Source: a bacterium | Lineage (GTDB): Bacteria > UBA8248 | NCBI GenBank assembly: GCA_965213625.1 | Contig: CBDBZU010000004.1 | Location: 2,784,001 to 2,848,000 of the forward strand | Length of the DNA: 64,000 nucleotides | Direction of reading: 5' to 3' | Shown: positions 1-64,000 of the stretch, piece by piece | Numbering within the stretch: position 1 is the first letter of the stretch | Layout: each line of letters starts with the position of its first letter | The notes under the pieces: model-generated | Told to the model about the DNA's origin: nothing | Seen by the model: only the letters and a program-made list of their open reading frames with translations | Database searches by the model: none | Translations under genes and position numbers: made by a program

Positions 1-1
1 A

Positions 2-700
2 CTCACGGATATCCTTGGTCTGGAAGATCATTTAGGGGATATGGATTTCAAGGTTGGTGGTACGCGCCATGGCATTACTGCCCTTCAAATGGATATCAAA
101 ATCAAAGGCCTGCAATTGAGTCTCGTGAAAGATGCATTGTCACAGGCCAACGATGCGAGAATGCATGTACTTGATCAGATGGATAAAGTGATTTCTCAGC
201 CAAGCGAAGAGATTTCCCCTTACGCGCCGAGGATTATGACGATTCAGGTCTCGAAAGATCGCGTGAGAGATGTGATTGGACCAGGCGGAAAAGTCATTCG
301 TGGAATTGTCGAGGAAACGGGGGCGGATGTCGATATTGAAGATGACGGAACCATCTTCATTTCCTCCACAGATGAGGCGGCTGCTCTCAGGGCGATTGAA
401 ATCATTCGTGAACTGACTCAGGAAGCCGAGAAAGGCACGATTTACCATGGGACAGTCAGAAAAATCATGGATTTTGGAGCATTCGTCGAAATTTTCCCGG
501 GAACGGATGGCCTTTGTCATATCAGCATGATTGCCAAGAAGAGAATTGGTTCAGTGAGTGATGTCTTGAAAGAAGGCCAGAAGGTTTTGGTGAAATGCAT
601 TGAAGTGGAAGGGAATGGGAGAATCCGTCTCTCCATGAAAGATGTGACAGAAGAAGAGTTGCCCGAAGAATGGAAGCAATTCTATGCACCCGTGACTTGA
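2..700 (+). CDS. pnp: Polyribonucleotide nucleotidyltransferase, C-terminal part (5' truncated by the window)
   Basis: Frame is open from position 2 (LTDILGLEDHLGDMDFKVGGT..ITALQMDIK); KH domain (VIGPGGKVIR) and S1 domain (FGAFVEIFPGTDGLCHIS). Confidence 0.97.
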   Translation, partial: LTDILGLEDHLGDMDFKVGGTRHGITALQMDIKIKGLQLSLVKDALSQANDARMHVLDQMDKVISQPSEEISPYAPRIMTIQVSKDRVRDVIGPGGKVIRGIVEETGADVDIEDDGTIFISSTDEAAALRAIEIIRELTQEAEKGTIYHGTVRKIMDFGAFVEIFPGTDGLCHISMIAKKRIGSVSDVLKEGQKVLVKCIEVEGNGRIRLSMKDVTEEELPEEWKQFYAPVT

Positions 701-723
701 TGCTCCCAGGTTTTGATGTGTGC

Positions 724-751
724 ACCGGTCTCCCAGGAGGCCGGTTTTTTT
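724..751 (+). terminator. Rho-independent terminator after pnp
   Basis: ACCGGTCTCC/GGAGGCCGGT stem (one G-U pair) followed by a run of 7 T. Confidence 0.85.
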
Positions 752-837
752 CATCTGCTCTTACAAGAAAGAGAAACAGGTCATTACTTGATTCGGTATC
801 TGTCTAGACAACTTTTCAAGGAAATTCAGAGGGTAAA

Positions 838-1926
838 ATGGACAAAAAAGCATTAGGTGTGGGTGTTGTAGGTTCTGGCAGAATAGGGACCTTGAGAGCA
901 AATCTTGTCTCGCATCATCCGTCTCTTGAATTTTTGGCGGTATCGGACATCGATCAGGAGCGGGCGAAGGAATTGGGGGGCAAGGTAGGCGCCCAACTCG
1001 CTACTGGTAAAAATGAAGAAGTAATTGAACACCCGGACGTCACGACCGTCATCGTATCCACGCCTGAGCATGATCACGCCGATTCCATCATCCATGCCCT
1101 GGAATTGGGCAAGCCTGTGTTGGTGGAAAAACCGATTTCCCTGACCTTGGAAGATGCAGACCGCATACTCTCGGTTGCCGAGAGGACAGGAACTGAACTC
1201 AGGGTAGGTTATGCCCAAAGGTTCAAACGTCGGTACCAGATGGCGAAAGAACAAATTATTCAAGGAAGGCTTGGAGAAATCCTCGCAGGCACGGGTCGAA
1301 CCTGTAACACCCGCGCACAGGGATTACAGATACTGAAGCGCTCCCCGCACGCAACGCCTGTGCTCGACGTGCTCACGTATTGGGTGGATATGGCCTGCTG
1401 GTTCATGGAAGGTCATCGCCCGGTGGAAGTAGTCGCTCGTGGAAACGGCAAAATATATAAAGAACACGGCTATTCGGCGAACGACGTCACCTGGTCTATC
1501 GTCACCTTTGACAATGGGGCTGTAATGAATTTGGGCGTTTTTTACGCCCTGCCCGCGAAATACCCGGCACTCGGCCAAAGCGTGAGGATGGAGATTTACG
1601 GTACGGACGGCGTCTTGATGCTTGATGAAGACCATAAGGATGAGATGCTGTACACCGATAAGGGAATTCCGCACACTTATATACCGGATCATCACATCAA
1701 CACGGCATTTTTAAGCAGTACGACACCTGGTGACTGGGCGGCGGGTGATTATTGGGGTCCTCTGGGTGATGAAACAAGGAGTTGGCTGGATCATGTCATC
1801 AACGGAAGGCCGACAACCCACGCCACTGCCGAGGATGCGCGCCAAACCCTGGAAGTGACGATAGCGATGGAATTGTCTTCTCAAACCGGAGAAGCCGTGC
1901 AATTGCCATTGGGTGAAGGGCATTAA
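838..1926 (+). CDS. Gfo/Idh/MocA family oxidoreductase
   Basis: N-terminal Rossmann motif GVVGSGRIG, then STPEHDH and the VLVEKP motif. Confidence 0.9.
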   Translation: MDKKALGVGVVGSGRIGTLRANLVSHHPSLEFLAVSDIDQERAKELGGKVGAQLATGKNEEVIEHPDVTTVIVSTPEHDHADSIIHALELGKPVLVEKPISLTLEDADRILSVAERTGTELRVGYAQRFKRRYQMAKEQIIQGRLGEILAGTGRTCNTRAQGLQILKRSPHATPVLDVLTYWVDMACWFMEGHRPVEVVARGNGKIYKEHGYSANDVTWSIVTFDNGAVMNLGVFYALPAKYPALGQSVRMEIYGTDGVLMLDEDHKDEMLYTDKGIPHTYIPDHHINTAFLSSTTPGDWAAGDYWGPLGDETRSWLDHVINGRPTTHATAEDARQTLEVTIAMELSSQTGEAVQLPLGEGH

Positions 1927-2053
1927 AGGCAGAACAATACAAACGGGGCGCACCCCTCGTCAGGATAATATGCCCCTAACTATTTGATTTGTTTCCTGTT
2001 TTGCATCCTCGCAAAATACACATTTAATCGTAATCGTGGTCCTGCTATTTCAT

Positions 2054-3055
2054 CTAGGCGTTTGCTTTGATCTCGGAATAATCCTTCGTGTAGTTGGGGG
2101 TCGGGGTTGCTCCTTGTCCTTGAATAATGTGAATTTTCCCTTCGGTGCGGTCGGCATTGCGGAATCCGCGCTGGACACCGGTGGGCACCCAGCAGGCATC
2201 CCATGGATCGAGAACGGCCTGATGGGTTTCCCCGCGCTCGTCAGCCCAATAGACGACCCATCTGCCCTCTAAAGCGATAAAAAGTTCCTCACACGGGTGG
2301 TCATGAAGCGGTGCGCCGCGGCCATTGCCGCATTCCACCATCGCGTATCCAATCTCTCCTTCGGATAGAGATGGCGGTGGGCCCTCTTCCGTATCCCCCG
2401 ATACGCCACCGATATAACGTCTCAGAGAACGTACTCCCTCCGGGAGTTTCGCTTCGTGATAAACGCTCCAGTTGCGAGGACATTCATCAAAACGGACGAA
2501 CTGGGTGGCCGGGTCATAGGCGGGTTTTTTGACGTATGCTTCGGTACGAGCGCCATCCGGCAAACCTTCTTGCAGCGAGTCTGGGTAGACGGGATATTGG
2601 TAGTCACCTTGGCCGTGTATGAAATGAATGAAACCATCTTCTTTCCCGACGTTTCTGAACCCGCGCATGATACCTGAGGGCACGCGGATAAGATCGTATT
2701 TGCCCAGAGTGACGCTTTTGGGAGCATTGGTTTCGAATTCCTCCCAAAATATCTCGAATTCACCTTCCCAGACCATGAAAATCTCTTCATCCGGGTGATC
2801 GTGAAGCGGTGCGCCGTTTTGGGGTGGAGCCATGGCGATTCCGCAGGTGAATTCCCAGCCGGGAAGGGGAGAGCGAAGATTTTGTCCCGAAATACCTCCA
2901 ATGTATCGGTAAATCGCCCGGTGATTCCCCTCCATATTTGATTCATGATATTCCCCCCAATCGGGTATCATTTCACCAAAGCGTATCACTGTAACCGGCG
3001 CAACGGTTGTTTTGGGTCGTGGAGCTTGCTGATTTGAATTATTGGAAGTATTCAT
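2054..3055 (-). CDS. Bicupin protein (two tandem cupin domains)
   Basis: Two homologous halves: GAPLHDHPDEEIF..VPSGIMRGFRN and GAPLHDHPCEELF..VPTGVQRGFRN. Confidence 0.85.
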   Translation of the reverse strand: MNTSNNSNQQAPRPKTTVAPVTVIRFGEMIPDWGEYHESNMEGNHRAIYRYIGGISGQNLRSPLPGWEFTCGIAMAPPQNGAPLHDHPDEEIFMVWEGEFEIFWEEFETNAPKSVTLGKYDLIRVPSGIMRGFRNVGKEDGFIHFIHGQGDYQYPVYPDSLQEGLPDGARTEAYVKKPAYDPATQFVRFDECPRNWSVYHEAKLPEGVRSLRRYIGGVSGDTEEGPPPSLSEGEIGYAMVECGNGRGAPLHDHPCEELFIALEGRWVVYWADERGETHQAVLDPWDACWVPTGVQRGFRNADRTEGKIHIIQGQGATPTPNYTKDYSEIKANA

Positions 3056-3214
3056 TTTTGGTCCCCCTCAATGGTGAGAATTACCACATCTCCAACCACG
3101 CATTTGCTGTAAGTGGTGATTCGGGCGAATATGTTATCACCATCGCAGGAGTATTTCTATCCTGGATTTTCGGGTGATTTGTGAAGAAAAGTTTTATAAA
3201 TCAGAGGGCATCGA

Positions 3215-4891
3215 ATGATTCTAAACATTAGAATATTTGCCATAATTTTCGTGGTTTTGGGGGTTCTCCCAACTTCCGCCATTGGACAATCTGCAGATAT
3301 CGCCCTGGTGAACGGGAAAGTGTTGACGGTCGACGCGAATTTCTCCACTCAACAGGCGGTGGCCATCCAGGGCGACCGAATTGTGTCTGTGGGGGGTGAT
3401 TCCCAGGTAAAGCAACTTATTGAATCCAATACGAAAGTGATTGATCTTCAAAGCAAAACGATGATCCCGGGTCTGATTGACAACCATGTTCATTTTATCC
3501 GTCATGCGTTGCGCTGGGAGCACGAAGCAAGAATCGATGGGGTAACTTCGCGTCAAAAAGCGCTAGACATCATATCCGCCAAGGCGAAGTCGCTGAAACG
3601 TGGTGAGTGGGTGCTCATCATCGGTGGCTGGAGCCCGGATCAATTTCGCGATAAGACGGGGTTGTTTACGAAAGCGGAGTTGGATAGAGCCGCCCCGAAC
3701 AATCCGGTATTCATCCAGCAGTCATACAGACTCATGATCCTGAACAGCTTGGCTCTCAAGAAGGCGGGCATCGATGAGAATTTTGATGCTCCGAGAGGCT
3801 GGCGGATAGCCAGAACGGCATCCGGCGTTCCCACGGGCGTTATTCGTGGTCGTCGGGCCATCTTCCGGTTCTGGCGTCGTGAACTGCCGAAAATTACAGA
3901 CGACAAAACCATATCAGGCCTGAAAAAACTGATGGCGGACTTTAACCGTACTGGCGTGACGAGCGTTTTCGAACTGGGCGGCGGCGGGGTTCGGGACACG
4001 ACTTACAAGATGATCAAGCAAAGACTGGCTGATAACGACGGCCTCACGCTGAGGATATTTCACACACCTCGCTTTCGGGCTCGAACACCTGAGAAAAACA
4101 AGAGAGTTATTCAGAGAATTCGAAACACGCGTCCTGAGAAATCTGCGAAGATGATGGGTAATATTGCGCTTGGCGAGCATATGTATGCACGAATTCACGA
4201 TTCTGCATTCAGGCCGTCTCGATACCCGGATGAGGATTATGCTGAATTTGCAAAGGTTTCCCGGGCGGCGGCGGATGGGGGATGGACGATTCACGAACAT
4301 GCTTTTCGCGATACCACGATTACGCGGTATCTGGATATTTTCGAGAAAATCAATCAGAAAAAGAACATAACGAATCTGCGCTGGTCGATTCATCACGCGG
4401 ATTTCATCTCGAAAAGAAATATCGAGCGCGTGAAAGCGCTCGGGATGACTCTGGCGCTGCACAGCAAGATGACGATTCTGGGCTCCGCACTGAGGCGAAG
4501 GTTGGGGGACCGCGCGCTCTCGCTGCCGCCACTTAGGACAGTTCAGAATAGCGGGGTCATATGGGGACTCGGCACGGACGCCGGCGTCGTGGCCCCTTAT
4601 CCGCCGATGCTTTCCCTGTGGTGGGCCGTGACGGGCATGGATTTGGGCGGGGAGAGGGCGCTTTCGGAGGCCGAAACCGTTTCCAGGAAAAACGCGCTCA
4701 TCGCCCACACGCGTTCGAACGCGTACCTGTTTTTCAAGGAAAATGAACTGGGCTCCATCGAAAAGGGCAAACTCGCGGACCTCGTCGTGCTTGACCGCGA
4801 TTACATGAATATACCTGCAGATCAAATCAAGGACATCAAGCCCTTGCTCACGATGGTCGGGGGAAGGTTGGTGTTCCGGTCGGAAATATGA
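3215..4891 (+). CDS. Exported amidohydrolase family 3 (YtcJ-like) protein
   Basis: Hydrophobic N-terminal signal, MIPGLIDNHVH, GTDA, and C-terminal GSIEKGKLADLVVLDRD. Confidence 0.88.
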   Translation: MILNIRIFAIIFVVLGVLPTSAIGQSADIALVNGKVLTVDANFSTQQAVAIQGDRIVSVGGDSQVKQLIESNTKVIDLQSKTMIPGLIDNHVHFIRHALRWEHEARIDGVTSRQKALDIISAKAKSLKRGEWVLIIGGWSPDQFRDKTGLFTKAELDRAAPNNPVFIQQSYRLMILNSLALKKAGIDENFDAPRGWRIARTASGVPTGVIRGRRAIFRFWRRELPKITDDKTISGLKKLMADFNRTGVTSVFELGGGGVRDTTYKMIKQRLADNDGLTLRIFHTPRFRARTPEKNKRVIQRIRNTRPEKSAKMMGNIALGEHMYARIHDSAFRPSRYPDEDYAEFAKVSRAAADGGWTIHEHAFRDTTITRYLDIFEKINQKKNITNLRWSIHHADFISKRNIERVKALGMTLALHSKMTILGSALRRRLGDRALSLPPLRTVQNSGVIWGLGTDAGVVAPYPPMLSLWWAVTGMDLGGERALSEAETVSRKNALIAHTRSNAYLFFKENELGSIEKGKLADLVVLDRDYMNIPADQIKDIKPLLTMVGGRLVFRSEI

Positions 4892-4962
4892 GTTTTGGGC
4901 TACCTTTGTATCTATTAGATATATCAGAAGTTAAACTCTTTCCTCACGGCATCGAGTAATTG

Positions 4963-4975
4963 AATTTGACGGCAA
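4963..4975 (+). promoter_or_regulatory. Putative Ada box (AAT-N6-GCAA)
   Basis: AAT-TTGACG-GCAA about 80 bp upstream of ada, matching the E. coli A-box/B-box spacing; short motif. Confidence 0.45.
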
Positions 4976-5055
4976 GAATCGGATAGAAGACTCCCGGCGT
5001 GGCGATTACATTGTGGTGAATATGTAATGGCTCATACCTTATGGGAGGCGAGGAA

Positions 5056-6099
5056 ATGAACGCGAACGCTCAGTGGGAAGCGATTCTCAATCGGGACGTG
5101 AATGCTGATGGCCGCTTCGTATACGCCGTTCGCACCACCGGAATCTATTGCCGTCCTTCATGCGCAAGCCGGAAGCCAAATAAAAACAATGTGTTAATCT
5201 TCAAATTCCCGGAAATGGCCGAAGGGCGCGGGTTCAGGCCATGTCTGCGGTGCGTACCGCAGGATGCGGGCTACGATCCGCGACTCGGGAAGGTGAGAGA
5301 TGCCGTTCGCTACATCGAGGAACACGCGGATGAAAACCCGACGCTTGAGGTGTTGGGGCGGGTTGTGGGTGCCAGTCCACATCATCTGCAACGCACCTTC
5401 AAGCGGGCCCTGGGCGTGAGCCCCCGGCAGTATCTCGAATCCCTTAAAGCGCAGAATTACAAGAATTTACTGAAAAACGGACGCGACATCGCAGGCGCAG
5501 GCTATGAGGCAGGGTACGGCTCTAGCAGGGGGGTGTATGAGGGCGCCTCTCGTTATATGGGGATGACGCCGGCCACCTATAAAACGGGTGGAGCAGGCCT
5601 TTCGATACGCTATGGAACCACCAAATGCCGCCTGGGGACTTTGCTGGTGGCGGCTACGGACAGGGGAGTCTGCCGTGTGAGTATCGGGGATACTACCGGC
5701 GAACTCGTATCCGATCTTGAGAACGAATATCCCCATGCGAATCTGAACCGTAGCGATGATGAATTAAAGGAATACTTGATATCTGTCGCGAGCCTCGCCA
5801 AAGGTGATGAACTCTCTGGATCCTTGCCGCTCGATGTGCGAGCCAGCGCGTTTCAGTGCCGCGTGTGGGAGCGGCTTAAATCCATTCCCCTTGGAAATAC
5901 AATGACATACAAGGAGATAGCCGAAGACTTAGGGAATCCCAAAGGCGCGCGGGCGGTAGGGAGCGCATGCGCGCAGAATCCGGTGGCGCTGCTCGTTCCC
6001 TGCCACCGCGTGGTCCGGGGAGACGGCGGTCTCGCGGGCTACCGCTGGGGTGTGGAGCGCAAGAGAAGGCTCCTGGATATGGAGAAGAAACAGAGGTAA
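5056..6099 (+). CDS. ada: Bifunctional Ada transcriptional activator / O6-methylguanine-DNA methyltransferase
   Basis: Zn-binding YCRPSC and RPCLRC, AraC-type HTH region, C-terminal PCHR active site; SD GGAGG before ATG 5056. Confidence 0.95.
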   Translation: MNANAQWEAILNRDVNADGRFVYAVRTTGIYCRPSCASRKPNKNNVLIFKFPEMAEGRGFRPCLRCVPQDAGYDPRLGKVRDAVRYIEEHADENPTLEVLGRVVGASPHHLQRTFKRALGVSPRQYLESLKAQNYKNLLKNGRDIAGAGYEAGYGSSRGVYEGASRYMGMTPATYKTGGAGLSIRYGTTKCRLGTLLVAATDRGVCRVSIGDTTGELVSDLENEYPHANLNRSDDELKEYLISVASLAKGDELSGSLPLDVRASAFQCRVWERLKSIPLGNTMTYKEIAEDLGNPKGARAVGSACAQNPVALLVPCHRVVRGDGGLAGYRWGVERKRRLLDMEKKQR

Positions 6100-6497
6100 T
6101 ATCAATTATTTAGGTGGTATATCCTGATTTTCGTTTTACCCGGAATCCCGCCGGTTTTGCGGACGCAATTCCCCGCATTTGCCTTTGCGCAAAGGCCTCC
6201 CGGGCCGTAGTATATTCACGCTGTTTCTGCGGGTGGAGGATTATCGCCCGCGCACTACCCCGCAACTTCCCGCATTTCCCCTCGGTAATTTATCGAAAAA
6301 CCCCGTGAATTTATCTAATTTTATCGATATTTTCAGAAATTCAGGTGGCAATTTCGAGCCTGCTGCTCACTCGAAATTTGAACCGGACGCACCACGAATA
6401 CAGGTCTCGTTCGGGAGATTTTTCAGGAACTGGATGCAGGCTGCTTGTAGCGCGACCTGTCCTTAGAAATGAGAACCACGGAATCCATCACGAGGGC

Positions 6498-6616
6498 GGG
6501 CGGACACGAGGGACCGCCCCTGCGAAACCATCGCGCACCCTGCCTCCGCCCGCTGAATGGGCAATCCCCCGTGGTTGTCCCTATTCAGGAGGACAGGCGC
6601 AGGGGCCTGTCCCTGC
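6498..6616. repeat. Cluster of three degenerate GTAG-type REP-like palindromes
   Basis: GGGCGGACACGAGGGACCGCCCCTGC (6498-6523), GGGCAATCCCCCGTGGTTGTCCC (about 6559-6581) and GGACAGGCGCAGGGGCCTGTCCCTGC (6591-6616), between the convergent ada and amidohydrolase genes. Confidence 0.65.
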
Positions 6617-6675
6617 ATGCCTGATACGGATTGCGCCCGATGATGGAAATTCCGCCGTGTGATGCAAGCGCCGCC

Positions 6676-8028
6676 TCACCCCCCTGGACGCGTCACGGTG
6701 TTGCCATACCCCGCTCTTCCGGTCACCTCGCCGTCTTCCATCACGACTTCGCCGCGCACGAGCGTCATCACGGGCGCGCCCTTCACGGTCCAGCCGTCGA
6801 ACGGCGTCCACTTGCATTTCGAGACGATGTCGGCATCGCGCAGCGTTTCTTCTTGTTCCATGTCCACGACGATGAAGTCCGCATCCGCGCCCACCTGGAT
6901 GCACCCCTTTCTGGGATAGATGTTGAAGACACGCGCGGGCTGCTCGCAGCAGACGCGCACCATCTGGTTGAGCGTCAGCACACCCTCGCTCACGGCGTTC
7001 AGCATCAGGCGCACCGTCGTCTCCACACCCGGTATCCCGAAAGGCGCATCGTGAATGTTCTCGAGCCCGTCGACTTTCCGCTGGCGGGGGAAGGGGCAGT
7101 GGTCGGTGCCGATGGTGTCCACCATGCCGCGCCCAAGGGCCACGCGCATTCCGTCGCGCGTCTCGGGCGAGCGGATGACCGGCGTGAACTTGACGAACGG
7201 CCCCAGCTCTTCCAGATGCGAATGGTCCAGATAGAAATACTGGGGACAGCTTTCGGCAAAAATCCTGGCTCCGCGCCCGCGCGCTGCCTGAATGGCCTCT
7301 AGCAGTACGGGCTGGCTCACGTGCGCCACCAGCACGGTGCAGCCTGTGAGTTCGGCCAGGGCCACGGCGTCCAGCGTCGCCACGTATTCACTCTCGGGGT
7401 TTCGCCAGTCGCTGATGCACATGTAGTCCGTCCGGTTATCGGCGTCGATTTTCTCTTTTGATTTATTGAGGATGGAATCGCTCTCGCAGTGGAGCATCAC
7501 CGTGGCGCCGAAGGATTTCGCTTCGCGCATGATGTTCAAAAGGACGCCTTCGGACAGGTCGGGCACGCCGTGCAACTCGCACATGAACCCTTTGAAGCCC
7601 AGTGCGCCGCCCTCCCACATGGGGCGCAAGTGCGCGAGGTTGTCGACGTCGAGGCCGCCCAGTTGCCCGAAATCCACCACCGAGCGCGAGTCGATGTAAG
7701 CCGTCTTGTCTTCGAGAATCTCCCGCGTGTAGACGAGCGGCTCGCTCCTGTGGTGGTCGATCACCGTGGTGATGCCGCCCCTTGCCGCCGCCTCGGTGCC
7801 CGTTGTCCAGTCTTCCCGGTCCGTGAAGCCCGGGTCCATCATGTGCACGTGCTCATCCACCATGCCCGGCAGGAGATGGCGGCCCGCTGCGTCGATTTCG
7901 CGCGCGGCGCTGGATTCTGCTTTTTGCGTGATGGCGGAAATCCGCCCCCCCTCCACGTAGACGCAGCCCTCGTAGGTGTCGACCGGCGTCACGATTTTTG
8001 CGTTCTTGATCAAAAGGTCGGCGCTCAT
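6676..8028 (-). CDS. Allantoinase/dihydroorotase-like cyclic amidohydrolase
   Basis: PGMVDEHVH, GTEAAARGGITT, LHCES, VAHVS, ESCPQY, GTDHCP and GADAD motifs. Confidence 0.88.
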   Translation of the reverse strand: MSADLLIKNAKIVTPVDTYEGCVYVEGGRISAITQKAESSAAREIDAAGRHLLPGMVDEHVHMMDPGFTDREDWTTGTEAAARGGITTVIDHHRSEPLVYTREILEDKTAYIDSRSVVDFGQLGGLDVDNLAHLRPMWEGGALGFKGFMCELHGVPDLSEGVLLNIMREAKSFGATVMLHCESDSILNKSKEKIDADNRTDYMCISDWRNPESEYVATLDAVALAELTGCTVLVAHVSQPVLLEAIQAARGRGARIFAESCPQYFYLDHSHLEELGPFVKFTPVIRSPETRDGMRVALGRGMVDTIGTDHCPFPRQRKVDGLENIHDAPFGIPGVETTVRLMLNAVSEGVLTLNQMVRVCCEQPARVFNIYPRKGCIQVGADADFIVVDMEQEETLRDADIVSKCKWTPFDGWTVKGAPVMTLVRGEVVMEDGEVTGRAGYGNTVTRPGG

Positions 8029-8191
8029 GCAATTGCCCTCTCAAGATTTGTCGTTTTTCTGTGAAACTGCGCGTGCTTCGAGAATGGCGGCATTATGACG
8101 CATAAGGGTGTAGGGGTGAAACCCGACTGAAGAAGGAGGGTTGCTCGACATAATAAGACGCAATCGCTCCTTGATCAGTCGCGATCGACCC

Positions 8192-9088
8192 TTAATTCAC
8201 ACCTTTCGCTTTCGGCGCCAGCCCCAGCGCCCGTCTTTTCCGGATGACGCCCGAGAGGCGGTACCATGCCGCGCGGCCGGGGTCGACCCGTGAGCCACGC
8301 TCGATGAGGCGCGAGGCATAGTCCAGCTCCTTGTTCAGGTAGACGAGCAGGGAGGCGAGGTTCAGGAGCACGCCCGTGTCCTTGGGCGATAATTCCTCGG
8401 CCGCCTTGAGTATCTTTTCCGCCTCTTCGTAGCGGTACTGGGAGACCAGGTACTTGGCGTACCTGTTCGAGACGACCGGGTTCTCGGGGTCGAGTCCGCG
8501 GGCTTTGCGATATGCGGCGAGCGTTTCTTCGAGATCACCCGCATCGTCCATCATCTTCGCCAGGGCGAGCCAGGCGTCCACGTTTCCCGGGTTGATTTTC
8601 AGATCATCGCGAATGAGCTTGAGAGCAGCCTCGTCATTTTTTTTCTCAAGGAGTCCTAAGGCGCGCTCGTAATGCGCGCTCGTCGTTTTCTGTAAAATCG
8701 AAAATCCCTCCTCCGACTCGATGATTCTCGACGTCGCCCCGAGTTTCAAATCCTGAACCTCGGCCCGGACGCCGACGCTGAATTCAGAAGGCTCCGCATT
8801 TCGGATGGCTATGGCTTTATCCTTGAACTCGAGGGCCACCTGGCGGAAGGGGATTCCGAGAATGGCGGTCTTGTCATACGCCTCTTTCGCCAGGTCGTAA
8901 GTGGGAAGCGTCAGGACGCGGAAAAAGTGCGGGTCTTCCGCTTTTTTCTCAGGCTTTGGTTTTGGCTGGAGTACGGTCTCCTTCTTCTCTTTGGGAAGAA
9001 AGAGAGCGCGGAAGTTCGCACAGCCCGTCAGCAGCAGAAATGCCGCCGGCGCGACGAAGATTATCCCCAGCCGCCTGTCTCCTCGCAT
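8192..9088 (-). CDS. Lipoprotein with a parvulin/PpiC-like segment and TPR repeats
   Basis: Lipobox LLLTG-C; LKLGATSRIIESEEGFSILQ resembles a rotamase C-terminus; TPR-type repeats (INPGNVDAWLALA, LDPENPVVSNRYA, LSPKDTGVLLNLA). Confidence 0.75.
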   Translation of the reverse strand: MRGDRRLGIIFVAPAAFLLLTGCANFRALFLPKEKKETVLQPKPKPEKKAEDPHFFRVLTLPTYDLAKEAYDKTAILGIPFRQVALEFKDKAIAIRNAEPSEFSVGVRAEVQDLKLGATSRIIESEEGFSILQKTTSAHYERALGLLEKKNDEAALKLIRDDLKINPGNVDAWLALAKMMDDAGDLEETLAAYRKARGLDPENPVVSNRYAKYLVSQYRYEEAEKILKAAEELSPKDTGVLLNLASLLVYLNKELDYASRLIERGSRVDPGRAAWYRLSGVIRKRRALGLAPKAKGVN

Positions 9089-9095
9089 AACTGTG

Positions 9096-9728
9096 TCAGG
9101 CGTCCGCGGTTTCCGCCACGGCGCGCTCGAAAGTTTTCATGAAAACCTCCATCGGCTGAGCGCCCGTGATTCTGTAGTTGTTCGCAAAATCGACCGTGGG
9201 CGTGGACTGTATCCCTGAGTTCAGCGCCTCGACGTGATCCGCAAAAACGCGCTTTTCCATCTCCGGGTCGGCCATGACCTCGCGCATTATCGCGGGCTCC
9301 GCCCCCAGCCGCTCGGCGGCGGCCACAAGCACGTCGGTGTCGTCGATGTTCCGGCACTCGACCAGATGCGTTCGTTCCACGGCTTCAAGGTACTCGCCCT
9401 CGCGCTCGGGGAGTTGGGTGGCGAAGGCCTTGATGGCGATCGCCCCGGGGGTGGAATGGGGATAGGGGAAATCGCGGCGCGCCATGAGTTCGGGGTTGAT
9501 CGCCTCGCCCCCGGGATGGCCCTTCGCCATCGCCCAGTGTCCCATGATGGCTTCTTTGCGGGTCGGGCGATGGTCCGGCTCGGGCGAGAGGAGAAATGCG
9601 CGATATCGGATGGCCAAGCGGCCGTCTGTCAGCTCCGTCAGTTTTCGCAACCGCACGGTTGCGATCAGGCACCAGGCTCAGTGTACGCAGTAGGTGTAAG
9701 TGGCTTCTACGACATGTTCGTTTGGCAA
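9096..9728 (-). CDS. DsbA/FrnE-like thioredoxin-fold selenoprotein (UGA read as Sec at 9680-9678)
   Basis: SD GAGGA plus TTG at 9728 gives MPNEHVVEATYTYCVH-U-AWCLIATVRLRKL, in frame with the listed 9096-9656 ORF; C-terminal GIQSTPT..ITGAQP is DsbA-like. Confidence 0.85.
9645..9664 (-). promoter_or_regulatory. Bacterial SECIS-like hairpin
   Basis: mRNA UCGCAACC-GUGC-GGUUGCGA is a perfect 8-bp stem with a G-initiated apical loop, starting 14 nt after the in-frame UGA. Confidence 0.75.
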
Positions 9729-9807
9729 TGCGAGTTCCTCAACGTTCGTCGGAATTGACAGGCAATCCTTTCATCTTGAGCAATTCGGCGCAATCGCCGG
9801 ACGCGAA

Positions 9808-10488
9808 TCAGCGCAGATATTCCCGCGTATGCCGTGCGGGCGAGGCGTTTCGGGAGAGGCGGCCTTCCAGGGCATCCAAATCGTCCGCCTCGTCGACGTC
9901 GCGCCATTCCGGGAGGAGGGAAGTCCCGATGCCGAGCGCGCGCGCCTTCTCCATCGTGCGCGTTAGCACCTCGCTCGTACTCCAGGGGATGCCGGTGAAA
10001 ATTTCAGGCGCGAACCGGTTCATCCCGACGAGGTAATAGCCCCCGTCCGCCGCGGGCCCGAGCGTGATCTTGGCGTCATCCACGCAATCCAGGTTCTCAA
10101 AAGCATCGAGCAGAACTTCATGCGGCAAGTCCGGAAAATCCGTGCCGATGAGCACCGCCCGCCTCCCGCCCATCAGGCACCGTCCCAGAGCCGCCGCCAT
10201 GCGCGCGCCAAGGTCCGCGCCCGTTTGCGCGCGGTGAAAAAATGCGCCGGGCAGCCAGTCGGCGAGCGGGAATTCATCGAGCGATTCTCCGCGTTCCAGC
10301 GCCCATTCGCAGACGAGGGCGACGCCCGGCCTCGCTTCGGTGAGCGCGCGTGCCGTCTCGGCGGAGTCCAGCAAAAAACACTTGTAAAGTCCCGCTGCGC
10401 CCTCATACCCGAAACTTTGGGCGAGGCGCGTCTTTACCCGGCCGGCGAGGGGTGGTTTGGCGAAAAGGATGAGAGATTCGGCCGCCAT
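9808..10488 (-). CDS. DUF2064/TIGR04282-type CofC-like transferase
   Basis: LFAKPPLAGRVKTRLA, QTGADLGARM, IGTDFP, LGPAADGGYYLVG, IPWST and WRDVDEADDL motifs. Confidence 0.9.
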   Translation of the reverse strand: MAAESLILFAKPPLAGRVKTRLAQSFGYEGAAGLYKCFLLDSAETARALTEARPGVALVCEWALERGESLDEFPLADWLPGAFFHRAQTGADLGARMAAALGRCLMGGRRAVLIGTDFPDLPHEVLLDAFENLDCVDDAKITLGPAADGGYYLVGMNRFAPEIFTGIPWSTSEVLTRTMEKARALGIGTSLLPEWRDVDEADDLDALEGRLSRNASPARHTREYLR

Positions 10489-10598
10489 CGTGATTCCCGT
10501 GAAACAAGGGTCTGTGGAGTAATACGCGTCGTCTTGCTAGAATCATACCTTCGTTTGATTACCATTTCGCGTCACACCGAGCAAAAAGGATACACAAC

Positions 10599-11042
10599 AT
10601 GGAATTTAACCAGGAGATTACGGTCGCCGCCCCCCGGGAGAAGGTGTGGGATTTCATCTGGCAGGTCGAGGAGTTCGCCGCCTGCGTACCCGGCGTGAAG
10701 GACGTTGAGAAAATAGACGACGCGACCTACGGCGTTCGGGTCGAGCAGAAGGTCAGTTTCCTGAAGGCGAGCTTTCAGCTTCAGATCAACATCGAGGAAG
10801 TCCGCGCGCCCGAGTACATCCGCACGGTGGGCGAGGGGAAGGATTCGAAATTAGCGGCGAGCCTCAAGCAGAAAAACGAGGTGACGCTCGAGGCCGTCTC
10901 CGAGAACGAAACAATAGTGCGCATTGACTCGAGCGTCGACGTTTTCGGAAAACTCGGCTCGCTCGGCTTCACCGTCATCAAGAACCAGGCGAACAAGATT
11001 TTCTCCGAATTCGCAAAGAACGTGAAAGCGAAGGTGGAATAA
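10599..11042 (+). CDS. coxG: CoxG-like SRPBCC family protein
   Basis: APREKVWDF..FAACVPG and GKLGSLG..IKNQANKIFSEFA pattern. Confidence 0.8.
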   Translation: MEFNQEITVAAPREKVWDFIWQVEEFAACVPGVKDVEKIDDATYGVRVEQKVSFLKASFQLQINIEEVRAPEYIRTVGEGKDSKLAASLKQKNEVTLEAVSENETIVRIDSSVDVFGKLGSLGFTVIKNQANKIFSEFAKNVKAKVE

Positions 11043-11164
11043 TCTTCCCCCGCGCCGCTCCGTCCGGGGAGTTGTGAGCTTCGCGCGCTCCTCGGATCGT
11101 CGGCAAACTACGCCTCTTCCGGTCCAATTTTGCCGCATTACCCCCGATCCAAAGTGGCCAGTTT

Positions 11165-11319
11165 CGTCATTCCGGCGAAAGCCGGAATCCATTTTCCCTC
11201 GGCCACCGCCGAGGGTTCCTGATGGAGAGTGCCTGGGAAAGGCTGCTCACGGCGAAAAAAGGAGCCACGTGCGAGTGGACGAAAAGGCATAATGGATTCC
11301 GGCTTTCGCCGGAATGACG
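11165..11319. repeat. REPIN-like inverted doublet of CGTC-tagged palindrome (left of the nuclease)
   Basis: CGTCATTCCGGCGAAAGCCGGAATCCA at 11165-11191 and its exact reverse complement at 11293-11319. Confidence 0.92.
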
Positions 11320-11344
11320 GTGAAAGACCAAGAAAGTAGGAACA

Positions 11345-11632
11345 ATGAAGCAGCCCTGCGTCTACATTCTCGCCAACAAGTCTCGCGGCACGCTCTATAT
11401 CGGCGTTACGTCCGACCTTCTCCGTAGGATCTGGCAACATAAGAATGGTACAGCGAAAAGTTTCACGAAGCGTTACGGCACCCAAACGCTGGTCTGGTAT
11501 GAGAGCCACGAAACGATGGAGAGCGCAATTGCGCGTGAGAAGAGCATTAAAAACTGGCGGCGTATATGGAAACTCGAACTGATCGAAGAGGACAATCCGA
11601 CGTGGCGTGATTTGTATGAAGATATTATCTGA
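11345..11632 (+). CDS. Small stand-alone GIY-YIG nuclease family protein
   Basis: VYILAN..TLYIGVTSDL.RR..QH, AIAREKSIKNWRR.WKLELIE..NPTWRDL. Confidence 0.92.
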   Translation: MKQPCVYILANKSRGTLYIGVTSDLLRRIWQHKNGTAKSFTKRYGTQTLVWYESHETMESAIAREKSIKNWRRIWKLELIEEDNPTWRDLYEDII

Positions 11633-11680
11633 AATACCTTCCGGCTTTTCGCGCTACCCCGACCTTGGTTTTGCCTTGCT

Positions 11681-11730
11681 CGTCATTCCGGTGTCAGTCC
11701 CGACTGAGGAAGGAGGGGCTGCGGAATCCA
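11681..11730 (+). repeat. Interrupted copy of the CGTC palindrome
   Basis: CGTCATTCCGG...GCGGAATCCA with about 29 nt in the loop; its downstream flank (TTTTCCCT.GGCCACC) matches that of the 11165 copy. Confidence 0.75.
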
Positions 11731-11851
11731 TTTTCCCTTGGCCACCGGCGAGGACTTCTGATGAGGTGTCCCTGTAAAGGCTGCGCGTGGCATGTTTTTC
11801 GGAACTTCAGGATTTGTTGAAAACTCCTCTTCGCTCGAAAGTGATCACTGC

Positions 11852-11989
11852 CGTCATTCCGGCGAAAGCCGGAATCCATTTGCGGGCGCGGGTGTATGAA
11901 CAGCGGCGTTTCATTCCCCACCGATGCGCGGGAACCCTGACGAAAGGCAAAAGGCGTAACAATGGATTCCGGCTTTCGCCGGAATGACG
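11852..11989. repeat. REPIN-like inverted doublet of CGTC-tagged palindrome (right of the nuclease)
   Basis: Exact 27-mer at 11852-11878 and its reverse complement at 11963-11989. Confidence 0.92.
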
Positions 11990-12047
11990 TTGGCACTTTC
12001 GATGGGGGTCAATAATCCATTTGAAGGGCTCTTTCACCAACCCCCCC

Positions 12048-12524
12048 TCAGGGTCGCTTGACGATCCACTCCTCCACCAGTTCACAGCCGCTCTCGCGGT
12101 AGAGCGCGGATATCGGGCAGCGCCCGTGATGCTGGCGTTTTAATTCTTCCACCCGCTCGTCGGACTCATCGGTGGTCAAGTGAATCTTCGCCTCCACGTA
12201 ATCGAAGTTGGGGCTGATGCCGTTGTCCGGGTCCTTGGCGCCCCGGGGGTCGGCCGTGCCTCGAACCTCCACCTCCTGGGCGATGACGTTGAAATCAAGA
12301 CCCTCGGCCACCTTGTTCGTAATGACCGTGATGCAGGCGGAAAGCGCGCCGAGCGCCAGTTCACGCGGCGTGGGGCCGGTGTCGGTTCCGCCGCCCTGGG
12401 CGGGTTCATCGGCGACGAAGTCGTGCTTGCGCGCTTTTAACTCGACCCGGCAGCCCTCCGAGCGCCTGGCTCTCACGCGGCGCTCCTGCTTGGCCATCAC
12501 TTCCTTGTCTACGGATTCCACCAT
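12048..12524 (-). CDS. OsmC/Ohr family protein
   Basis: ADEPAQGGGTDTGPTPRELALGALSAC and RCPIS, with both Cys present. Confidence 0.9.
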   Translation of the reverse strand: MVESVDKEVMAKQERRVRARRSEGCRVELKARKHDFVADEPAQGGGTDTGPTPRELALGALSACITVITNKVAEGLDFNVIAQEVEVRGTADPRGAKDPDNGISPNFDYVEAKIHLTTDESDERVEELKRQHHGRCPISALYRESGCELVEEWIVKRP

Positions 12525-12574
12525 CGGTATTTCTCCTTATCGAATGAAGGCGAATGCGTCTTCGCGTTAGAAAC

Positions 12575-13636
12575 CTAATCAAACACCACCGCGGCTCTTC
12601 CCGTCACCCGGTTCTCGATGAGCGCCTGGAATGCGGTTTCCGTTTCTTCGAGCGGGAAGGTCTCGGTGACGATGGGTTTTATCTTCCCCTGTTGAACCAG
12701 CGTGAGCGATTGTCCGAGTTCCTCCATCGAGCAATAGCGCGAGCCGTGAATCTCCTGCGCGTAGGTGAGGAGCTGGAGGGGGTCGACGGTGAAGTTGGGC
12801 GATACGTTGTTGTACGCCGCCGCCGGGCGGTAGCCCACGATCACCAGCTTGCCCCCGCGCGCCAGACTGGCCACGCCCGCCTCGAGCGTCTCGCGCGAGG
12901 CCACGTAGTCGATGTAGGCGTCCACGCCGCGCCCGTCGGTCAGCGAGAGGATTTCCTCCACCGTGTCGGTTTGTGCCGGGTTCAGCGTGGCGAAGGCGCC
13001 GAGCCCGGAGACGGTCTCCAGCTTTTTCTCCGACACGTCGATACCGATCACGTGGCCGCCGCACACCTGGGCCATCTGCACGGCGTGAATCGCCACGCCT
13101 CCGCCCGCGCCCACTACCGCCACCACGTCGCCGGGCTTTATCTGCGCCTCGGCCACGCAGTTGTGGTAGGGCGTGCAGATGGCGTCCGCCGCCACGCAGG
13201 CGTCGAGCGAACTCACGCCTTCTGGAATCTTGCACAGGTTCACAGCGGGGACGGTCGTGTATTCGGCATAGCCCCCGTCCATCACGAGGCCGAAATATCC
13301 CCGGAAATTCTCGCAAAGCGTCTCGCGACCGCTGCGGCAGAAGCGGCAGTTGTGGCAGGTGAGGTAGAAGTGGCAGGTCACGTGATCGCCCACGCCCACG
13401 TTCGTGACGTGGGAGCCGGTCTCGACGACCTCGCCCGCGATTTCGTGCCCCAGTATCCTCGGGTACGCATCCACCAGGCCCGGCGTGCTGCGCATGATGA
13501 CCAGCGTGAGGCCCACGCCCGTGGCCTTGAGTCGCACCAGCGCGTCGTTCGGTCCCGGCTGGGGAATCGGAACCTCCTCGAGCTGAAACGAGCCGCCCAG
13601 CTCATGAAGCCGCATTGCTTTCATCGTGGATGCCAT
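12575..13636 (-). CDS. Zinc-dependent alcohol dehydrogenase (MDR family)
   Basis: ILGHEIAG, CHNCRFCRSGRETLC structural Zn site, GAGGGV; SD AAGGAGG before ATG 13636. Confidence 0.9.
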   Translation of the reverse strand: MASTMKAMRLHELGGSFQLEEVPIPQPGPNDALVRLKATGVGLTLVIMRSTPGLVDAYPRILGHEIAGEVVETGSHVTNVGVGDHVTCHFYLTCHNCRFCRSGRETLCENFRGYFGLVMDGGYAEYTTVPAVNLCKIPEGVSSLDACVAADAICTPYHNCVAEAQIKPGDVVAVVGAGGGVAIHAVQMAQVCGGHVIGIDVSEKKLETVSGLGAFATLNPAQTDTVEEILSLTDGRGVDAYIDYVASRETLEAGVASLARGGKLVIVGYRPAAAYNNVSPNFTVDPLQLLTYAQEIHGSRYCSMEELGQSLTLVQQGKIKPIVTETFPLEETETAFQALIENRVTGRAAVVFD

Positions 13637-13869
13637 GTCGTAGCCTCCTTCGGTCGCATCGAGTGCGCCAGCCGCATCGAGTGGATGTATGAAATGCGTC
13701 ATAGGACTTTAAGGTTTTTCACCCGCCATGGAAAGAGGCAGGCGCGTTCTGCGCACCTGGTTTTTAATGTCGCCTCATACTTTTTCTCTACTCTGCACTA
13801 CTCCTCAATATATCCATCCCGCGCAGACTCATGCTAAAATCAATCAACACGCTGCCAAGGAGAGGAATT

Positions 13870-14262
13870 TTGATCTTCAAACTGTTCTTGCTGTTCACGC
13901 TCATCCCCATCGTAGAATTGATGATTCTCATCGATCTGGGGACCTCCATCGGCCTGGCCCCCACGCTGGGGGTGGTCATCCTCACCGGCGCGCTCGGCGC
14001 ATGGGCGGCGAGAACACAAGGGTTCTACGTGGTCTCGCGCATCCAGTCGGAAATGGCGGATGGGCGACTTCCAGGGGCCGAGATGGTCGAGGGCGCGATG
14101 GTGCTGGTGGGCGGCGTGCTGCTCCTGACGCCTGGCCTTCTGACGGACGCCGCCGGTTTCGCACTGATGGTGCCCGCCGTGCGGGCCGTCGCGCGGGGCT
14201 GGCTGATGAAAAAATTCGAAAAAATGATTGATGAGGGAAATGTGCATGTCTACCGCGGCTAG
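13870..14262 (+). CDS. fxsA: FxsA family membrane protein
   Basis: LIPIVEL..G..IG...T, GGVLLLTPGLLTDAAG; TTG start after a GGAGAGG SD-like sequence. Confidence 0.9.
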   Translation: MIFKLFLLFTLIPIVELMILIDLGTSIGLAPTLGVVILTGALGAWAARTQGFYVVSRIQSEMADGRLPGAEMVEGAMVLVGGVLLLTPGLLTDAAGFALMVPAVRAVARGWLMKKFEKMIDEGNVHVYRG

Positions 14263-15193
14263 AGTGGAGCCCGTCGAACCTCGACACCGCCATGCGCTGG
14301 CCGCCCTGGCCGCGGAGGCTTTCGGGCTTTCGCGCGAAGAAGTGGAAGGCGGTTTCGGCGCGCCGGGTACGAAGGTCTGGCTGGCGTGGCCGCCGGAGGG
14401 CGACGACGATGCCCCGGCGGGATATTGCCGCATGGTGGTGAACAGGGAGACGAGAGCGCGGGACAGGGCCTGTATCGATGCCCTTTTCGTTCGGCCAGAC
14501 AGCAGGAAGGCGGGCTACGCGCGGCACCTGCTGGAGGCGGCCCTCGCCGACGCCCGGGAAAACGGCCTGGGCGGTATCTGGGCGTATCTGCCCGTATCGC
14601 TACCGGGACGTTTCATATATCTGAGCGGTGGCCGCAAGGTTCACGATCTCCGCTTCCTGAAGCGCGGTGCGCTCGAGGAATTGGGGGAGCCCCGCCTGCC
14701 TGCGGGCTACGGGGTTCGCGAGGCGGCGCTGCCCGGCGATGCGGAATGTCTCGCGGATCTGTTCAACGCAATTTTCAGGAACATGTGGAATTTCATGAGC
14801 CACACGCCCGAGACAATCACCGCCTGGTACGATGCGCCGGACACGCGCCCGGAAAATTCGTTCATCCTCGAATTCTTTAATGGCGAATCGGGAGACCCCG
14901 AGGGAGCGGGGATGGCGATAATGGCCGTCGATCCGAGCCGGCTGGCCTCGGGCGATAAATCCGCCTACATTCCCGAGATCGGCGTCAACAGTGGGCACCG
15001 CAGAAGAGGGTTGGGCCGCTTTCTGGTTCAGGCGTCCGCCCGGAGGGCGCTTGCATGCGGCGCGGAGTCGCTCGAACTCATCGTCTCGGCCGACGATCAG
15101 GACGTTCGCGCATTTTATCAAGCTCTGGGTTTTGATGAAGTGGGGGTCATCAGCGTCTATGAATGGCTCTGCAGTGATATAGAATCTACTTGA
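14246..15193 (+). CDS. Tandem two-domain GNAT N-acetyltransferase (MshD-like architecture)
   Basis: Two acetyl-CoA motif-A segments (VRPDSRKAGYARHLL and VNSGHRRRGLGRFLV) and FYQALGF. Confidence 0.8.
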   Translation: MSTAARVEPVEPRHRHALAALAAEAFGLSREEVEGGFGAPGTKVWLAWPPEGDDDAPAGYCRMVVNRETRARDRACIDALFVRPDSRKAGYARHLLEAALADARENGLGGIWAYLPVSLPGRFIYLSGGRKVHDLRFLKRGALEELGEPRLPAGYGVREAALPGDAECLADLFNAIFRNMWNFMSHTPETITAWYDAPDTRPENSFILEFFNGESGDPEGAGMAIMAVDPSRLASGDKSAYIPEIGVNSGHRRRGLGRFLVQASARRALACGAESLELIVSADDQDVRAFYQALGFDEVGVISVYEWLCSDIEST

Positions 15194-15222
15194 ATAACAC
15201 CTTGCAACCATCTGTTATTAAA

Positions 15223-16485
15223 TCATAAGTATCCTTTAATATAACCCGATATTTCCTCTCGCCGCACTTCGGTCTGGCGGCTTTCCGCCATGTGGCGGAC
15301 GCTCACCACCCCTTTGGCCGCCTCGTCATCGCCCAGCAGGAGCACGAACGCTGCGCCCGAGCGATCGGCGCGCTTCATCTGACTTTTCATGCTGCCCCCG
15401 CCGAAGGAGCGTTCCGTCCGGATCCCCTGCGCGCGCAATTCGGAGGCGAGTTCGAAGACTTCGGCCTGCGCGGCGTCGCCGAACGCGACGATGTAGACTT
15501 GCGCTTCTTCTTTTAAGGCCGGGGCTTTTTCACCTGCCAGTTGCAAGAGCCGCTCGACGCCGATGGCGAAGCCGATCCCCGGCGTGGGTGGGCCGCCCAA
15601 TTCCTCCACGAGGCCGTCATAACGCCCCCCGCCGCACACCGCGTTTTGCGCCCCCAGGCTCTCGCTCGTCACTTCGAACACGGTGAGGCAGTAGTAGTCG
15701 AGCCCGCGAACGAGCCTCGGGTTAATCTCGTAATGAACGCCCGCGCTTTCCAAAAACCGGCATACGCTCTCCAGGTGTTCCCGGCACGACTCGTTCCAGT
15801 ATTCGTCTATTCTAGGCGCGCGCGCGATGATCTCCTGGTGATCCGGGTTCTTGCTGTCCAGAAAGCGAAGCGGGTTGCGCTCGATGCGCTCGGCGATTTC
15901 GGTGCCCAGATGCTTCGTCTCTTTCCTTAAATATTCCTGGAGGGAGGCGGCGTAGGCCGGGCGGCATTCCTTGTCGCCCAGGTTGTTGATCTGGAGCGCG
16001 AGGCCTCCGATCCCCATGGCGTCCAGATATTCCATGAGCATCACGATGAGTTCGGCGTCGACCGCCGGGTCCTCCGTGCCGAAAACCTCGGCGTCTATCT
16101 GGTGAAACTGCCGCAGGCGGCCCGCCTGGGGACGCTCGTAGCGGAACATGGGGCCGATGCAGAAGAGCTTCGAGACGCTCGCGCGGTTGTGGAGGCCGTT
16201 TTGCACGTAGGCGCGGCAGATCGAGGCGGTCGCCTCGGGGCGCAGGGTGATGGAGTCGCCCCCCTTGTCCTTGAAGGTATACATCTCCTTGGAGACGATA
16301 TCGGTTTCCTCGCCGATGCCGCGCGAGAAGAGTTCGGTGCGCTCGAACACGGGCACTCTTATCTCCCCGTAGCCGTAGCGCGCGAAAATCTCGCGCGCCA
16401 GGCGTTCGGCTCCCTGCCAGCTAGAAGATTCCTCCGGCAGAATGTCTTTCACCCCGCGCACCGCCGTGAGCTTGGGCCGCGCCAT
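15223..16485 (-). CDS. hisS: Histidine--tRNA ligase
   Basis: RGVKD, KEMYTF.DKGG, LRPEATA, FRYERPQAGRLRQFHQ, LVRGLDYY, GGGRYDGL; SD GGAGG before ATG 16485. Confidence 0.97.
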   Translation of the reverse strand: MARPKLTAVRGVKDILPEESSSWQGAERLAREIFARYGYGEIRVPVFERTELFSRGIGEETDIVSKEMYTFKDKGGDSITLRPEATASICRAYVQNGLHNRASVSKLFCIGPMFRYERPQAGRLRQFHQIDAEVFGTEDPAVDAELIVMLMEYLDAMGIGGLALQINNLGDKECRPAYAASLQEYLRKETKHLGTEIAERIERNPLRFLDSKNPDHQEIIARAPRIDEYWNESCREHLESVCRFLESAGVHYEINPRLVRGLDYYCLTVFEVTSESLGAQNAVCGGGRYDGLVEELGGPPTPGIGFAIGVERLLQLAGEKAPALKEEAQVYIVAFGDAAQAEVFELASELRAQGIRTERSFGGGSMKSQMKRADRSGAAFVLLLGDDEAAKGVVSVRHMAESRQTEVRREEISGYIKGYL

Positions 16486-16487
16486 CG

Positions 16488-17237
16488 CTATCCTCCAAAA
16501 GCCGCTTCGAGCAGGCGGGGAAGGGCGACGCCCGAGGGCTCTTGCACCGCCTCGCTCATGTATGGGCTGATATCCGTCGGCTCGGGATTGACCTCGAGCA
16601 CGAACGCGCCGCCTCGCGAGGCCGTCATGGGCATGGAGGCGGCCGGCTGCACCACGGCGGACGTGCCCGCCACGATCAGGTAATCGCAATCATCCACCGC
16701 AACAAGCGACCGGCGCAACTGCTCGGGGTCGAGCATCTCGCCGAACCACACCACGTGGGGGCGCAGTAGGTTCTCGCACGCCTCACATTTCGGGGGCAGG
16801 GGGTCGACCGGAACGTCTCTGTTCTCCCACGCGAGCGTGTAGCGCTCACAGCCCGGGTTCGTGCAGCGAACGCGCCAGATGTTGCCGTGCAGCTCCACGA
16901 TTTCCCTCGTTCCGGCGACGCGGTGGAGGTTGTCGATGTTTTGCGTGATGAGGGTGAAGCGCGGAAAGCGCTCCTCCAGCGAGGCGATGGCGTAATGCCC
17001 CGGATTGGGCGCCAGAGGCGCGAGCACCTCGCGGCGGTAGTTGTAGAACTCCCAGACGAGCTTTGGGTCGGCGCGAAAGGCCTCAGGACTAGCCAGCGAG
17101 GTGGCGCTGTACTCACGCCATAGGCCGCCCGCTCCCCGGAAGGTGGGCACGCCGCTCTCCGCACTCACGCCCGCTCCGGTGAGGACGACCACCGATTCCG
17201 CTTCGTTGAGTGCGTCAATCGCGCGTTGGCTGAACAT
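16488..17237 (-). CDS. cobB: NAD-dependent protein deacylase (sirtuin)
   Basis: GAGVSAESGVPTFRG, TQNIDNLH, LHG, LRPHVVWFGE, GTSAVVQPAA; start could also be 17249 or 17255. Confidence 0.93.
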   Translation of the reverse strand: MFSQRAIDALNEAESVVVLTGAGVSAESGVPTFRGAGGLWREYSATSLASPEAFRADPKLVWEFYNYRREVLAPLAPNPGHYAIASLEERFPRFTLITQNIDNLHRVAGTREIVELHGNIWRVRCTNPGCERYTLAWENRDVPVDPLPPKCEACENLLRPHVVWFGEMLDPEQLRRSLVAVDDCDYLIVAGTSAVVQPAASMPMTASRGGAFVLEVNPEPTDISPYMSEAVQEPSGVALPRLLEAAFGG

Positions 17238-17325
17238 CGATCTCTCCATCGTCATGCGCCTCGGCTTCGACCAATTGGCGAGAAAGTAGACTATTCGCCC
17301 CTCCGCGCGCAAACGGGGATGGAAG

Positions 17326-17354
17326 TTGACACGCGCGCGGATGCCGCCTAGCTT
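17326..17354 (+). promoter_or_regulatory. Sigma70-type promoter for the TPP enzyme gene
   Basis: TTGACA-N17-TAGCTT. Confidence 0.55.
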
Positions 17355-17396
17355 TGGCGGGCTTCGTTTTTTCGAGGGTTCCGGAGGAGTTATTTG

Positions 17397-19100
17397 ATGG
17401 CGCGTAACGGATCGCAGGTCCTGCTGGATGCGCTTCAGGCGAACGGCGCGGAGTACATTTTCGGCATTCCGGGCACGCTCACGCTGCCGGTCTACGACGC
17501 GATGATCGACGGCGCGGGCGCCATGCCTATCGTCACGCGCCACGAGCAGGGAGCGGGCTTCGCGGCGGACGGCTACGCCAAGGTGTCCGGCAAGACGGGC
17601 GTGGTTTTTACGGTGCCGGGTCCCGGCGGTACGAACGTCGCCACCGCGCTTCGCTCGGCTTATGAGGACGCGGTTCCCGTCGTCGCGGTAACGGCCACGC
17701 TCGCCGACAACATGCGCGACCGAAGCGCCATCCACGACGTGGACATGGAAAAAGCGCTCGCGGGCTGCGTCAAAAAAGCGTTCACGCCCGATTCGGTAGC
17801 GGGTATCGCGCCCGCCGTGGAGGCCGCGTTCCGCTGCGCGGCGGCGGGAAGGCCCGGCCCGACGCAGGTGGTGATGAAGGCGAACCTGTTCCAGGCCGAA
17901 GAGGAGCGGGTCATCTTAGCGCCCGAGTTCGAGGGGCCGCCGCCCCCACCGCCCGTCGATGAGCGCGCGCTCGATGAAATCGCAGAATCCCTCCTGTCCG
18001 CAAAACGCCCGGTGATATATGCCGGAAACGGCGTGGTGACCGCCCGTTGCGAGAGGGGGGTGCAGCTTCTCGCTTCCAGGCTGGGCGCGCCCGTCGTCAC
18101 CTCCGTGAAGGGGCGGGGGATTCTATCGGAAGCCGATCCTCTTTCTTTCGGCCTTGTGCATTTCCTGGGTTGTCAGGAGATGCTCGAAGAGGCGGATTTG
18201 TGTCTGGCGCTGGGTACGGGTTTCGGGCAGTTCGCCACCTTTTACTTCAAGGCGCCAATGCCGAAGAACCTCGTGCAGATAGACATCGACCCCGAGCGCA
18301 TCGGACGGAATTACCCGGCATCCAAAGGCCTGGTGAGTGACTTGGAACTAGCGTTGGAGGGCCTGCTCAAAAGAATTTCGGATGCGAAGGATGTCGCGCT
18401 CACAGAAGGCCACATCCGCGTGCGCGAGGGGAAAAGGCGTTATGAGGAAAGGCTGCAATCGTTTTCGACTGAATCGGCCGAGCCTCCCTTCCACGGTCTT
18501 TTCGTGATGAAGACGCTGCGCGAGAATTTTTCGCCCGATACGATTTTCGTCTCCGATTCCTCCGCGACCCAGAGCTGGCTCATGGAGCAGGCGTTCGTGA
18601 TTCACCGCCCCCGGAGCATCCTGCTCTCGGAAGCCTATCAGTCGATGGGCTACGCCATCGGCGCCGCTATCGGGGCGAAACTCGGCGCGCCCGAAAGGCC
18701 GGTGTGCGCGGTCGTGGGAGACGGCAGCTTCACGATGGTCTGCGGGGAGTTGGCCACGGCGACGGCGCTCGGTTTGTCGATTACCTACCTCATATTCAAT
18801 GACGGGGAATACAACGCGCTCAGGCATTCGCAAAAACACGTTTTCAATGAGCGCTACATCGCCACTTCGCTGAATAACCCCGATTTCCCGGCACTGGCGC
18901 GCGCATTCGGCGCGCATGGTCACCGCGTGGAGACGGCGGAGGCGTTGGGAAGCGCCATCCGCGACGCTCAGGCGGGGGGCGGCGTTCACGTCATCGACTG
19001 TCCGATCGACCGCGAGGTGCTCTCATCGAGATGGACGCGGACGGTGAAATCCTTCCGGGGTGGAGCCGCCACCGCGCCGCCGCCCGATGCGAATTCTTGA
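17397..19100 (+). CDS. Thiamine pyrophosphate-dependent enzyme (acetolactate synthase-like)
   Basis: FGIPG, RHEQGAGFAADGYAK, GPGGTN, and the TPP motif GDGSF...NDGEY. Confidence 0.9.
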   Translation: MARNGSQVLLDALQANGAEYIFGIPGTLTLPVYDAMIDGAGAMPIVTRHEQGAGFAADGYAKVSGKTGVVFTVPGPGGTNVATALRSAYEDAVPVVAVTATLADNMRDRSAIHDVDMEKALAGCVKKAFTPDSVAGIAPAVEAAFRCAAAGRPGPTQVVMKANLFQAEEERVILAPEFEGPPPPPPVDERALDEIAESLLSAKRPVIYAGNGVVTARCERGVQLLASRLGAPVVTSVKGRGILSEADPLSFGLVHFLGCQEMLEEADLCLALGTGFGQFATFYFKAPMPKNLVQIDIDPERIGRNYPASKGLVSDLELALEGLLKRISDAKDVALTEGHIRVREGKRRYEERLQSFSTESAEPPFHGLFVMKTLRENFSPDTIFVSDSSATQSWLMEQAFVIHRPRSILLSEAYQSMGYAIGAAIGAKLGAPERPVCAVVGDGSFTMVCGELATATALGLSITYLIFNDGEYNALRHSQKHVFNERYIATSLNNPDFPALARAFGAHGHRVETAEALGSAIRDAQAGGGVHVIDCPIDREVLSSRWTRTVKSFRGGAATAPPPDANS

Positions 19101-19117
19101 TTTGAGACCCATCCGGA

Positions 19118-19359
19118 GTTGTTGAAAAACTCGGCATTTGAACAAACGCGTTCTCCTCGCCTTGCATGTCTCCGTATCTGCCTCACCCTGAGTAGCCGCC
19201 GAAGGTTAAACGCGACTGAGAAAGGAGCGTTTGTATCGAAGGGCGCTCTCCCTCGATACGGCGCGCAAGCGCGCCTACTCGGGATGAAGATGGTATTTTG
19301 GGCAAGTGTGACGAATGTGCTCCAGGCAGTTTCCCTTTTGGGATGGGTTTTTCAATAGC
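19118..19359. repeat. MITE-like element with imperfect terminal inverted repeats and nested palindromes
   Basis: GTTGTTGAAAAACTC (19118-19132) vs GGGTTTTTCAATAGC (19345-19359), 12/15 complementary; inner TCACCCTGAGTAG/CTACTCGGGATGA, GTATCGAAGGG/CCCTCGATAC and GGCGCGCAAGCGCGCC. Confidence 0.6.
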
Positions 19360-19380
19360 GCCCTACCTCGCGGGTTTGGT

Positions 19381-21906
19381 TCACCGCGTGTGGGTTGTCC
19401 GTTGATTCCCCACTTCACGGCTTGAATATTCGGACGCGAGGCTCCTTTGAAACGCGCTCCACCCGGCCGCACCGCTCCTGGGCCAGGCTTCGGCTGCGCG
19501 GAAACGCTCGACGGAAAAGTGCGCCGCATCCGCCTCGCCGCCCGCTTCAACGCGGAGCATCCCGCCGCGCCAGGGGCGATAGACCCCCAGCCTTCTCTGC
19601 CGCCTTCTCGTTTCCCGCCAAAGGTCTGTCCGCATCCATTTCACTCTTTGGGGGGTGGCCAGGACCGCGCGGGGCGGACGCGCTTCGAGCCAGTCGAGCA
19701 CTTCCCGTTTTCTGAGCAGGCTTTCGGGCAGGCGCACGAGGTCGTATCTTTTCCCGCGAAACCATTTTGGATTGAACGCCGGGAATTTCGAAGGCAGCAT
19801 GAGCAGCCAGCGGGAACCCGGGTTTTGAACCTCGAAACCCATCGCGCCTCCTCTCCACGAATGAAGCGAAACCCGCGCTCCGCCTCCGGTTGTGCGCCAG
19901 ACGATGCGGCGGGAATTGCGGCGCTTCCTGAAACGGGAGCGATTTAATGCGGAAGCGCGGAGGTCGTTGATGCGAAGCAGGTTTTCGATCCGTATGCCGG
20001 TGGCGAATTCGTTCACGGCGAGTTTTTCTTTGGGATACCTGGAGAGGCTGAGCATCGTGCGCCAGTTCAATTCATTCTCCCGGCGCATCAGGGGAGCGAG
20101 CACGTTTCCCCAGGCGTTGAAGCCTCCCGCCTTGCCGCCCGAGGCGTCGACGGCCAGGCCCTTTCCGTCAGGTAGACGCAGGAAAAAGGCGTCCACCTTC
20201 CCAGCGTCGGGCAGAAGCAGCGTGGTGCGCTTCGGCCCCGCTGCCTGTGTAGTGGCGCTGGGGAGAAGGAGGAAAAAAATCAGGGAACACACGCCCGCCC
20301 AGGCGATTCTCCGCCACTGAGCGCGTCTCGACTGTAATGCGAGCGTCATGAGGGCGTATATCGAGGCGATGAGCCAGATTTCGGGACTCGGCGTGATGAT
20401 GCTGGCCCAGGGAATTTGAGAGGAATAGGTCGATACGAGAATCATGAAATCCGCCATAGCGCCGGTGAGCCACGTGGCGGGGAGCAGGAGTGCGGCCGCA
20501 GCCGCCGGGAAGACGGCGGCGAGAGCGCTCGCTACGAAAGAGAGAGGCACGAGCAGCGAGGCGAGCGGAATGAGCAGAAAATTTACGAGCAGGCCGATGG
20601 GATGCGCCTCGTGAAAATGCAGCGCCGTGAGCGGCGTGATCGCCGCGGTGACGACCAACTGGATGATGGCGAGTTGATGCGCGCGCGCGAACCACCACTC
20701 CTTCTCCCAGATTCTTAAGTTCGCTTCGGGTCGCGGGAGCCTGTCCGCCGCCAGGATGATGGCGCTCACCGCCACGAAGGAGAGTTGAAATCCCACGTCC
20801 CGGATGAAGTCGGGCTCCACCAGAAGGATGAGCAGGGCGGCGAGCAGGACGGAATGAATCGCGCTTCCTGGCCGCTCCAGCAGCCGGGTGATGAGATAGA
20901 CGACGATCATGATCGTGGCGCGCACCGTGGATATTCGCGCGCCGCTCAGCAGCGCGAAGAGAATCACAAGTGGAATGACGCCGAGCGATGCGAGCTTGGA
21001 CGGCGTGAGCACGAACGGGCGCAGGGGAAAAAATTTGGGCGGTAGCCTGCGGAGAAGCCCCTGGAGGGAAAAGAAGAAAAATGCGGCGATGAAGCCCACG
21101 TGCAGGCCGCTGATGGCGAGCAGGTGCGCCGCCCCCGATTTCCTGAAGGCGTCCTTGAGTTCCCGGTCGATTCCTTCGCGCAAGCCGATGGTCATCGCCG
21201 CGATAAGCTTGGCGGCGCGCTCGGGATAGACGGCGTTCATGTGTGCGTTCATTCGATCCCGGAAGCGGAACAATAGCCGCCGCCAGCCCCATTTCTCTTT
21301 TTTTTCAAGCTGGTGAAGGTTCTTCACCCCGCTGTAGCCGACGGCGTGGACGCCTCTTAAGCGCAGGAATTCCCGGTAGTCGAACGCGCCCGGGTTCTTG
21401 AAGCGCTCGGGGGGCTTTAGGCGCGCGCGCTGGATGAGCAGCCTGTCGCCTACTTCGGGGGTTGTTTCGAGCTTGGAAGCCAGCGTGACGCGCGCGACGC
21501 CGGTCATGGGAACCTCGACCCCGCGGATGAGGGCGCGTTCCACGTCGATGTATATGCGCGGTCTGGGCGATGCGCCGTCGTTTCGCTCCACGGGCCGGGA
21601 GAGGTGACCCGAGACGTTCATGCGCCCATAGGGCATCTGGCGCAGCATGTGGTGCGCCGGCGTCAAGCTGCGATGGAGTGCGGGAACGGCGAAAGATGCG
21701 ATGAGTCCCGTGAGCACGAGGAGCGCCGAGAAGAAGCCTTGCCTTTTCCCCCGAATGCGGCGGCTCATGGCGAGCAGGACGGATAAGGTCAAGATGAGCG
21801 CGGCGGCGAGGGTGGAGAAGCCGTCACCCCGCTCGAAGTCGAGGGAAAACTCACCCATCAACAAACCCGCTATGTACCCGATCGCCAGCAGATGCAGGGG
21901 GTGCAC
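19381..21906 (-). CDS. comEC: ComEC/Rec2 competence protein
   Basis: OB-like region with NPGAFDYREFL, competence domain GAAHLLAISGLHVG, TVRATIM, DVGFQLSF; divergent C-terminal domain. Confidence 0.9.
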   Translation of the reverse strand: MHPLHLLAIGYIAGLLMGEFSLDFERGDGFSTLAAALILTLSVLLAMSRRIRGKRQGFFSALLVLTGLIASFAVPALHRSLTPAHHMLRQMPYGRMNVSGHLSRPVERNDGASPRPRIYIDVERALIRGVEVPMTGVARVTLASKLETTPEVGDRLLIQRARLKPPERFKNPGAFDYREFLRLRGVHAVGYSGVKNLHQLEKKEKWGWRRLLFRFRDRMNAHMNAVYPERAAKLIAAMTIGLREGIDRELKDAFRKSGAAHLLAISGLHVGFIAAFFFFSLQGLLRRLPPKFFPLRPFVLTPSKLASLGVIPLVILFALLSGARISTVRATIMIVVYLITRLLERPGSAIHSVLLAALLILLVEPDFIRDVGFQLSFVAVSAIILAADRLPRPEANLRIWEKEWWFARAHQLAIIQLVVTAAITPLTALHFHEAHPIGLLVNFLLIPLASLLVPLSFVASALAAVFPAAAAALLLPATWLTGAMADFMILVSTYSSQIPWASIITPSPEIWLIASIYALMTLALQSRRAQWRRIAWAGVCSLIFFLLLPSATTQAAGPKRTTLLLPDAGKVDAFFLRLPDGKGLAVDASGGKAGGFNAWGNVLAPLMRRENELNWRTMLSLSRYPKEKLAVNEFATGIRIENLLRINDLRASALNRSRFRKRRNSRRIVWRTTGGGARVSLHSWRGGAMGFEVQNPGSRWLLMLPSKFPAFNPKWFRGKRYDLVRLPESLLRKREVLDWLEARPPRAVLATPQRVKWMRTDLWRETRRRQRRLGVYRPWRGGMLRVEAGGEADAAHFSVERFRAAEAWPRSGAAGWSAFQRSLASEYSSREVGNQRTTHTR

Positions 21907-22037
21907 GTTCTCTCCATTGATAGGGAATCGTCCATGTTACACCAAATTGCGCAGGGCGTGCATTCTCCTTCGACTTCACGCCCGCTCGTGGTAGGCTTCG
22001 CCCCGGATTATGGGATGAATTTTTATTGAGGATGGCG

Positions 22038-23036
22038 ATGCGCATGCGCCCATTAGGGAATACGGGCATCTCGGTATCTGAAATAGGTTTTGGCACGGGC
22101 GGCATCAGCCGCCTCATGGTGGGTGATGACCACGAGGCGCAACTCCGCGCGGTTCGTAGCGCCCTGGACGGGGGCGTGAATTTTTTCGATACGGCGATGG
22201 GCTACGGGAGCGGCAAGTCGGAAGCCAACCTGGGCGCTGCGCTCAACCGGCTGGGGGCGAAGGTCGTCCTCACGACGAAGATCCGTCTCACCGCCCAGGA
22301 GCGCGAAGCGCCGCAAGAAGCGGTGATCGCCTCGGTGGAGAAGAGTCTCGAGCGGCTGGGCCGACCCGAGGTCGACCTGATCCAGATTCACAACTACGTG
22401 GCGCCCGGGAGGGACTGGTCGGTCGGGGAGGTGGCGTTCGATCTCTCCGATATTTTCGGCGCAGGCGGCGTGCTCGATGGTTTCAAGAAATTGCGCGATC
22501 GAGGTCTCGTGCGCTTTTTCGGATTCACCGGTATCGGGCATCCCGCCTCGCTGGCCGAGATGGTCGACAGCGGCGAGTTCCATACGGTGCAGGCATATTT
22601 CAATTTACTCAACCCGAGCGCGGCCTATCCCGTGCCCGAGGGTTTCCGCGCGGTGGATTACGGCCTGCTCATCGGGCGCGCCGCGAAACTCGGAATGGGG
22701 GTGCTGGCGATTCGAGCCTTGGCGCTTGGCGCGCTCACCGCGGAGCCGAACCTGTTGGGTTTTCTGGACGAACGCCCGCCGGTCCTCTCGTTGGGTTCTG
22801 AGTACGACGAGGACGTGGCGCGCGCGGAGAAACTCGCGTTCCTCATCCGGGATGGATGCACCTTGGCGCAGGCTGCGCTTCGTTTCGTCTTGATGCATGA
22901 AGAGGTTTCGTGCGCACTGGTGGGTTTCTCGGGCGAGGAACAACTCAAAGAGACGTTCTCTAGCGTCGGCGCCGGGCCACTCCGGGGAGATGATATACAC
23001 CGCCTCAAGAAAATTTGGCAAAACGATTTCGCCTAG
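22038..23036 (+). CDS. Aldo/keto reductase
   Basis: LGNTGISVSEIGFG, FFDTAMGYG.G.SE, SLERLG..VDLIQIH, LAQAALRF. Confidence 0.92.
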   Translation: MRMRPLGNTGISVSEIGFGTGGISRLMVGDDHEAQLRAVRSALDGGVNFFDTAMGYGSGKSEANLGAALNRLGAKVVLTTKIRLTAQEREAPQEAVIASVEKSLERLGRPEVDLIQIHNYVAPGRDWSVGEVAFDLSDIFGAGGVLDGFKKLRDRGLVRFFGFTGIGHPASLAEMVDSGEFHTVQAYFNLLNPSAAYPVPEGFRAVDYGLLIGRAAKLGMGVLAIRALALGALTAEPNLLGFLDERPPVLSLGSEYDEDVARAEKLAFLIRDGCTLAQAALRFVLMHEEVSCALVGFSGEEQLKETFSSVGAGPLRGDDIHRLKKIWQNDFA

Positions 23037-23062
23037 ACACGAGTTGACCGATCGCTGAATTC

Positions 23063-24310
23063 ATGGACACGTCTCGCAATGCGCGCATGAGCCGACACGC
23101 CCTGTGGGTGCTCAGTTTCTCCCAGCTTCCCATCATGCTGGTCTACGCCAATTACCCGACCGCCATCCCGATCCTGAAGGCGGAATGGTCCCTCAGCAAT
23201 GCGGATGCCGGTTTCATCTATTTCATGTTTTACGTGGGCTACGTGGTCGCCTCCGCCGTACTCACCGGGGCGACGGATTATTTCAGCGCGAGAACCATCT
23301 TTCTCTTCTCGGCCGCCTGGCTCGGCTTCACGAACCTCATGTTCCCATTCTTCGCCGAGGGTTTGTGGACGGCCGCTCTTCTCCGGGGCGCCTGCGGGGT
23401 GGGGCTTGCAGGCGTCTTCGGGCCGGGTCTGCGTATCGTGGCCGAACACGCCACAGCGGCTTTACGGGCGAAGATGGTGTCGGGCTACGCCTTTTTCTTC
23501 ACCTTCAGCGTATCGGTCTCGATGTTCCTGACGGGTTATCTGCTGCCTGACTTCGGCTGGCGCTTCACCTTCGCAGCGGGTTCGCTCGGCCCCGTCGTCG
23601 GCATCTTGATGGTGCTGATCTGGGTGCCCGACCCCGGCAGGGAGGAATCGGGAAGCGGGGAGAAATTCGCCTTTCCGCGCCTGCCGCTCAGGTGCTGGGT
23701 GCTCATCGGCTCCTACGTCATGCACCGCTGGGAGATGTTCGCCTTCAGGGGATGGGGCGTCACGTTCCTGGCTTCGGCTTTCGTGGCGCACGGCCTGCCG
23801 AGAGGGGACGCCGTGGATAACGCCGCAACGGGGCTGGCGTTCATGATCGCGATATCCGCTTTTTCGAATTTCATCGGCGCGTGGTCGGCCGACAGGTTCG
23901 GGCGGCTCCCGAGCATCGGGTGGAGCTTGCTTCTAAGCGGCGCGATGACGTACGGAATCGGTTCTCTATTCCACGCGCCGATTCCAATCCTGCTTATCGT
24001 TTTGCTGGTCTGGGGGGTGATCATGGCCGTCGATGCGTCCGTTTTCCTGGTCGTGATGAGCGAAATCGCGCCCAAGCGCCATCTGGGCACGGCGCTGGGC
24101 TGCCTCGCCGGGTTCGGCTTTTTGTTCGGAGCGCTTTCCTCGATCGAAGTGGGCTATATTCTGGACATCACCAACCCCGGTTCCCGCGGCGAGGTTCTGC
24201 CCACGGAGTGGACGGCGGCCTGGGCGTCGGTGGGCGTGTCCGTCTGGATCGGCCTGGGAGGAATCGGCTGGCTTTCCCGTATAATGAAGAGGCGAGTGCA
24301 GGATGCTTGA
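23063..24310 (+). CDS. MFS transporter
   Basis: About 12 hydrophobic segments; motif A-like GATDYFSAR and GAWSADRFGR. Confidence 0.9.
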   Translation: MDTSRNARMSRHALWVLSFSQLPIMLVYANYPTAIPILKAEWSLSNADAGFIYFMFYVGYVVASAVLTGATDYFSARTIFLFSAAWLGFTNLMFPFFAEGLWTAALLRGACGVGLAGVFGPGLRIVAEHATAALRAKMVSGYAFFFTFSVSVSMFLTGYLLPDFGWRFTFAAGSLGPVVGILMVLIWVPDPGREESGSGEKFAFPRLPLRCWVLIGSYVMHRWEMFAFRGWGVTFLASAFVAHGLPRGDAVDNAATGLAFMIAISAFSNFIGAWSADRFGRLPSIGWSLLLSGAMTYGIGSLFHAPIPILLIVLLVWGVIMAVDASVFLVVMSEIAPKRHLGTALGCLAGFGFLFGALSSIEVGYILDITNPGSRGEVLPTEWTAAWASVGVSVWIGLGGIGWLSRIMKRRVQDA

Positions 24311-24375
24311 ATTCCTGATGCGAAGCCGATAGGCTCCCGCGCCAGTGATGCGGATTCGCAAATTCAAGCGCGGGC

Positions 24376-26181
24376 ATGAATGAAGGAAAAAGGATATTGA
24401 GCGAGCTTCTGGAAACAGGAAGAACACACGACTGCGGGGCGCTTCGCGCCGCCGACATCGGCAGCGAAGTTGTCCTCATGGGCTGGGCGGGGTCGAATCG
24501 CGATCACGGCGGGTTGATTTTCATCGACCTGCGCGACCGTTACGGCGTCACCCAGGTGGTGGCCGATCCCTCTTATGACGAGGCGTCCCATGCCCTCGCC
24601 GAGCGGGTGCGCGGCGAATGGGTGCTCGCCGTACAGGGGGTGGTCATCGCACGTCCCGAGGGGATGGCGAACACCAATCTCGACACCGGCGAAATCGAGG
24701 TACGGATTACGAAGCTCGAGGTTCTGAGCCAGGCGAAAACGCCGCCCTTCGAGATTGAGGATGATTCCGACGCCGGCGAAGCGCTTCGCTTCCAGTACCG
24801 CTATCTCGACCTGAGGCGATCCGCCTTGCGGGAGAATTTTATCAGGCGTCATCAGGCGACCCAGGTGATTCGCAATTTCCTCACGGATAACCACTTCGTC
24901 GACGTAGAAACCCCCGTGCTCACCAGGAGCACCCCCGAAGGGGCGAGGGACTATCTGGTGCCGAGCCGCCTCGCGCGCGGAAGTTTCTTTGCGCTTCCCC
25001 AGAGTCCCCAGATGTTCAAGCAGATTCTCATGGTCGCGGGTTTCGATCGCTATTACCAGATAGTGAAATGCTTCCGGGACGAGGACTTGCGCGCCGACAG
25101 GCAGCCCGAGTTCACGCAGATCGACATCGAATGTTCCTTCCTGAACCGCGATACCTTTTTCGGCCTCATGGAAGGTCTGGTGGCCAGGATATGGAAAGAG
25201 GTGGGCGGTGTCGAAATCGAGACGCCTTTCGAGCGGGTTCCTTATTCGGAGGCGATAACGCAGTACGGGACCGACCGGCCGGACAGGCGCTTCGGCATGA
25301 AGCTCGCCACCTTCACCGATGTGGCGCAGGCGAGCGAGTTCAAGGTGTTCAAGGGTGCGGTGGAAAAAGGAGGCGTGGCGCGCGCCATGGCGGGGCCGGG
25401 CATGGCGTCGGCATCGCGTAAAGAAATTGACGACATCATCGCGCGCGCGCAGGAGTTGGGCGCGGGTGGTCTCGCCTGGGCGAAGCGAACGGAAAACGGG
25501 TATGAGTCGAACATCACCAAGTTCTTTCTCGACGGTCAGTTGGAGGAGATTGGCGCGCGAGCGGGCGTGGAGGTCGGCGATCTGCTGATGATGGTGGCCG
25601 ATAAGCCGGCTGTGAGCGCCTCGGTTCTGGGGCATTTGCGCGATGAACTCGGCGCGCGTCTGGGTCTCGTTTCACGTGACGATCAGAAATTCGATTTTTG
25701 CTGGGTCGTGGATTTTCCGCTCCTCGAATATGATGAGGCGGAGCAGAGATTTCATGCGCTCCATCACCCTTTCACGGCGCCCGTACCCGAGGACGCCACG
25801 CTGTTCGATTCCGACCCCGGCGCCATCCGCTCCCAGGCTTACGACATGGTGGTGAACGGGAGTGAAATCGGCGGCGGCAGCCAGAGAATCCACCTGCGCG
25901 AGGTGCAGCAGAAAATGTTCGCCGCTCTGGATATGGATGAAGAAGAGGCGCAGCGCCGCTTCGGCTTCTTCATGGAAGCGCTCGAGTTCGGCACGCCGCC
26001 TCACGGGGGAATCGCGTTCGGCCTGGACCGCATCATGATGCTGTTGACGGGCGCTCCCTCCATCCGAGACGTCATTGCTTTTCCCAAGACCCAGAAAGCC
26101 ACCTGCCTGATGACCGGCGCGCCGGCTTCGGTCGAGCGCCTTCAGCTCCGGGAGTTGGGCATCGACGGGGCGATTCGGTAG
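24376..26181 (+). CDS. aspS: Aspartate--tRNA ligase, probably non-discriminating Asp/Asn type
   Basis: RDHGGLIFIDLRD, YRYLDLRR, STPEGARDYLVPSR, CFRDEDLRADRQPEFTQ, PPHGGIAFGLDR; His in RDHGG and Gly in RPEG fit the non-discriminating type. Confidence 0.97.
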   Translation: MNEGKRILSELLETGRTHDCGALRAADIGSEVVLMGWAGSNRDHGGLIFIDLRDRYGVTQVVADPSYDEASHALAERVRGEWVLAVQGVVIARPEGMANTNLDTGEIEVRITKLEVLSQAKTPPFEIEDDSDAGEALRFQYRYLDLRRSALRENFIRRHQATQVIRNFLTDNHFVDVETPVLTRSTPEGARDYLVPSRLARGSFFALPQSPQMFKQILMVAGFDRYYQIVKCFRDEDLRADRQPEFTQIDIECSFLNRDTFFGLMEGLVARIWKEVGGVEIETPFERVPYSEAITQYGTDRPDRRFGMKLATFTDVAQASEFKVFKGAVEKGGVARAMAGPGMASASRKEIDDIIARAQELGAGGLAWAKRTENGYESNITKFFLDGQLEEIGARAGVEVGDLLMMVADKPAVSASVLGHLRDELGARLGLVSRDDQKFDFCWVVDFPLLEYDEAEQRFHALHHPFTAPVPEDATLFDSDPGAIRSQAYDMVVNGSEIGGGSQRIHLREVQQKMFAALDMDEEEAQRRFGFFMEALEFGTPPHGGIAFGLDRIMMLLTGAPSIRDVIAFPKTQKATCLMTGAPASVERLQLRELGIDGAIR

Positions 26182-26190
26182 GGCGTTCGG

Positions 26191-27180
26191 GTGCCTCGAA
26201 GGAAGCGGTCGCCTCGAATTAAGGGCGACGTGCGCACGCTCGATCTCGAAAAAATCCTGAGAAGTGGCGACGACCGCCAGGAGACGCCCGAGGGGTTTCG
26301 CTCAGGCTTCATCGCCATCATCGGACGCCCGAACGTCGGCAAATCCACCCTGCTCAACCGTATCCTCGGGGAAAAACTCGCCATCGTCACCCGAAAGCCC
26401 GGGACCACGCGGCGCAGGCTTCTCGGCGTGTTGAACACCGAAGACACGCAGGCGGCATTTTTCGATACGCCGGGTCTCGAGCGTCCCGCCTCGAAGCTCG
26501 GGCGTTTTTTGCTCGAAGAGGTGAAGGCCGCCTGTTCCGGGGCCGACCTCGCCCTGTTCATGACGGATGACGCCGAAGGGGAGGTGGACGAAAACGCGCT
26601 CGCTTTGATCGAGGATGCGGGCGTGCCCGCGTTTTTGGTCATCAACAAGGTGGACAAGATGAAAGACAAGGAGAAGCTCCTGCCCGTTCTGGCGAAATAC
26701 GCGGAAGACGACGGGTTCAAGAGCGTATATCCCATCTCGGCGCTCAAGGGAGACAACGTGGAGCCGTTGGTGGAAGACATCATCAAGGCGCTTCCCGAGG
26801 GTCCGAGATATTTTTCACCCGATATGACGACGGACGTGAGCGAAGCGCTCCTGATCGAAGAATTCGTTCGCGAGCAGGTGTACAGCTTGCTGCACAAAGA
26901 GATTCCCTACGCCGTGGCGGTGAAGGTGCGGGAGATGGAACGCGCCGATCATTCCGGCCTACTGCACGTGGAGGCGGAAGTCTATGTCGAGAAAAAGAGC
27001 CAGCGGGGTATTCTGGTAGGGAAGGGAGGTAACCAGATCAAGAAGATCGGAGAATTATCGAGAAAGGAGATCGAACGGCGCCTTGGCGAGCAGATATATC
27101 TCGGCCTCAAGGTGCGCATTAAACCGAATTGGCGGCAAAAGGATGCCGCGCTTTCCGAACTCGGCTATGAGAATGTTTAG
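26191..27180 (+). CDS. era: GTPase Era
   Basis: GRPNVGKSTL, DTPG, NKVD, C-terminal KH domain (GILVGKGG..IKKIG); exact start uncertain. Confidence 0.95.
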   Translation: MPRRKRSPRIKGDVRTLDLEKILRSGDDRQETPEGFRSGFIAIIGRPNVGKSTLLNRILGEKLAIVTRKPGTTRRRLLGVLNTEDTQAAFFDTPGLERPASKLGRFLLEEVKAACSGADLALFMTDDAEGEVDENALALIEDAGVPAFLVINKVDKMKDKEKLLPVLAKYAEDDGFKSVYPISALKGDNVEPLVEDIIKALPEGPRYFSPDMTTDVSEALLIEEFVREQVYSLLHKEIPYAVAVKVREMERADHSGLLHVEAEVYVEKKSQRGILVGKGGNQIKKIGELSRKEIERRLGEQIYLGLKVRIKPNWRQKDAALSELGYENV

Positions 27181-27182
27181 GC

Positions 27183-27371
27183 TTAGCGGTTCTGGGCGCG
27201 CATGCGCTTTTTGTGCGCGGCGAGTATCTTTCTTTTGCGCTTTACACTGGGCTTCTCGTAGTACTCGCGCTTTTTGATTTCTGTGAGAATACCTGATTTT
27301 TCGCATTGTTTCTTGAATTGCTTCAAAGCCTTGTCGATGGATTCACCCTCGTGTACTTTTACTCCTGGCAT
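27183..27371 (-). CDS. rpsU: 30S ribosomal protein S21
   Basis: [48 protein letters not shown]; SD GGAGG. Confidence 0.95.
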
Positions 27372-27434
27372 ATTGGTTGTGTTCCTCCCGTTTGCGGTAT
27401 AAAGCAACTGAAAATAAATACTTTCCGGTCGCAA

Positions 27435-27463
27435 ACTATCTCTTATCCGCCCGATTTCGTCAA
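27435..27463 (-). promoter_or_regulatory. Possible sigma70 promoter for rpsU
   Basis: Minus strand TTGACG-N17-GATAGT; weak -10. Confidence 0.35.
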
Positions 27464-27498
27464 GACCTAAAATTGGAAGACTTGTCGGAGGCGTTTTC

Positions 27499-28251
27499 TT
27501 GGCCATTCTGAGTGACGAAGCCATTGTCCTGGGCGCGCGGCCATTCTCGAACACGAGCATGATAGTGACGTTTTTGACCAACGAAAATGGAAAGGTGCGC
27601 CTGGTGGCCAAGGGCGTGCGCTCGGCGAAGTCGAAAGTAGGCGTGGGACTCGAACCGGCGAGCGAGAGTCATATCGAATGGAGCCGGCGCGGCGGATCGG
27701 ATTTGGGCACGATGCGAAATTGCGAGGCGACCCGGGTCTACCAAAGGCTCTGGAAAGACTATGAGGCCATGCGGGTAGCCACCCGCTTGTTGAAGATTCT
27801 CGATGCGGTGTTGAGTGTGGATGAGGGCGAGCGCGCGCACTATCTGCTGCTCAGGTCCTCGCTCGAAGCGCTGGAGAAGGGTGCGGGCGCGGCGGGCATG
27901 GAGGGTGTTTTTTTGTTGATGCTGCTCAATACGATGGGCCTCGGGCCGGGTCTCGACTATTGCGCGGCGTGCGAGAAAAAACCGGGAAGCGAGGCGGCGC
28001 GGTTTGATATCGCCACGGGTGAGCTTCGTTGTGCGAGGTGCCCGGAACCGGCAGAGCGGGAGATGCGCCTGCGCGCCGGCGCCGTCGCCGCGATGAGGGA
28101 GATACTTGGCCTGCCGCCCGATAAATGTTTTTCCATACGATACGCCGCGTCCCTGGGGCCTGAGATCATCGGGTGCGCGGAGGCGTTTCTGCAATTTCAT
28201 GGCGGGAAGACTTTGCCCCGGCGATCGGGGCGCACCTCCACTTCGCGTTGA
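27499..28251 (+). CDS. recO: DNA repair protein RecO
   Basis: EAIVL...[13 protein letters not shown], plus Zn finger CAAC...CARC. Confidence 0.9.
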
Positions 28252-28316
28252 CGGAATCCCGCGAGGGGAGTATTTGTTCCCTCGCTTTAGCGGGTGTTTT
28301 ATTTCATGAGGTTTCC

Positions 28317-29990
28317 GTGCTGAAAAATTTGGTAGTCCCCATTTTCGAGAACGCATTCGAACGCGCGCGCGCAGCGGGCGACTTGACTTCGGAAGAGAAG
28401 CCCGCGGTCGTCATAGAAACGCCGCCGAACGAGGCGTTCGGCGATTTCTCCTGTAACATCGCGATGACGCTGGCCAGGGCCGAGCGCAAGGCGCCCATGG
28501 TGATTGCAGAGCAAATCGTAAAACACTTCGAGACGCCCGAAGGGTTATTGAAAGAGGTTCGGATCGAAAAACCGGGCTTCATTAACCTGTATCTCGCTGG
28601 AGATTACCTGTCCGCAAAGCTTAAGGACATATTGTCTTCGCGGGATGATTTTGGAAAAAACGAATCGGGAGCGGGGAAATCCGTTTACCTGGAGTTCGTG
28701 AGCGCAAACCCAACGGGACCGCTTCACGTCGGCCACGGCAGGGGCGCCGCGCTGGGCGATGTGCTGGGGCGCGTCTTGGAGGCTTCGGGTTTTCGCGTGC
28801 ACCGGGAGTATTACATCAACGATGCGGGCAACCAGATAGAGACGCTGGCGAAATCGACCTACACGCGTTATTTGCAGGACGTGAAAGGAGAGGACGTCCC
28901 CTTTCCGGAAGACGCCTACCAGGGAGAATACATTCGCGAGATCGTCAAATCCGCCAGGTTCCGCGAGGGCATCGATACGCTGGAAGATGAAGAAGCGCTC
29001 CTCTCGCAAGCGGGCGTTATCGCCAAGGAATTGATACTGGAGAACATCGAAAAATCCCTCGCCGAATTCCGGGTCCGCTTCGATGAATGGTTCAGCGAGT
29101 CTTCTCTGTTCACGGATAACGGGAACAAGGTCGCGGAGGCGATAGCCGAGCTCGAAGCGAGGGAAAAACTCTACGAGAAAGACGGAGCCAAGTGGCTCGC
29201 TTCGAGCGCGTATGGCGATGAGAAGGACCGTGTCGTCGTGCGTGACGATGGCCGCCCGACCTATCTGGCGTCCGACATCGCCTATCACCACCTCAAGTAC
29301 GAGCGTGGCTTCGATCGCTACATCAACATCTGGGGTGCCGATCACCACGGGTATTTGCCGAGGGTGCGCGCGTCGATGGAGATGCTCGGCCATGACCCCG
29401 AGATGCTCGACGTTCTCTTCGTGCAATTCGTGAGCCTGCGCCGTGGCGGCGAGGCGGTTCAGATGAGCACGCGGTCGGGCGAGTTCGAGGAGTTGTCCGC
29501 CGTTGTGGATGAAGTGGGTGTGGATGCGGCCCGATTTTTCTTCTTGATGAGGAGCGCGGACACGGCGCTCGAATTCGATCTGGATTTAGCGAAAGAGCAA
29601 AGCAGCGAAAATCCGGTCTATTACGTGCAATACGCCCATGCGCGCGCTTGCAGCCTGTTCAGGCAGGCGGCGGAAGAAGGCGAGTCGCTCGATGGTCTCG
29701 ATGAGGCGCCTCCCGGCGTACTCGCCCTGGACGAGGAGCATCAGCTCATGAAGAATCTCCTCGAATGGCCCGACGTGGTGCGGACTGCGGCGGAGAGGTT
29801 CGAGCCTCATCACGTTACATTCGGCCTCATTGCTCTCGCCAAACAATTTCATGCCTACTATAATCGCAACCGTATATTGGGGCAGGGCGAGGAACTCACC
29901 CGCGCCCGCCTGTGTCTGGTAAAATGCGTGCGAGTCGTTTTGAAGAATGGACTGAATTTGCTGGGAGTCTCCGCTCCCGAAAAGATGTAG
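28317..29990 (+). CDS. argS: Arginine--tRNA ligase
   Basis: FGDFSCN, EFVSANPTGPLHVGHGR, WGADHHGY, MSTRSG, YVQYAHAR, LGVSAPEKM; GTG start after GAGG. Confidence 0.97.
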   Translation: MLKNLVVPIFENAFERARAAGDLTSEEKPAVVIETPPNEAFGDFSCNIAMTLARAERKAPMVIAEQIVKHFETPEGLLKEVRIEKPGFINLYLAGDYLSAKLKDILSSRDDFGKNESGAGKSVYLEFVSANPTGPLHVGHGRGAALGDVLGRVLEASGFRVHREYYINDAGNQIETLAKSTYTRYLQDVKGEDVPFPEDAYQGEYIREIVKSARFREGIDTLEDEEALLSQAGVIAKELILENIEKSLAEFRVRFDEWFSESSLFTDNGNKVAEAIAELEAREKLYEKDGAKWLASSAYGDEKDRVVVRDDGRPTYLASDIAYHHLKYERGFDRYINIWGADHHGYLPRVRASMEMLGHDPEMLDVLFVQFVSLRRGGEAVQMSTRSGEFEELSAVVDEVGVDAARFFFLMRSADTALEFDLDLAKEQSSENPVYYVQYAHARACSLFRQAAEEGESLDGLDEAPPGVLALDEEHQLMKNLLEWPDVVRTAAERFEPHHVTFGLIALAKQFHAYYNRNRILGQGEELTRARLCLVKCVRVVLKNGLNLLGVSAPEKM

Positions 29991-30019
29991 GCAACACCCG
30001 CCCACAACACGAGAAGTCC

Positions 30020-30811
30020 ATGAAGTCCCGGCAGCCAGCATCCGCGAAACGCTACAGGATTGTTTTCGGCAAAGCGCAGGCGGGAATTGTTGCGCTCATT
30101 CTCCTCGTGGGAATGGCGGGGTCCTTCGGTTTCGGCTACCTCTGGGGTGCAGGAGGCGCCTCGAACAAGACGAGCAAGACCGGGGTCGCGTCTGCGCCTG
30201 AGGCTCTTGAAAAGGATGTGGAGAAGAAGGCGGAGCGCAGCGCAGTCGTCGAACAGAAAAAAATGCCCGAACCGAAGAAAGAAACGCCAATCAAGACGGC
30301 GGATGCGATCAAACCAAAATTTTATCAGGATTTACTGAAAGAAAACCAGGAAAACGAGCAGCCCATCGAGCTGATCAAACTGCCGGTGGTGAAAAAAATA
30401 ATACCGCCGAAACCAGCGCCCCCGACAGAAGCAGTTGCGGCGGAGCCTCCCGAGAAGGAAAAACCCCTCGACAGGAAAGCTGAGGCGAAGGAAGAAAAAA
30501 CGAATGGGATTGGCGACGAACCCAGGAAGCGGGAAAAGCCGGGCGCGCGTACTTCGAAACCCTGGACGAGAGCGAGTGGTTATACCATTCAGGTGGTTTC
30601 CGTCAAGAAATTCGACGTAGCGCTGGGAGTCGTCCGGAAGCTGCGGAACGCGGGTTTTCAGCCCTTCATTAAGAATGCGGACCTCGGGTCCAGGGGCAAG
30701 TGGTACCGCGTCCGTGTGGGGCACTATCGAGACAAGGCGGAGGCGCAAAAGGCGCTCTCCGATATGCGGGTGAGGCTCAAGCTGCTAAAGGCTAAAATTG
30801 TAACTATGTAA
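30020..30811 (+). CDS. SPOR domain protein (FtsN/DedD-like)
   Basis: Single TM helix, Pro/Lys/Glu-rich linker, C-terminal YTIQV.S..WYRVRVG; follows argS. Confidence 0.88.
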   Translation: MKSRQPASAKRYRIVFGKAQAGIVALILLVGMAGSFGFGYLWGAGGASNKTSKTGVASAPEALEKDVEKKAERSAVVEQKKMPEPKKETPIKTADAIKPKFYQDLLKENQENEQPIELIKLPVVKKIIPPKPAPPTEAVAAEPPEKEKPLDRKAEAKEEKTNGIGDEPRKREKPGARTSKPWTRASGYTIQVVSVKKFDVALGVVRKLRNAGFQPFIKNADLGSRGKWYRVRVGHYRDKAEAQKALSDMRVRLKLLKAKIVTM

Positions 30812-30863
30812 AGTATTTAGAATACAATGTTTTGTGGTTTGTTTGCTATAAACGACTTTAAGC

Positions 30864-30892
30864 TTGACACCCACGCTTTGCATTCCTAAGAT
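30864..30892 (+). promoter_or_regulatory. Sigma70-type promoter for the lipA-alaC-hom run
   Basis: TTGACA-N17-TAAGAT preceded by an AT-rich tract. Confidence 0.7.
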
Positions 30893-30927
30893 GCACCCTC
30901 CCGATAACCGGGAATGGAGGCAATTCG

Positions 30928-31911
30928 ATGGCTTCTAGACGCTTTCCGCCCTGGCTCGTAAAGCGGCTGCCGAACCCGAGCCGCTCGCACGAAGTCAAGG
31001 TGCTGATGCGAAACAAGCATCTGCACACGGTGTGCGAAGAAGCCCGCTGCCCGAACCTGTTCGAATGTTTTTCACGCAACACGGCGACCTTCATGATTGG
31101 CGGTGACGTCTGCACGAGAACTTGCGGCTATTGCGCCGTCACGAAGGGTGCGCCGGAAGCTTTGGACACACGTGAGCCGCTGCACGTGGCAGAGGCGGCG
31201 AAACACTTGGGATTAAAGCACGTGGTCGTCACAATGGTGAATCGCGATGATTTGCCCGATGGCGCAGCCAGCCATGTGGTGGCGACGATTGAGGCGATTC
31301 GCGAGTTGCTGCCCCAGACCACGGTGGAAGTATTGGTGAGTGATTTCATGGGCGACTTCGACGCAGTAGAACATGTGGTTCGCGCAAGGCCCGATGTTTT
31401 TAATCATAACATCGAGACGGTGAGGCGGCTGTTCAAGAGCACGCGTCCGAATGGCCATTACGAACGCTCGCTGCGCGTCATCGGCATGGCGCGAGAGATT
31501 GACCCGGCGATGGTGACGAAAAGCGGCGTTATGGTCGGCATGGGTGAAACCGAAGAGGACGTACTTTCCTTGATGGATGATTTGAGAGATGAAAGGGTTG
31601 ATTGTCAGATCATGACGATCGGCCAGTATCTCGCGCCCAGGAAGAAAGCGATTCCCGTTCGTGAATACATTCATCCAGACGTCTATGCGCGCTACCGGCT
31701 GGCGGGCGAGGCGAGGGGTTTCGCGCACGTGTTCGCCGGCCCTTTTGTGAGAAGCTCCTACAATGCGGAGGAGGCCTTGCACGCCTCCCAGGGTTTGAGG
31801 GAGGAGAATTTGCAAGGAGATCCTGAAGCCCGCGCCTTTATGACGACCGATGGTTCGGGGCGGAATGTCCCGGTCCCCTACGATCGCCTGATATCCTTGC
31901 CGGTAAGCTGA
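30928..31911 (+). CDS. lipA: Lipoyl synthase
   Basis: CEEARCPNLFEC, CTRTCGYC, NHNIETV, VRSSY. Confidence 0.96.
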   Translation: MASRRFPPWLVKRLPNPSRSHEVKVLMRNKHLHTVCEEARCPNLFECFSRNTATFMIGGDVCTRTCGYCAVTKGAPEALDTREPLHVAEAAKHLGLKHVVVTMVNRDDLPDGAASHVVATIEAIRELLPQTTVEVLVSDFMGDFDAVEHVVRARPDVFNHNIETVRRLFKSTRPNGHYERSLRVIGMAREIDPAMVTKSGVMVGMGETEEDVLSLMDDLRDERVDCQIMTIGQYLAPRKKAIPVREYIHPDVYARYRLAGEARGFAHVFAGPFVRSSYNAEEALHASQGLREENLQGDPEARAFMTTDGSGRNVPVPYDRLISLPVS

Positions 31912-31923
31912 GGATTTTTGAAC

Positions 31924-33120
31924 ATGTATGAGTTCCAACGCATTACCCGTCTGCCGCCTTATGTCTTTGCGAGCGTCGACGAATTGAAGATCGAGGCCCG
32001 CCGCCGGGGAGACGACATCATCGATTTCGGCATGGGGAATCCCGATCTCGCCACCCCGCCGCACATTGTGGAAAAACTCGTGGAGGCGGCGACGAACCCC
32101 AGAAATCATCGCTACAGCGCTTCGCGCGGCATCACCCGGCTGAGGTCGGCCATCGCCGATTGGTACGGCCGCCGCTATGACGTGAACATCGATCCCGAAG
32201 CGGAAGCCATCGTCACCATCGGCGTGAAAGAAGGGCTCTCTCACTTGGCCTTAGCCATCACGAACCCGGGCGATTTGGTCATGGTTCCGAGCCCCACATA
32301 CCCCATCCATACCTACGCGATGGTCTTGGCGAACGGCAACGTGGTTCATGTGCCGCTTTCGCAGGGGGATGATTTCTTTGAGAACATGACCGACATCATC
32401 CGTCCGATTTGGCCGCGGCCGAAAATTCTCGTCCTGAGTTTCCCGCACAACCCCACAACGGTTTGCGTGGATCTTGATTTTTTTGAAAAAGTCGTCGCAT
32501 TCGCGAAAGAATACAACCTCATCGTGGTGCACGATTTCGCATACGCCGACTTGGGTTTCGACGGCTATGAGCCGCCCAGCATACTGCAGGTAAAGGGCGC
32601 GAAGGATGTCAGTGTGGAATTTTTCTCCCTCTCAAAGAGCTATTCCATGCCTGGATGGCGGATGGGCTTTGCCGTTGGGAATAAGGAGATCATCGGTGCG
32701 CTCAGGCGCATCAAGAGTTATCTGGATTACGGTGCGTTCCAACCCATCCAGATTGCTTCGATTATCGCGCTCAACGGCTCTCAGGAGTGTGTCGAGGAAA
32801 TTCGGCAAACTTACGAAAATCGCCGGGACGCGTTGTGCAACGGGCTGGAGAGAATTGGCTGGCCCGTTCAAAAACCAAGAGGCACGATGTTCGTATGGGC
32901 GGAGATTCCTCTTGAATATAAAGAATTGGGTTCTCTGGAGTTTTCCAAACTCTTGTTGAGAGAAGCCGAGGTGGCCGTCTCGCCCGGCGTCGGTTTCGGC
33001 GAGTTGGGTGATGGGCATGTGCGCTTTGCGCTCGTGGAAAATGAACACCGCACACGGCAGGCGCTCAGAAACTTGCGACCCCTTTTTCAGGAGAAAGAGC
33101 CCAAGCGGGCGGCGAGCTAG
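31924..33120 (+). CDS. alaC: PLP-dependent class I/II aminotransferase (AlaC-like)
   Basis: [54 protein letters not shown]. Confidence 0.88.
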
Positions 33121-33146
33121 TACGCCGTTCTTAGGGTCAATGGGAT

Positions 33147-34475
33147 ATGAAGAAAATCTGCGTCGGCATATTGGGTTTGGGCACCGTCGGAAGTGGCGTG
33201 GTGAATTTGCTCGATGAACAGCGGGAGTTGATCAAAAGACGCCTCGGCGTCGAGGTGTGCGTCTCCAGAATTGCGGACCGCAGCGTATTCACCAAGAAAA
33301 AAGAGGCGCGCGGGGTATCTCCCGAGAATATGGGTACGGACTTCGAAGCCGTCATCGACGCGCCCGAGGTCCACGTTGTCGCGGAACTCATCGGCGGAAC
33401 AGACGATGCGAGGCGCCACATCCTGCGAGCGATCGAGAAAAAAAAGCCGGTCGTGACCGCGAACAAGGCGGTGCTCGCCGTGCACGGGGAAGAGATTTTC
33501 GCCGCGGCGGAGAAAGCGGGCTGCCCGCTGGGTTTTGAGGCGTCCGTCGCAGGCGGTATTCCGATTGTCAGAAACTTACGAGAAGCTTTCGCTGCGGATA
33601 AAATCGAGAGGCTCGCCGGCATCCTGAACGGCACGTGCAACTACATTTTGAGTTGTATGACGGAGTTGGGTGCGGATTTCGGCGAAACGCTCAAGAGTGC
33701 GCAGGAACTAGGCTATGCGGAGGCTGACCCGGCTTTCGATATCGACGGTGTTGATGCGTCACATAAGATAGCGATTCTGGCGAATTTGGCATATGGCACG
33801 CCCGTGGATGTCGAGGAATACCACACCGAGGGGATACGCCACATCACGTCCGTAGATATCGATATCGCCAAGGAACTCGGCTACCGGATCAAGCTCGTCG
33901 CCATGGCGCAGGAAAAGGACGGGAAACTCGATATCCGCGTTCATCCGATGATGCTTCCCGAAAGCCATCCCCTATCGCAGGTGGGCGGGGTGTACAATGC
34001 GGTGGCCGTCTCGGGCGTGAATGCCGGGCCGCAGGTTTTCATCGGCAAGGGCGCGGGTTCGGAGGCGACGGCTTCCGCCGTGGTGGGGGACATCATCGAG
34101 GTGGCGAGGTGGCTCAAGAACGGAGGCGACTCGCGAATTCCTGCCGCCGCTTTTTTGCCGGACCAACGCGCTCGCCTCGATATTCTTGCGCCCCGGGAAA
34201 TTACGGCGCGTTTCTATGTTCGATTTGCCGCGCTCGACAAGCCGGGGGTATTGAGCCGCATTTCCGGCGTTTTCGGCGAACACGACATCAGCCTCGAAAC
34301 CGTCGTCCAGAAGGGCCGCGCAGACGAAGACGGCTATGCCCGTTTGGTTTTGCTCACCCACAAGGCGACGGAGGAGAATATGCAAAACGCGCTCGAGGAG
34401 ATTTCCCGCCTCGATGTAGTGCAGCCTACTTACGCGCTCATTCGAGTGGAATCGGATGGCATGGCTTTCATGTGA
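33147..34475 (+). CDS. hom: Homoserine dehydrogenase with ACT domain
   Basis: GLGTVGSG, VTANKA, FEASVAGGIP, GILNGTCNYIL, GYAEADP, DKPGVLSRI. Confidence 0.96.
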   Translation: MKKICVGILGLGTVGSGVVNLLDEQRELIKRRLGVEVCVSRIADRSVFTKKKEARGVSPENMGTDFEAVIDAPEVHVVAELIGGTDDARRHILRAIEKKKPVVTANKAVLAVHGEEIFAAAEKAGCPLGFEASVAGGIPIVRNLREAFAADKIERLAGILNGTCNYILSCMTELGADFGETLKSAQELGYAEADPAFDIDGVDASHKIAILANLAYGTPVDVEEYHTEGIRHITSVDIDIAKELGYRIKLVAMAQEKDGKLDIRVHPMMLPESHPLSQVGGVYNAVAVSGVNAGPQVFIGKGAGSEATASAVVGDIIEVARWLKNGGDSRIPAAAFLPDQRARLDILAPREITARFYVRFAALDKPGVLSRISGVFGEHDISLETVVQKGRADEDGYARLVLLTHKATEENMQNALEEISRLDVVQPTYALIRVESDGMAFM

Positions 34476-34500
34476 GCGAGCAGACAAGAGTTCATCCCTG

Positions 34501-35751
34501 ATGCGGAAAATCCTGATGGTTCTCGTGCGCGGCCTTGCAGACAGGCCCGTGGCGGACTTTGGTGGTGAAACGCCATTGCAAAGGGCGCGTACGCCCGCGC
34601 TGGATCGCCTGGCGGATGCGGGGTTTTCCGGGGTGTGGGCTCCTGGGTCCGATGACGTGTATCCTTCCCTGGATGGATTTCTGAATCAATTCTTCGGTTA
34701 CTCCACTACTATGTCTTCCGGCCTGATGCTGGCCGCCGCCGCTGGCCATCTCCCTGAAACGGGGGAGGCGGTGTTCCGGCTCAACTTCGTCTGCCTGAAG
34801 CCCGGGGCAACGAGTGTCGTCATGCTGGACCCGACAGGCTGCGGCGTCACGGACGAGGAGAACCGCGAACTCATCGCTTATCTGGAGCGTCACATGCCGC
34901 CGGATGAGGGCGAATTTTTCCGCTTCGAATCCCTGGGCGGCAGCGATGCGCTTCTCTTTTATCAGCGTGAAGGCGCGCGCCTCTCACCGGAATCTTTTCA
35001 CGGCTTTGCGCCGCCGCATGCAATCGCCGGAAGGTCCATCGGAGAACATATGCCGGAGGCCGAAGCGGCGCGGCGTTTCGTTCATTTCGTCAACGATTCC
35101 CAGATGGTGCTCTCCACCCACGCGGGATTGCAGGAAAAGGCGCAAACCCGCATGTTCGCGGCGAACTCCGTTTGGCTCTGGGGCGGCGGCTTCGCCGAAG
35201 AGGCGGTGCGGATGTCGGAAAAAACGGGAGGCAGGGAGTCTGCGCTGATAACCGACTCACAACTTGCTACAGGCTTTGCCAAACTGGGGGGCGCGGATGT
35301 ATATGAGCCGGGGGAGGAGGTATCCGCCACGGTGAAAATGGCGCTTTCGCAGCATGATTTCGTCTGCCTGATAGAGGACGCGGATAACATATCCCCTTGG
35401 AGGGAACCGGAGGAGAAAATCGAAGCCATCGAAAAATTCGACGCCGGGGTGATGGCGCCCTTGTTGACAGGCATGAGCGAGCCTTGCCGTATTCTCGTGG
35501 CGGGGGATCATGGGTTCAGTGTGGAATCCCAGGAATGGATCGCCGACCCCGTCCCGTTCGCCATGGCGGATTTCGATGGCGAGACTCTCACGCCGCCGAA
35601 GCGTCCGGGCGGATTGGCCGCCCTTTGGGAGATGATTCGTGGCGATGCGGGGAAGCAAAAAAATTCGGGCACAGGTTTTTCCGAAGAACTTGGGCGGTCG
35701 ACGCGCGTTTATTCACTCGATGCGGTGAAAAAACGCTTGTTCAGTGGATGA
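34501..35751 (+). CDS. ApgM-like (cofactor-independent phosphoglycerate mutase fold) protein with degenerate active site
   Basis: GLADRP..FGGETPLQRARTPALDRLA, FRLNFV, ANSVWLWGGG, KIEAIEKFD, GDH, DPVPF; located between hom and lysC. Confidence 0.8.
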   Translation: MRKILMVLVRGLADRPVADFGGETPLQRARTPALDRLADAGFSGVWAPGSDDVYPSLDGFLNQFFGYSTTMSSGLMLAAAAGHLPETGEAVFRLNFVCLKPGATSVVMLDPTGCGVTDEENRELIAYLERHMPPDEGEFFRFESLGGSDALLFYQREGARLSPESFHGFAPPHAIAGRSIGEHMPEAEAARRFVHFVNDSQMVLSTHAGLQEKAQTRMFAANSVWLWGGGFAEEAVRMSEKTGGRESALITDSQLATGFAKLGGADVYEPGEEVSATVKMALSQHDFVCLIEDADNISPWREPEEKIEAIEKFDAGVMAPLLTGMSEPCRILVAGDHGFSVESQEWIADPVPFAMADFDGETLTPPKRPGGLAALWEMIRGDAGKQKNSGTGFSEELGRSTRVYSLDAVKKRLFSG

Positions 35752-35760
35752 TGGGATAAA

Positions 35761-36969
35761 ATGAGTCTTGTCGTAAAAAAATTCGGTGGCACATCGGTTG
35801 CGAATCTGGATAAGATTCGCGGCGTAGTGAAGCGGGTGACGTCGGCCAAAAGTTCATGGGATCGCGTCATCGTCGTGGTGAGCGCGATGGCGGGCGAAAC
35901 CGATAAGCTGATTCGGTTCGCTCACGCGCTATCGCCTCAGCCGGTAGGGCGGGAGATGGATTTGCTGCTCACTTCCGGGGAGCGTATTGCGAGTTCGCTT
36001 CTGGCCATCGCACTCGATGCGTCCGGAATCCCCGCCATCTCCTTAACAGGCGGACAAGCGGGTATTTTGACGGAGGGCGCCCATACGCGCGCGCGCGTGC
36101 GTTCCATCCGCCCGGCAAGGATTTTGAAGGAACTCAACGAGGGAAAAGTGGTCGTTGCCGCGGGTTTTCAGGGAGTCGATGAGTTCGATGAGGAGATGAC
36201 GCTGGGGCGTGGAGGCTCCGACCTCACCGCCGTGGCTTTGGCAGCGGCGCTTGAAGCGGATCGCTGTGAGATTTATACCGATGTGGACGGGGTGTACACG
36301 GCTGACCCGCGCCTTGTCCCCGACGCGAAGCGAATGGAGCAGATATCTTTTGAGGAGATGATGGAACTCGCGTCCCTGGGCACGAAAGTGCTGCAGGCGC
36401 GCTCTGTGGATCTGGCGGCGAAGCATGACCTTCCACTCGTCGTCCGTTCCGCGTTTGATGAAGGAGAGGGAACATTGATCGTTCCAGAATCGACGGGAAT
36501 CGAGTCGCCCGCCGTTCGCGGCGTTAGCTGCGATTCAAAGCAATCGAAACTAACGATTAGCGCCGTGCCCGACAGCCCCGGAATCGCCGCCGCCCTGTTT
36601 GGCCAGTTGGCCGAAAAATCCATCATGGTGGATATGATCGTCCAGAACGTAAGCGAAAACGGCTTGACCGATATCTCCATAACGGTGAACAGCGACATGG
36701 CCGGGCAAGCGGAGCAAATCATGGCGGAATCGAATGAAACCTTCGGCGGCGGCGCCATATCCCGGGATGACGATATCGCGAAAGTCTCCGTCGTGGGCGT
36801 GGGCATGAAAAGCCAGGCCGGCGTGGCGGCGCGCGTTTTCTCCGCATTGGCGAGAAGCCGCATCAACATCATGATGATCTCGACTTCGGAAATTTCCATA
36901 TCCGTCGTGGTTCGCCAGGCGGACTCCGAGAACTCGGTGCGTGTACTGCATAAGGAGTTTATCGGTTGA
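35761..36969 (+). CDS. lysC: Aspartate kinase
   Basis: [31 protein letters not shown], two ACT domains. Confidence 0.96.
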
Positions 36970-37943
36970 GTGATGTGTTGACGTTTCAGGAAGTGATCAT
37001 GGGGCTGGAGCGTTACTGGTCTCAAAAGGGATGCGTCATCCAGCAGCCTTACGACATCGAAGTGGGCGCAGGCACCATGAACCCGGCCACTTTTCTGCGC
37101 GCGCTCGGTCCCGAACCCTGGAAAGTCGCCTACGTCGAGCCCAGCAGAAGGCCTACGGACGGCCGCTACGGGGAGAACCCGAACAGGCTCCAGCACTATT
37201 ATCAGTACCAGGTGATATTGAAACCCTCGCCCATCGACGTGCAGGAGCAGTATCTCGAAAGCCTCGTGAGTTTGGGAATCGACCCGCTCGAGCACGATAT
37301 CCGCTTTGTGGAGGACGACTGGGAATCCCCCAACCTGGGTGCATGGGGCCTGGGCTGGGAAGTTTGGCTCGATGGCATGGAAGTCACGCAGTTCACATAT
37401 TTTCAGCAGGCGGGCGGGCTGGATTTGGAGATGGTTTCTGCAGAATTGACCTATGGGCTCGAGCGCATCGCCATGTACCTGCAAGGGGTGGAAAGCGTGT
37501 ACGACCTCGTCTGGGCGCGGGATACAGACGGTGGAGTGGTCAAATACGCCGATGTGCACCATCAGACGGAAGTGGAATTCAGCCACTATAATTTCGAAGA
37601 GGCGGACGTAAATATCCACTTCGATATTTTTGATAAATACGAGGCGGAAGGGATGCGTCTCGTGGAAAAAGACCTCACGTTTCCCGCCTACGATCACGCA
37701 CTCAAATGCTCGCACACCTTCAATCTTCTGGATGCGCGCGGCGCCATCAGCGTGAGCGAGCGGACGCGCTATATCGGCAGAATCAGGCAAATGGCGCGCG
37801 CGTGCGCCGAGAGTTATCTGAAGTCCCGCTACAAGGCCGGTTTCCCTCTCATCAGGGACGAAGCAAAGCGAAAAGATCATCTCGCCATCTACGCCACTCA
37901 ATACGACGCGGAAGAGGCGAAATCTGGCGCGGGCAAGGGGTAA
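36966..37943 (+). CDS. glyQ: Glycine--tRNA ligase alpha subunit
   Basis: [47 protein letters not shown]. Confidence 0.97.
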
Positions 37944-37955
37944 GGGGGTTTCGGT

Positions 37956-40154
37956 TTGGGCAAAGAGCTGCTTTTTGAAATTGGAACCGAAGAGATCCCC
38001 TCTACGTACATGCCGGGGATGATTGCCGCGCTGAAAGACCGGGCGGAAGCGGCGTTTACCGAAAAGCGCCTGGATTACGAGGGTCTGGAGACGCTCGGAA
38101 CGCCAAGAAGACTTGTATTGCATGTGGCCGATTTGGCGGAGCGTCAACAGCCGCTTCAAGAGGAGATTCTGGGACCTCCCGTGAAAAACGCATTCGATGA
38201 AGACGGGAACCCGACGAAAGCGGCTCTCGGCTTCGCCAGGACGAACGGGGCGGAAGTATCCGAATTAAAGAAGGTGGAAACGCCCAAGGGCGCGCGCCTG
38301 ATGTATTTCAGAGAAGACTTAGGGGGTGAGACCAAAGCCGTTTTGGGGTCTTTGCTGACGAAGCTCATCCAGGATTTGCCGTCTCCTAAATCAATGCGCT
38401 GGGGAGCCGGCAAGTTCTCCTTTGTTCGGCCCGTGCAATGGGTTTTGGCTCTTTATGGCGAGGAATGCGTCGAAGGCTCCGTATCTGGTGAGGATGCTTC
38501 GATTCCTTCCTTTGGTTCGTTCACATACGGCCATAGGTTTCATAGCAATAAAAAACTAAATATCAATAGCTTTCACGAATATATTCAAGTTTTGAATGAA
38601 AATGTTGTAGAGCCTGTCGTCGATGACGGAAACAGGGGCGGGCGCATTCCCATGGTGCGTGAGAGCGTCCTGGAAGCGGCGGAGTCTGCTGGTGGTGAAC
38701 CCGCGGCGGATGCGGAGGCTGTGGAGCGGCTGGTGGAGAAAGTGGCGCATTTGGTCGAGTGGCCGTTTCCTGTGGCGTGCGAGTTCGATGAGAAATTTTT
38801 GGATCTGCCGAGCGAGGTCATCATCTCCACCCTGGAGGTGCACCAGAGATGCTTTGCGCTCAAGGAAAAGGAAGGAGAGCGCCTCATTCCCTCCTTCATC
38901 GGCGTGAGCAACACGCGGGCGAAGGAAATGGGCGTAGTACGGAAAGGTTATGAGCGCGTCGTGCGCGCGAGATTGGAAGACGCTGAATTCTATTGGCGGC
39001 AGGACCTCGGAACGCCCCTCGTCGAAATGGCGGAGGGGTTGAAGGGAGTTGTCTATCACCCGAGACTCGGCACGAGTTGGGACAAGGTCGAGCGCTTCAG
39101 GCGTCTGAGCGCATGGCTGTGCGAGAAGCTCGCTCCGGGCGATACCGCCCTGGCGAGTACCGTGGACGAGGCGGCCGCTCTGTGCAAGGCGGATTTAACC
39201 AGTGGCATGGTCTATGAATTCCCCGAGCTTCAAGGAGTCATGGGCAGGCGCTATGCCGAGCGTGAGGACAGGGACGAGGCGGTATCCCGTGCCATATATG
39301 AGCATTATCTCCCAAGGGGCGAGGGAGACGACCTGCCGGACGACCGTGTAGGCGCAATCGTGGGGCTCGCCGACCGCATGGACACTATCGTCGGCATGGT
39401 GGGACTGGGCTATCTACCCAGCGGCTCTGAGGACCCGTACGCGCTCAGACGCGCTGCTAACGCGATTCTGCTTATCCTGGAAGACAAGGGTTTCAGGATA
39501 TCCTTGCCCGAATGGGTGGGGGTCGCGAGCGAACCTCTTGAGGATAAGTTCAAAGGCGGCGGCGCCAAGGCGTCAAAAAGAATTTTGGGTTTTCTGCGCA
39601 ACCGGGTGTCCGCCTATCTCTCGCGAGGAGGCGCGCGCGGCGACCTGGTGGAGGCGGTACTTGCGGCGGGAGGCGACTCGGGCTGGCGCGATGTGATAGA
39701 TGCGCGGGCGCGTCTCCGCGCATTGGAGCGGTTGGCGTCGAGCGAAGAGACCTTCGAGCCGCTCACGACGACATTCAAACGGGTGAGCAACATCATCCGT
39801 CAGGCGAAAGAGGGTGGTGAACAAGATACAGCGGACAGCCTGGATACGCAGCTTCTTGTGGATGACGCCGAGAAGAGGCTGAACGAGTCATTGGACGCCG
39901 TTTCAGATGCAGTGAAAGAAGTGCTGGCGAACGTCCGCGCGGGAGACGCGACCTCGCTGGAGGAAGCCTACGTTTCGGCGAATACTTCCATCGCGGAAAT
40001 CCGCCCGGTGGTGGATGAGTTTTTCGATGAAGTGATGGTCATGGACGAGGATACCGCTTTAAGGAAAAACCGCCTTGCGCTGATGGCCGGCGTGGGCGCA
40101 CTGTTTTCGGCGAATGCGGATTTCACGAAAATTCAGTTAAGGGCGACGAAATGA
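37956..40154 (+). CDS. glyS: Glycine--tRNA ligase beta subunit
   Basis: LLFEIGTEEIP, TPRRL, KSMRWG, EFPELQGVMG, GSEDPYALRR, RKNRLAL. Confidence 0.96.
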   Translation: MGKELLFEIGTEEIPSTYMPGMIAALKDRAEAAFTEKRLDYEGLETLGTPRRLVLHVADLAERQQPLQEEILGPPVKNAFDEDGNPTKAALGFARTNGAEVSELKKVETPKGARLMYFREDLGGETKAVLGSLLTKLIQDLPSPKSMRWGAGKFSFVRPVQWVLALYGEECVEGSVSGEDASIPSFGSFTYGHRFHSNKKLNINSFHEYIQVLNENVVEPVVDDGNRGGRIPMVRESVLEAAESAGGEPAADAEAVERLVEKVAHLVEWPFPVACEFDEKFLDLPSEVIISTLEVHQRCFALKEKEGERLIPSFIGVSNTRAKEMGVVRKGYERVVRARLEDAEFYWRQDLGTPLVEMAEGLKGVVYHPRLGTSWDKVERFRRLSAWLCEKLAPGDTALASTVDEAAALCKADLTSGMVYEFPELQGVMGRRYAEREDRDEAVSRAIYEHYLPRGEGDDLPDDRVGAIVGLADRMDTIVGMVGLGYLPSGSEDPYALRRAANAILLILEDKGFRISLPEWVGVASEPLEDKFKGGGAKASKRILGFLRNRVSAYLSRGGARGDLVEAVLAAGGDSGWRDVIDARARLRALERLASSEETFEPLTTTFKRVSNIIRQAKEGGEQDTADSLDTQLLVDDAEKRLNESLDAVSDAVKEVLANVRAGDATSLEEAYVSANTSIAEIRPVVDEFFDEVMVMDEDTALRKNRLALMAGVGALFSANADFTKIQLRATK

Positions 40155-40221
40155 TCAGAGCCGTATGCCGCCACCCATAACTATTGTTTAGTCGCGCGAG
40201 GGGCGCGGGAGGATGCAGGTG

Positions 40222-42870
40222 ATGACGGAAAAGATGATTTATTCCTTTGGGGCCGGGCGAACCGATGGCAGCGCTGAAATGCGCGAACTGTTGGGTGGTA
40301 AGGGCGCGAATCTGGCGGAGATGGCGAGCCTGGACATCCCTGTGCCGCCTGGCTTTACCATCACCACGCAGGTTTGCGTCGATTATCTGAAGCAAAACGC
40401 GTTTCCCGAAGGCCTCTGGGAGGGCGTGAAAGAGCAGATGGCGCGCCTCGAAGAAGCGATGGGAGCGCAATTCGGCGGCGATGAGAATCCACTTTTGGTG
40501 AGCGTGCGTTCGGGCGCGCGCGATTCGATGCCGGGGATGATGGATACCGTCCTGAATTTGGGCATGAACGACATGACGGTTGTCGCCCTCGAGAAAAAAT
40601 CGGGTAGCCGCCGTTTCGCATACGACAGCTACCGCAGGTTCATCAACATGTTCGGCAACGTGGTCCTCGAGATGGAGCACCATGATTTTGAATCGAAGAT
40701 CGAGGCGATGAAACAACGCAAGGGGGCCGCGTCCGATTTGGATCTGACGGCGGACGACTTGGCCGAACTGGTGGACGAATACGCCGCCCTCGTGAAAGAA
40801 AAAACGGGAACGAGTTTCCCTCAGGACCCTTACGAACAACTTCGCCTGGCCATAGAAGCGGTGTTCAAATCCTGGAACAACGATCGCGCCTTTACCTACC
40901 GCAGGCTGTATCACATTCCCCATGACTGGGGCACCGCCGTGAACGTGCAGTGCATGGTCTACGGCAACATGGGAGAGGATTGCGGCACCGGGGTCGCTTT
41001 CTCACGAAACCCTGCGACGGGCGAGCACGCACTCTATGGCGAAATTCTATTCAACGCCCAGGGCGAAGACGTGGTGGCGGGCATCAGGACGCCTGAATCT
41101 ATCGAAAGTCTCAAGGAAAAGATGCCCGAGTGTTACACCGAGTTTGAAATCATTACCGAAAAGCTCGAAGCCCATTACAAAGATATGCAGGACATGGAGT
41201 TCACGATTCAAAACGGACGCCTGTTCATGCTCCAGACGAGAAACGGCAAGCGAACGGCGGCGGCGGCCGTGCGCATCGCCATTCAGTTGGTGAGGGAGAG
41301 CGTGATAGACAGACGAACCGCCTTGAAGATGGTGGATCCTGACAGCCTCGATCAGTTGCTGCATCCGACAATTGATGCCGAGGATGAGTTGAAAGTGGTA
41401 GCCACCGGTCTGGCCGCATCTCCTGGCGCCGCCGTTGGTCGGGTGGTCTTTAGCGCCTCGGACGCTGTGGAGCGGGCCGAAGCAGGGGACCCCGTCATCC
41501 TGGTGCGCCAGGAGACGAGCCCGGAAGATATCAACGGGATGAACGTTTCCCAGGGAATCCTCACGGCTCGCGGCGGACTCACCTCGCATGCGGCCGTCGT
41601 CGCGAGACAGATGGGAAAATGTTGCGTCACCGGTTGCAGCGCCCTGAACGTCATGGCGGATGAAAAGGTGATGCGCATGAATGGCGAGACGGTATTGGAG
41701 GGCGATTATATTTCATTGAACGGTACGACCGGTGAGGTGATTCTGGGCGAGGCGAAACTCAAGCAGCCCGAGCTTTCCGGGGATTTCGCTACCTTGATGG
41801 AATGGGCGGATGAGATCAGAACCATGGGCGTTCGCGCCAACGCCGATACTGTGACGGATAGCGAGGCGGCCCTCAATTTCGGTTGCGAGGGAATCGGCCT
41901 GTGCCGAACGGAGCATATGTTCTTCGAGGGAGAGCGCATCGACTACGTGCGCGCGATGATTCTGGCGGCTACGGAGGAAGGTAGACGAGATGCACTCAAC
42001 CATCTCCTGCCCATGCAGCGCAAGGATTTCATCGGCATCTTCGAAGTTATGAAAGAAAGACCCGTGACGATCAGGTTACTGGATCCGCCGCTTCACGAAT
42101 TTTTGCCCAAAACACAAGAAGACATGGAACATGTGGCCAGGCTCCTGGGCGTGGGTCTCGACACGGTTCGCCAGGCTACCGAAGCGACCGAAGAGCAGAA
42201 CCCCATGTTGGGCCACCGAGGCTGTCGACTGGTAGTCACCTATCCTGAAATTGCCGAAATGCAGGTGCGCGCCATCATCGAGGCGGCCTGTGAGATGAAA
42301 TCACGGGGCGTGGACGTATTGCCTGAAATCATGATTCCTCTTACATCGGGCATAGGGGAGTGGGAGTTCAACCGCGACATCGTGCATGACATCGCCGGTA
42401 AGGTGATCAAGGAAACTGGCGTCACGCCCCGGTATCTTACGGGCACGATGATCGAAATTCCCAGGGCTTGCCTCCTGGCGGGAGAAATTGCCGACAGCGC
42501 GGAATTCTTCAGTTTCGGGACGAACGATTTGACGCAGTTGACCTATGGCTTGAGCCGCGATGACGCAGGTTGGTTCCTGCCTAAATACATCGAAAAGGAT
42601 CTGATTCCCAGAGATCCTTTCGTCGCCGTCGACCGCGAGGGAGTGGGGGAGATGGTGCAAATCGGTATTGAACGCGGCCGCGCGAGAAGGGAAAATCTCG
42701 AGGTGGGCATCTGCGGGGAACATGGCGGCGAACCCACCTCGGTTGAGTTTTGCCACATGATGAAAATGGATTACGTCTCTTGCGCGCCGTACCGGGCGCC
42801 GATTGCGAGGCTCGCCGCTGCCCAGGCGGCAATCACGCACGGCTCATACCAGACGGTTGAGATCCATTGA
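40222..42870 (+). CDS. ppdK: Pyruvate, phosphate dikinase
   Basis: LGGKGANLAEM, SMPGMMDTVLN, GGLTSHAAVVAR, GLCRTEHMF, GICGEHGG. Confidence 0.97.
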   Translation: MTEKMIYSFGAGRTDGSAEMRELLGGKGANLAEMASLDIPVPPGFTITTQVCVDYLKQNAFPEGLWEGVKEQMARLEEAMGAQFGGDENPLLVSVRSGARDSMPGMMDTVLNLGMNDMTVVALEKKSGSRRFAYDSYRRFINMFGNVVLEMEHHDFESKIEAMKQRKGAASDLDLTADDLAELVDEYAALVKEKTGTSFPQDPYEQLRLAIEAVFKSWNNDRAFTYRRLYHIPHDWGTAVNVQCMVYGNMGEDCGTGVAFSRNPATGEHALYGEILFNAQGEDVVAGIRTPESIESLKEKMPECYTEFEIITEKLEAHYKDMQDMEFTIQNGRLFMLQTRNGKRTAAAAVRIAIQLVRESVIDRRTALKMVDPDSLDQLLHPTIDAEDELKVVATGLAASPGAAVGRVVFSASDAVERAEAGDPVILVRQETSPEDINGMNVSQGILTARGGLTSHAAVVARQMGKCCVTGCSALNVMADEKVMRMNGETVLEGDYISLNGTTGEVILGEAKLKQPELSGDFATLMEWADEIRTMGVRANADTVTDSEAALNFGCEGIGLCRTEHMFFEGERIDYVRAMILAATEEGRRDALNHLLPMQRKDFIGIFEVMKERPVTIRLLDPPLHEFLPKTQEDMEHVARLLGVGLDTVRQATEATEEQNPMLGHRGCRLVVTYPEIAEMQVRAIIEAACEMKSRGVDVLPEIMIPLTSGIGEWEFNRDIVHDIAGKVIKETGVTPRYLTGTMIEIPRACLLAGEIADSAEFFSFGTNDLTQLTYGLSRDDAGWFLPKYIEKDLIPRDPFVAVDREGVGEMVQIGIERGRARRENLEVGICGEHGGEPTSVEFCHMMKMDYVSCAPYRAPIARLAAAQAAITHGSYQTVEIH

Positions 42871-42886
42871 TCGGGATTTCACTTTA

Positions 42887-44032
42887 ATGGTTCGTCTCTC
42901 CGCCGAGCGTAAAAACGAGTTGATGGCTGAAGCGCTGTCTCTTGCGGCGCGCGCAGAGGGAATGACGAGTCCCAACCCGCTCGTAGGGGCTATTGTTCTT
43001 GACGCCGAAGGAGAGTTTGCGGGTCGAGGCTGGCATCAAAAGGCGGGGGAGCCTCACGCAGAAGTTCTGGCTCTTCAAGAAGCGGGTGAGCGTGCACGAG
43101 ACGGCGTCTTGATCGTCACATTAGAGCCGTGCTCTCACCAGGGCAGAACGCCCCCCTGCGCGCCTTTCGTAGTGGACGCAGGGATTTCTCAGGTAATAGC
43201 AGCAGTCTCGGACCCGAATCCACAAGTCTCCGGCGAGGGAATATCTCACCTGCGTGCGCAAGGCGTCAGTGTGGAAATCGGTGTGCTGGCCGAAGAGGCA
43301 GTGCGCCAGAATGAAGTCTATTTTCACTGGTGGCGGCGAGGTCGACCTTTTCTTGCCCTGAAGGCCGCCGCGAGTCTGGATGGGAAAATTGCCACCCGAA
43401 CTGGTCAGAGCAGGTGGATAACGGGCGAGGCGGCGCGAAACGCGGGCCATCAATTCAGAAACAAAGTGGACGCCATTCTGGTAGGCGTGGAAACGGTGCT
43501 GAAAGATGATCCGTTGCTTACGGCGCGGCCCGACGGGGTTGTAGGCAAGCCGTTGACGAGGATTGTCCTGGATTCCAATCTTAGAACACCGGCTCGCGCA
43601 CGCGTACTGCCCCCGCAGGAGGGGTGTTCCACCATCGTTGCGACTACGGGTGCGGCTCCCACGGCCAAGGAAGAGGCATTGCGTGGCGCAGGTGCTGAAA
43701 TCATCCGCGTAGAAGCAAACCCGGAAGACCGGGTGTCACTCGCGCCTCTTTTAGAAGAGTTGGGCATCCGCGGCGTTCGTCATATTCTTGTGGAAGGCGG
43801 CGGGCGTGTGCACGGTTCCTTCATCAGGGAGGGTTTGGCGGATCGGTTCCTTTATTTTCTGTCGCCTATGGTGGTGGGGGACCATGAAGCTCCGGACGCG
43901 ATTTCTGGCCTTGATGAAGATGCATTGCAATCCCTGCCCAGGTTAATTAATGTATCACATGAAGTTATTGGCGATGATTTATTGATTCAAGGATATTTCA
44001 ATAAACCGATCTGGCAAGATATTGGGGATTGA
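42887..44032 (+). CDS. ribD: Bifunctional riboflavin deaminase/reductase
   Basis: TSPNPLVG, HAE, TLEPCSHQGRTPPC, SLDGKIA, VEGG. Confidence 0.96.
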   Translation: MVRLSAERKNELMAEALSLAARAEGMTSPNPLVGAIVLDAEGEFAGRGWHQKAGEPHAEVLALQEAGERARDGVLIVTLEPCSHQGRTPPCAPFVVDAGISQVIAAVSDPNPQVSGEGISHLRAQGVSVEIGVLAEEAVRQNEVYFHWWRRGRPFLALKAAASLDGKIATRTGQSRWITGEAARNAGHQFRNKVDAILVGVETVLKDDPLLTARPDGVVGKPLTRIVLDSNLRTPARARVLPPQEGCSTIVATTGAAPTAKEEALRGAGAEIIRVEANPEDRVSLAPLLEELGIRGVRHILVEGGGRVHGSFIREGLADRFLYFLSPMVVGDHEAPDAISGLDEDALQSLPRLINVSHEVIGDDLLIQGYFNKPIWQDIGD

Positions 44033-44036
44033 AAAG

Positions 44037-44687
44037 GTGTTCAGCGGAATAATCGAAACAGTGGGCTCAATTCGTACACTGAATAAAGACGCCAAAGGCG
44101 CGCGAATCGCTATCGAGGCGCCGAGTGTTTTGGATGGTGTGCAGCTCGGAGATTCCATCGCCCTCAATGGCGTTTGCATCACGGTAGTCGATTTTGACGA
44201 AAGAAAGTTCGAAGCCGATTTGTCCGTCGAGACGCTGCGGCGTACCAATTTAGGGGAACTGGCCGTCGGCGACAGATGCAATCTGGAGCGAGCCATGGCG
44301 CTGGGAGAACGCCTTGGCGGACATCTTGTAAGCGGCCATGTGGACGGCGTGGGCAGAATCCGCAGTAGAAAAAATGAGGGTGACTCCATCTGGCTCACTT
44401 TCGATGCGCCGGTGGAGGTGATGCACTATGTCGTTTATAAAGGGTCAATCGCAGTTGATGGAATCAGCCTGACGGTGGCGGCGTGTGATAATGAAACTTT
44501 TTCAGTTTCGATTATTCGGCATACGAGCGAGCAAACGACGCTCACTGAGAAGAAAGACGGCGCCGCTGTGAACCTGGAGGCGGATTTGATAGGGAAATAC
44601 GTGGAGAAGTTGCTCACGCCTCACGCGGAATCAAGGTCTCAAGATGGCGTCACGATGGAAAAACTGAAGGAGCAAGGCTATGCCTGA
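44037..44687 (+). CDS. ribE: Riboflavin synthase (alpha chain)
   Basis: MFSGIIE (GTG start), GDSIALNGVC, GGHLVSGHVD, KGSIAVDGISLTV. Confidence 0.95.
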   Translation: MFSGIIETVGSIRTLNKDAKGARIAIEAPSVLDGVQLGDSIALNGVCITVVDFDERKFEADLSVETLRRTNLGELAVGDRCNLERAMALGERLGGHLVSGHVDGVGRIRSRKNEGDSIWLTFDAPVEVMHYVVYKGSIAVDGISLTVAACDNETFSVSIIRHTSEQTTLTEKKDGAAVNLEADLIGKYVEKLLTPHAESRSQDGVTMEKLKEQGYA

Positions 44688-45912
44688 GCCGAGAGAGGGA
44701 AAGAATTTCGAAGAAAGTCCTTTCTCCACGATTGAAGAGGCGATAGGCGATATTCGCGAGGGCCGCATTGTTGTTCTCGTGGATGATGAGGACCGCGAGA
44801 ACGAGGGCGATTTCATCCTGGCTGCCGAGAGAGTGACGCCTGAGACGATCAACTTCATGACGAAATATGCGCGTGGTCTGGTTTGTCTCGCGCTAACGCC
44901 CGAAAAGGTGGAATCCCTGGGTCTGCCCATGATGGTGCCCAGCGGCCAGAATGGCTCCGCTTTCGGGACGGCTTTCACGGTTTCCATAGAAGCTCGCGAA
45001 GGCGTCACGACGGGAATCAGCGCATTCGACAGGGCCCACACGATAAAAACCGCGATACAGGCAGACGCAAGGCCGTCGGACCTCGTGACACCCGGCCACA
45101 TTTTCCCGCTGCGGGCGCAGCCGGGGGGCGTGCTCAGGCGGGCGGGGCACACGGAGGGCACGGTGGATTTAGCCCGTCTGGCCGGCCTTCAGCCTGCGGG
45201 GGTTCTTTGTGAGGTTTTGAATGAAGACGGCTCGATGGCGCGTCTTCCCAACCTGCGAAAGATAGCGGATAAAAACAACCTCTCCCTCGTGACCATCAAG
45301 GACCTCATCGCATATCGCATGCGCCACGATCGTCTTGTGGAGCGTGTGGAGGAAGCCGAGGTGCCGACGGCGTTTGGTACCTTCAAAGTGTATGCGTACC
45401 ACAATCAAAGCAGCGGAAGGATTCACGCCGCATTGGTAATGGGCGAACTGAACCCGGATGAGCCCACCCATATTCGTGTGCAGCCGGTAAACGCTATCTG
45501 GGATTTGTTGGCGCTGTTGCGCACGGATTGTCCGGACAGAATCAAGAACGCACTTGCCAAAATTCAGGAAGCGGGCAAGGGAGTGCTGGTTTTTTTGCAG
45601 CCCGATTCAATGGGAGAGGAATCCGCGAGAACAGAGAAAGTGACCGCCGACATGCGTGAGATGGGTCAGAAAATCGGAATCAAGAGCGCACCATTCGAAG
45701 GTTTGCGTGACTACGGCATCGGCGCCCAGATACTGGTGGATCTGGGCTTGCGCCGGATTCGAATCATGACGAATGATGAGCGCCGTATTGTGGCGCTCGA
45801 AGGCTATGGCCTCGAACTTGAGGACAGGGTGGCGTTGGACATGGAGCCACCCTTGCCGTCTTTGCAAAAAAAGAGGAAGGATGACAAGGAGTCCTACTTG
45901 CAGCGTCCATGA
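44680..45912 (+). CDS. ribB: DHBP synthase fused to a degenerate GTP cyclohydrolase II domain (RibBX type)
   Basis: DDEDRENEGD, TAFTVS, GHIFPL, RAGHTE are intact; C-terminal domain keeps RDYGIGAQIL but lacks the Zn-binding Cys motif. Confidence 0.9.
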   Translation: MPEPREGKNFEESPFSTIEEAIGDIREGRIVVLVDDEDRENEGDFILAAERVTPETINFMTKYARGLVCLALTPEKVESLGLPMMVPSGQNGSAFGTAFTVSIEAREGVTTGISAFDRAHTIKTAIQADARPSDLVTPGHIFPLRAQPGGVLRRAGHTEGTVDLARLAGLQPAGVLCEVLNEDGSMARLPNLRKIADKNNLSLVTIKDLIAYRMRHDRLVERVEEAEVPTAFGTFKVYAYHNQSSGRIHAALVMGELNPDEPTHIRVQPVNAIWDLLALLRTDCPDRIKNALAKIQEAGKGVLVFLQPDSMGEESARTEKVTADMREMGQKIGIKSAPFEGLRDYGIGAQILVDLGLRRIRIMTNDERRIVALEGYGLELEDRVALDMEPPLPSLQKKRKDDKESYLQRP

Positions 45913-45931
45913 ATAGGGATTTGGAGAGGTA

Positions 45932-46432
45932 ATGGGTAATCCGGTGGAAGGTAATCTGAACGGGCGGGGTCTGCGAATAGGCTTGGTCTCATCGCGATTT
46001 AACGATTTTATCGTGACGAACCTCGTGCGAGGGGCCGAAACGGCATTGCGGCAATGCGGCGTATCCGCGTCCAATATTGCGTACGTGCAGGTGCCAGGCT
46101 CATTCGAGCTTCCGGCAGCTGCGATGAAAATGGCGAAATCACAAAAATATGACGCCATCGTATGCCTGGGCTGCGTGATACGGGGCGCTACCTCTCACTA
46201 CGATTTGGTGTGCGCCGAAGCGACGAAGGGCATTGCCCAGGTGGGCGCTCAGACGGGGGTGCCGACAATATTCGCCGTCGTCACGACGGATACGATTGAG
46301 CAGGCCATCGAACGTGCAGGAACGAAGATGGGCAACAAGGGATATGAAGGCGCCTTGGCGGCTGTAGAAATGGCGAATTTATTTTTGACAATGGATGGGG
46401 ATGGGAACGACGCTCTCGAAGAGGGAAACTAA
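45932..46432 (+). CDS. ribH: 6,7-dimethyl-8-ribityllumazine synthase
   Basis: [36 protein letters not shown]. Confidence 0.97.
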
Positions 46433-46845
46433 TGGTGGAGAACAGAAAGGCCGGACGAGAGCTTGCGTTTCATATTCTCTATCATGCCGATCGCATCGGA
46501 AGTTTCACGCCGGAGGAAGTCGAGCGTTATTGGCAGTTGCATCCGGCGGATGAGGGTTCAAAAATTTTTGCCGATAAGTTAATCGCGCTCACTTTGGAGA
46601 AAGTTGGGCAGATTGACGATTTGCTCACTGAAGCAAGCGCCAGTTGGTCGCTCGAACGTATGGATGCCGTATCAAGAAGCATACTTCGCTTGGGTGTTTG
46701 CGAAATGTATTATTTCCCGGATGTCCCACCTGCGGTCACGATGGATGAAGCGATTCGCCTTGCCAAACGTTATGGACCGGAGAATGCTCCCGGTTTCGTA
46801 AACGGAATTCTGGATCGCCTCCACCAAGAGAAAACGACGGTCTAG
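46432..46845 (+). CDS. nusB: Transcription antitermination factor NusB
   Basis: RELAFHILY, WSLERM...RSILRL, DEAIRLAKRYG..FVNGILD; follows ribH. Confidence 0.93.
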   Translation: MVENRKAGRELAFHILYHADRIGSFTPEEVERYWQLHPADEGSKIFADKLIALTLEKVGQIDDLLTEASASWSLERMDAVSRSILRLGVCEMYYFPDVPPAVTMDEAIRLAKRYGPENAPGFVNGILDRLHQEKTTV

Positions 46846-46846
46846 G

Positions 46847-47401
46847 GTGATACGCCTTCGCTTATTTCCACAAGGACTACACGAGGTAAGGAGCTTCGCC
46901 GCGGTTTCCATGTTTGCGGTGGAGGACTATCCGTTTCAAGGATTATTGGGGAAAATTGATAGCTTGCTCGAGAATGAAGCGAGCCGCCTGGTGCAGCAAG
47001 GTAAATTGAGTGGGGCATGGGAGTCTCAGGCCATGCTGGCCTCAAAAGGCCGTCTCGCGCCCGAATACGTACTTTTTGCGGGAATCGGCTCGGTGGAGGA
47101 CTTGACCCTTACGAAACTCTACCGGCGCGCAAAGGAGATTTTTGGAAGAATGATGAAGACATCGGCAAAAAATTTGTCGTTGCAGGTATCCGGCATTGCG
47201 CCATATCCCGGCAGCTTCGTTCCTGTGGCTACGGAGATTATGAACGGCGCGATACGTGGTGTCGTCGGAAATCCTTGGGATGTCGATATTCTTGTTTGCG
47301 AACCGGATGACGAAAAATATGACGAATTGATTGCGCTGAGCGAACATATCGCTTTTAGCAGCGTGAAAAACCGAGAACTCTCCTTGGAGGTCTTGATTTG
47401 A
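46847..47401 (+). CDS. Stand-alone protein resembling the M17 leucyl aminopeptidase N-terminal domain
   Basis: EDYPFQGLLGKID..L....SRL...GKLSG..E.......GRL....VLFAGIG pattern; no catalytic domain. Confidence 0.6.
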   Translation: MIRLRLFPQGLHEVRSFAAVSMFAVEDYPFQGLLGKIDSLLENEASRLVQQGKLSGAWESQAMLASKGRLAPEYVLFAGIGSVEDLTLTKLYRRAKEIFGRMMKTSAKNLSLQVSGIAPYPGSFVPVATEIMNGAIRGVVGNPWDVDILVCEPDDEKYDELIALSEHIAFSSVKNRELSLEVLI

Positions 47402-47934
47402 GCGGGGCGCTGTTGAGGAAAGGTCAAATAATCCGTTTGACTCTCCTTCTGAGTGTTTTTCTGGCGGCGGGTTGCGGCTATGAACTCGAAGGAACTTTAC
47501 GCCCCGAAAACCTGAAAGCAGTACAGACGATTTCGATTTCACCATTCCTGAACCATACGAACGAGCCGGGTCTTGGACGCGCCGTTATGAAAGCGATGAG
47601 AGGTAGATTTTTGTGGGACGGGCGCCTCAGGGTATCCGATTCCGCCGATGCTGACATTGCTCTCGAAGGTGTTTTGCGAGAATATCGTCTTTCTCCCATT
47701 GGCTTCACGCGAGCCGATAGAGTTCAGCAATACCGCGTCGTTGTGCGCACGCAAATTAAGCTGCGCGACAAAGAGCGTAGAAATTTGCTTATCAATCAGG
47801 TCCTGGAATCTTATGCCGAGTTTGTGGTTTCTTCATCAATTGCGCAAAGCGAAACGAACCGTTCTGAGGCCAATCAAAAAGTAGCTGATTCTTTGTCGAG
47901 AGATGTCGTGAGCCTCGTGTTAGAGGGTTTTTAG
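47398..47934 (+). CDS. lptE: LPS assembly lipoprotein LptE
   Basis: Lipobox LAAG-CGY, F.N.T.EPGL, ADIALEG; immediately upstream of holA. Confidence 0.82.
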   Translation: MSGALLRKGQIIRLTLLLSVFLAAGCGYELEGTLRPENLKAVQTISISPFLNHTNEPGLGRAVMKAMRGRFLWDGRLRVSDSADADIALEGVLREYRLSPIGFTRADRVQQYRVVVRTQIKLRDKERRNLLINQVLESYAEFVVSSSIAQSETNRSEANQKVADSLSRDVVSLVLEGF

Positions 47935-47935
47935 A

Positions 47936-48979
47936 TTGGCTCCGAGCCGCAAGAAGCCCAAGAGTTCTCTTGCTGCGATTTCCGATGTGCAAAACGCACC
48001 GACTCAACCCGTATACTTATTGGAAGGCAAAGATTTTTATTTGCGGGATGAATACTTGCGCGTTATTCGCAACAAGATTTTTGGAGATGGGCCGGCTGAT
48101 TTCAACCATGACCGTTTCGACTGGGCCGAGGCCGATGCTTCCGAAATAATTTCAATCGCCCAGACGCTGCCATTCATGGCGGAGAAGCGCCTTGTCGAAA
48201 TTCTCAATTTCGCCAGGCCAGGCGAGAGGGATGAGCCTACATTCCTTAGATATCTCGAGCACCCGTCCGAATCCACAGTTATGGTTTTTTGTTTGGAAGG
48301 CGCCGACATGCGCACTAATTTCTTCCAGCGCCTGGTGAAGACTAGCGTGCATTGTCGGGTAGATATCCTGGAAGGGGAGGAATTAAGAAAATGGCTTCAT
48401 GGGCGCGCCGTGGAGTTGGGATTCGAGTTGCGGCCGGAGGCCGCCGATATATTGGTCGAAATGGTCAAACCCTCCATGATGAGGCTGAGCACCGAGCTCG
48501 AGAAAATCGCCTCCTACTTGATGCCGGGAACACTTGCGGGAGTGGAGGAGATTCGTGAAATAGTGGGCCACTCCAAAGAAGAGCTACTCTATAAACTGGG
48601 TGATTCACTCAGTCAGGGGAGCTTGGGTGGAACCCTCATTCTCTTGCGCCGGATGATGGAAAACGAACATCCCGTCGTTTTCATCGGGTTGCTGCGTAAT
48701 TTAATTCGGCGCTGGACGATTTCAAAGGCTTTGATTAGAAGCGGCCGGGGCGCCCAGGGCATAACTCAAGTGTTGGGCCTGCCGCCTTTTGTCGCGAGAA
48801 GGCTCGAGAGTCAGGTCAGGGGATTGGGTTCTGCCTATTTACGCGAGCTATATGGGAAGCTGCTTCAAGTGGATCGTAAGCTCAAGCGAACGAGCGACTT
48901 GAAGGTCGCTCGTCAGTCACTGGAGTTGTTTTTGGTGGATGTGCGTTCCTCTAGAAGCGGGAAGCACAAGGTTGCTTAG
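47936..48979 (+). CDS. holA: DNA polymerase III delta subunit
   Basis: PVYLLEG..FYL, TLPFMAEKRLV, TELEKI, VDRKLK; lptE-holA-rpsT context. Confidence 0.9.
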   Translation: MAPSRKKPKSSLAAISDVQNAPTQPVYLLEGKDFYLRDEYLRVIRNKIFGDGPADFNHDRFDWAEADASEIISIAQTLPFMAEKRLVEILNFARPGERDEPTFLRYLEHPSESTVMVFCLEGADMRTNFFQRLVKTSVHCRVDILEGEELRKWLHGRAVELGFELRPEAADILVEMVKPSMMRLSTELEKIASYLMPGTLAGVEEIREIVGHSKEELLYKLGDSLSQGSLGGTLILLRRMMENEHPVVFIGLLRNLIRRWTISKALIRSGRGAQGITQVLGLPPFVARRLESQVRGLGSAYLRELYGKLLQVDRKLKRTSDLKVARQSLELFLVDVRSSRSGKHKVA

Positions 48980-49237
48980 CTATTTTGAAGATGCCGCATG
49001 AATTCGTTTCGCCAATCTACCAGCCCTTCTCGACGCCGTTTTTTTGTGGATAATCCCTTTTGTGGCTGCGCGGTCCAGTTGCGACTGGGCTTTCCTCAAC
49101 AGTTCTTCGGAGCTTTCTTCACTACTCTCCAAGACCTGTTTGATGGTATTGCGAAACTGCGTGCGAATAGCGCGGTTTCTGTCGCGGCGAACGATATTCT
49201 GACGATTGCGCTTCTTGGCCGAACGAATATGAGGCAA
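48980..49237 (-). CDS. rpsT: 30S ribosomal protein S20
   Basis: MPHIRSAKKRNRQ..RR.RNR..., DRAATKGIIHKKTASR; TTG start. Confidence 0.95.
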   Translation of the reverse strand: MPHIRSAKKRNRQNIVRRDRNRAIRTQFRNTIKQVLESSEESSEELLRKAQSQLDRAATKGIIHKKTASRRAGRLAKRIHAASSK

Positions 49238-49355
49238 TTTGGTTCATTCTCCGTGAATATAGTTGAAATGTTTCCCTTGAGGCTGTTTCACAGCCCCGGT
49301 AAAATACCACGGAATAAAGGGTTGTCAAGCTTACCGCCCAGGTGTCAGGAATTTT

Positions 49356-51035
49356 GTGACAACGCCACCTGAATCCTCTAATCACGAACAAGAAGAAAAT
49401 ATTTCTCCTGCTGCGCCGGTAGATAATGGTGATTCATCGGCGGAGGAGAGCATTTCCAGATTTGCGGGTCCAGTCAGCTTGGCGACGCTCATCAGCCGTA
49501 TTGCGGGTTTTTTCCGTGATTTGCTCATTGCCAAATTTTTTGGCGCCGCGATGATGGCCGATGCTTTTTTCGTCGCTTTTGCGATTCCCAATCTATTCAG
49601 GCGTATGTTTATGGAAGGGGCGCTGAGTTCCTCGTTTCTTCCCGTCTACTCCGACATACGTGAGCAATCTGGGGCCAGAGAGGCGAAAAAATTCGCCGGT
49701 GGAATGATTGTGTTTCTCATCTTCGCGGGAAGTGTGGGTTGCGCGATTGGGATTTGGTTCGCGGAGCCGTTGATGAGAGCGCTGGCGCCTGGATTTACGA
49801 GCAACCCGGAAAAGCTGCATCTCGCTGCCCAGCTCACCAGAATCATGTTCCCATTCATCATTTTTATCGGCCTGTGGGCGGTCGCGGCAGGAATGTTGAA
49901 CGCGGCGCGTCGTTTTTTCGTGCCCGCTTTCGCCCCCGCCCTCCAGAATGTGGTTATCATCATCGCCCTTTTGTTAGCGGGTTATTGGGCAAGCAGTGCG
50001 GAAGCCATCCGCTGGCTCGCCTGGGCCGTCGTAATCGGCGGGGCGGTGCAGTTTTTATTCCAACTCCCTTTCATGGGGAAATTACGGATTTTTCCGCATC
50101 CTTCCATCCCCTGGCGTGTGGAGGGCGTCGGCAGGTGCTTGGCGCTAATGGGACCAGCGGCTCTTGGCGGCGCAATTTTTCAGGTCAATGTTCTCGTCGA
50201 TCGATGGTTGGCTTCGTTCCTGGCCGAAGGGTCCATCTCGTATCTCTATTATGCGAACAGATTGGTACAGCTTCCTCACGGCATATTGAGCCTCGCGGTG
50301 GTGTCCGCCGTTCTACCGGTCTTATCTGATTATGCGGCGAAAAACAGGGAAAATTCTACAACTGGAGATTCTGAGCGCAACACCATGCTCGAAGCGGGAC
50401 GTCTGACGTTATTCATCACCATTCCCGCTACATTTGGCTTGATGGCTTTGGCCTACCCGATCATGGAGGTTATTTTCGAGCGGGGGGCATTTACAGAAAC
50501 CCATACGATTGCGAGCGCGGCTGCCTTGCGGGCGTATGCGGCAGGGTTGATGTTTTTCGGAGTCACGAGGCTTTTGGCCGGGGTGTTTCACGCCCGATTG
50601 AACACGAGTTTTCCGGTGAGGTGCGCCAATATCGCTGTCCTCACGAATATAGCGCTCAGTGTTGCTCTGATGTTCCCTCTCGGGTTTATCGGTCTCGCGC
50701 TGGCAACGTCTTGCTCAAGCGCTCTGAACGCGGTGTTGTTGCTGAGAGGTGTCATGCGGGAGTGGAGCGAATTTCCGAAAAATGAGTTTGCTCGTTCCTT
50801 GAACAGGCTCCTGGTGCTAGGAATCTTAACGGGGTTGCTCGCATTTTTCCTTCATCATCAACTCGTTAATCTGCAGCTATGGGATGCGCAGGGCGCGTCG
50901 GTGTTTAAATTGCTGTTGATGATGATTGAAGTGACCTTGGCAGGTAGTTTCTACATTGTCGTGGCGAAAAAAATCGATGCTCCTTCTTATGAGTCATGGT
51001 GTCGTTTCATCCGCCTCACATGGAGGAAATCCTGA
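49356..51035 (+). CDS. murJ: Lipid II flippase MurJ
   Basis: SRIAGFFRD, ADAFFVAFAIPNLFRRMFMEGAL, SYLYYANRLVQLP, FERGAF, GLALATS. Confidence 0.95.
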   Translation: MTTPPESSNHEQEENISPAAPVDNGDSSAEESISRFAGPVSLATLISRIAGFFRDLLIAKFFGAAMMADAFFVAFAIPNLFRRMFMEGALSSSFLPVYSDIREQSGAREAKKFAGGMIVFLIFAGSVGCAIGIWFAEPLMRALAPGFTSNPEKLHLAAQLTRIMFPFIIFIGLWAVAAGMLNAARRFFVPAFAPALQNVVIIIALLLAGYWASSAEAIRWLAWAVVIGGAVQFLFQLPFMGKLRIFPHPSIPWRVEGVGRCLALMGPAALGGAIFQVNVLVDRWLASFLAEGSISYLYYANRLVQLPHGILSLAVVSAVLPVLSDYAAKNRENSTTGDSERNTMLEAGRLTLFITIPATFGLMALAYPIMEVIFERGAFTETHTIASAAALRAYAAGLMFFGVTRLLAGVFHARLNTSFPVRCANIAVLTNIALSVALMFPLGFIGLALATSCSSALNAVLLLRGVMREWSEFPKNEFARSLNRLLVLGILTGLLAFFLHHQLVNLQLWDAQGASVFKLLLMMIEVTLAGSFYIVVAKKIDAPSYESWCRFIRLTWRKS

Positions 51036-51052
51036 GCAATGAGGTTCGGACG

Positions 51053-52006
51053 ATGACGAAGGATAAATTTGTAACGAAAGGGCATGAAAAAAGTAACGGG
51101 GATTCTCTGGATGTTCATCTGGCGGATATTGTAAGGACTTTCAGGGATTTCCTTCTGATCGAACGCCGCCGTGCGGTGAATACTGTGGAGAGTTATGGGC
51201 GAGACATTGAATCGTTTTTCTTTTGGCTGCAGGCAAACGAAGATGCTTCACCGACGAATTGGTCGAAAAACACCGTTATCGAATATTTGAAGGATATGCG
51301 GCAGAAGGGAAAATCAGGCACCACGCTGCGTCGTCACCTGGCGTCCATTCGAGCCCTTGCCAAGTTGTTGGTCCGTGATGGGTGCGTCAAGGAGGATTTT
51401 ACGGCTGACATTGTGCAGCCTTCGAAATGGAAGCGTTTACCCAAAACTCTTTCGCAAGAAGATATATCCAAGATTTTGCTGGCGCCCGATGACAAAACGC
51501 CGCAGGCGGTTCGGGACAGAGCCATGTTCGAACTATTGTACGCCACCGGCATGCGAGTCAGCGAGATTATTGGACTCAAACTCAATCAAATTGAACTTGA
51601 GTCGGGTTTTTGCATCGTTCATGGAAAGGGAGATAAATCCCGGCTTGTTCCCATAGGAGATGCCGCGAAAGAAATGCTCACGGAATATCTGGATACCGCT
51701 CGTCTGAGTCTTCTGCGCGCCCGGAAGTCGGATTATGTATTTCTAACGAGCCGGGCAGGACCCATGACCCGCCAGGCTTTTTGGGCGCGGGTCAAGAGGT
51801 GGGCAAAAATTGCGGGTGTAGGAAAAAATGTTAGTCCCCATGTGTTTCGACACAGCTTCGCGACTCATCTGCTCAATCACGGGGCCGACCTGCGTGCCGT
51901 CCAGGCGATGCTCGGGCATTCAGATCTTTCCACCACAGAAGTTTACACGCATGTAGACAGGCAAAACCTGCGGAGACTTTTGGACAAGAGCCATCCGAGA
52001 GGATAG
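51053..52006 (+). CDS. xerD: Tyrosine recombinase XerD
   Basis: NTVESY.RD, RLPKTLS, RDRAMFELLYATGMRVSE, GKGDK.RLVP, SPHVFRHSFATHLLNHGADLRAVQAMLGH.DLSTT..YTHV. Confidence 0.93.
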   Translation: MTKDKFVTKGHEKSNGDSLDVHLADIVRTFRDFLLIERRRAVNTVESYGRDIESFFFWLQANEDASPTNWSKNTVIEYLKDMRQKGKSGTTLRRHLASIRALAKLLVRDGCVKEDFTADIVQPSKWKRLPKTLSQEDISKILLAPDDKTPQAVRDRAMFELLYATGMRVSEIIGLKLNQIELESGFCIVHGKGDKSRLVPIGDAAKEMLTEYLDTARLSLLRARKSDYVFLTSRAGPMTRQAFWARVKRWAKIAGVGKNVSPHVFRHSFATHLLNHGADLRAVQAMLGHSDLSTTEVYTHVDRQNLRRLLDKSHPRG

Positions 52007-52041
52007 AGAATAGAAAGCGAAATAAAAATGAAGTTCTTTTG

Positions 52042-52070
52042 TTGACGCCTGAAATTCTGGGGCGTACGAT
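52042..52070 (+). promoter_or_regulatory. Sigma70-type promoter for the phoH cluster
   Basis: TTGACG-N17-TACGAT with an A/T-rich upstream element. Confidence 0.6.
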
Positions 52071-52135
52071 CAAACATTGCATGGGATATCGATTTTTTTA
52101 AAACCGAAAATGTAGATACGGGGAGCCTCAAACTT

Positions 52136-53092
52136 TTGGCGACAAGAATGTCTGCAAGCCCGCTGGCCGGGCCGGATAGGTTGGTTCATATCATTGGAAA
52201 TCGGGATGAATCTCTCAAGGCTGTGGAGAGGGCTTTTGACGTAAAAATTAGAATAGCATCAGAGGGGTTCGTGGTTGAAGGTCCACCTGATGCCGCCGAG
52301 AAGGCCCGACTGTTTCTGGATGAGTTGACTGAATGCGTGGACGAGGGCTTTCGATTTGATTCGTTGAACATCAAGACGCTGGCTCAAGCCATTGCGGTGG
52401 AACAAGACGTTACGCTTCGATCTTTGGTGGAAAATCGGATATCTGTTTCATCGAAGAAACGATACGTCGTTCCCAAAGGTCCGGTCCAGAGCGAATACAT
52501 AAGGGCGATACGTGATAAAGGGGTAACTTTCGGAATCGGACCAGCCGGAACGGGGAAAACCTATCTAGCAATGGCCATGGCGGTTTCCGGATTGTTGGAG
52601 AAAGCATACGCTCGCATTGTCTTGACGAGGCCCGTTGTGGAGGCGGGAGAGAAGCTCGGATATTTGCCTGGTGATTTACAGGAGAAGGTGAATCCATATC
52701 TCAGACCGCTGTTTGACGCTCTAAATGATATGGTGGAATTTGAGCGGGTGGATCGTTTCATTCAAAGAGGTGAGATAGAGATAGCGCCACTCGCATATAT
52801 GAGGGGCCGTTCACTGAATGATTCTTTTATTATATTAGATGAGGCGCAGAACACGACGCCCGAGCAGATGAAGATGTTCCTTACACGACTGGGCACTCGG
52901 AGCAAAGCTGTCGTAACGGGGGATATTACGCAAATCGATTTGCCCGAAAAATCCGGGTGCGGGCTGATTCACGCACAAGAAGTCTTGAGAGATTTAGAAG
53001 ACGTTTGTTTCGTCTATTTTAGTGAGCGAGATGTGGTTCGCACGCACTTGGTGAGAAGAATCGTTTCTGCATACGAGGCCCACAGTCTATAA
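52136..53092 (+). CDS. phoH: PhoH family ATPase
   Basis: GPAGTGKTYLA, RPVVEAGEKLGYLPG, APLAYMRGRSL, DEAQN, GDITQIDL. Confidence 0.95.
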   Translation: MATRMSASPLAGPDRLVHIIGNRDESLKAVERAFDVKIRIASEGFVVEGPPDAAEKARLFLDELTECVDEGFRFDSLNIKTLAQAIAVEQDVTLRSLVENRISVSSKKRYVVPKGPVQSEYIRAIRDKGVTFGIGPAGTGKTYLAMAMAVSGLLEKAYARIVLTRPVVEAGEKLGYLPGDLQEKVNPYLRPLFDALNDMVEFERVDRFIQRGEIEIAPLAYMRGRSLNDSFIILDEAQNTTPEQMKMFLTRLGTRSKAVVTGDITQIDLPEKSGCGLIHAQEVLRDLEDVCFVYFSERDVVRTHLVRRIVSAYEAHSL

Positions 53093-53176
53093 GCGAGTTC
53101 TATAAAGAGAACTTGCACAGCCGAGGGCGTTCACATATAGCCGATACGTCCACGATCCCTTCTTCACTGAAGGATT

Positions 53177-55678
53177 TTGGAGGTTAATCGCGTGATCCAT
53201 CGAACCGGCATTGGAAAAACTGCCGGAAAATCCCAAAACATCTTTTTACGTCAATTTGCGTTGCTGGGGCGGTTTCTCGCGGATTGTGTTCTGTCATTCA
53301 CAAACACGAGGGCGTATCCATGGGTCCTGGGCGTAACGCTCTCTACTTTGCTCTCGTTTCTTCTTACAACCGATCTGTCGGCGCCACGTGTATCTTTTGA
53401 AGTGGGTGATGTGGTGCCCAGGGATGTAAAAGCACCTCAAGATATGCGTGTGGTCGATCCGATCGCCACGAATGCGAAGCGCCAGGCAGCCAGAGAAAAA
53501 GTTTTGCCTCGCTACGATATCGATACACAGCTTTCTAAAGTTGTGCTCACAAAATTGAATGGTGCCTTTGAGTCCATTCAACGGACGGTAGACAAAGAAC
53601 TCGAAAATGTGAAAGCCCAGCAATTGAACATACGCACCAAACAGAAGAGTCGGTCACTATTCTCCGAATCGGAAGCTTATCGAGAGTTGTACGCTTCACC
53701 TGCCTTTATCAAGGCGGAAAGTGCGTTTCATAAGCTGGTCGGTGGCGAAGTTCCAAAAAAACTGTCGGCTTGGTTGAGAAGTGAGAGGTTTGCAAACTGG
53801 ATACAGAAGGATATCGCCAAGCTGTTAAAGGAAGCATACGCGCGCCAAATAGTGAGCGACAAGAGATTATACGCCACCCATGCGTCGAAGGGGATAACGG
53901 CACGCGACATAAGAACGGGGAATCGCGTCTCCGTCAGCCCAACCATGAGCCCTTTGGAACTCAGGCAGGTCGATAAATTACTCAAGCGAGAAGCACGGAA
54001 TGTATCCCTCAGGATTCCTTGGCGCATCAGGAGTCTGCTAGTCTCCCAAGTCTTGAAAATGGTTCAGCCAACCTTGACGTTCAACAACAGGGCGACACTC
54101 GAGAGCAGAGAAAAGGTTGCGGCTTCCGTCCCACCTGTTTCCGAAGTGCTTAAGCAAGGGGAAATGATCGTTCGCGAGGGAGAACGCTTGAACGAAGGAC
54201 AAATCATCAAACTCAAGAGCTTGGAGAAAATTTACCGACAAAGTCATGTCTTCGGTAACTTCACTGGCACAGCTTTGGTGATTTTCATCTTGCTCATTCT
54301 TGCATGGATTTGTGTGCAAAAATACGATGGGAGTTTTTTGTCATCGCAAAAAAACGTAACACTCTTCGTGATACTGCTTTTAAGTCAAGCTGTTTTACTG
54401 AAAATGGGCATTCTGTTCTCAGAAGTGTTGCATGAAACTTTTCGGGGAATTCCGCTCCATTCGTTTTACTATATAATTCCATTTTGCTCCGCTTCTCTTC
54501 TTGCAGCCGTTTTGCAAGGACGTTCAGCAGCGGTGCTGATGGCGGTTTTCTCCGCGGTATTAACCGGACTAATTTTGCCGAACCACATCAATTTCAGCCT
54601 CATCGCCCTGGGGGGCGGCGTGCTTGCGGCCATTCGCTGGAAAGAATATCGGCGCAGGACTTCCGTGCTTATCGTAGCGCTCATCCTGGGTTTGTTGGGG
54701 GCTGCGCTCGCACTGGGGTTCAACGTACAAGAAGGTTTCGGCGCAGCGATTATTAAATGGACTGATATTCCCATCGCTTTGCTCGGCGGCCTTTCAAACG
54801 TCATTATCGTGGCGGGTGCCATGCCCTTGCTCGAGTCGATTTTCAAGCTCACGACCGATATGCGCCTTCTGGAATTGGCCGATCAGAATCACCCGTTGTT
54901 GAGAAAAATGGTCGTTAGCGCACCGGGCACCTACCACCACAGTCTTCTCGTGGGCAACTTGGCGGAGGAGGCGTCCGAGGCGATCGGTGCGAATCCGCTT
55001 CTAACACGTGTGGGTGCATATTTTCACGATATAGGCAAGATGATGAAGCCAGAGTATTTTATTGAAAATCAGGGGCGGGAAAACCGTCACGATAGACTCA
55101 AACCCAACATGAGCGCGCTTGTCCTGATCAGCCATGTGAAGGAGGGCGTCGAACTTGCGAGAAGCCATCAACTGCCAAAAGAGATTATCGATTTAATTCA
55201 ACAACATCATGGCACATCCTTGATTCGCTATTTTCATGAGAAAGCGAAGAAGCACGAAGGGGATGGCGTGACTGAAGAATTTTTTCGCTACCCGGGACCA
55301 AGACCCCAGACGAGAGAGGCGGGCATCCTGATGTTGGCTGATATGGTTGAGGCATCGTCTCACTCGCTTTCGGATCACTCTCTCGGGCGCCTTAGCGCCC
55401 TGGTGGATCGAATCGTCCAAAGTGCTTTTGTTGAGGGACAATTGGACAATTGCAGCCTCACGCTCAGAGATTTGAGCAACATTCAAGAAGCTTTCATGCG
55501 CGTTTTGGTTGGTATACATCATCACCGGATTCATTATCCAGGACAAGAAGATGCTCCCAGGAAAGGAGCCGCGAATGGAAGTCCTCATCAAAAACGATCA
55601 AAAGCTCTTCGCGCTGGATCACAAAGCGCTGAGGCAACGTTTGAAGGTCATAGAGAGAGCTCTTCAGTCCGAAGATGA
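53177..55678 (+). CDS. 7TM-HD (HDIG) phosphohydrolase, PgpH-like
   Basis: Large extracytoplasmic domain, about 7 TM helices, APGTYHHSL.V.NLAE, YFHDIGK, QHHGT, YPGPRPQTRE..ILMLAD; start uncertain. Confidence 0.92.
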   Translation: MEVNRVIHRTGIGKTAGKSQNIFLRQFALLGRFLADCVLSFTNTRAYPWVLGVTLSTLLSFLLTTDLSAPRVSFEVGDVVPRDVKAPQDMRVVDPIATNAKRQAAREKVLPRYDIDTQLSKVVLTKLNGAFESIQRTVDKELENVKAQQLNIRTKQKSRSLFSESEAYRELYASPAFIKAESAFHKLVGGEVPKKLSAWLRSERFANWIQKDIAKLLKEAYARQIVSDKRLYATHASKGITARDIRTGNRVSVSPTMSPLELRQVDKLLKREARNVSLRIPWRIRSLLVSQVLKMVQPTLTFNNRATLESREKVAASVPPVSEVLKQGEMIVREGERLNEGQIIKLKSLEKIYRQSHVFGNFTGTALVIFILLILAWICVQKYDGSFLSSQKNVTLFVILLLSQAVLLKMGILFSEVLHETFRGIPLHSFYYIIPFCSASLLAAVLQGRSAAVLMAVFSAVLTGLILPNHINFSLIALGGGVLAAIRWKEYRRRTSVLIVALILGLLGAALALGFNVQEGFGAAIIKWTDIPIALLGGLSNVIIVAGAMPLLESIFKLTTDMRLLELADQNHPLLRKMVVSAPGTYHHSLLVGNLAEEASEAIGANPLLTRVGAYFHDIGKMMKPEYFIENQGRENRHDRLKPNMSALVLISHVKEGVELARSHQLPKEIIDLIQQHHGTSLIRYFHEKAKKHEGDGVTEEFFRYPGPRPQTREAGILMLADMVEASSHSLSDHSLGRLSALVDRIVQSAFVEGQLDNCSLTLRDLSNIQEAFMRVLVGIHHHRIHYPGQEDAPRKGAANGSPHQKRSKALRAGSQSAEATFEGHRESSSVRR

Positions 55679-56057
55679 TTGGATCAGCCTTGCTTTCATT
55701 CGAGACGAGGAGATGCGGGCTTTAAATTCTCGATATCGGGGAGAAGATGAAACAACGGATGTATTGGCATTTCCGCCTACCGACTTCTTCCCACATGGGG
55801 GTGAGCAAGAAGAGGGGAAGTCATTCTTGGGAGAAGTAGTCATCTGCGTAGATGAAGTGCTTCGCCAAGCGGAAACGGAGGCGGTAGATTACGGACTCAT
55901 GGCAGGTCGCCTGCTCGTACATGGCCTTTTGCACCTAAAAGGGTATGATCATTACACGAAGTCGGAATCAGCGCGCATGAGTGAGGAAGAGAAAAGGATA
56001 GCCTTTCTACTGAACGGGGGATGGCTGTCTCGACAAAAACCGGGGAATCTTGAGTAA
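55575..56057 (+). CDS. ybeY: rRNA maturation endoribonuclease YbeY
   Basis: LNSRYRG.DETTDVLAF, LGEVVI, HGLLHLKGYDH; SD AAGGAG before ATG 55575. Confidence 0.93.
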   Translation: MEVLIKNDQKLFALDHKALRQRLKVIERALQSEDDWISLAFIRDEEMRALNSRYRGEDETTDVLAFPPTDFFPHGGEQEEGKSFLGEVVICVDEVLRQAETEAVDYGLMAGRLLVHGLLHLKGYDHYTKSESARMSEEEKRIAFLLNGGWLSRQKPGNLE

Positions 56058-56236
56058 ATAATTGTAGGCACGACGACGTAGAAAATTTTCAGTTATTTAC
56101 ACATCGTATCTCGTATGAGAGATCATATTGTTGCTCGTCCGCGGTGGAGCGTAAGTGATACCCTAAAATTATAGACATTCTGCAATCAATTCCGCCCTGA
56201 TTTTGAATTCTGAAACCCTATGGACTTGGTGGTGAT

Positions 56237-56635
56237 ATGGGTAGTCTTCGACTCATCATCGGTTTGATTCTGGCTTTGGCGATATCGAGCTTCGGTGTCA
56301 TCAACATGCAACCGGTGACCGTTGCCTATTATCAGGGCAGCTTCAACTTGCCTCTTTTTTATGTGCTTTTGGCCGTGTTCGCATGTGGATTCATGGTGGC
56401 ATGGCTTGGAGGGGCATTGGATAGATTGAAGTTCAGGAACCAGATAGGAAAATTGAAGCGCGAAGTAAAGACGATGGAGATTAATCTGGACGAGGTGCGA
56501 GAGAAAAGCGGCAAGCTTCTTACGATGGGAAATACACAAGACGATGAATCCGCTAGCGCAATTGATAAATCAACACCAGAAACTGAATCCAAATCTCAGA
56601 TGAGCTTATCCCCCCGCGATTCAAAGGCGAAGTAG
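56237..56635 (+). CDS. LapA (DUF1049) family membrane protein
   Basis: TM helix, F...NMQPVTV.Y....LPL, second TM helix, then coiled coil. Confidence 0.78.
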   Translation: MGSLRLIIGLILALAISSFGVINMQPVTVAYYQGSFNLPLFYVLLAVFACGFMVAWLGGALDRLKFRNQIGKLKREVKTMEINLDEVREKSGKLLTMGNTQDDESASAIDKSTPETESKSQMSLSPRDSKAK

Positions 56636-56637
56636 GT

Positions 56638-59319
56638 ATGTCTCCCCACAAAGGCGCCCTGCAAACAAAGAAAGAAAAAAAAACATCAAGCAATAGGCGC
56701 AGTGGTCCGTCTCCTGCAATGCGCCAATACCTGGAAATCAAAAGACGCTATCCGGACGCGATGCTGTTTTTTCAGTTGGGTGATTTTTTTGAAATGTTTT
56801 ATGAAGATGCGAAACTCGGGGCGAAAGTGCTGGAACTCGCATTAACATCGCGCCAGAGTGATGACAAAGGGCCCATACCTATGTGTGGTGTGCCTTGTCA
56901 TTCGGCTTCCTCTTATTGTGGACGATTGTTGGAAGCGGGTTTTAAAGTCGCTATTTGCGAGCAGGTGGAAGACACGGGAGAAAGCAAGGGTGTGGTAAGG
57001 CGTGAGGTGACTCGCGTTCTCACACCGGGCACCTCGATTGCCGACCTCAAATTACTTGATAGTAAGGAATCGCAATACTTGGCGGGTATCACCGTATCGG
57101 CGAGGGAAGGTGAGGCGCTTTGGGGAATGGCATGGCTGGATAGTTCGACCGGTGAGTTTTGTGCGACCCAGGCGGAAGGAGATGCCGCCGAGACGCTTAT
57201 TTGCAATCAATTGGAGAGACTCTCTCCTCGCGAACTCATTTTGCCGGATGTATTTTCCCCGCCCGATGAGTTGAAAAACAAAATTGATGAACTAAGCATT
57301 CATGTTGAAAAAAGGCCGGCCGCCACTTTTCATGAGCCACTTGATTTCAACGGCCTGGATACTATATTTCCAGATGAAGAAAATGTTCGGACGAACCCGT
57401 CTGCTGTTGATTCCGCCGTAGGCATTTTGGCGTATCTCAAAGAAAACCAGCCTGGCGATTTCCCCCATCTCAAGCCTGTGCTTTTTTCCCGACTCTCGGA
57501 CACTATGATTCTCGATGCCGCCACTTTGCGAAATTTAGAACTCACTCGCTCGGCGATGGATCGTGGGAAAAAAGGTACTTTATTTGGTTTGTTGGATGAG
57601 ACGCAGACAGGTATGGGAGGGCGATTGCTGAAAAAATGGGTCCTTTCACCATTGATTCAAAAACAAGCCATTGATTTTCGTGCCGAATCCGTAGAAGAAC
57701 TCGTGAATGATTCCGAAATTCTGAATCAGTTCAAAAACGCTATTGAGCCCATTCAAGATATCGAGCGGCTCCTGGGACGTGTGGGGTCTCAAACTGCGAA
57801 TGCCCGAGATATAGCTGGACTTGGCGGGTCTTTGGCTATGTTGCCGGAGGTCTATGAGGCGATCAAAGGGATGGCTTCGGAGTTGTTTCATTCGGTCGTA
57901 ACGGGGTGGGATTCTCTCGATGATGTAGCGTTGGAACTCAAAAACGCGATTGTGGATGAGCCGCCTGTTTCGATTCGAGAGGGTGGAATTTTTCGCACTG
58001 ATTATGATCAGGAACTTGCAAGGTTGAGAAAGGCGCAGCAGGAGGGTGATTTGTGGCTAAAGGATTATGAAAACAGAGAAAAAGAACGAACGGGACTGCC
58101 TGTGAAAATAGGGTTCAATCGCGTTTTTGGATATTATCTAGAGATATCCAAACGCTTCAGTGATCAGGCGCCAATGGAATATACGCGCAAGCAGACCCTC
58201 GTTTCTGCTGAGCGATACATTACTTCCGAGTTAAAAAAAATGGAAGAAGACATTCTCGGCGCAGAGGAGAGAGCCCATCATCTCGAGTTCATGCTTTTTG
58301 GACGCTTAAGAGCGCAATTATCAAAACAAGCCAAGCGCATTCTTGCCGCCGCTGAGAAAATAGCGATCATAGATGCTATTTTATCCTTGGCGCTTGTTGC
58401 GCGCAAATATGGATATGTCCGACCCCAAATTTTGGATTCTACAGAGCTTGAAATTGTCGAGGGGAGGCATCCCGTCATGGAAGCGGAGAATCCTGGCATA
58501 TCTTTCGTTCCGAACAATTTATCGATCCGTGACGATCACCGAATTCTCATCATTACAGGGCCGAATATGGCGGGAAAATCCACTTACCTGCGTCAATCAG
58601 CGCTGCTCATCCTGATGGCGCAAATTGGCAGTTTCGTACCAGCCAAGAGCGCGAAAATCGGTTTAGTCGATAGAGTGTTCACACGCGTTGGCGCGCATGA
58701 CCGACTGTTGGAGGGACAAAGCACTTTCATGGTTGAGATGGTGGAAACGGCCACCATATTAAGAGAGTCGACGCAAAAGAGTTTCATCGTGCTGGATGAG
58801 GTCGGGCGAGGCACGAGTACATATGATGGAGTGAGCATCGCTTGGTCGATTGTAGAGTATCTTCATAATGAGGTCCTTCACAGGGCGAGGACATTGTTCG
58901 CGACCCATTATCATGAGTTGGCCGAGCTCTCAAAAGAGCTCACCAGTGTGAAAAACTTGACGGTCGAAGTTCGAGAGTGGGGAGATGAAATAGTATTCTT
59001 GCGAAAAGTAAGCGATGGCAGTTGCGATAGAAGCTACGGTATTCAGGTTGGCAGGTTGGCTGGGCTTCCAGAGGAAGTGATCGACCGAGCCAAGACTTTG
59101 CTCTCAAAGTTTGAGAGTACGGAGACAATTTCCAGTTCCAGTGAGGAAAGAAATATTTGGGAAAATCGCCAGGGGAATGGGCAATTGCCTTTATTTTCAT
59201 GTAAGGAATCGCAGATTGAGCAAGTGTTGAAAGACCTTGAACCAGATTCCATGACACCTCGTCAGGCTCTCGATACCATTTATGAACTCCGGAAGATCAT
59301 GGCGGACGTTGAGCAGTAA
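56638..59319 (+). CDS. mutS: DNA mismatch repair protein MutS
   Basis: PAMRQYLEIK, GDFFEMF, PMCGVP, TGPNMAGKSTYLRQ, STFMVEM, DEVGRGTST, FATHYHEL, SYGIQV. Confidence 0.97.
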   Translation: MSPHKGALQTKKEKKTSSNRRSGPSPAMRQYLEIKRRYPDAMLFFQLGDFFEMFYEDAKLGAKVLELALTSRQSDDKGPIPMCGVPCHSASSYCGRLLEAGFKVAICEQVEDTGESKGVVRREVTRVLTPGTSIADLKLLDSKESQYLAGITVSAREGEALWGMAWLDSSTGEFCATQAEGDAAETLICNQLERLSPRELILPDVFSPPDELKNKIDELSIHVEKRPAATFHEPLDFNGLDTIFPDEENVRTNPSAVDSAVGILAYLKENQPGDFPHLKPVLFSRLSDTMILDAATLRNLELTRSAMDRGKKGTLFGLLDETQTGMGGRLLKKWVLSPLIQKQAIDFRAESVEELVNDSEILNQFKNAIEPIQDIERLLGRVGSQTANARDIAGLGGSLAMLPEVYEAIKGMASELFHSVVTGWDSLDDVALELKNAIVDEPPVSIREGGIFRTDYDQELARLRKAQQEGDLWLKDYENREKERTGLPVKIGFNRVFGYYLEISKRFSDQAPMEYTRKQTLVSAERYITSELKKMEEDILGAEERAHHLEFMLFGRLRAQLSKQAKRILAAAEKIAIIDAILSLALVARKYGYVRPQILDSTELEIVEGRHPVMEAENPGISFVPNNLSIRDDHRILIITGPNMAGKSTYLRQSALLILMAQIGSFVPAKSAKIGLVDRVFTRVGAHDRLLEGQSTFMVEMVETATILRESTQKSFIVLDEVGRGTSTYDGVSIAWSIVEYLHNEVLHRARTLFATHYHELAELSKELTSVKNLTVEVREWGDEIVFLRKVSDGSCDRSYGIQVGRLAGLPEEVIDRAKTLLSKFESTETISSSSEERNIWENRQGNGQLPLFSCKESQIEQVLKDLEPDSMTPRQALDTIYELRKIMADVEQ

Positions 59320-59449
59320 AAAAAGTGGAACCAGGTTATGGCGCACCATCTGGAAGTTCTTCATGAGCATGAAGATAGAGAAGCCAAACAAGGCATTGAG
59401 AGCTTTATTCATATGCGATAGCATTGAATTCCAAGGCCAAGGGGAACAT

Positions 59450-60055
59450 ATGTTGTCTAACACCCGGAAAACATTTGTTCTTAGGAAATGCGCCATAGCC
59501 ATCTGTATGGTTTTCGTTTTGGTGGGGCCGGCGCTTTCTGCAACAGATAATCAAGATGGAATCCGACTAAAAGATATTATTGTCATCAAGAAAAATGGGC
59601 AGTTGCTTGTTTTTGGTTCTCTCTTGGGTGCATTTTCTCCAAAATTGTTAGAAGCCATTCATAGCGGTGTGACTACGAAGTTCATCTTTGATGTAAGTCT
59701 CTTTCGCACTCGCAAGCTGATTTATGACTTGGAAGTCACCTCACGGCAATTACATCATCAAGTGAAATATAGTGCTTTAAAAAAAACATACACTTTTTAC
59801 CTCAAAGAAGGTGCGAAAGAGATCGAGAGAAAAGTGACGAGAAGCCAAGGTGAAATGACCGACTGGATGCGTGAATTGAATGGCACGCCCATCGGCTCCG
59901 GTAAGACATTGTCCCCCAAAAGTCGATATTATGTAAAAATAAGAGCGCGGTTGAATCAAGTAGATTTTGTTTTTCCCTTTAATTACTTGCTTGCTTTTTG
60001 GGGGAAGAAATCTGATTGGAACTATTCGCCGACATTTAGTTCTGAGGGAATGTGA
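59450..60055 (+). CDS. Exported DUF4390-like protein
   Basis: Signal peptide (LVGPALSA), EAIHSGV...F.F.V.L; sits directly upstream of the ntrY-like kinase, the usual context for this family. Confidence 0.72.
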   Translation: MLSNTRKTFVLRKCAIAICMVFVLVGPALSATDNQDGIRLKDIIVIKKNGQLLVFGSLLGAFSPKLLEAIHSGVTTKFIFDVSLFRTRKLIYDLEVTSRQLHHQVKYSALKKTYTFYLKEGAKEIERKVTRSQGEMTDWMRELNGTPIGSGKTLSPKSRYYVKIRARLNQVDFVFPFNYLLAFWGKKSDWNYSPTFSSEGM

Positions 60056-60058
60056 ATT

Positions 60059-62323
60059 GTGTATCCAAAGCGACTGAAAAATCTGGAAATCACTTCACGT
60101 CGACGGAGAACACTTCTGCGATCATTCATCGCATTGATCATAATTGCGACTCTTTCATTCACGGCTTGGATTTATTTCAAAGAACTTGAGCCGGGAGTCC
60201 CCTTACTGAACAACGTCGTCGTATTTGCACTAGTGAATCTGAGTATCATTCTGCTCATGGTGGTTATTCTCTTGGTAGCGAAAAACTTGGTACGTCTTTA
60301 CTACGAAGGGAGAACGGGCGCTGGTCGATCGCGTTTGCAATTAAAGCTTGTCTTGGCATTTGTCGGATTTACGCTCATTCCTGTAGTGGCTCTTTTTGTG
60401 GTAGCCAGCGGTTTGATTAATCAAAGTTTTAACGCCCTGTTCAACATGAATGTGGAGAGTGCGCTTAAGGGGTCGTTCGAGGTGGCCCAAACCTATTATC
60501 GCGAGGTGGAGCGAAACACACTATTCAGTGCGAGTCGACTAGCGCTTGCATTGGAGAAGGCGCATCCCGATACATTACAAAACTCCAAGGCAATTGAAGG
60601 AATTTTAGAGTCGGAGAGAAAGAGCTTCGGAGCAGATATTATCCAACTCTATGATCGAAAGAGAAACGAGATCGTATCGGTCAGGCGACCTGGGTTAGAA
60701 CGAGACGTAAAGTTTTCGCCATTGGTTGGATACGTGGATCAGGTGATCGATGGGGAATCGCGCTCAAGTATAGAAAATTGGGAAAAAGGCGATGTCATCT
60801 ACGGCGTAGCGCCTTTGAAAATACAGAAAAAAGTGGTGGGGTTTATCGTCGCATCCAAATATGTGCCTGACAGGCTCGTGGAAAAGATTAGGAACATATC
60901 GGATTCTTTTGTAAATTATAAAGAATTGGAACTTTCCAAGAACCCAATCAAAGCTAACTACATTATCACCTTCTTAGTGGTTACTTTGCTTATTCTCTTT
61001 GCCGCCATATGGTTTGGCTTCTACCTCGCTCGCGGAATCACTGTTCCCATCGAAAAATTAGCGGACGCTACAAGGGCGGTGTCTGACGGCGATCTCGAAC
61101 ATCGCGTAGATGCGCAAACAGATGGTGAAGTGGGGATTTTGGTCAACGCCTTTAACAGCATGACGGAAGAATTGCTGGCTAACAAAGAAAAAATCGAAGA
61201 GTCCTCTGAAATTTTACGCCGTTCCAACTTGGAAATCGACAGAAGACGTAGATATATGGAAGCGATGCTCGAAAATATTGGAGCGGGTGTGATATCAATC
61301 AATCGCAGAGGGCGCGTTACAATTCTCAACAAAGCGGCAGGGGAATTATTGAGCATTGAACCTCAGGATGCCGTGGGACGAATGTTCAGCGAGGTTTTCG
61401 AAAGCGCGCATCTCGAGCCTGTTCGTCAGTTGATGCGTTCCATGAGAGATCGAGAACACCAAAGCGCTTCAAAACAAGTGGAGGTCATGATTGATGGCCA
61501 TGTAATTACGCTACGCGCAAGCTTAACCCTGCTCAAAAGCGCTGATGGCGGCAGGCTAGGGGCTGTTATTGTATTTGATGATATGACGGCCTTGATTCGG
61601 GCTCAAAAAGTGGCCGCATGGCAAGAGGTGGCTCGCGGCATCGCGCATGAGATCAAAAATCCACTTACTCCGATTCAACTCTCTGCTCAGAGAATGAGGC
61701 GGAAATTTGAGAGTGAGTCTTACGACTTTGCTGAAGTATTCGAATCTTGCACGGATACCATTATCAATCAGGTGACAAGTTTGATTGAAATGGTGAATGA
61801 ATTCAGCCGGTTTGCGAGAATGCCAGAGCCGAGATTGAGGCTTTGTGAATTTGTGCCCCTTATTGAAGAAGTTGCAAATTTATATCGTGGCAGAAAGGGG
61901 AATGTGAAATTTTCTATCCATATCAACACCGAGAATGCAGCTGTCATGGCAGATCCCGAGCAGTTGCAGCGCGTGTTCATCAATTTGTTGGAAAACGCTT
62001 TTGAATCGCACGAAATCGGAGGTGAGATAGATTTGCAATCATGGAGTGATATGGACAGAAATCTGATAGTTGTTGAAGTTGCCGACCAAGGGCAGGGCAT
62101 ATCGGAAGATATGAAAGACCATATTTTCTCACCGTACTTTTCTACTAAAGATCGGGGTTCTGGTTTAGGTTTGGCTATATGCAACCGTATTGTAGCAGAT
62201 CATAATGGGACCATTAACGTGCGGGATAATCACCCAGCGGGTTCCGTTTTTCGCGTAACGTTGCCGCTGGCGCCTGCAGTAGACATTACGCCTGAAAAGC
62301 AAAGGACAGCTTCCATTGGATAA
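60059..62323 (+). CDS. ntrY: NtrY-like membrane sensor histidine kinase (HAMP, PAS, HisKA, HATPase)
   Basis: N-terminal TM helices, HAMP (GEVGILVNAFNSMT), AWQEVARGIAHEIKNPLTPIQLSAQR, NLLENA, DQGQG, GSGLGLAI. Confidence 0.9.
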   Translation: MYPKRLKNLEITSRRRRTLLRSFIALIIIATLSFTAWIYFKELEPGVPLLNNVVVFALVNLSIILLMVVILLVAKNLVRLYYEGRTGAGRSRLQLKLVLAFVGFTLIPVVALFVVASGLINQSFNALFNMNVESALKGSFEVAQTYYREVERNTLFSASRLALALEKAHPDTLQNSKAIEGILESERKSFGADIIQLYDRKRNEIVSVRRPGLERDVKFSPLVGYVDQVIDGESRSSIENWEKGDVIYGVAPLKIQKKVVGFIVASKYVPDRLVEKIRNISDSFVNYKELELSKNPIKANYIITFLVVTLLILFAAIWFGFYLARGITVPIEKLADATRAVSDGDLEHRVDAQTDGEVGILVNAFNSMTEELLANKEKIEESSEILRRSNLEIDRRRRYMEAMLENIGAGVISINRRGRVTILNKAAGELLSIEPQDAVGRMFSEVFESAHLEPVRQLMRSMRDREHQSASKQVEVMIDGHVITLRASLTLLKSADGGRLGAVIVFDDMTALIRAQKVAAWQEVARGIAHEIKNPLTPIQLSAQRMRRKFESESYDFAEVFESCTDTIINQVTSLIEMVNEFSRFARMPEPRLRLCEFVPLIEEVANLYRGRKGNVKFSIHINTENAAVMADPEQLQRVFINLLENAFESHEIGGEIDLQSWSDMDRNLIVVEVADQGQGISEDMKDHIFSPYFSTKDRGSGLGLAICNRIVADHNGTINVRDNHPAGSVFRVTLPLAPAVDITPEKQRTASIG

Positions 62324-64000
62324 GGGACATGTGCTCATCGTGGATGATGAGCGTGAAATACTCACGAGCTTGGAAGATGTGTTAAACGATGAAGGATATC
62401 GTGTCGAACGTGCCGAGTCTGGAGAAACGGCCCTGCAATTGGTTCGTACTGAAACTCCGGATGTAGTTTTGGTTGATGTGTGGATGCCTGGCATTGATGG
62501 AATCAAGACATTGCAAGCAGTGAAAGAGTCGAACGCGGATATTGAAGTCGTCGTGATGTCGGGCCACGGCAACATAGAAACCGCTGTTGCCGCTACAAAG
62601 TTGGGCGCTTTTAATTTTATTGAAAAACCCCTGTCTATTGATGCGGTTTTGCGTATAGTCGATTCCGCTGTTCAAGCGCGAAGAGCCAAGGAGCTAAAGG
62701 CGAGTGATGTTGTCGATGTAATGCTTGATGGTAATAGCAAGAATATTCAAAAAGTTCGGCGGGCCATACGTAAAGCTGCGAAAGAATACAGCCCTTTGCT
62801 AATCGCAGGTGAAAGAGGTACTGGGAAGCGTTTTGTTGCCAGGGTAATTCATAAAAACGGCATGAAAAAAGAAGAAGGCTTTAGGCCCGTTCATTGCCGT
62901 TCGCTGTTTCCTATGACGGAGATTAGCGAATGGGAAAATACCTTGGAACGGTTGTTGCCAGATGCCTATCAAGGGACGGTATATCTTGATGGTTTGGAGC
63001 AGCTACCCATGGCGGAGCGGGAGTTATTTCTTGCGAGATTTCTTGGTCATACGAAAGAATCAATGCGTTTGATGGTATCCGTTGATTATATGGGTGCCCT
63101 GAATGACAAGGCCGATGTAAAAGCTTTATCCTCAAAAATAGGCGTTGATGTAATTCACCTGCCCCCTTTGCGCGAACGTAAAGAGGATATTTTGCCGTTG
63201 GCCAATAAATTTTTGAATGAATGTAATGAAGCTGGAAGGGATAAGAAAGAATTTTCAGAGGATGTCATTGCGCTTCTAGAAGATTATGATTGGCCAGGCA
63301 ATATTGCTGAATTGAAAGGCGCGGTGACCAAAGCGTCATATTCATCCCAAGGCTCGGAAATTGATGTCAGCCACTTGCCGTACGCAATACGCGAAGCTTC
63401 TGATTTAGCGGCGCACACATCTTCAAAAAATGACGCTCCTTCTAATTTTAATGTGGCCAGAACCCAGTGGGAGAGACAATACCTTTCCTTCCATTTGGAG
63501 GAGCACGGTTGGGATATCCACAAAACCGCCCAAGCGGTGGGAATGACGAAACAAGCTTTAAAACGAAAAATTAAAGCATACAATATCGAGCCCGTAACGT
63601 CGGCGTCGACGATGATTAGGGAAACAAATCAAAGGAGTATCTCGAAAAGTGTCGTGTTGTACGGCCGAGGGCTTCATTCAGGGTTGAAGACCGGATTAAT
63701 CATCGAACCCTTGCCGCCGGGGAGCGGAATTCAATTCGGCAACCTGACAAGTCCCGATACCGTGAGAGCAAATGTTGATTTTGTGGATGGCACCAACCAT
63801 GCAACTAACTTGCGCAATGGAACTGTAACGGCTCGGACAATAGAGCATCTCATGAGCGCGCTACACGCTTATAAGATAAGCAATATACTCATCAAGATGA
63901 GTGAAGAAGTGCCTGTTATGGATGGGTCGGCAGTAGAGTTTTGTCGCTTGCTCGAAGAAGCGGGCATTGAAGATCAGAAACAAAAATGTGATGACTTGTG
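62316..64000 (+). CDS. lpxC: NtrX-like response regulator fused to UDP-3-O-acyl-GlcNAc deacetylase LpxC (3' truncated by the window)
   Basis: Manual translation from TTG 62316 shows no stop: VLIVDDE, DVWMPGIDG, MSGHGNIETAV, FIEKP; GERGTGK, LPPLRERKEDI, WPGN; Fis-like HTH; then QRSISKSVVLYGRGLHSG, TIEHLMSAL and EVPVMDGSA. Confidence 0.9.
   Translation, partial: MDKGHVLIVDDEREILTSLEDVLNDEGYRVERAESGETALQLVRTETPDVVLVDVWMPGIDGIKTLQAVKESNADIEVVVMSGHGNIETAVAATKLGAFNFIEKPLSIDAVLRIVDSAVQARRAKELKASDVVDVMLDGNSKNIQKVRRAIRKAAKEYSPLLIAGERGTGKRFVARVIHKNGMKKEEGFRPVHCRSLFPMTEISEWENTLERLLPDAYQGTVYLDGLEQLPMAERELFLARFLGHTKESMRLMVSVDYMGALNDKADVKALSSKIGVDVIHLPPLRERKEDILPLANKFLNECNEAGRDKKEFSEDVIALLEDYDWPGNIAELKGAVTKASYSSQGSEIDVSHLPYAIREASDLAAHTSSKNDAPSNFNVARTQWERQYLSFHLEEHGWDIHKTAQAVGMTKQALKRKIKAYNIEPVTSASTMIRETNQRSISKSVVLYGRGLHSGLKTGLIIEPLPPGSGIQFGNLTSPDTVRANVDFVDGTNHATNLRNGTVTARTIEHLMSALHAYKISNILIKMSEEVPVMDGSAVEFCRLLEEAGIEDQKQKCDDL

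Follow-up and report, generated by a model that had tools for sequence, protein, structure and literature searches.

On the minus strand of the window (the whole 64,000-nucleotide stretch of DNA that was analysed), positions 9096..9728 hold a complete coding sequence of 210 codons plus a TGA stop at 9098-9096, provided that one in-frame TGA is read through. That TGA (9678..9680) is codon 17, the candidate codon for selenocysteine (Sec), and the frame around it reads ...YTY-C-V-H-TGA-A-W-C-LIA. Translation is assigned to a TTG (9726..9728) that lies 16 codons ahead of the Sec codon, with a Shine-Dalgarno-like GAGGA (9736..9740) 7 nt ahead of it. An earlier note on this DNA, made from the letters alone, had named both elements and put the TTG at 9728, and both are there. 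The TTG is the sole ATG, GTG or TTG between the upstream in-frame stop and the Sec TGA. All 21 loci of the taxonomic family to which the window belongs start 16 codons ahead of the TGA (20 with TTG, one with ATG), a second taxonomic family has a TTG at -14 in 4 of 4 loci, and purine-rich motifs precede the conserved start in the orthologues. The open reading frame that a program lists here, 9096..9656 (GTG start, 186 amino acids), lacks the redox motif, as the earlier note had observed; its GTG falls within the loop of a hairpin that follows the Sec codon.

Two genes on the same strand flank this coding sequence. Upstream, at 9808..10488 and 79 nt from the TTG, lies a gene for a TIGR04282 / DUF2064 family protein (174.8 bits against a cut-off of 134; PF09837), which NCBIfam names "arsenosugar biosynthesis glycosyltransferase". 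Downstream, a TPR-repeat protein with a lipoprotein-like N-terminus is encoded at 8192..9088, starting 7 nt past the selenoprotein stop. No terminator-like site was found between these two genes on the minus strand, and the TPR gene is probably co-transcribed with the selenoprotein gene. The synteny with the TPR gene is seen within the same taxonomic family only.

We searched 51 genomes of the phylum (Nitrospinota by record labels) and found the gene in 25 of them; no orthologue was found in the other 26. The TGA occupies the same codon in all 25 orthologues, at 48-100% identity, and it is also present in the 5 metagenome contigs that show this codon. The codons ahead of it are conserved at the protein level with synonymous changes, Thr being written with 4 codons, Tyr with 2 and His with 2. 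TGA is at the same time an ordinary stop: it ends the gene itself, and the orthologues terminate at the same place with TAA, TAG or TGA. The note's proposal that the UGA stands where the family has its first redox Cys agrees with the alignment, in which the homologues have Cys and not Trp: all 61 full-length Cys relatives have the first Cys of their CxxC in the TGA column, a count that is partly the result of selection because the rows were picked for having C..C close to the N-terminus. Four sequencing runs contain the stretch unchanged in their contigs, with TGA and neither TGC nor TGT; these DNA-type runs come from one study with at most three samples, are possibly the source of the assembly, and are not an independent confirmation. 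Two orthologous loci depart from the pattern, L025 with Arg (CGC) at the position of the second redox Cys and L047 with a frameshift after about residue 138, and the gene is thus dispensable or error-prone in some lineages.

The Sec-decoding machinery is complete in the window's genome, where selA (564 bits), selB (388 bits), selD (333 bits) and the tRNA-Sec of selC (75.9 bits, anticodon TCA) all score above their curated cut-offs. The selA and selB genes lie side by side, and selD carries a TGA of its own.

A perfect 8-bp hairpin with a 4-nt loop beginning with G (9645..9664) starts 13 nt past the TGA, just 3' of it as had been proposed; its 5' arm is 9664-9657, its loop GUGC 9656-9653 and its 3' arm 9652-9645. 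Folded alone, it has a free energy of -12.9 kcal/mol; the 71-nt region as a whole folds no better than shuffles (z = -0.48). Throughout the window, 42 of 128,000 positions start a perfect 8-bp hairpin (loop 3-10 nt), and the 12-nt zone behind a given TGA would therefore contain ~0.004 of them by chance. Such a hairpin follows 6 of the window's 2,156 TGAs, and among these only the selenoprotein TGA is within a coding frame.

Across the orthologues, both the pairing and the choice of codons in this hairpin are constrained. Among 41 alignment columns with a conserved residue of 4- to 6-fold degeneracy, only 4 use a single codon: three in the stem (ACC, CGG and TTG) and the start TTG; the only variable stem codon switches an A-U to a G-U pair. 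Over 22 distinct sequences, 96% of the cells in the stem pair, and the loop begins with G in 25 of 25 orthologues (GUGC, GGGC or GGUC). Part of the conservation of the hairpin is protein constraint because the stem also encodes a conserved peptide, and within the clade none of the 8 stem pairs is altered on both sides, i.e., no double compensatory change was found. A sister clade has a differing hairpin at the same nucleotide, with AGG/CUA in place of CGG/UUG for the same Arg-Leu. A scan of 9400-9900 against Rfam found no SECIS or other family, the only match being a chance one to a CRISPR-DR (E = 7). The synonymous constraint on the stem and the sister-clade hairpin at the same place support the earlier note's reading of this element as a bacterial SECIS-like hairpin.

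The read-through protein matches PF01323 over residues 15-198 with 46.7 bits (cut-off 25.6); without reading through the TGA, the match does not reach back to profile position 8. An AF2 model (pLDDT 96.8) places a strand at residues 7-13 and a helix from residue 18. The best Foldseek matches of the model are 2IN3 (TM 0.84), YjbH, FrnE, SCO1869, DsbM and kappa GST. Judged from length and fold, the protein has no signal peptide because only 16 residues precede the Sec; in this it differs from periplasmic DsbA, since strand 1 of the fold already occupies residues 7-13. The protein is predicted, from its sequence and the model, to be a cytoplasmic FrnE/DsbA-like thiol-disulfide oxidoreductase. Together with the conserved TGA and the Sec machinery in the genome, the PF01323 match bears out the hidden DsbA/FrnE-like selenoprotein gene that had been suspected here. 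We conclude that 9728..9096 on the minus strand very probably encodes a 210-residue DsbA-like/FrnE (PF01323) oxidoreductase with Sec as its first redox residue.

According to this reading, translation would begin at the TTG, and at the UGA of codon 17 the hairpin 13 nt downstream would recruit SelB with Sec-tRNA(Sec), leading to insertion of Sec in place of termination. By analogy with the family, the active site is expected at the N-terminus of helix 1. Sec17 would be the attacking nucleophile, and Cys20 (9669..9671) would resolve the mixed selenenylsulfide, as in other UxxC proteins. Cys20 is conserved in 24 of 25 orthologues.

The surroundings of this UxxC depart from the rest of the family. 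The motif C-V-H-U-A-W-C is constant in the clade bar one A-to-S and one C-to-R change. Cys14 (9687..9689) is encoded by TGC in 25 of 25 orthologues and sits where the family has a constant Asp, which is present in 61 of 61 other representatives and in 5 of 5 paralogues, i.e., in 66 of the 66 other relatives examined. The substitution of Cys for the usual Asp three residues upstream, one of the features singled out in the earlier note, is therefore a conserved property of the clade. In a representative library, no full-length protein among the best 150 of 762 matches has Cys at the Asp position. His16 (9681..9683), directly before the Sec, is found in 25 of 25 orthologues (CAC in 21, CAT in 4) and is clade-specific: the 61 other representatives have L, V, A, M, I or S at this position and never His. 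An extra Cys that is clade-wide, Cys125 (9354..9356), adjoins the family's conserved Glu; it is constant in one aligned set of 6 diverse orthologues and in another of 8 orthologues, whereas only 6 of the 61 other representatives have Cys there. The site thus appears rebuilt, with Cys14 for Asp, His16 for a hydrophobic residue, Ala18 for Pro, and Cys125 added. What is new here, at the level of sequence, is that the family's constant Asp is swapped for a third Cys next to the selenium in a small group of marine bacteria.

In the tree the clade is monophyletic (100/100) and has a long stem; the group that contains it otherwise carries His-Asp ahead of the redox residue. Members of the clade were seen only in records labelled Nitrospinota or in unlabelled MAGs. 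Pattern scans of genome contigs and metagenome contigs found no form of the clade with Cys in place of Sec. The genome contig scan returned 49 stretches with 21 relatives, all of them already-known Sec-clade loci, and the metagenome contig scan returned 237 stretches with 17 relatives. These DNA pattern scans included the motif with Cys; each used two peptide patterns, which divergent forms could escape.

One comparison outside the clade is with the sister clade from metagenomes, 38% identical. Four of its loci (L093, L094, L096 and L097) read H-D-V-L-U-V-W-C, and a fifth, L095, is a Cys form with TGT at the Sec codon. Like the window clade, these are DsbA-like selenoproteins with a short N-terminus and a hairpin that starts at the same nucleotide after the UGA. 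In contrast to it, they keep Asp and Leu before the Sec, occur in both Sec and Cys forms, and have an unrelated hairpin sequence. The window's own genome holds two paralogues, each with PF01323 and one in-frame TGA at the same motif position: G000:C4:2987906-2988454 (S-D-F-L-U-P-W-C) and G000:C4:3655010-3655546 (H-E-Y-H-U-P-W-A). However, they are only 27-30% identical to the window protein; the first keeps the canonical Asp, and the second has Glu and lacks a resolving Cys.

DsbA-like UxxC selenoproteins of "form 1" (PF01323 / COG2761) were first described from the Sargasso Sea metagenome in 2005 (PMC1088965) and are listed in Table 1 of a 2026 review (PMC13188914); the second paralogue may correspond to that review's "form 2". 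Because UxxC DsbA-like selenoproteins have thus been in print since 2005 (PMC1088965), the core of our finding is ordinary. As form 1 is presented in the parts of these sources consulted, the window protein shares with it the Pfam domain, the Sec at the first CxxC position and the resolving Cys at +3, as well as a hairpin with a small G-containing apical loop just past the UGA, in line with the bacterial SECIS features given there (PMC1088965), and a gene that is routinely truncated by gene callers. The window clade differs from form 1 in having Cys for the constant Asp three residues before the Sec (this Asp is a hallmark of the relatives that we examined and not a published criterion), His instead of a hydrophobic residue before the Sec, Ala instead of Pro after it, and the extra Cys125. 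Furthermore, Cys forms of the family are described in the same consulted parts as widespread, in contrast to the clade studied here.

A second known system is FrnE of Deinococcus radiodurans, a cytoplasmic disulfide reductase of the DsbA family in which, in the portion of the report consulted, a CPWC motif is joined by a C-terminal CxxxxC tail, whose proposed task is to regenerate the active site (PMC8945050). The window protein has the same fold as FrnE (PDB 5CNW and related; Foldseek E 5.5e-10, TM 0.75), a weak sequence match to it (E 6e-4), a predicted cytoplasmic location and a redox motif placed where helix 1 begins. Unlike FrnE, it has Sec and Cys14 and lacks Cys in the C-terminal tail; neither the window protein nor any of 6 aligned orthologues has a Cys after residue 125. 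GrdB of glycine reductase, with its motif UxxCxxC as given in the consulted part of the 2026 review (PMC13188914), is similar in having three redox-capable chalcogens two residues apart, one of them Sec. However, GrdB has its Sec first and not in the middle, its fold and enzyme complex are unrelated, and homology between the two is not expected. We found no mention of a "CxxUxxC" motif in the main texts of the literature searched, and nothing on a role of the Asp in the main texts on DsbM, FrnE, Rv2466c and YjbH.

Our best guess on the third Cys, about as likely as not, is that Cys14 would offer Sec17 a second thiol, as an alternative partner for resolution or relay, and that His16 would tune the chemistry; alternative resolving cysteines had also been suggested in the earlier note. 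If Cys14 were a relay thiol, regeneration of the active site would not need the C-terminal CxxxxC tail of the FrnE type.

It is also possible, although on balance doubtful, that the protein is an ordinary UxxC selenoprotein in which Cys14, His16 and Cys125 are lineage-specific residues with structural or pKa-tuning effects only, which would do the work of the Asp without adding a third redox partner. In paralogues from the same genomes, which read D-F-L-U-P-W-C, UxxC suffices by itself, the clade is narrow, and many residues changed together on its long stem branch. Against this, the Asp is invariant in the other relatives and Cys14 is held to one codon in every orthologue, down to 48% identity, and a thiol is not likely to stay redox-inert when a selenol lies three residues away.

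We regard it as distinctly unlikely that Cys14, Sec17 and Cys20, with His16 and perhaps Cys125, would bind a metal or metalloid, with As(III), soft metals and Fe-S clusters as candidates, in place of disulfide exchange, so that the protein would handle or sense such species, possibly together with the neighbouring TIGR04282 gene. Tridentate binding of a metal or of As(III) had been suggested in the earlier note. The three chalcogens at i, i+3 and i+6 and the adjacent His are constant across the clade, and the residues that they replace do not vary elsewhere in the family. In addition, the upstream gene is named for arsenosugar biosynthesis, the window's genome also has ArsS (TIGR04167) and TIGR04283, and a heavy-metal P-type ATPase and a Zn/Mn-type ABC binding protein are encoded near L061, a distant orthologous locus. 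However, the three arsenosugar pathway genes are scattered in the window's genome. TIGR04282 lies upstream of 20 of 24 orthologous loci, all of one taxonomic family, and of 0 of 4 loci in the other, and it is present in 49 of the 51 phylum genomes irrespective of the selenoprotein. In the second family, none of 7 genomes gave an ArsS match, and the selenoprotein is present in 4 of these 7; moreover, the neighbours vary among distant orthologues (DUF3179, sulfatase and DegP among them). A conserved link to an arsenosugar gene set is accordingly not supported; neither the TIGR04282 and TIGR04167 profiles nor the distant neighbourhoods give it support beyond shared ancestry.

That the TGA is a true stop, in a decaying gene or in one that makes only the 186-residue product from the GTG at 9656, is almost certainly wrong. 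In its favour, gene callers report the downstream ORF alone, none of the 21 public proteins found spans more than 88% of the read-through protein, and the hairpin matches no Rfam family. Against it, selection at the protein level has kept the TGA, the upstream start and the 16 upstream codons in 25 of 25 genomes, the hairpin is constrained at synonymous sites, no part of the Sec machinery is missing, and a product shortened in this way would be without strand 1 and the first part of helix 1.

Should the redox site of the protein turn out to be ordinary, the finding yields no more than a corrected annotation and a further SECIS element on record. An unlikely but more far-reaching proposal is that this DsbA-fold site has been turned into a His-assisted three-chalcogen centre (Cys14, His16, Sec17, Cys20 and perhaps Cys125) that would bind a metalloid, soft metal or cluster or carry out a two-step selenenylsulfide relay. 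If so, it would be a new functional class of selenoprotein, which in the window's lineage could tie to the TIGR04282 gene, assigned by NCBIfam to arsenosugar synthesis, and since only Sec forms were found, selenium would be indispensable for that chemistry.

Because public sets hold only the truncated product, the annotation of selenoprotein-rich marine and sponge-associated genomes misses the active site of this protein. The replacement of Asp by Cys, joined by a His beside the Sec, in a clade for which no Cys-for-Sec form was found, offers a natural experiment on selenol versus thiol in the thioredoxin fold.

The mechanically called ORF (9096..9656, minus strand) has a GTG start and encodes 186 aa; its first codon lies inside the loop of a hairpin and the redox motif is missing from it. 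Reading further upstream, we found an in-frame TGA (9680-9678, minus strand) between ...Y-T-Y-C-V-H and A-W-C-L-I-A. It is preceded on the same strand by a TTG start (9728-9726) with 15 sense codons and, 7 nt ahead of the TTG, by the Shine-Dalgarno-like GAGGA (9740-9736), all as the earlier note had placed them. The start lies 16 codons before the TGA in 21/21 loci of the window's family (TTG in 20, ATG in one) and 14 codons before it in all four loci of a second family, and a purine-rich motif precedes the conserved start codon in the orthologues. Given the kept start, and since the protein 5' of the TGA is conserved amid synonymous variation (four codons for Thr, two for Tyr and two for His), these codons belong to the coding sequence. 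The gene's own stop is TGA, and orthologues end at the same place in TAA, TAG or TGA, indicating that TGA is otherwise a stop here.

The window genome is able to decode UGA as selenocysteine (Sec). We detected tRNA-Sec (75.9 bits vs. a cut-off of 47; anticodon TCA by ARAGORN), adjoining selA (564 bits) and selB (388 bits) genes, and selD (333 bits), which has an in-frame TGA of its own; the machinery sought (selA, selB, selC and selD) is therefore all present. Whole-genome searches with stop read-through revealed orthologues in 25 of the 51 phylum genomes at 48-100% identity, each with exactly one TGA, located at the same codon in 25/25. The same TGA is present in the five metagenome contigs that show the site; a sixth is truncated at its contig end. 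In Cys-containing relatives, the residue aligned with the UGA is Cys. The stretch with the TGA, with neither TGC nor TGT in its place, is unchanged in contigs of four public sequencing runs, which argues against a sequencing error at the TGA in these runs; they belong to a single study, represent no more than three samples and are possibly the source of the assembly itself. One orthologue, L047 (G032:C1:4225294-4225880), is frameshifted after about residue 138, its C-terminal part matching in another frame, and is either a pseudogene or a sequencing error.

A perfect 8-bp hairpin with a GUGC loop (arms 9664-9657 and 9652-9645, minus strand; -12.9 kcal/mol when folded alone) begins 13 nt after the TGA. 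The earlier note had the stem and loop right. Such hairpins begin at 42 of 128,000 window positions, giving an expectation of ~0.004 in the 12-nt zone behind any single TGA. Of 2,156 TGAs in the window, six are followed by such a hairpin, and this TGA is the only one of them in a coding frame. The wider 71-nt region folded no better than shuffles (z = -0.48), and Rfam returned no match at the hairpin region. Over the orthologues, whose 25 sequences form 22 distinct rows, pairing is kept in 96% of stem cells: five stem pairs are invariant, two vary one-sidedly (A-U to G-U and U-A to U-G), and none is altered on both sides. In the second family the outer two pairs are lost and a 6-bp core remains. 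The first loop nucleotide is G in 25/25.

Because the stem also encodes a conserved peptide, A-T-G-R-L, we compared codon use gene-wide, counting the columns where at least 24 of 25 sequences share a residue with 4- to 6-fold degeneracy. Of these 41 columns, all but four use more than one codon; the exceptions are the TTG start and three codons of the stem, ACC, CGG and TTG, of which CGG and TTG differ from the Arg and Leu codons that the gene otherwise prefers. The recoding signal is thus under selection. A sister clade of metagenome loci (38% identity) also folds a hairpin from the same nucleotide onward, with 7 bp and an unrelated sequence, and writes the same Arg-Leu as AGG and CUA, which is an independent check on the reading of the hairpin as a putative SECIS element. 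In L095, a metagenome contig of the sister clade with a Cys codon (TGT), a 6-bp hairpin lies approximately where the Sec relatives carry theirs and may be a relic from before a recent switch from Sec to Cys.

With the UGA read through, the protein matched PF01323 (DSBA-like) from profile position 8, whereas the truncated ORF matched from position 19 only. The AF2 model from a 74-row alignment (pLDDT 96.8, pTM 0.92) places strand 1 at residues 7-13 and helix 1 from residue 18, so that Sec17 is predicted to cap the helix, as in CxxC proteins. The best Foldseek matches were 2IN3 (TM 0.84), YjbH, FrnE, SCO1869 and DsbM, followed by kappa glutathione transferases and classical DsbAs; by sequence, the closest solved chains were SCO1869 (E 1.6e-6) and FrnE (E 6e-4). 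Since only 16 residues precede the Sec, there is no room for a signal peptide and the protein should be cytoplasmic.

To compare active sites, we aligned eight clade members with five paralogues and 61 other full-length representatives. Three residues before the redox residue, the clade has Cys (8/8) and all other relatives Asp (66/66); one before, the clade has His (8/8) and the other relatives never do (0/66); one after, Ala replaces the Pro found in 55/66. Residue 125 is Cys in the clade and in 6/61 representatives. All 61 had been selected by an N-terminal C..C motif, a choice that biases the Cys columns and leaves the Asp column unaffected. Among all orthologues, Cys14 is encoded by TGC in 25/25 and His16 is likewise kept in 25/25, confirming the earlier observation that a Cys stands in place of the usual Asp. 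In a maximum-likelihood tree of 52 rows, the clade is monophyletic (100/100), its stem branch is long (1.07), and it is nested in a larger group (95/75) in which nearly all other rows have His-Asp before the redox residue; the tree is rooted at midpoint only, and polarity rests on the Asp found elsewhere throughout. A Cys-for-Sec version of the motif was not found in scans of genome or metagenome DNA (one of two search patterns each), and the clade members seen all come from records labelled Nitrospinota/Nitrospinaceae or from unlabelled MAGs or metagenomes. One of them, L025 (G008:C1:3513813-3514442), has CGC (Arg) for the resolving Cys20, which is Cys in the 24 others, the rest being intact; the MAG is a single contig, and the change is either an error of its assembly or a genuine variant with Sec alone. 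Given the long stem and the confinement of the clade to these records, the changes could be lineage-specific substitutions with no role in the redox cycle, a possible but, with Cys14 kept in every orthologue, less favored reading.

Upstream of the gene lies a TIGR04282 'arsenosugar biosynthesis glycosyltransferase' gene, also DUF2064 (9808-10488; 174.8 bits vs. 134), and downstream the gene of a TPR protein whose N-terminus resembles that of a lipoprotein (8192-9088), which starts 7 nt after the selenoprotein stop. This order is kept in 19/19 loci of the genus and more loosely in two more genera of the same family, but not in the second family's four loci, whose neighbors include DUF3179 (three loci), a sulfatase, DegP and, at one locus, a heavy-metal P-type ATPase. 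TIGR04282 is present in 49/51 phylum genomes compared to 25 for the selenoprotein; ArsS (TIGR04167) was found in 40/51 and in none of the seven second-family genomes, four of which carry the selenoprotein. The window genome has its ArsS, TIGR04283 and TIGR04282 genes at separate places. Taking these distributions into account, we regard the TIGR04282 adjacency as a lead to arsenic, not evidence, and a metal or metalloid site as improbable.

Other features were observed nearby. A CoxG/SRPBCC-fold gene (PF06240, 79.9 bits; 10599-11042, plus strand), divergent and upstream of the TIGR04282 gene, is kept in 19/19 genus loci at 77-99% identity. A nest of short repeats (11145-11992), with four copies of a ~30-nt palindromic unit, found in either orientation, plus two 50-nt direct repeats, encloses a GIY-YIG ORF (11345-11632; PF01541, 63.5 bits) and yields many spurious short ORFs. 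The OsmC-like protein at 12048-12524 (PF02566, minus strand) matches the NCBIfam OsmC-related (seleno)protein model weakly (55 bits, cut-off 95) and seems to be a Cys form because it has no in-frame TGA. In the second family, the DUF3179 proteins directly downstream of the selenoprotein (L061 4080-5237, L063 10090-11298 and L064 8029-9222; PF11376, ~356-366 bits) have open frames without TGA; DUF3179 is among the selenoprotein families listed in a 2026 review (PMC13188914).

Nine DsbA-like selenoprotein sequences with the motif UXXC (COG2761) were described in 2005 (PMC1088965), and the 2026 review describes UxxC DsbA-like proteins as 'form 1', beside a 'form 2' with DxxUP (PMC13188914). In BSepDB, genomes labelled Nitrospinota are among the selenoprotein-richest, with 48-54 genes each (PMC13326102). 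The term 'CxxUxxC' was absent from the literature searched. The window genome has two further DsbA-like genes. The first, a selenoprotein paralogue (G000:C4:2987906-2988454; L105 207-800, minus strand; PF01323, 83.9 bits), has the canonical S-D-F-L-U-P-W-C, and almost all genomes of the genus have a counterpart with one TGA. The second (G000:C4:3655010-3655546; L106 211-762, minus strand; PF01323, 54 bits) has an in-frame TGA in H-E-Y-H-U-P-W-A, with Glu for Asp, His before the Sec and the resolving Cys missing; many phylum genomes have a homologue of it, likewise with one TGA, and it may be the review's 'form 2' (PMC13188914).

A reading in which translation really ends at the TGA, so that the locus is a pseudogene or yields a shortened protein, is barely credible, because the hidden DsbA/FrnE-like selenoprotein gene is borne out by frame, TGA conservation, Sec machinery, PF01323 and fold. 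The gene belongs to a selenoprotein family that is already known, and its active site is rebuilt. By analogy with the family, SelB-dependent insertion would place Sec at codon 17; Sec17 would attack a substrate disulfide or mixed disulfide, and Cys20 would resolve it. Our guess, held with about equal confidence and doubt, is that His16 tunes the selenol and that Cys14 provides a second thiol for resolution or relay. FrnE has a C-terminal CxxxxC tail (PMC8945050), which the window protein lacks, and the Cys14/His16 device would stand in for the regeneration device of that tail.

Follow-up and report, generated by a model that had tools for sequence, protein, structure and literature searches.

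A single open reading frame in which an NtrX-like response regulator and a complete LpxC are joined behind an NtrY-like sensor kinase

LpxC is the enzyme that commits the cell to lipid A synthesis, and in E. coli it is a stand-alone protein controlled by FtsH/LapB proteolysis. At the end of the 64,000-nucleotide stretch of DNA analysed here (the window; G000:C4:2784001-2848000), a preliminary description made from the letters had read one uninterrupted frame in which a response regulator runs directly into the N-terminal half of LpxC, immediately behind the gene of an NtrY-type kinase. Two questions are raised by this locus: whether a single polypeptide really unites a two-component regulator with this enzyme and, if so, whether the regulator controls the enzyme to which it is joined. 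The first can be answered plainly, since the gene encodes one genuine polypeptide in which an NtrX-like response regulator is fused to a complete LpxC, the only LpxC of the cell.

The fused gene, its neighbours and its spread

The open reading frame listing contains a frame at 62316..63998 on the forward strand (TTG start, 561 aa, 3' end open), which bears out the single frame first described, with the residues quoted from it and its start on the ntrY stop; the overlap is of 8 bases. The window therefore holds (62316..64000, +) the first 561 of 711 codons. When the contig is extended, the HKxxD motif and the stop are both found, the latter 451 bases past the window end (G000:C4:2848451), and the full frame is L001:187-2322. 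Translation of the fusion is coupled at its start to the end of ntrY. This start may instead lie at GTG 62331, part of the database entries in the 90% cluster being annotated with 706 aa, and both candidates precede strand 1 of the receiver. A stop or indel hidden between the helix-turn-helix and LpxC was looked for in the full frame and in the contigs of individual sequencing runs, and none was found: contigs from three runs, possibly of the same source as the window, are identical and gap-free over 62800-64000, and strain contigs from a second study carry substitutions and no indels. A second lpxC was likewise sought, and the 4.15-Mb genome (96.6% complete) yields one LpxC match, the fusion gene itself.

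Two genes precede the fusion on the same strand, forming with it a conserved cluster in the order DUF4390 - ntrY - fusion. The first (59282..60055, +) encodes a DUF4390 protein (Pfam, 93.2 bits) whose true start probably lies later than 59282, because its relatives are ~200-210 aa long; it also precedes ntrY in the related loci L093, L095, L096, L098 and L014. The second (60059..62323, +) encodes a membrane sensor histidine kinase of 754 aa, whose Pfam domains (NtrY_N 31.5 bits, HAMP 52.9, PAS 56.3, HisKA 41.6 and HATPase_c 83.5) confirm that an NtrY-like kinase lies immediately upstream. Short forms of the fusion, consisting of receiver and LpxC, likewise stand behind DUF4390-NtrY. Some fusions are found without an adjacent NtrY: L104 and L029 lie behind greA and a methyltransferase, and L115 and L116 have a radical SAM gene upstream instead.

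Fusions were sought in relatives and are present across phyla. In the window's phylum (51 genomes), all 45 complete LpxC matches lie in fused-size frames (432-755 aa, or in a single case a frame truncated where its contig stops) and none is stand-alone; the same holds for 57/57 complete matches in a second phylum (61 genomes), so that the two phyla together show no LpxC-only form among 102 complete matches. A third phylum has 17 of its 78 LpxC places in fused-size frames, 15 of them confirmed by Pfam. A receiver-pattern search of the genome contigs returned mostly ordinary NtrC-family regulators, and only its relevant loci (L013, L014, L017, L029, L056, L076, L088 and L091) were considered. 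When a cultured, named carrier was sought among the cluster members, the names returned were all MAGs. The preliminary description knew of no characterised example, and in the literature that we searched no description of a receiver-LpxC fusion was found either. One frame, in genome G025 (L107), comprises AAA+, lid and LpxC without a receiver; its contig ends 68 bases on, and its first 70 residues are apparently out of frame.

Domains of the fused polypeptide

Along the polypeptide, Pfam matches all four of the expected domains, in the order receiver, Sigma54-type AAA+ with its lid, Fis-type helix-turn-helix (HTH) and complete LpxC. The receiver (aa 6-114; 62331..62657, +) scores 105.9 bits with Response_reg (PF00072; cut-off 30.2) and contains the acidic pocket D10 and D11, the phospho-acceptor D54, S82, F101 and K104. 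Among 96 family members, D10, D11 and K104 are kept in 96/96, and D54 and S82 in 95/96.

The NtrX-like AAA+ core and lid follow at aa 139-366 (62730..63413, +), matched by Sigma54_activ_2 (aa 139-285, 49.8 bits) and AAA_lid_14 (aa 286-366). The "AAA+-like domain" first described stands as far as its Walker A motif, GERGTGK, is concerned, which is intact and whose G165, G168, G170 and K171 are kept in 85/85 long forms, but the hallmarks of a sigma-54 activator are missing. The Walker B motif reads LDGLEQ, with D-G and no glutamate (a glutamate occurs in 3 of the 85 long forms), and a GAFTGA-like motif, sought in the same 85 sequences including the fusion's own AAA+, was found in none of them; for these two reasons the domain is not regarded as a sigma-54 activator module. 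The Sigma54_activat model (PF00158) is also matched only in part (positions 3-61 of 168), so that the complete PF00158, GAFTGA and Walker B Asp-Glu of sigma-54 enhancer-binding proteins are all lacking. Judged from these motifs, the domain probably binds nucleotide without having the residue for hydrolysis. The Fis-type HTH (aa 384-422; 63465..63581, +) is matched by HTH_8 with 23.8 bits (cut-off 22), and the AF2 model places three helices at aa 378-421. A short variable linker (aa 423-438; 63582..63629, +), with pLDDT below 50 at aa 427-434, leads from there into the enzyme.

The LpxC domain occupies aa 439-561 in the window (63630..64000, +) and aa 439-711 in the genome. Within the window, the Pfam LpxC match covers aa 439-557 (model positions 1-119 of 268) and is cut by the window end; at the genome level, PF03331 is matched over positions 1-267 of 268 with 282.8 bits, and TIGR00325 scores 241.3 bits, above its cut-off of 187.25. 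The full frame holds FVRHKILDVIGD and SGHRHN, and the LpxC is thus complete. It aligns end to end with solved LpxC chains (residues 4-277), with TIEH, ARTFGF, HKILD and SGH kept, and residues E510, H511, H669, K670, D673, D677 and H696, which we take to be those with zinc-binding and catalytic roles, are invariant in 96 sequences. By these residues the LpxC part is catalytically competent, and UDP-3-O-acyl-GlcNAc deacetylase activity is expected of it, because no other LpxC match exists in the 96.6%-complete genome.

Does the receiver control the enzyme?

The rates at which the domains evolve, and the order in which they are lost, bear on the second question. Across nine species of the genus, dN/dS is 0.038 for the receiver and 0.048 for LpxC, compared with 0.19 (AAA+), 0.17 (lid) and 0.11 (HTH), so that the two ends change at roughly a quarter of the rate of the middle; mean pairwise identity in the 85 long forms is 0.64 for the receiver, 0.60 for LpxC and 0.32-0.38 for the middle domains. 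The middle domains have been deleted repeatedly, leaving receiver-LpxC with the NtrY kinase still upstream: the tree requires six long/short changes, at least three of which are forced by starred branches. One short form, from the genus to which the window belongs, retains a remnant of the HTH end, and one further form is REC-HTH-LpxC, the long, intermediate and short forms making up a natural series of ready-made deletion variants. A receiver that is as constrained as LpxC, and is kept when AAA+ and HTH are lost, favours kinase control of LpxC, a support that is evolutionary in kind. Nevertheless, the AAA+/HTH middle of this genus is under purifying selection (dN/dS 0.11-0.19) and shows no decay, and a role in transcription could by itself account for the constraint on the receiver there.

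On balance, we consider it fairly probable that this real fusion is a switch in which D54, once phosphorylated by NtrY, acts at the protein level to set what LpxC delivers, and that the long form also binds DNA. That the only LpxC is fused to a response regulator, beside its likely sensor kinase, suggests a direct signalling switch on outer-membrane synthesis. In such a mechanism, the membrane kinase would phosphorylate D54, and the phosphorylation state of the receiver would in turn set how much LpxC delivers, most likely either through a change in dimerisation via the receiver alpha4-beta5-alpha5 face or through occlusion of the enzyme being relieved or imposed, as in CheB-type regulators. 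The phospho-switch would fill the place of E. coli FtsH/LapB proteolysis. In the long form, the HTH and AAA+ part, which remains under purifying selection, probably still binds DNA as NtrX does, and the protein would be regulator and enzyme at once. Counting against the switch are the fusions that have no NtrY beside them, the NtrX-model score below its cut-off (given below) and the AF2 models. The models show well-folded domains with low-confidence linkers (pTM 0.63 for the short form, with ~48 disordered residues, and 0.51 at full length) and predict no fixed receiver-LpxC arrangement; complex prediction of the receiver (aa 1-128) with LpxC (aa 434-711), using alignment A2, gave scores of 0.25 and 0.16, below the mark of 0.32, a result that weighs on neither side.

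A fusion that is real but passive in function is unlikely. The stop between adjacent ntrX and lpxC genes would have been lost once, together with the LpxC start, leaving two halves that work independently on a flexible tether, with the receiver kept merely for its translation start and for other NtrY signalling. This is consistent with linkers that are variable and of low confidence (dN/dS of linker 2 is 0.76) and with a junction falling exactly at the natural N-terminus of LpxC, as simple stop loss would yield. However, each of the separate reductions, of which the tree implies three at the least and six at the most, spared the receiver, and not one LpxC-only form occurs among the 102; the short forms, which have no DNA-binding output, still carry NtrY upstream and retain the phospho-site in 105-107 of 107 short-set sequences; and a start codon alone needs no 120 conserved residues.

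We regard as improbable a signal running in the reverse direction, in which the occupancy of LpxC (by substrate or product, reflecting lipid A flux) would inform the NtrX-like part, making the protein mainly a flux-sensing transcription factor. The short HTH-LpxC linker (~8-14 residues) and the purifying selection on the HTH in the genus would suit it, as would the control of envelope genes by NtrX in Alphaproteobacteria, as given in the available part of PMC7240162. Against it, HTH and AAA+ are lost repeatedly while receiver-LpxC stays, and even among long forms HTH_8 is undetected at E<=0.001 in L056, L076, L104, L029, L017 and L103, the HTH region being entirely missing in P0097.

It is very improbable, in our judgement, that the working enzyme is a free LpxC, released by linker proteolysis or, in this species, initiated internally at the in-frame ATG 63612-63614 (M433). 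The preliminary description had pointed to this ATG as a possible separate start, and it is real, lying where stand-alone LpxC begins, six codons ahead of the first conserved LpxC residue. Yet none of GGAG, GAGG and AGGA, as Shine-Dalgarno-like motifs, occurs in the 25 bases upstream, and the position is AAC in the nearest relative and ATC in a near strain. Among 46 distinct junctions, 41 have no ATG in the 12 codons preceding LpxC, and 26 have no ATG, GTG or TTG there (the junction pattern missed 8 of 55 loci, L099, L108, L121, L123, L124, L127, L056 and L091, which are outside these counts). By this comparison the ATG is peculiar to this species and no conserved internal start exists; with 41/46 junctions lacking it, an internal start as a general rule is rejected. 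The full-length fusion is of ~78 kDa, and a free LpxC would be of ~31 kDa. Finally, a sequencing or assembly error between ntrX and lpxC, whether by loss of a stop or by a frameshift, in favour of which no point was found, has practically no chance and is rejected as far as comparative data can refute it, because the fused open frame recurs across whole phyla in dozens of independently assembled genomes (38-92% identity) and the run contigs show no indels.

Comparison with known systems

The best solved-structure match to the N-terminal 436 aa is NtrX of Brucella abortus (5M7N/5M7O/5M7P), fusion residues 5-422 aligning with NtrX 5-452 at E 2.4e-51 (5m7n). Both have the order receiver, AAA+ without GAFTGA and Fis-type HTH, in a gene that follows an NtrY kinase, and the upstream kinase has the NtrY_N, HAMP, PAS and HisKA layout of the NtrY system, here with DUF4390 before it; whereas NtrX stops after the HTH, the fusion continues in frame into a whole LpxC. 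The NtrX equivalog NF051870 is the best NCBIfam model for this part, but its score of 266.7 bits is below the cut-off of 600 (another regulator of the same genome reaches 390), and we therefore call it NtrX-like and do not file it as NtrX. In five short-form genomes, where the same search was meant to show whether a separate NtrX persists, it found several NtrC-family regulators each and none above the cut-off, which says little either way.

A link between NtrYX and lpxC is already known. In R. sphaeroides, loss of NtrYX raises lpxC mRNA 8.8-fold (available part of PMC7240162), and transcription of lpxC is inhibited by NtrYX both in that species and in C. crescentus (available part of PMC12444477). 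This known link acts on transcription, reportedly in an indirect way in R. sphaeroides, whereas that of the fusion is covalent. In the accessible portion of a 2025 review, NtrYX effects are listed solely as transcriptional and the words "fusion" and "fused" are absent. As all complete LpxC examined in two phylum-level groups are fused, receiver-linked control would be the normal mode there. We propose, tentatively and without leaning towards it, that a switch on LpxC replaces FtsH/LapB-type proteolysis in whole phyla and that the fusion is a "Rosetta stone" for an ancestral role of NtrYX in outer-membrane lipid homeostasis; if true, such homeostasis as the core job of NtrYX would explain the link seen in Alphaproteobacteria. 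The fusion also supports, on independent genomic grounds, the NtrYX-envelope connection known genetically from that group, and it offers a concrete hypothesis for the purified protein, namely that a sensor kinase acts on LpxC by way of a receiver covalently joined to it.

A dedicated regulator of lpxC has a parallel in Desulfovibrio vulgaris, in a lineage near carriers of receiver-LpxC fusions, where the available part of PMC3333781 gives lpxC as the single mapped target of the two-component response regulator DVU2934. Unlike the fusion, DVU2934 is described as a separate DNA-binding protein at the lpxC promoter, and the two are likened by description, not by sequence. In contrast to the stand-alone E. 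coli LpxC, the fused enzyme ends (...VKKLMEDHA) 6 residues beyond the LpxC domain, the C-terminal degron tail of the E. coli protein presumably being longer. A LapB zinc-ribbon match was sought in the 96.6%-complete genome and none was found, with a 28-position model that is unspecific, since 10 of 14 controls, Gram-positives among them, match it too.

Response regulators whose output is an enzymatic activity are familiar from CheB, PleD/WspR and RpfG. In these, a receiver is flexibly linked to an enzyme, and the short receiver-LpxC forms share exactly that two-domain layout, a likeness in their possible mode of action, with homology limited to the receiver; their outputs are signalling enzymes, whereas the fusion carries a zinc deacetylase that serves lipid A biosynthesis. 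The bifunctional LpxC/FabZ (NF009667) is likewise a natural fusion, in which LpxC is joined to a partner drawn from its own area of physiology. The present protein scores 212.3 bits with that model (cut-off 465), through its LpxC part only and with no C-terminal FabZ: FabZ follows LpxC and is, like it, an enzyme of the pathway, whereas the partner in the present protein precedes LpxC and is a signalling protein.

The fusion gene and its single reading frame

The fusion gene is real, complete and strongly conserved. The preliminary description had claimed a frame starting at TTG 62316, and the ORF list contains it (+ strand, from this TTG to the window's end, 561 aa, 3'-open), with the claimed overlap with the ntrY stop amounting to 8 bases between the TTG and the upstream 754-aa gene (60059..62323). 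Beyond the window, 451 more bases lead to a stop, giving a protein of 711 aa whose LpxC remainder carries FVRHKILDVIGD and SGHRHN, and a search for a second lpxC found exactly one LpxC match in the whole genome (G000; 4.15 Mb, 96.6% complete). The start could alternatively be GTG 62331, as 706 aa is the called length of some proteins in the 90% cluster. In Pfam terms, this + strand frame is formed by a receiver domain (aa 6-114, 105.9 bits), a Sigma54_activ_2 AAA+ core (aa 139-285), an AAA_lid_14 lid (aa 286-366), an HTH_8 domain (aa 384-422, at 23.8 bits barely above the cut-off of 22) and LpxC (aa 439-557, with positions 1-119 of 268 inside the window).

The gene directly upstream (60059..62323, +) encodes a kinase with NtrY_N, HAMP, PAS, HisKA and HATPase_c matches, and is itself preceded by mutS (56638-59319, +, 893 aa) and then by the gene of a DUF4390 protein (59282-60055, +, Pfam), while purM and purN lie downstream of the fusion. 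The DUF4390 ORF as listed (257 aa) begins 38 bases before the end of mutS, and its counterparts in relatives are shorter by about 50 aa, so the true start probably lies further downstream.

Read support was assessed with Logan contigs of three runs, which agree with the window over 62800-64000 with no difference and no gap (depths 60-230). All three runs come from a single study, and the window itself may derive from them. A second study supplied contigs of a related strain, and these differ from the window by substitutions only, with no indels. Far stronger evidence against an artefact than the run contigs is the cross-genome comparison described in the next section.

An in-frame ATG at 63612 occupies the position at which a stand-alone LpxC would begin, and the alignment of the fusion's LpxC domain with solved LpxC chains starts at residue 4 of the latter. 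Separate translation from this codon, raised in the preliminary description as a possible refutation, fares badly in the comparison with relatives: the same site reads AAC in the nearest relative and ATC in a near strain, which makes the ATG peculiar to the window's species. None of GGAG, GAGG and AGGA occurs within the 25 bases 5' of it. Among 47 loci matched by a junction pattern (46 distinct; the pattern missed 8 more loci), ATG is absent from the 12 codons leading to the first conserved LpxC residue in 41 of the 46 junctions, and 26 of the 46 lack GTG and TTG there as well. As a rule, the fusion genes cannot give a separately made LpxC.

Distribution and gene neighbourhood in three phyla

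That relatives share the fusion is evident in the GTDB phylum of the window (51 species genomes, G000 included), where none of the 45 complete LpxC matches is stand-alone. A match is present in 50 of the 51 genomes, the search of G031 (93% complete) having returned none. Open frames of 646-755 aa hold 35 of the complete matches and frames of 432-538 aa hold 9, the last one being in a 356-aa frame cut by a contig end, with the HTH region still visible (8 further LpxC rows are fragments, outside the 45). In the second phylum (that of G036, 61 genomes sampled), all 57 complete matches lie in frames of 460-797 aa, 52 of them of at least 675 aa and 5 of 460-514 aa. In the third phylum (that of G118), 77 of the 81 genomes sampled have a match; the LpxC frame is of stand-alone size (281-393 aa) at 61 places and larger (417-1007 aa) at 17, and Pfam found receiver and LpxC in all 15 of the larger ones that were scanned. 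Here the Pfam LpxC scores of the fused proteins are all at or below 291 bits, whereas most stand-alone ones score 295-376 bits, so the fused LpxCs look like a distinct subfamily.

The family runs to thousands of members, with 5592 and 7998 hits in two database searches. Source names on the database matches include Nitrospinae/Nitrospinota, Candidatus Tectomicrobia, Candidatus Schekmanbacteria, Acidobacteriota, Thermodesulfobacteriota/Desulfobacterota, Syntrophobacterales and Candidatus Binatia, and family members are annotated only as "UDP-3-O-acyl-GlcNAc deacetylase" or "NtrX".

Genome G153 has both a stand-alone-sized LpxC (C33:20147-20956, 330-aa frame, 369 bits) and a receiver-LpxC (L127, C11:39479-40309, 438 aa, 249 bits), which could be two differently controlled LpxCs or bin contamination. 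At L123 (G195:C1, ORF 462-3263, -), with a 1007-aa open frame (ORF 934 aa), the receiver comes only at aa 509-618 and is followed by LpxC at 654-921. No Pfam match covers the first ~500 residues, which may reflect over-extension of the frame in GC-rich DNA. At L107 (G025:C67), AAA+, lid and LpxC are visible and the receiver is not; the first ~70 residues seem to be in the wrong frame, the contig end is only 68 bases away, and the missing receiver may be a frameshift or assembly problem.

The order mutS - DUF4390 - ntrY - fusion - purM - purN is common to long forms (receiver, AAA+/HTH middle and LpxC) and short forms (receiver-LpxC) of the window's phylum. In the other two phyla, an NtrY-type kinase lies 5' of the fusion at L113, L121, L128, L129, L130 and L091. 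Two long fusions of the second phylum (L104, in G036:C5, and L029) have greA and a Methyltransf_4 gene upstream and no ntrY, and two short receiver-LpxC loci (L115 and L116, in G130 and G172) have a radical SAM gene upstream and no kinase.

Constraint on the ends and loss of the middle

The LpxC domain passes the TIGR00325 equivalog cut-off (241.3 versus 187.25 bits), and E510, H511, H669, K670, D673, D677 and H696 show no variation among 96 sequences. We are highly confident that the fused protein is the working LpxC, a narrower claim than that of its control by the receiver. At the other end, the receiver residues D10, D11 and K104 are found in 96/96 sequences, and D54 (the phospho-acceptor) and S82 in 95/96; all five sites are kept in 105-107 of 107 short forms. 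The N-terminal 436 aa have NtrX 5m7n as the closest solved structure (E 2.4e-51) and NF051870 (NtrX) as the best NCBIfam model, with 266.7 bits, far under the 600-bit cut-off; judged on these matches, the fused protein appears NtrX-like, and we do not file it as NtrX. An NtrC-family regulator encoded outside the window (G000:C4:536400-537746, -) scores 390 bits on this model, above the 267 of the fusion, both being under 600.

Constraint was mapped on an alignment (A2) of the window protein and 95 of the 120 listed matches, 25 near-duplicates or fragments being excluded. In its 85 long forms, mean pairwise identity is 0.64 for the receiver and 0.60 for LpxC, 0.32 for the AAA+ core, 0.38 for the lid, 0.36 for the HTH region and 0.11-0.20 for the linkers. 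Median dN/dS among nine species of the window's genus (27-36 usable pairs per segment) is 0.038 for the receiver, 0.048 for LpxC, 0.19 for the AAA+ core, 0.17 for the lid, 0.11 for the HTH region and 0.76 for the HTH-LpxC linker; the values of 0.11-0.19 indicate that the middle is still selected in this genus, four to five times more loosely. Walker A residues G165, G168, G170 and K171 occur in all 85 long forms. The Walker B glutamate position holds G in 55 of the 85 and E in 3 (the window protein reads LDGLEQ), and a GAFTGA-like loop is present in none of the 85. The AAA+ core is no sigma-54 activator module, and it is unlikely to be an active ATPase. In the window's long form the HTH probably remains functional, so the long form may also regulate transcription, as NtrX does.

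Pfam shows only receiver and LpxC in G009 (from the window's genus), G049, G050, G055, G023 and G057, and the same holds for many genomes in the second and third phyla. A protein of the window's genus (P0053, 458 aa) keeps a remnant of the last HTH helix, and a 505-aa protein in G078 (L128, C28, ORF 486-2000, -) is REC-HTH_8-LpxC, with neither AAA+ core nor lid, behind an NtrY-like kinase; these intermediates point to an origin of the short forms by deletion. A maximum-likelihood tree of the LpxC columns (quick search; 64 rows, with 31 long, 31 short and 2 very distant outgroups) needs 6 changes between long and short, at least 3 being forced by starred branches. In it, the window's own clade (20 rows, support 100) has 8 long forms and 12 short ones in four separate places. 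The direction from long to short is suggested by the remnants and the shared homology of all middles, not by the tree root. When the LpxC domain is compared with proteins of 151-483 aa, nearly all of its 120 closest relatives are receiver-LpxC (407-476 aa), the few receiver-less rows being mostly fragments from short contigs. The data show that receiver and enzyme have stayed joined and conserved together behind a sensor kinase, while all that lay between them was lost repeatedly.

A proposed phosphorylation control of LpxC

Searches of the openly accessible literature turned up no account of a fusion of receiver and LpxC, or of NtrX and LpxC. In R. sphaeroides, lpxC mRNA rises 8.8-fold when ntrYX is lost, with no NtrX site found upstream of lpxC (PMC7240162). 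A 2025 review of lipid A regulation discusses NtrYX solely in a transcriptional role, and neither "fusion" nor "fused" occurs in it (PMC12444477). The D. vulgaris regulator DVU2934 is reported to have lpxC as its single target (PMC3333781), which is repeated in PMC4114195 and bioRxiv 10.1101/2021.11.05.467447.

The simplest reading of the fusion, and one that we consider reasonably probable, is that NtrY would phosphorylate D54 of the receiver and that the state of the receiver would then act on LpxC itself; the phosphotransfer is an inference here, and so are the sign and physical route of the effect. The main rival, in our judgement unlikely, is a passive tether. Such a tether fits the floppy linkers that AlphaFold2 predicts, both in the full-length protein (four well-folded modules, mean pLDDT 81.7, pTM 0.51, with low-confidence linkers at aa 129-134, 363-376 and 427-434) and in a 458-aa short form (two confident domains, a disordered linker of ~48 residues, pLDDT 83.8, pTM 0.63), but it leaves unexplained why no reduction ever lost the receiver, and why the phospho-site is intact where no DNA-binding output remains.

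The fusion belongs to a known kind of signalling protein but has a type of output that is new, and its family carries a clear, testable hypothesis. If direct control through the receiver is true, LpxC would be under two-component control where E. coli has FtsH/LapB proteolysis, and the fusion would stand beside CheB and PleD, which are likewise response regulators working through an enzymatic output.
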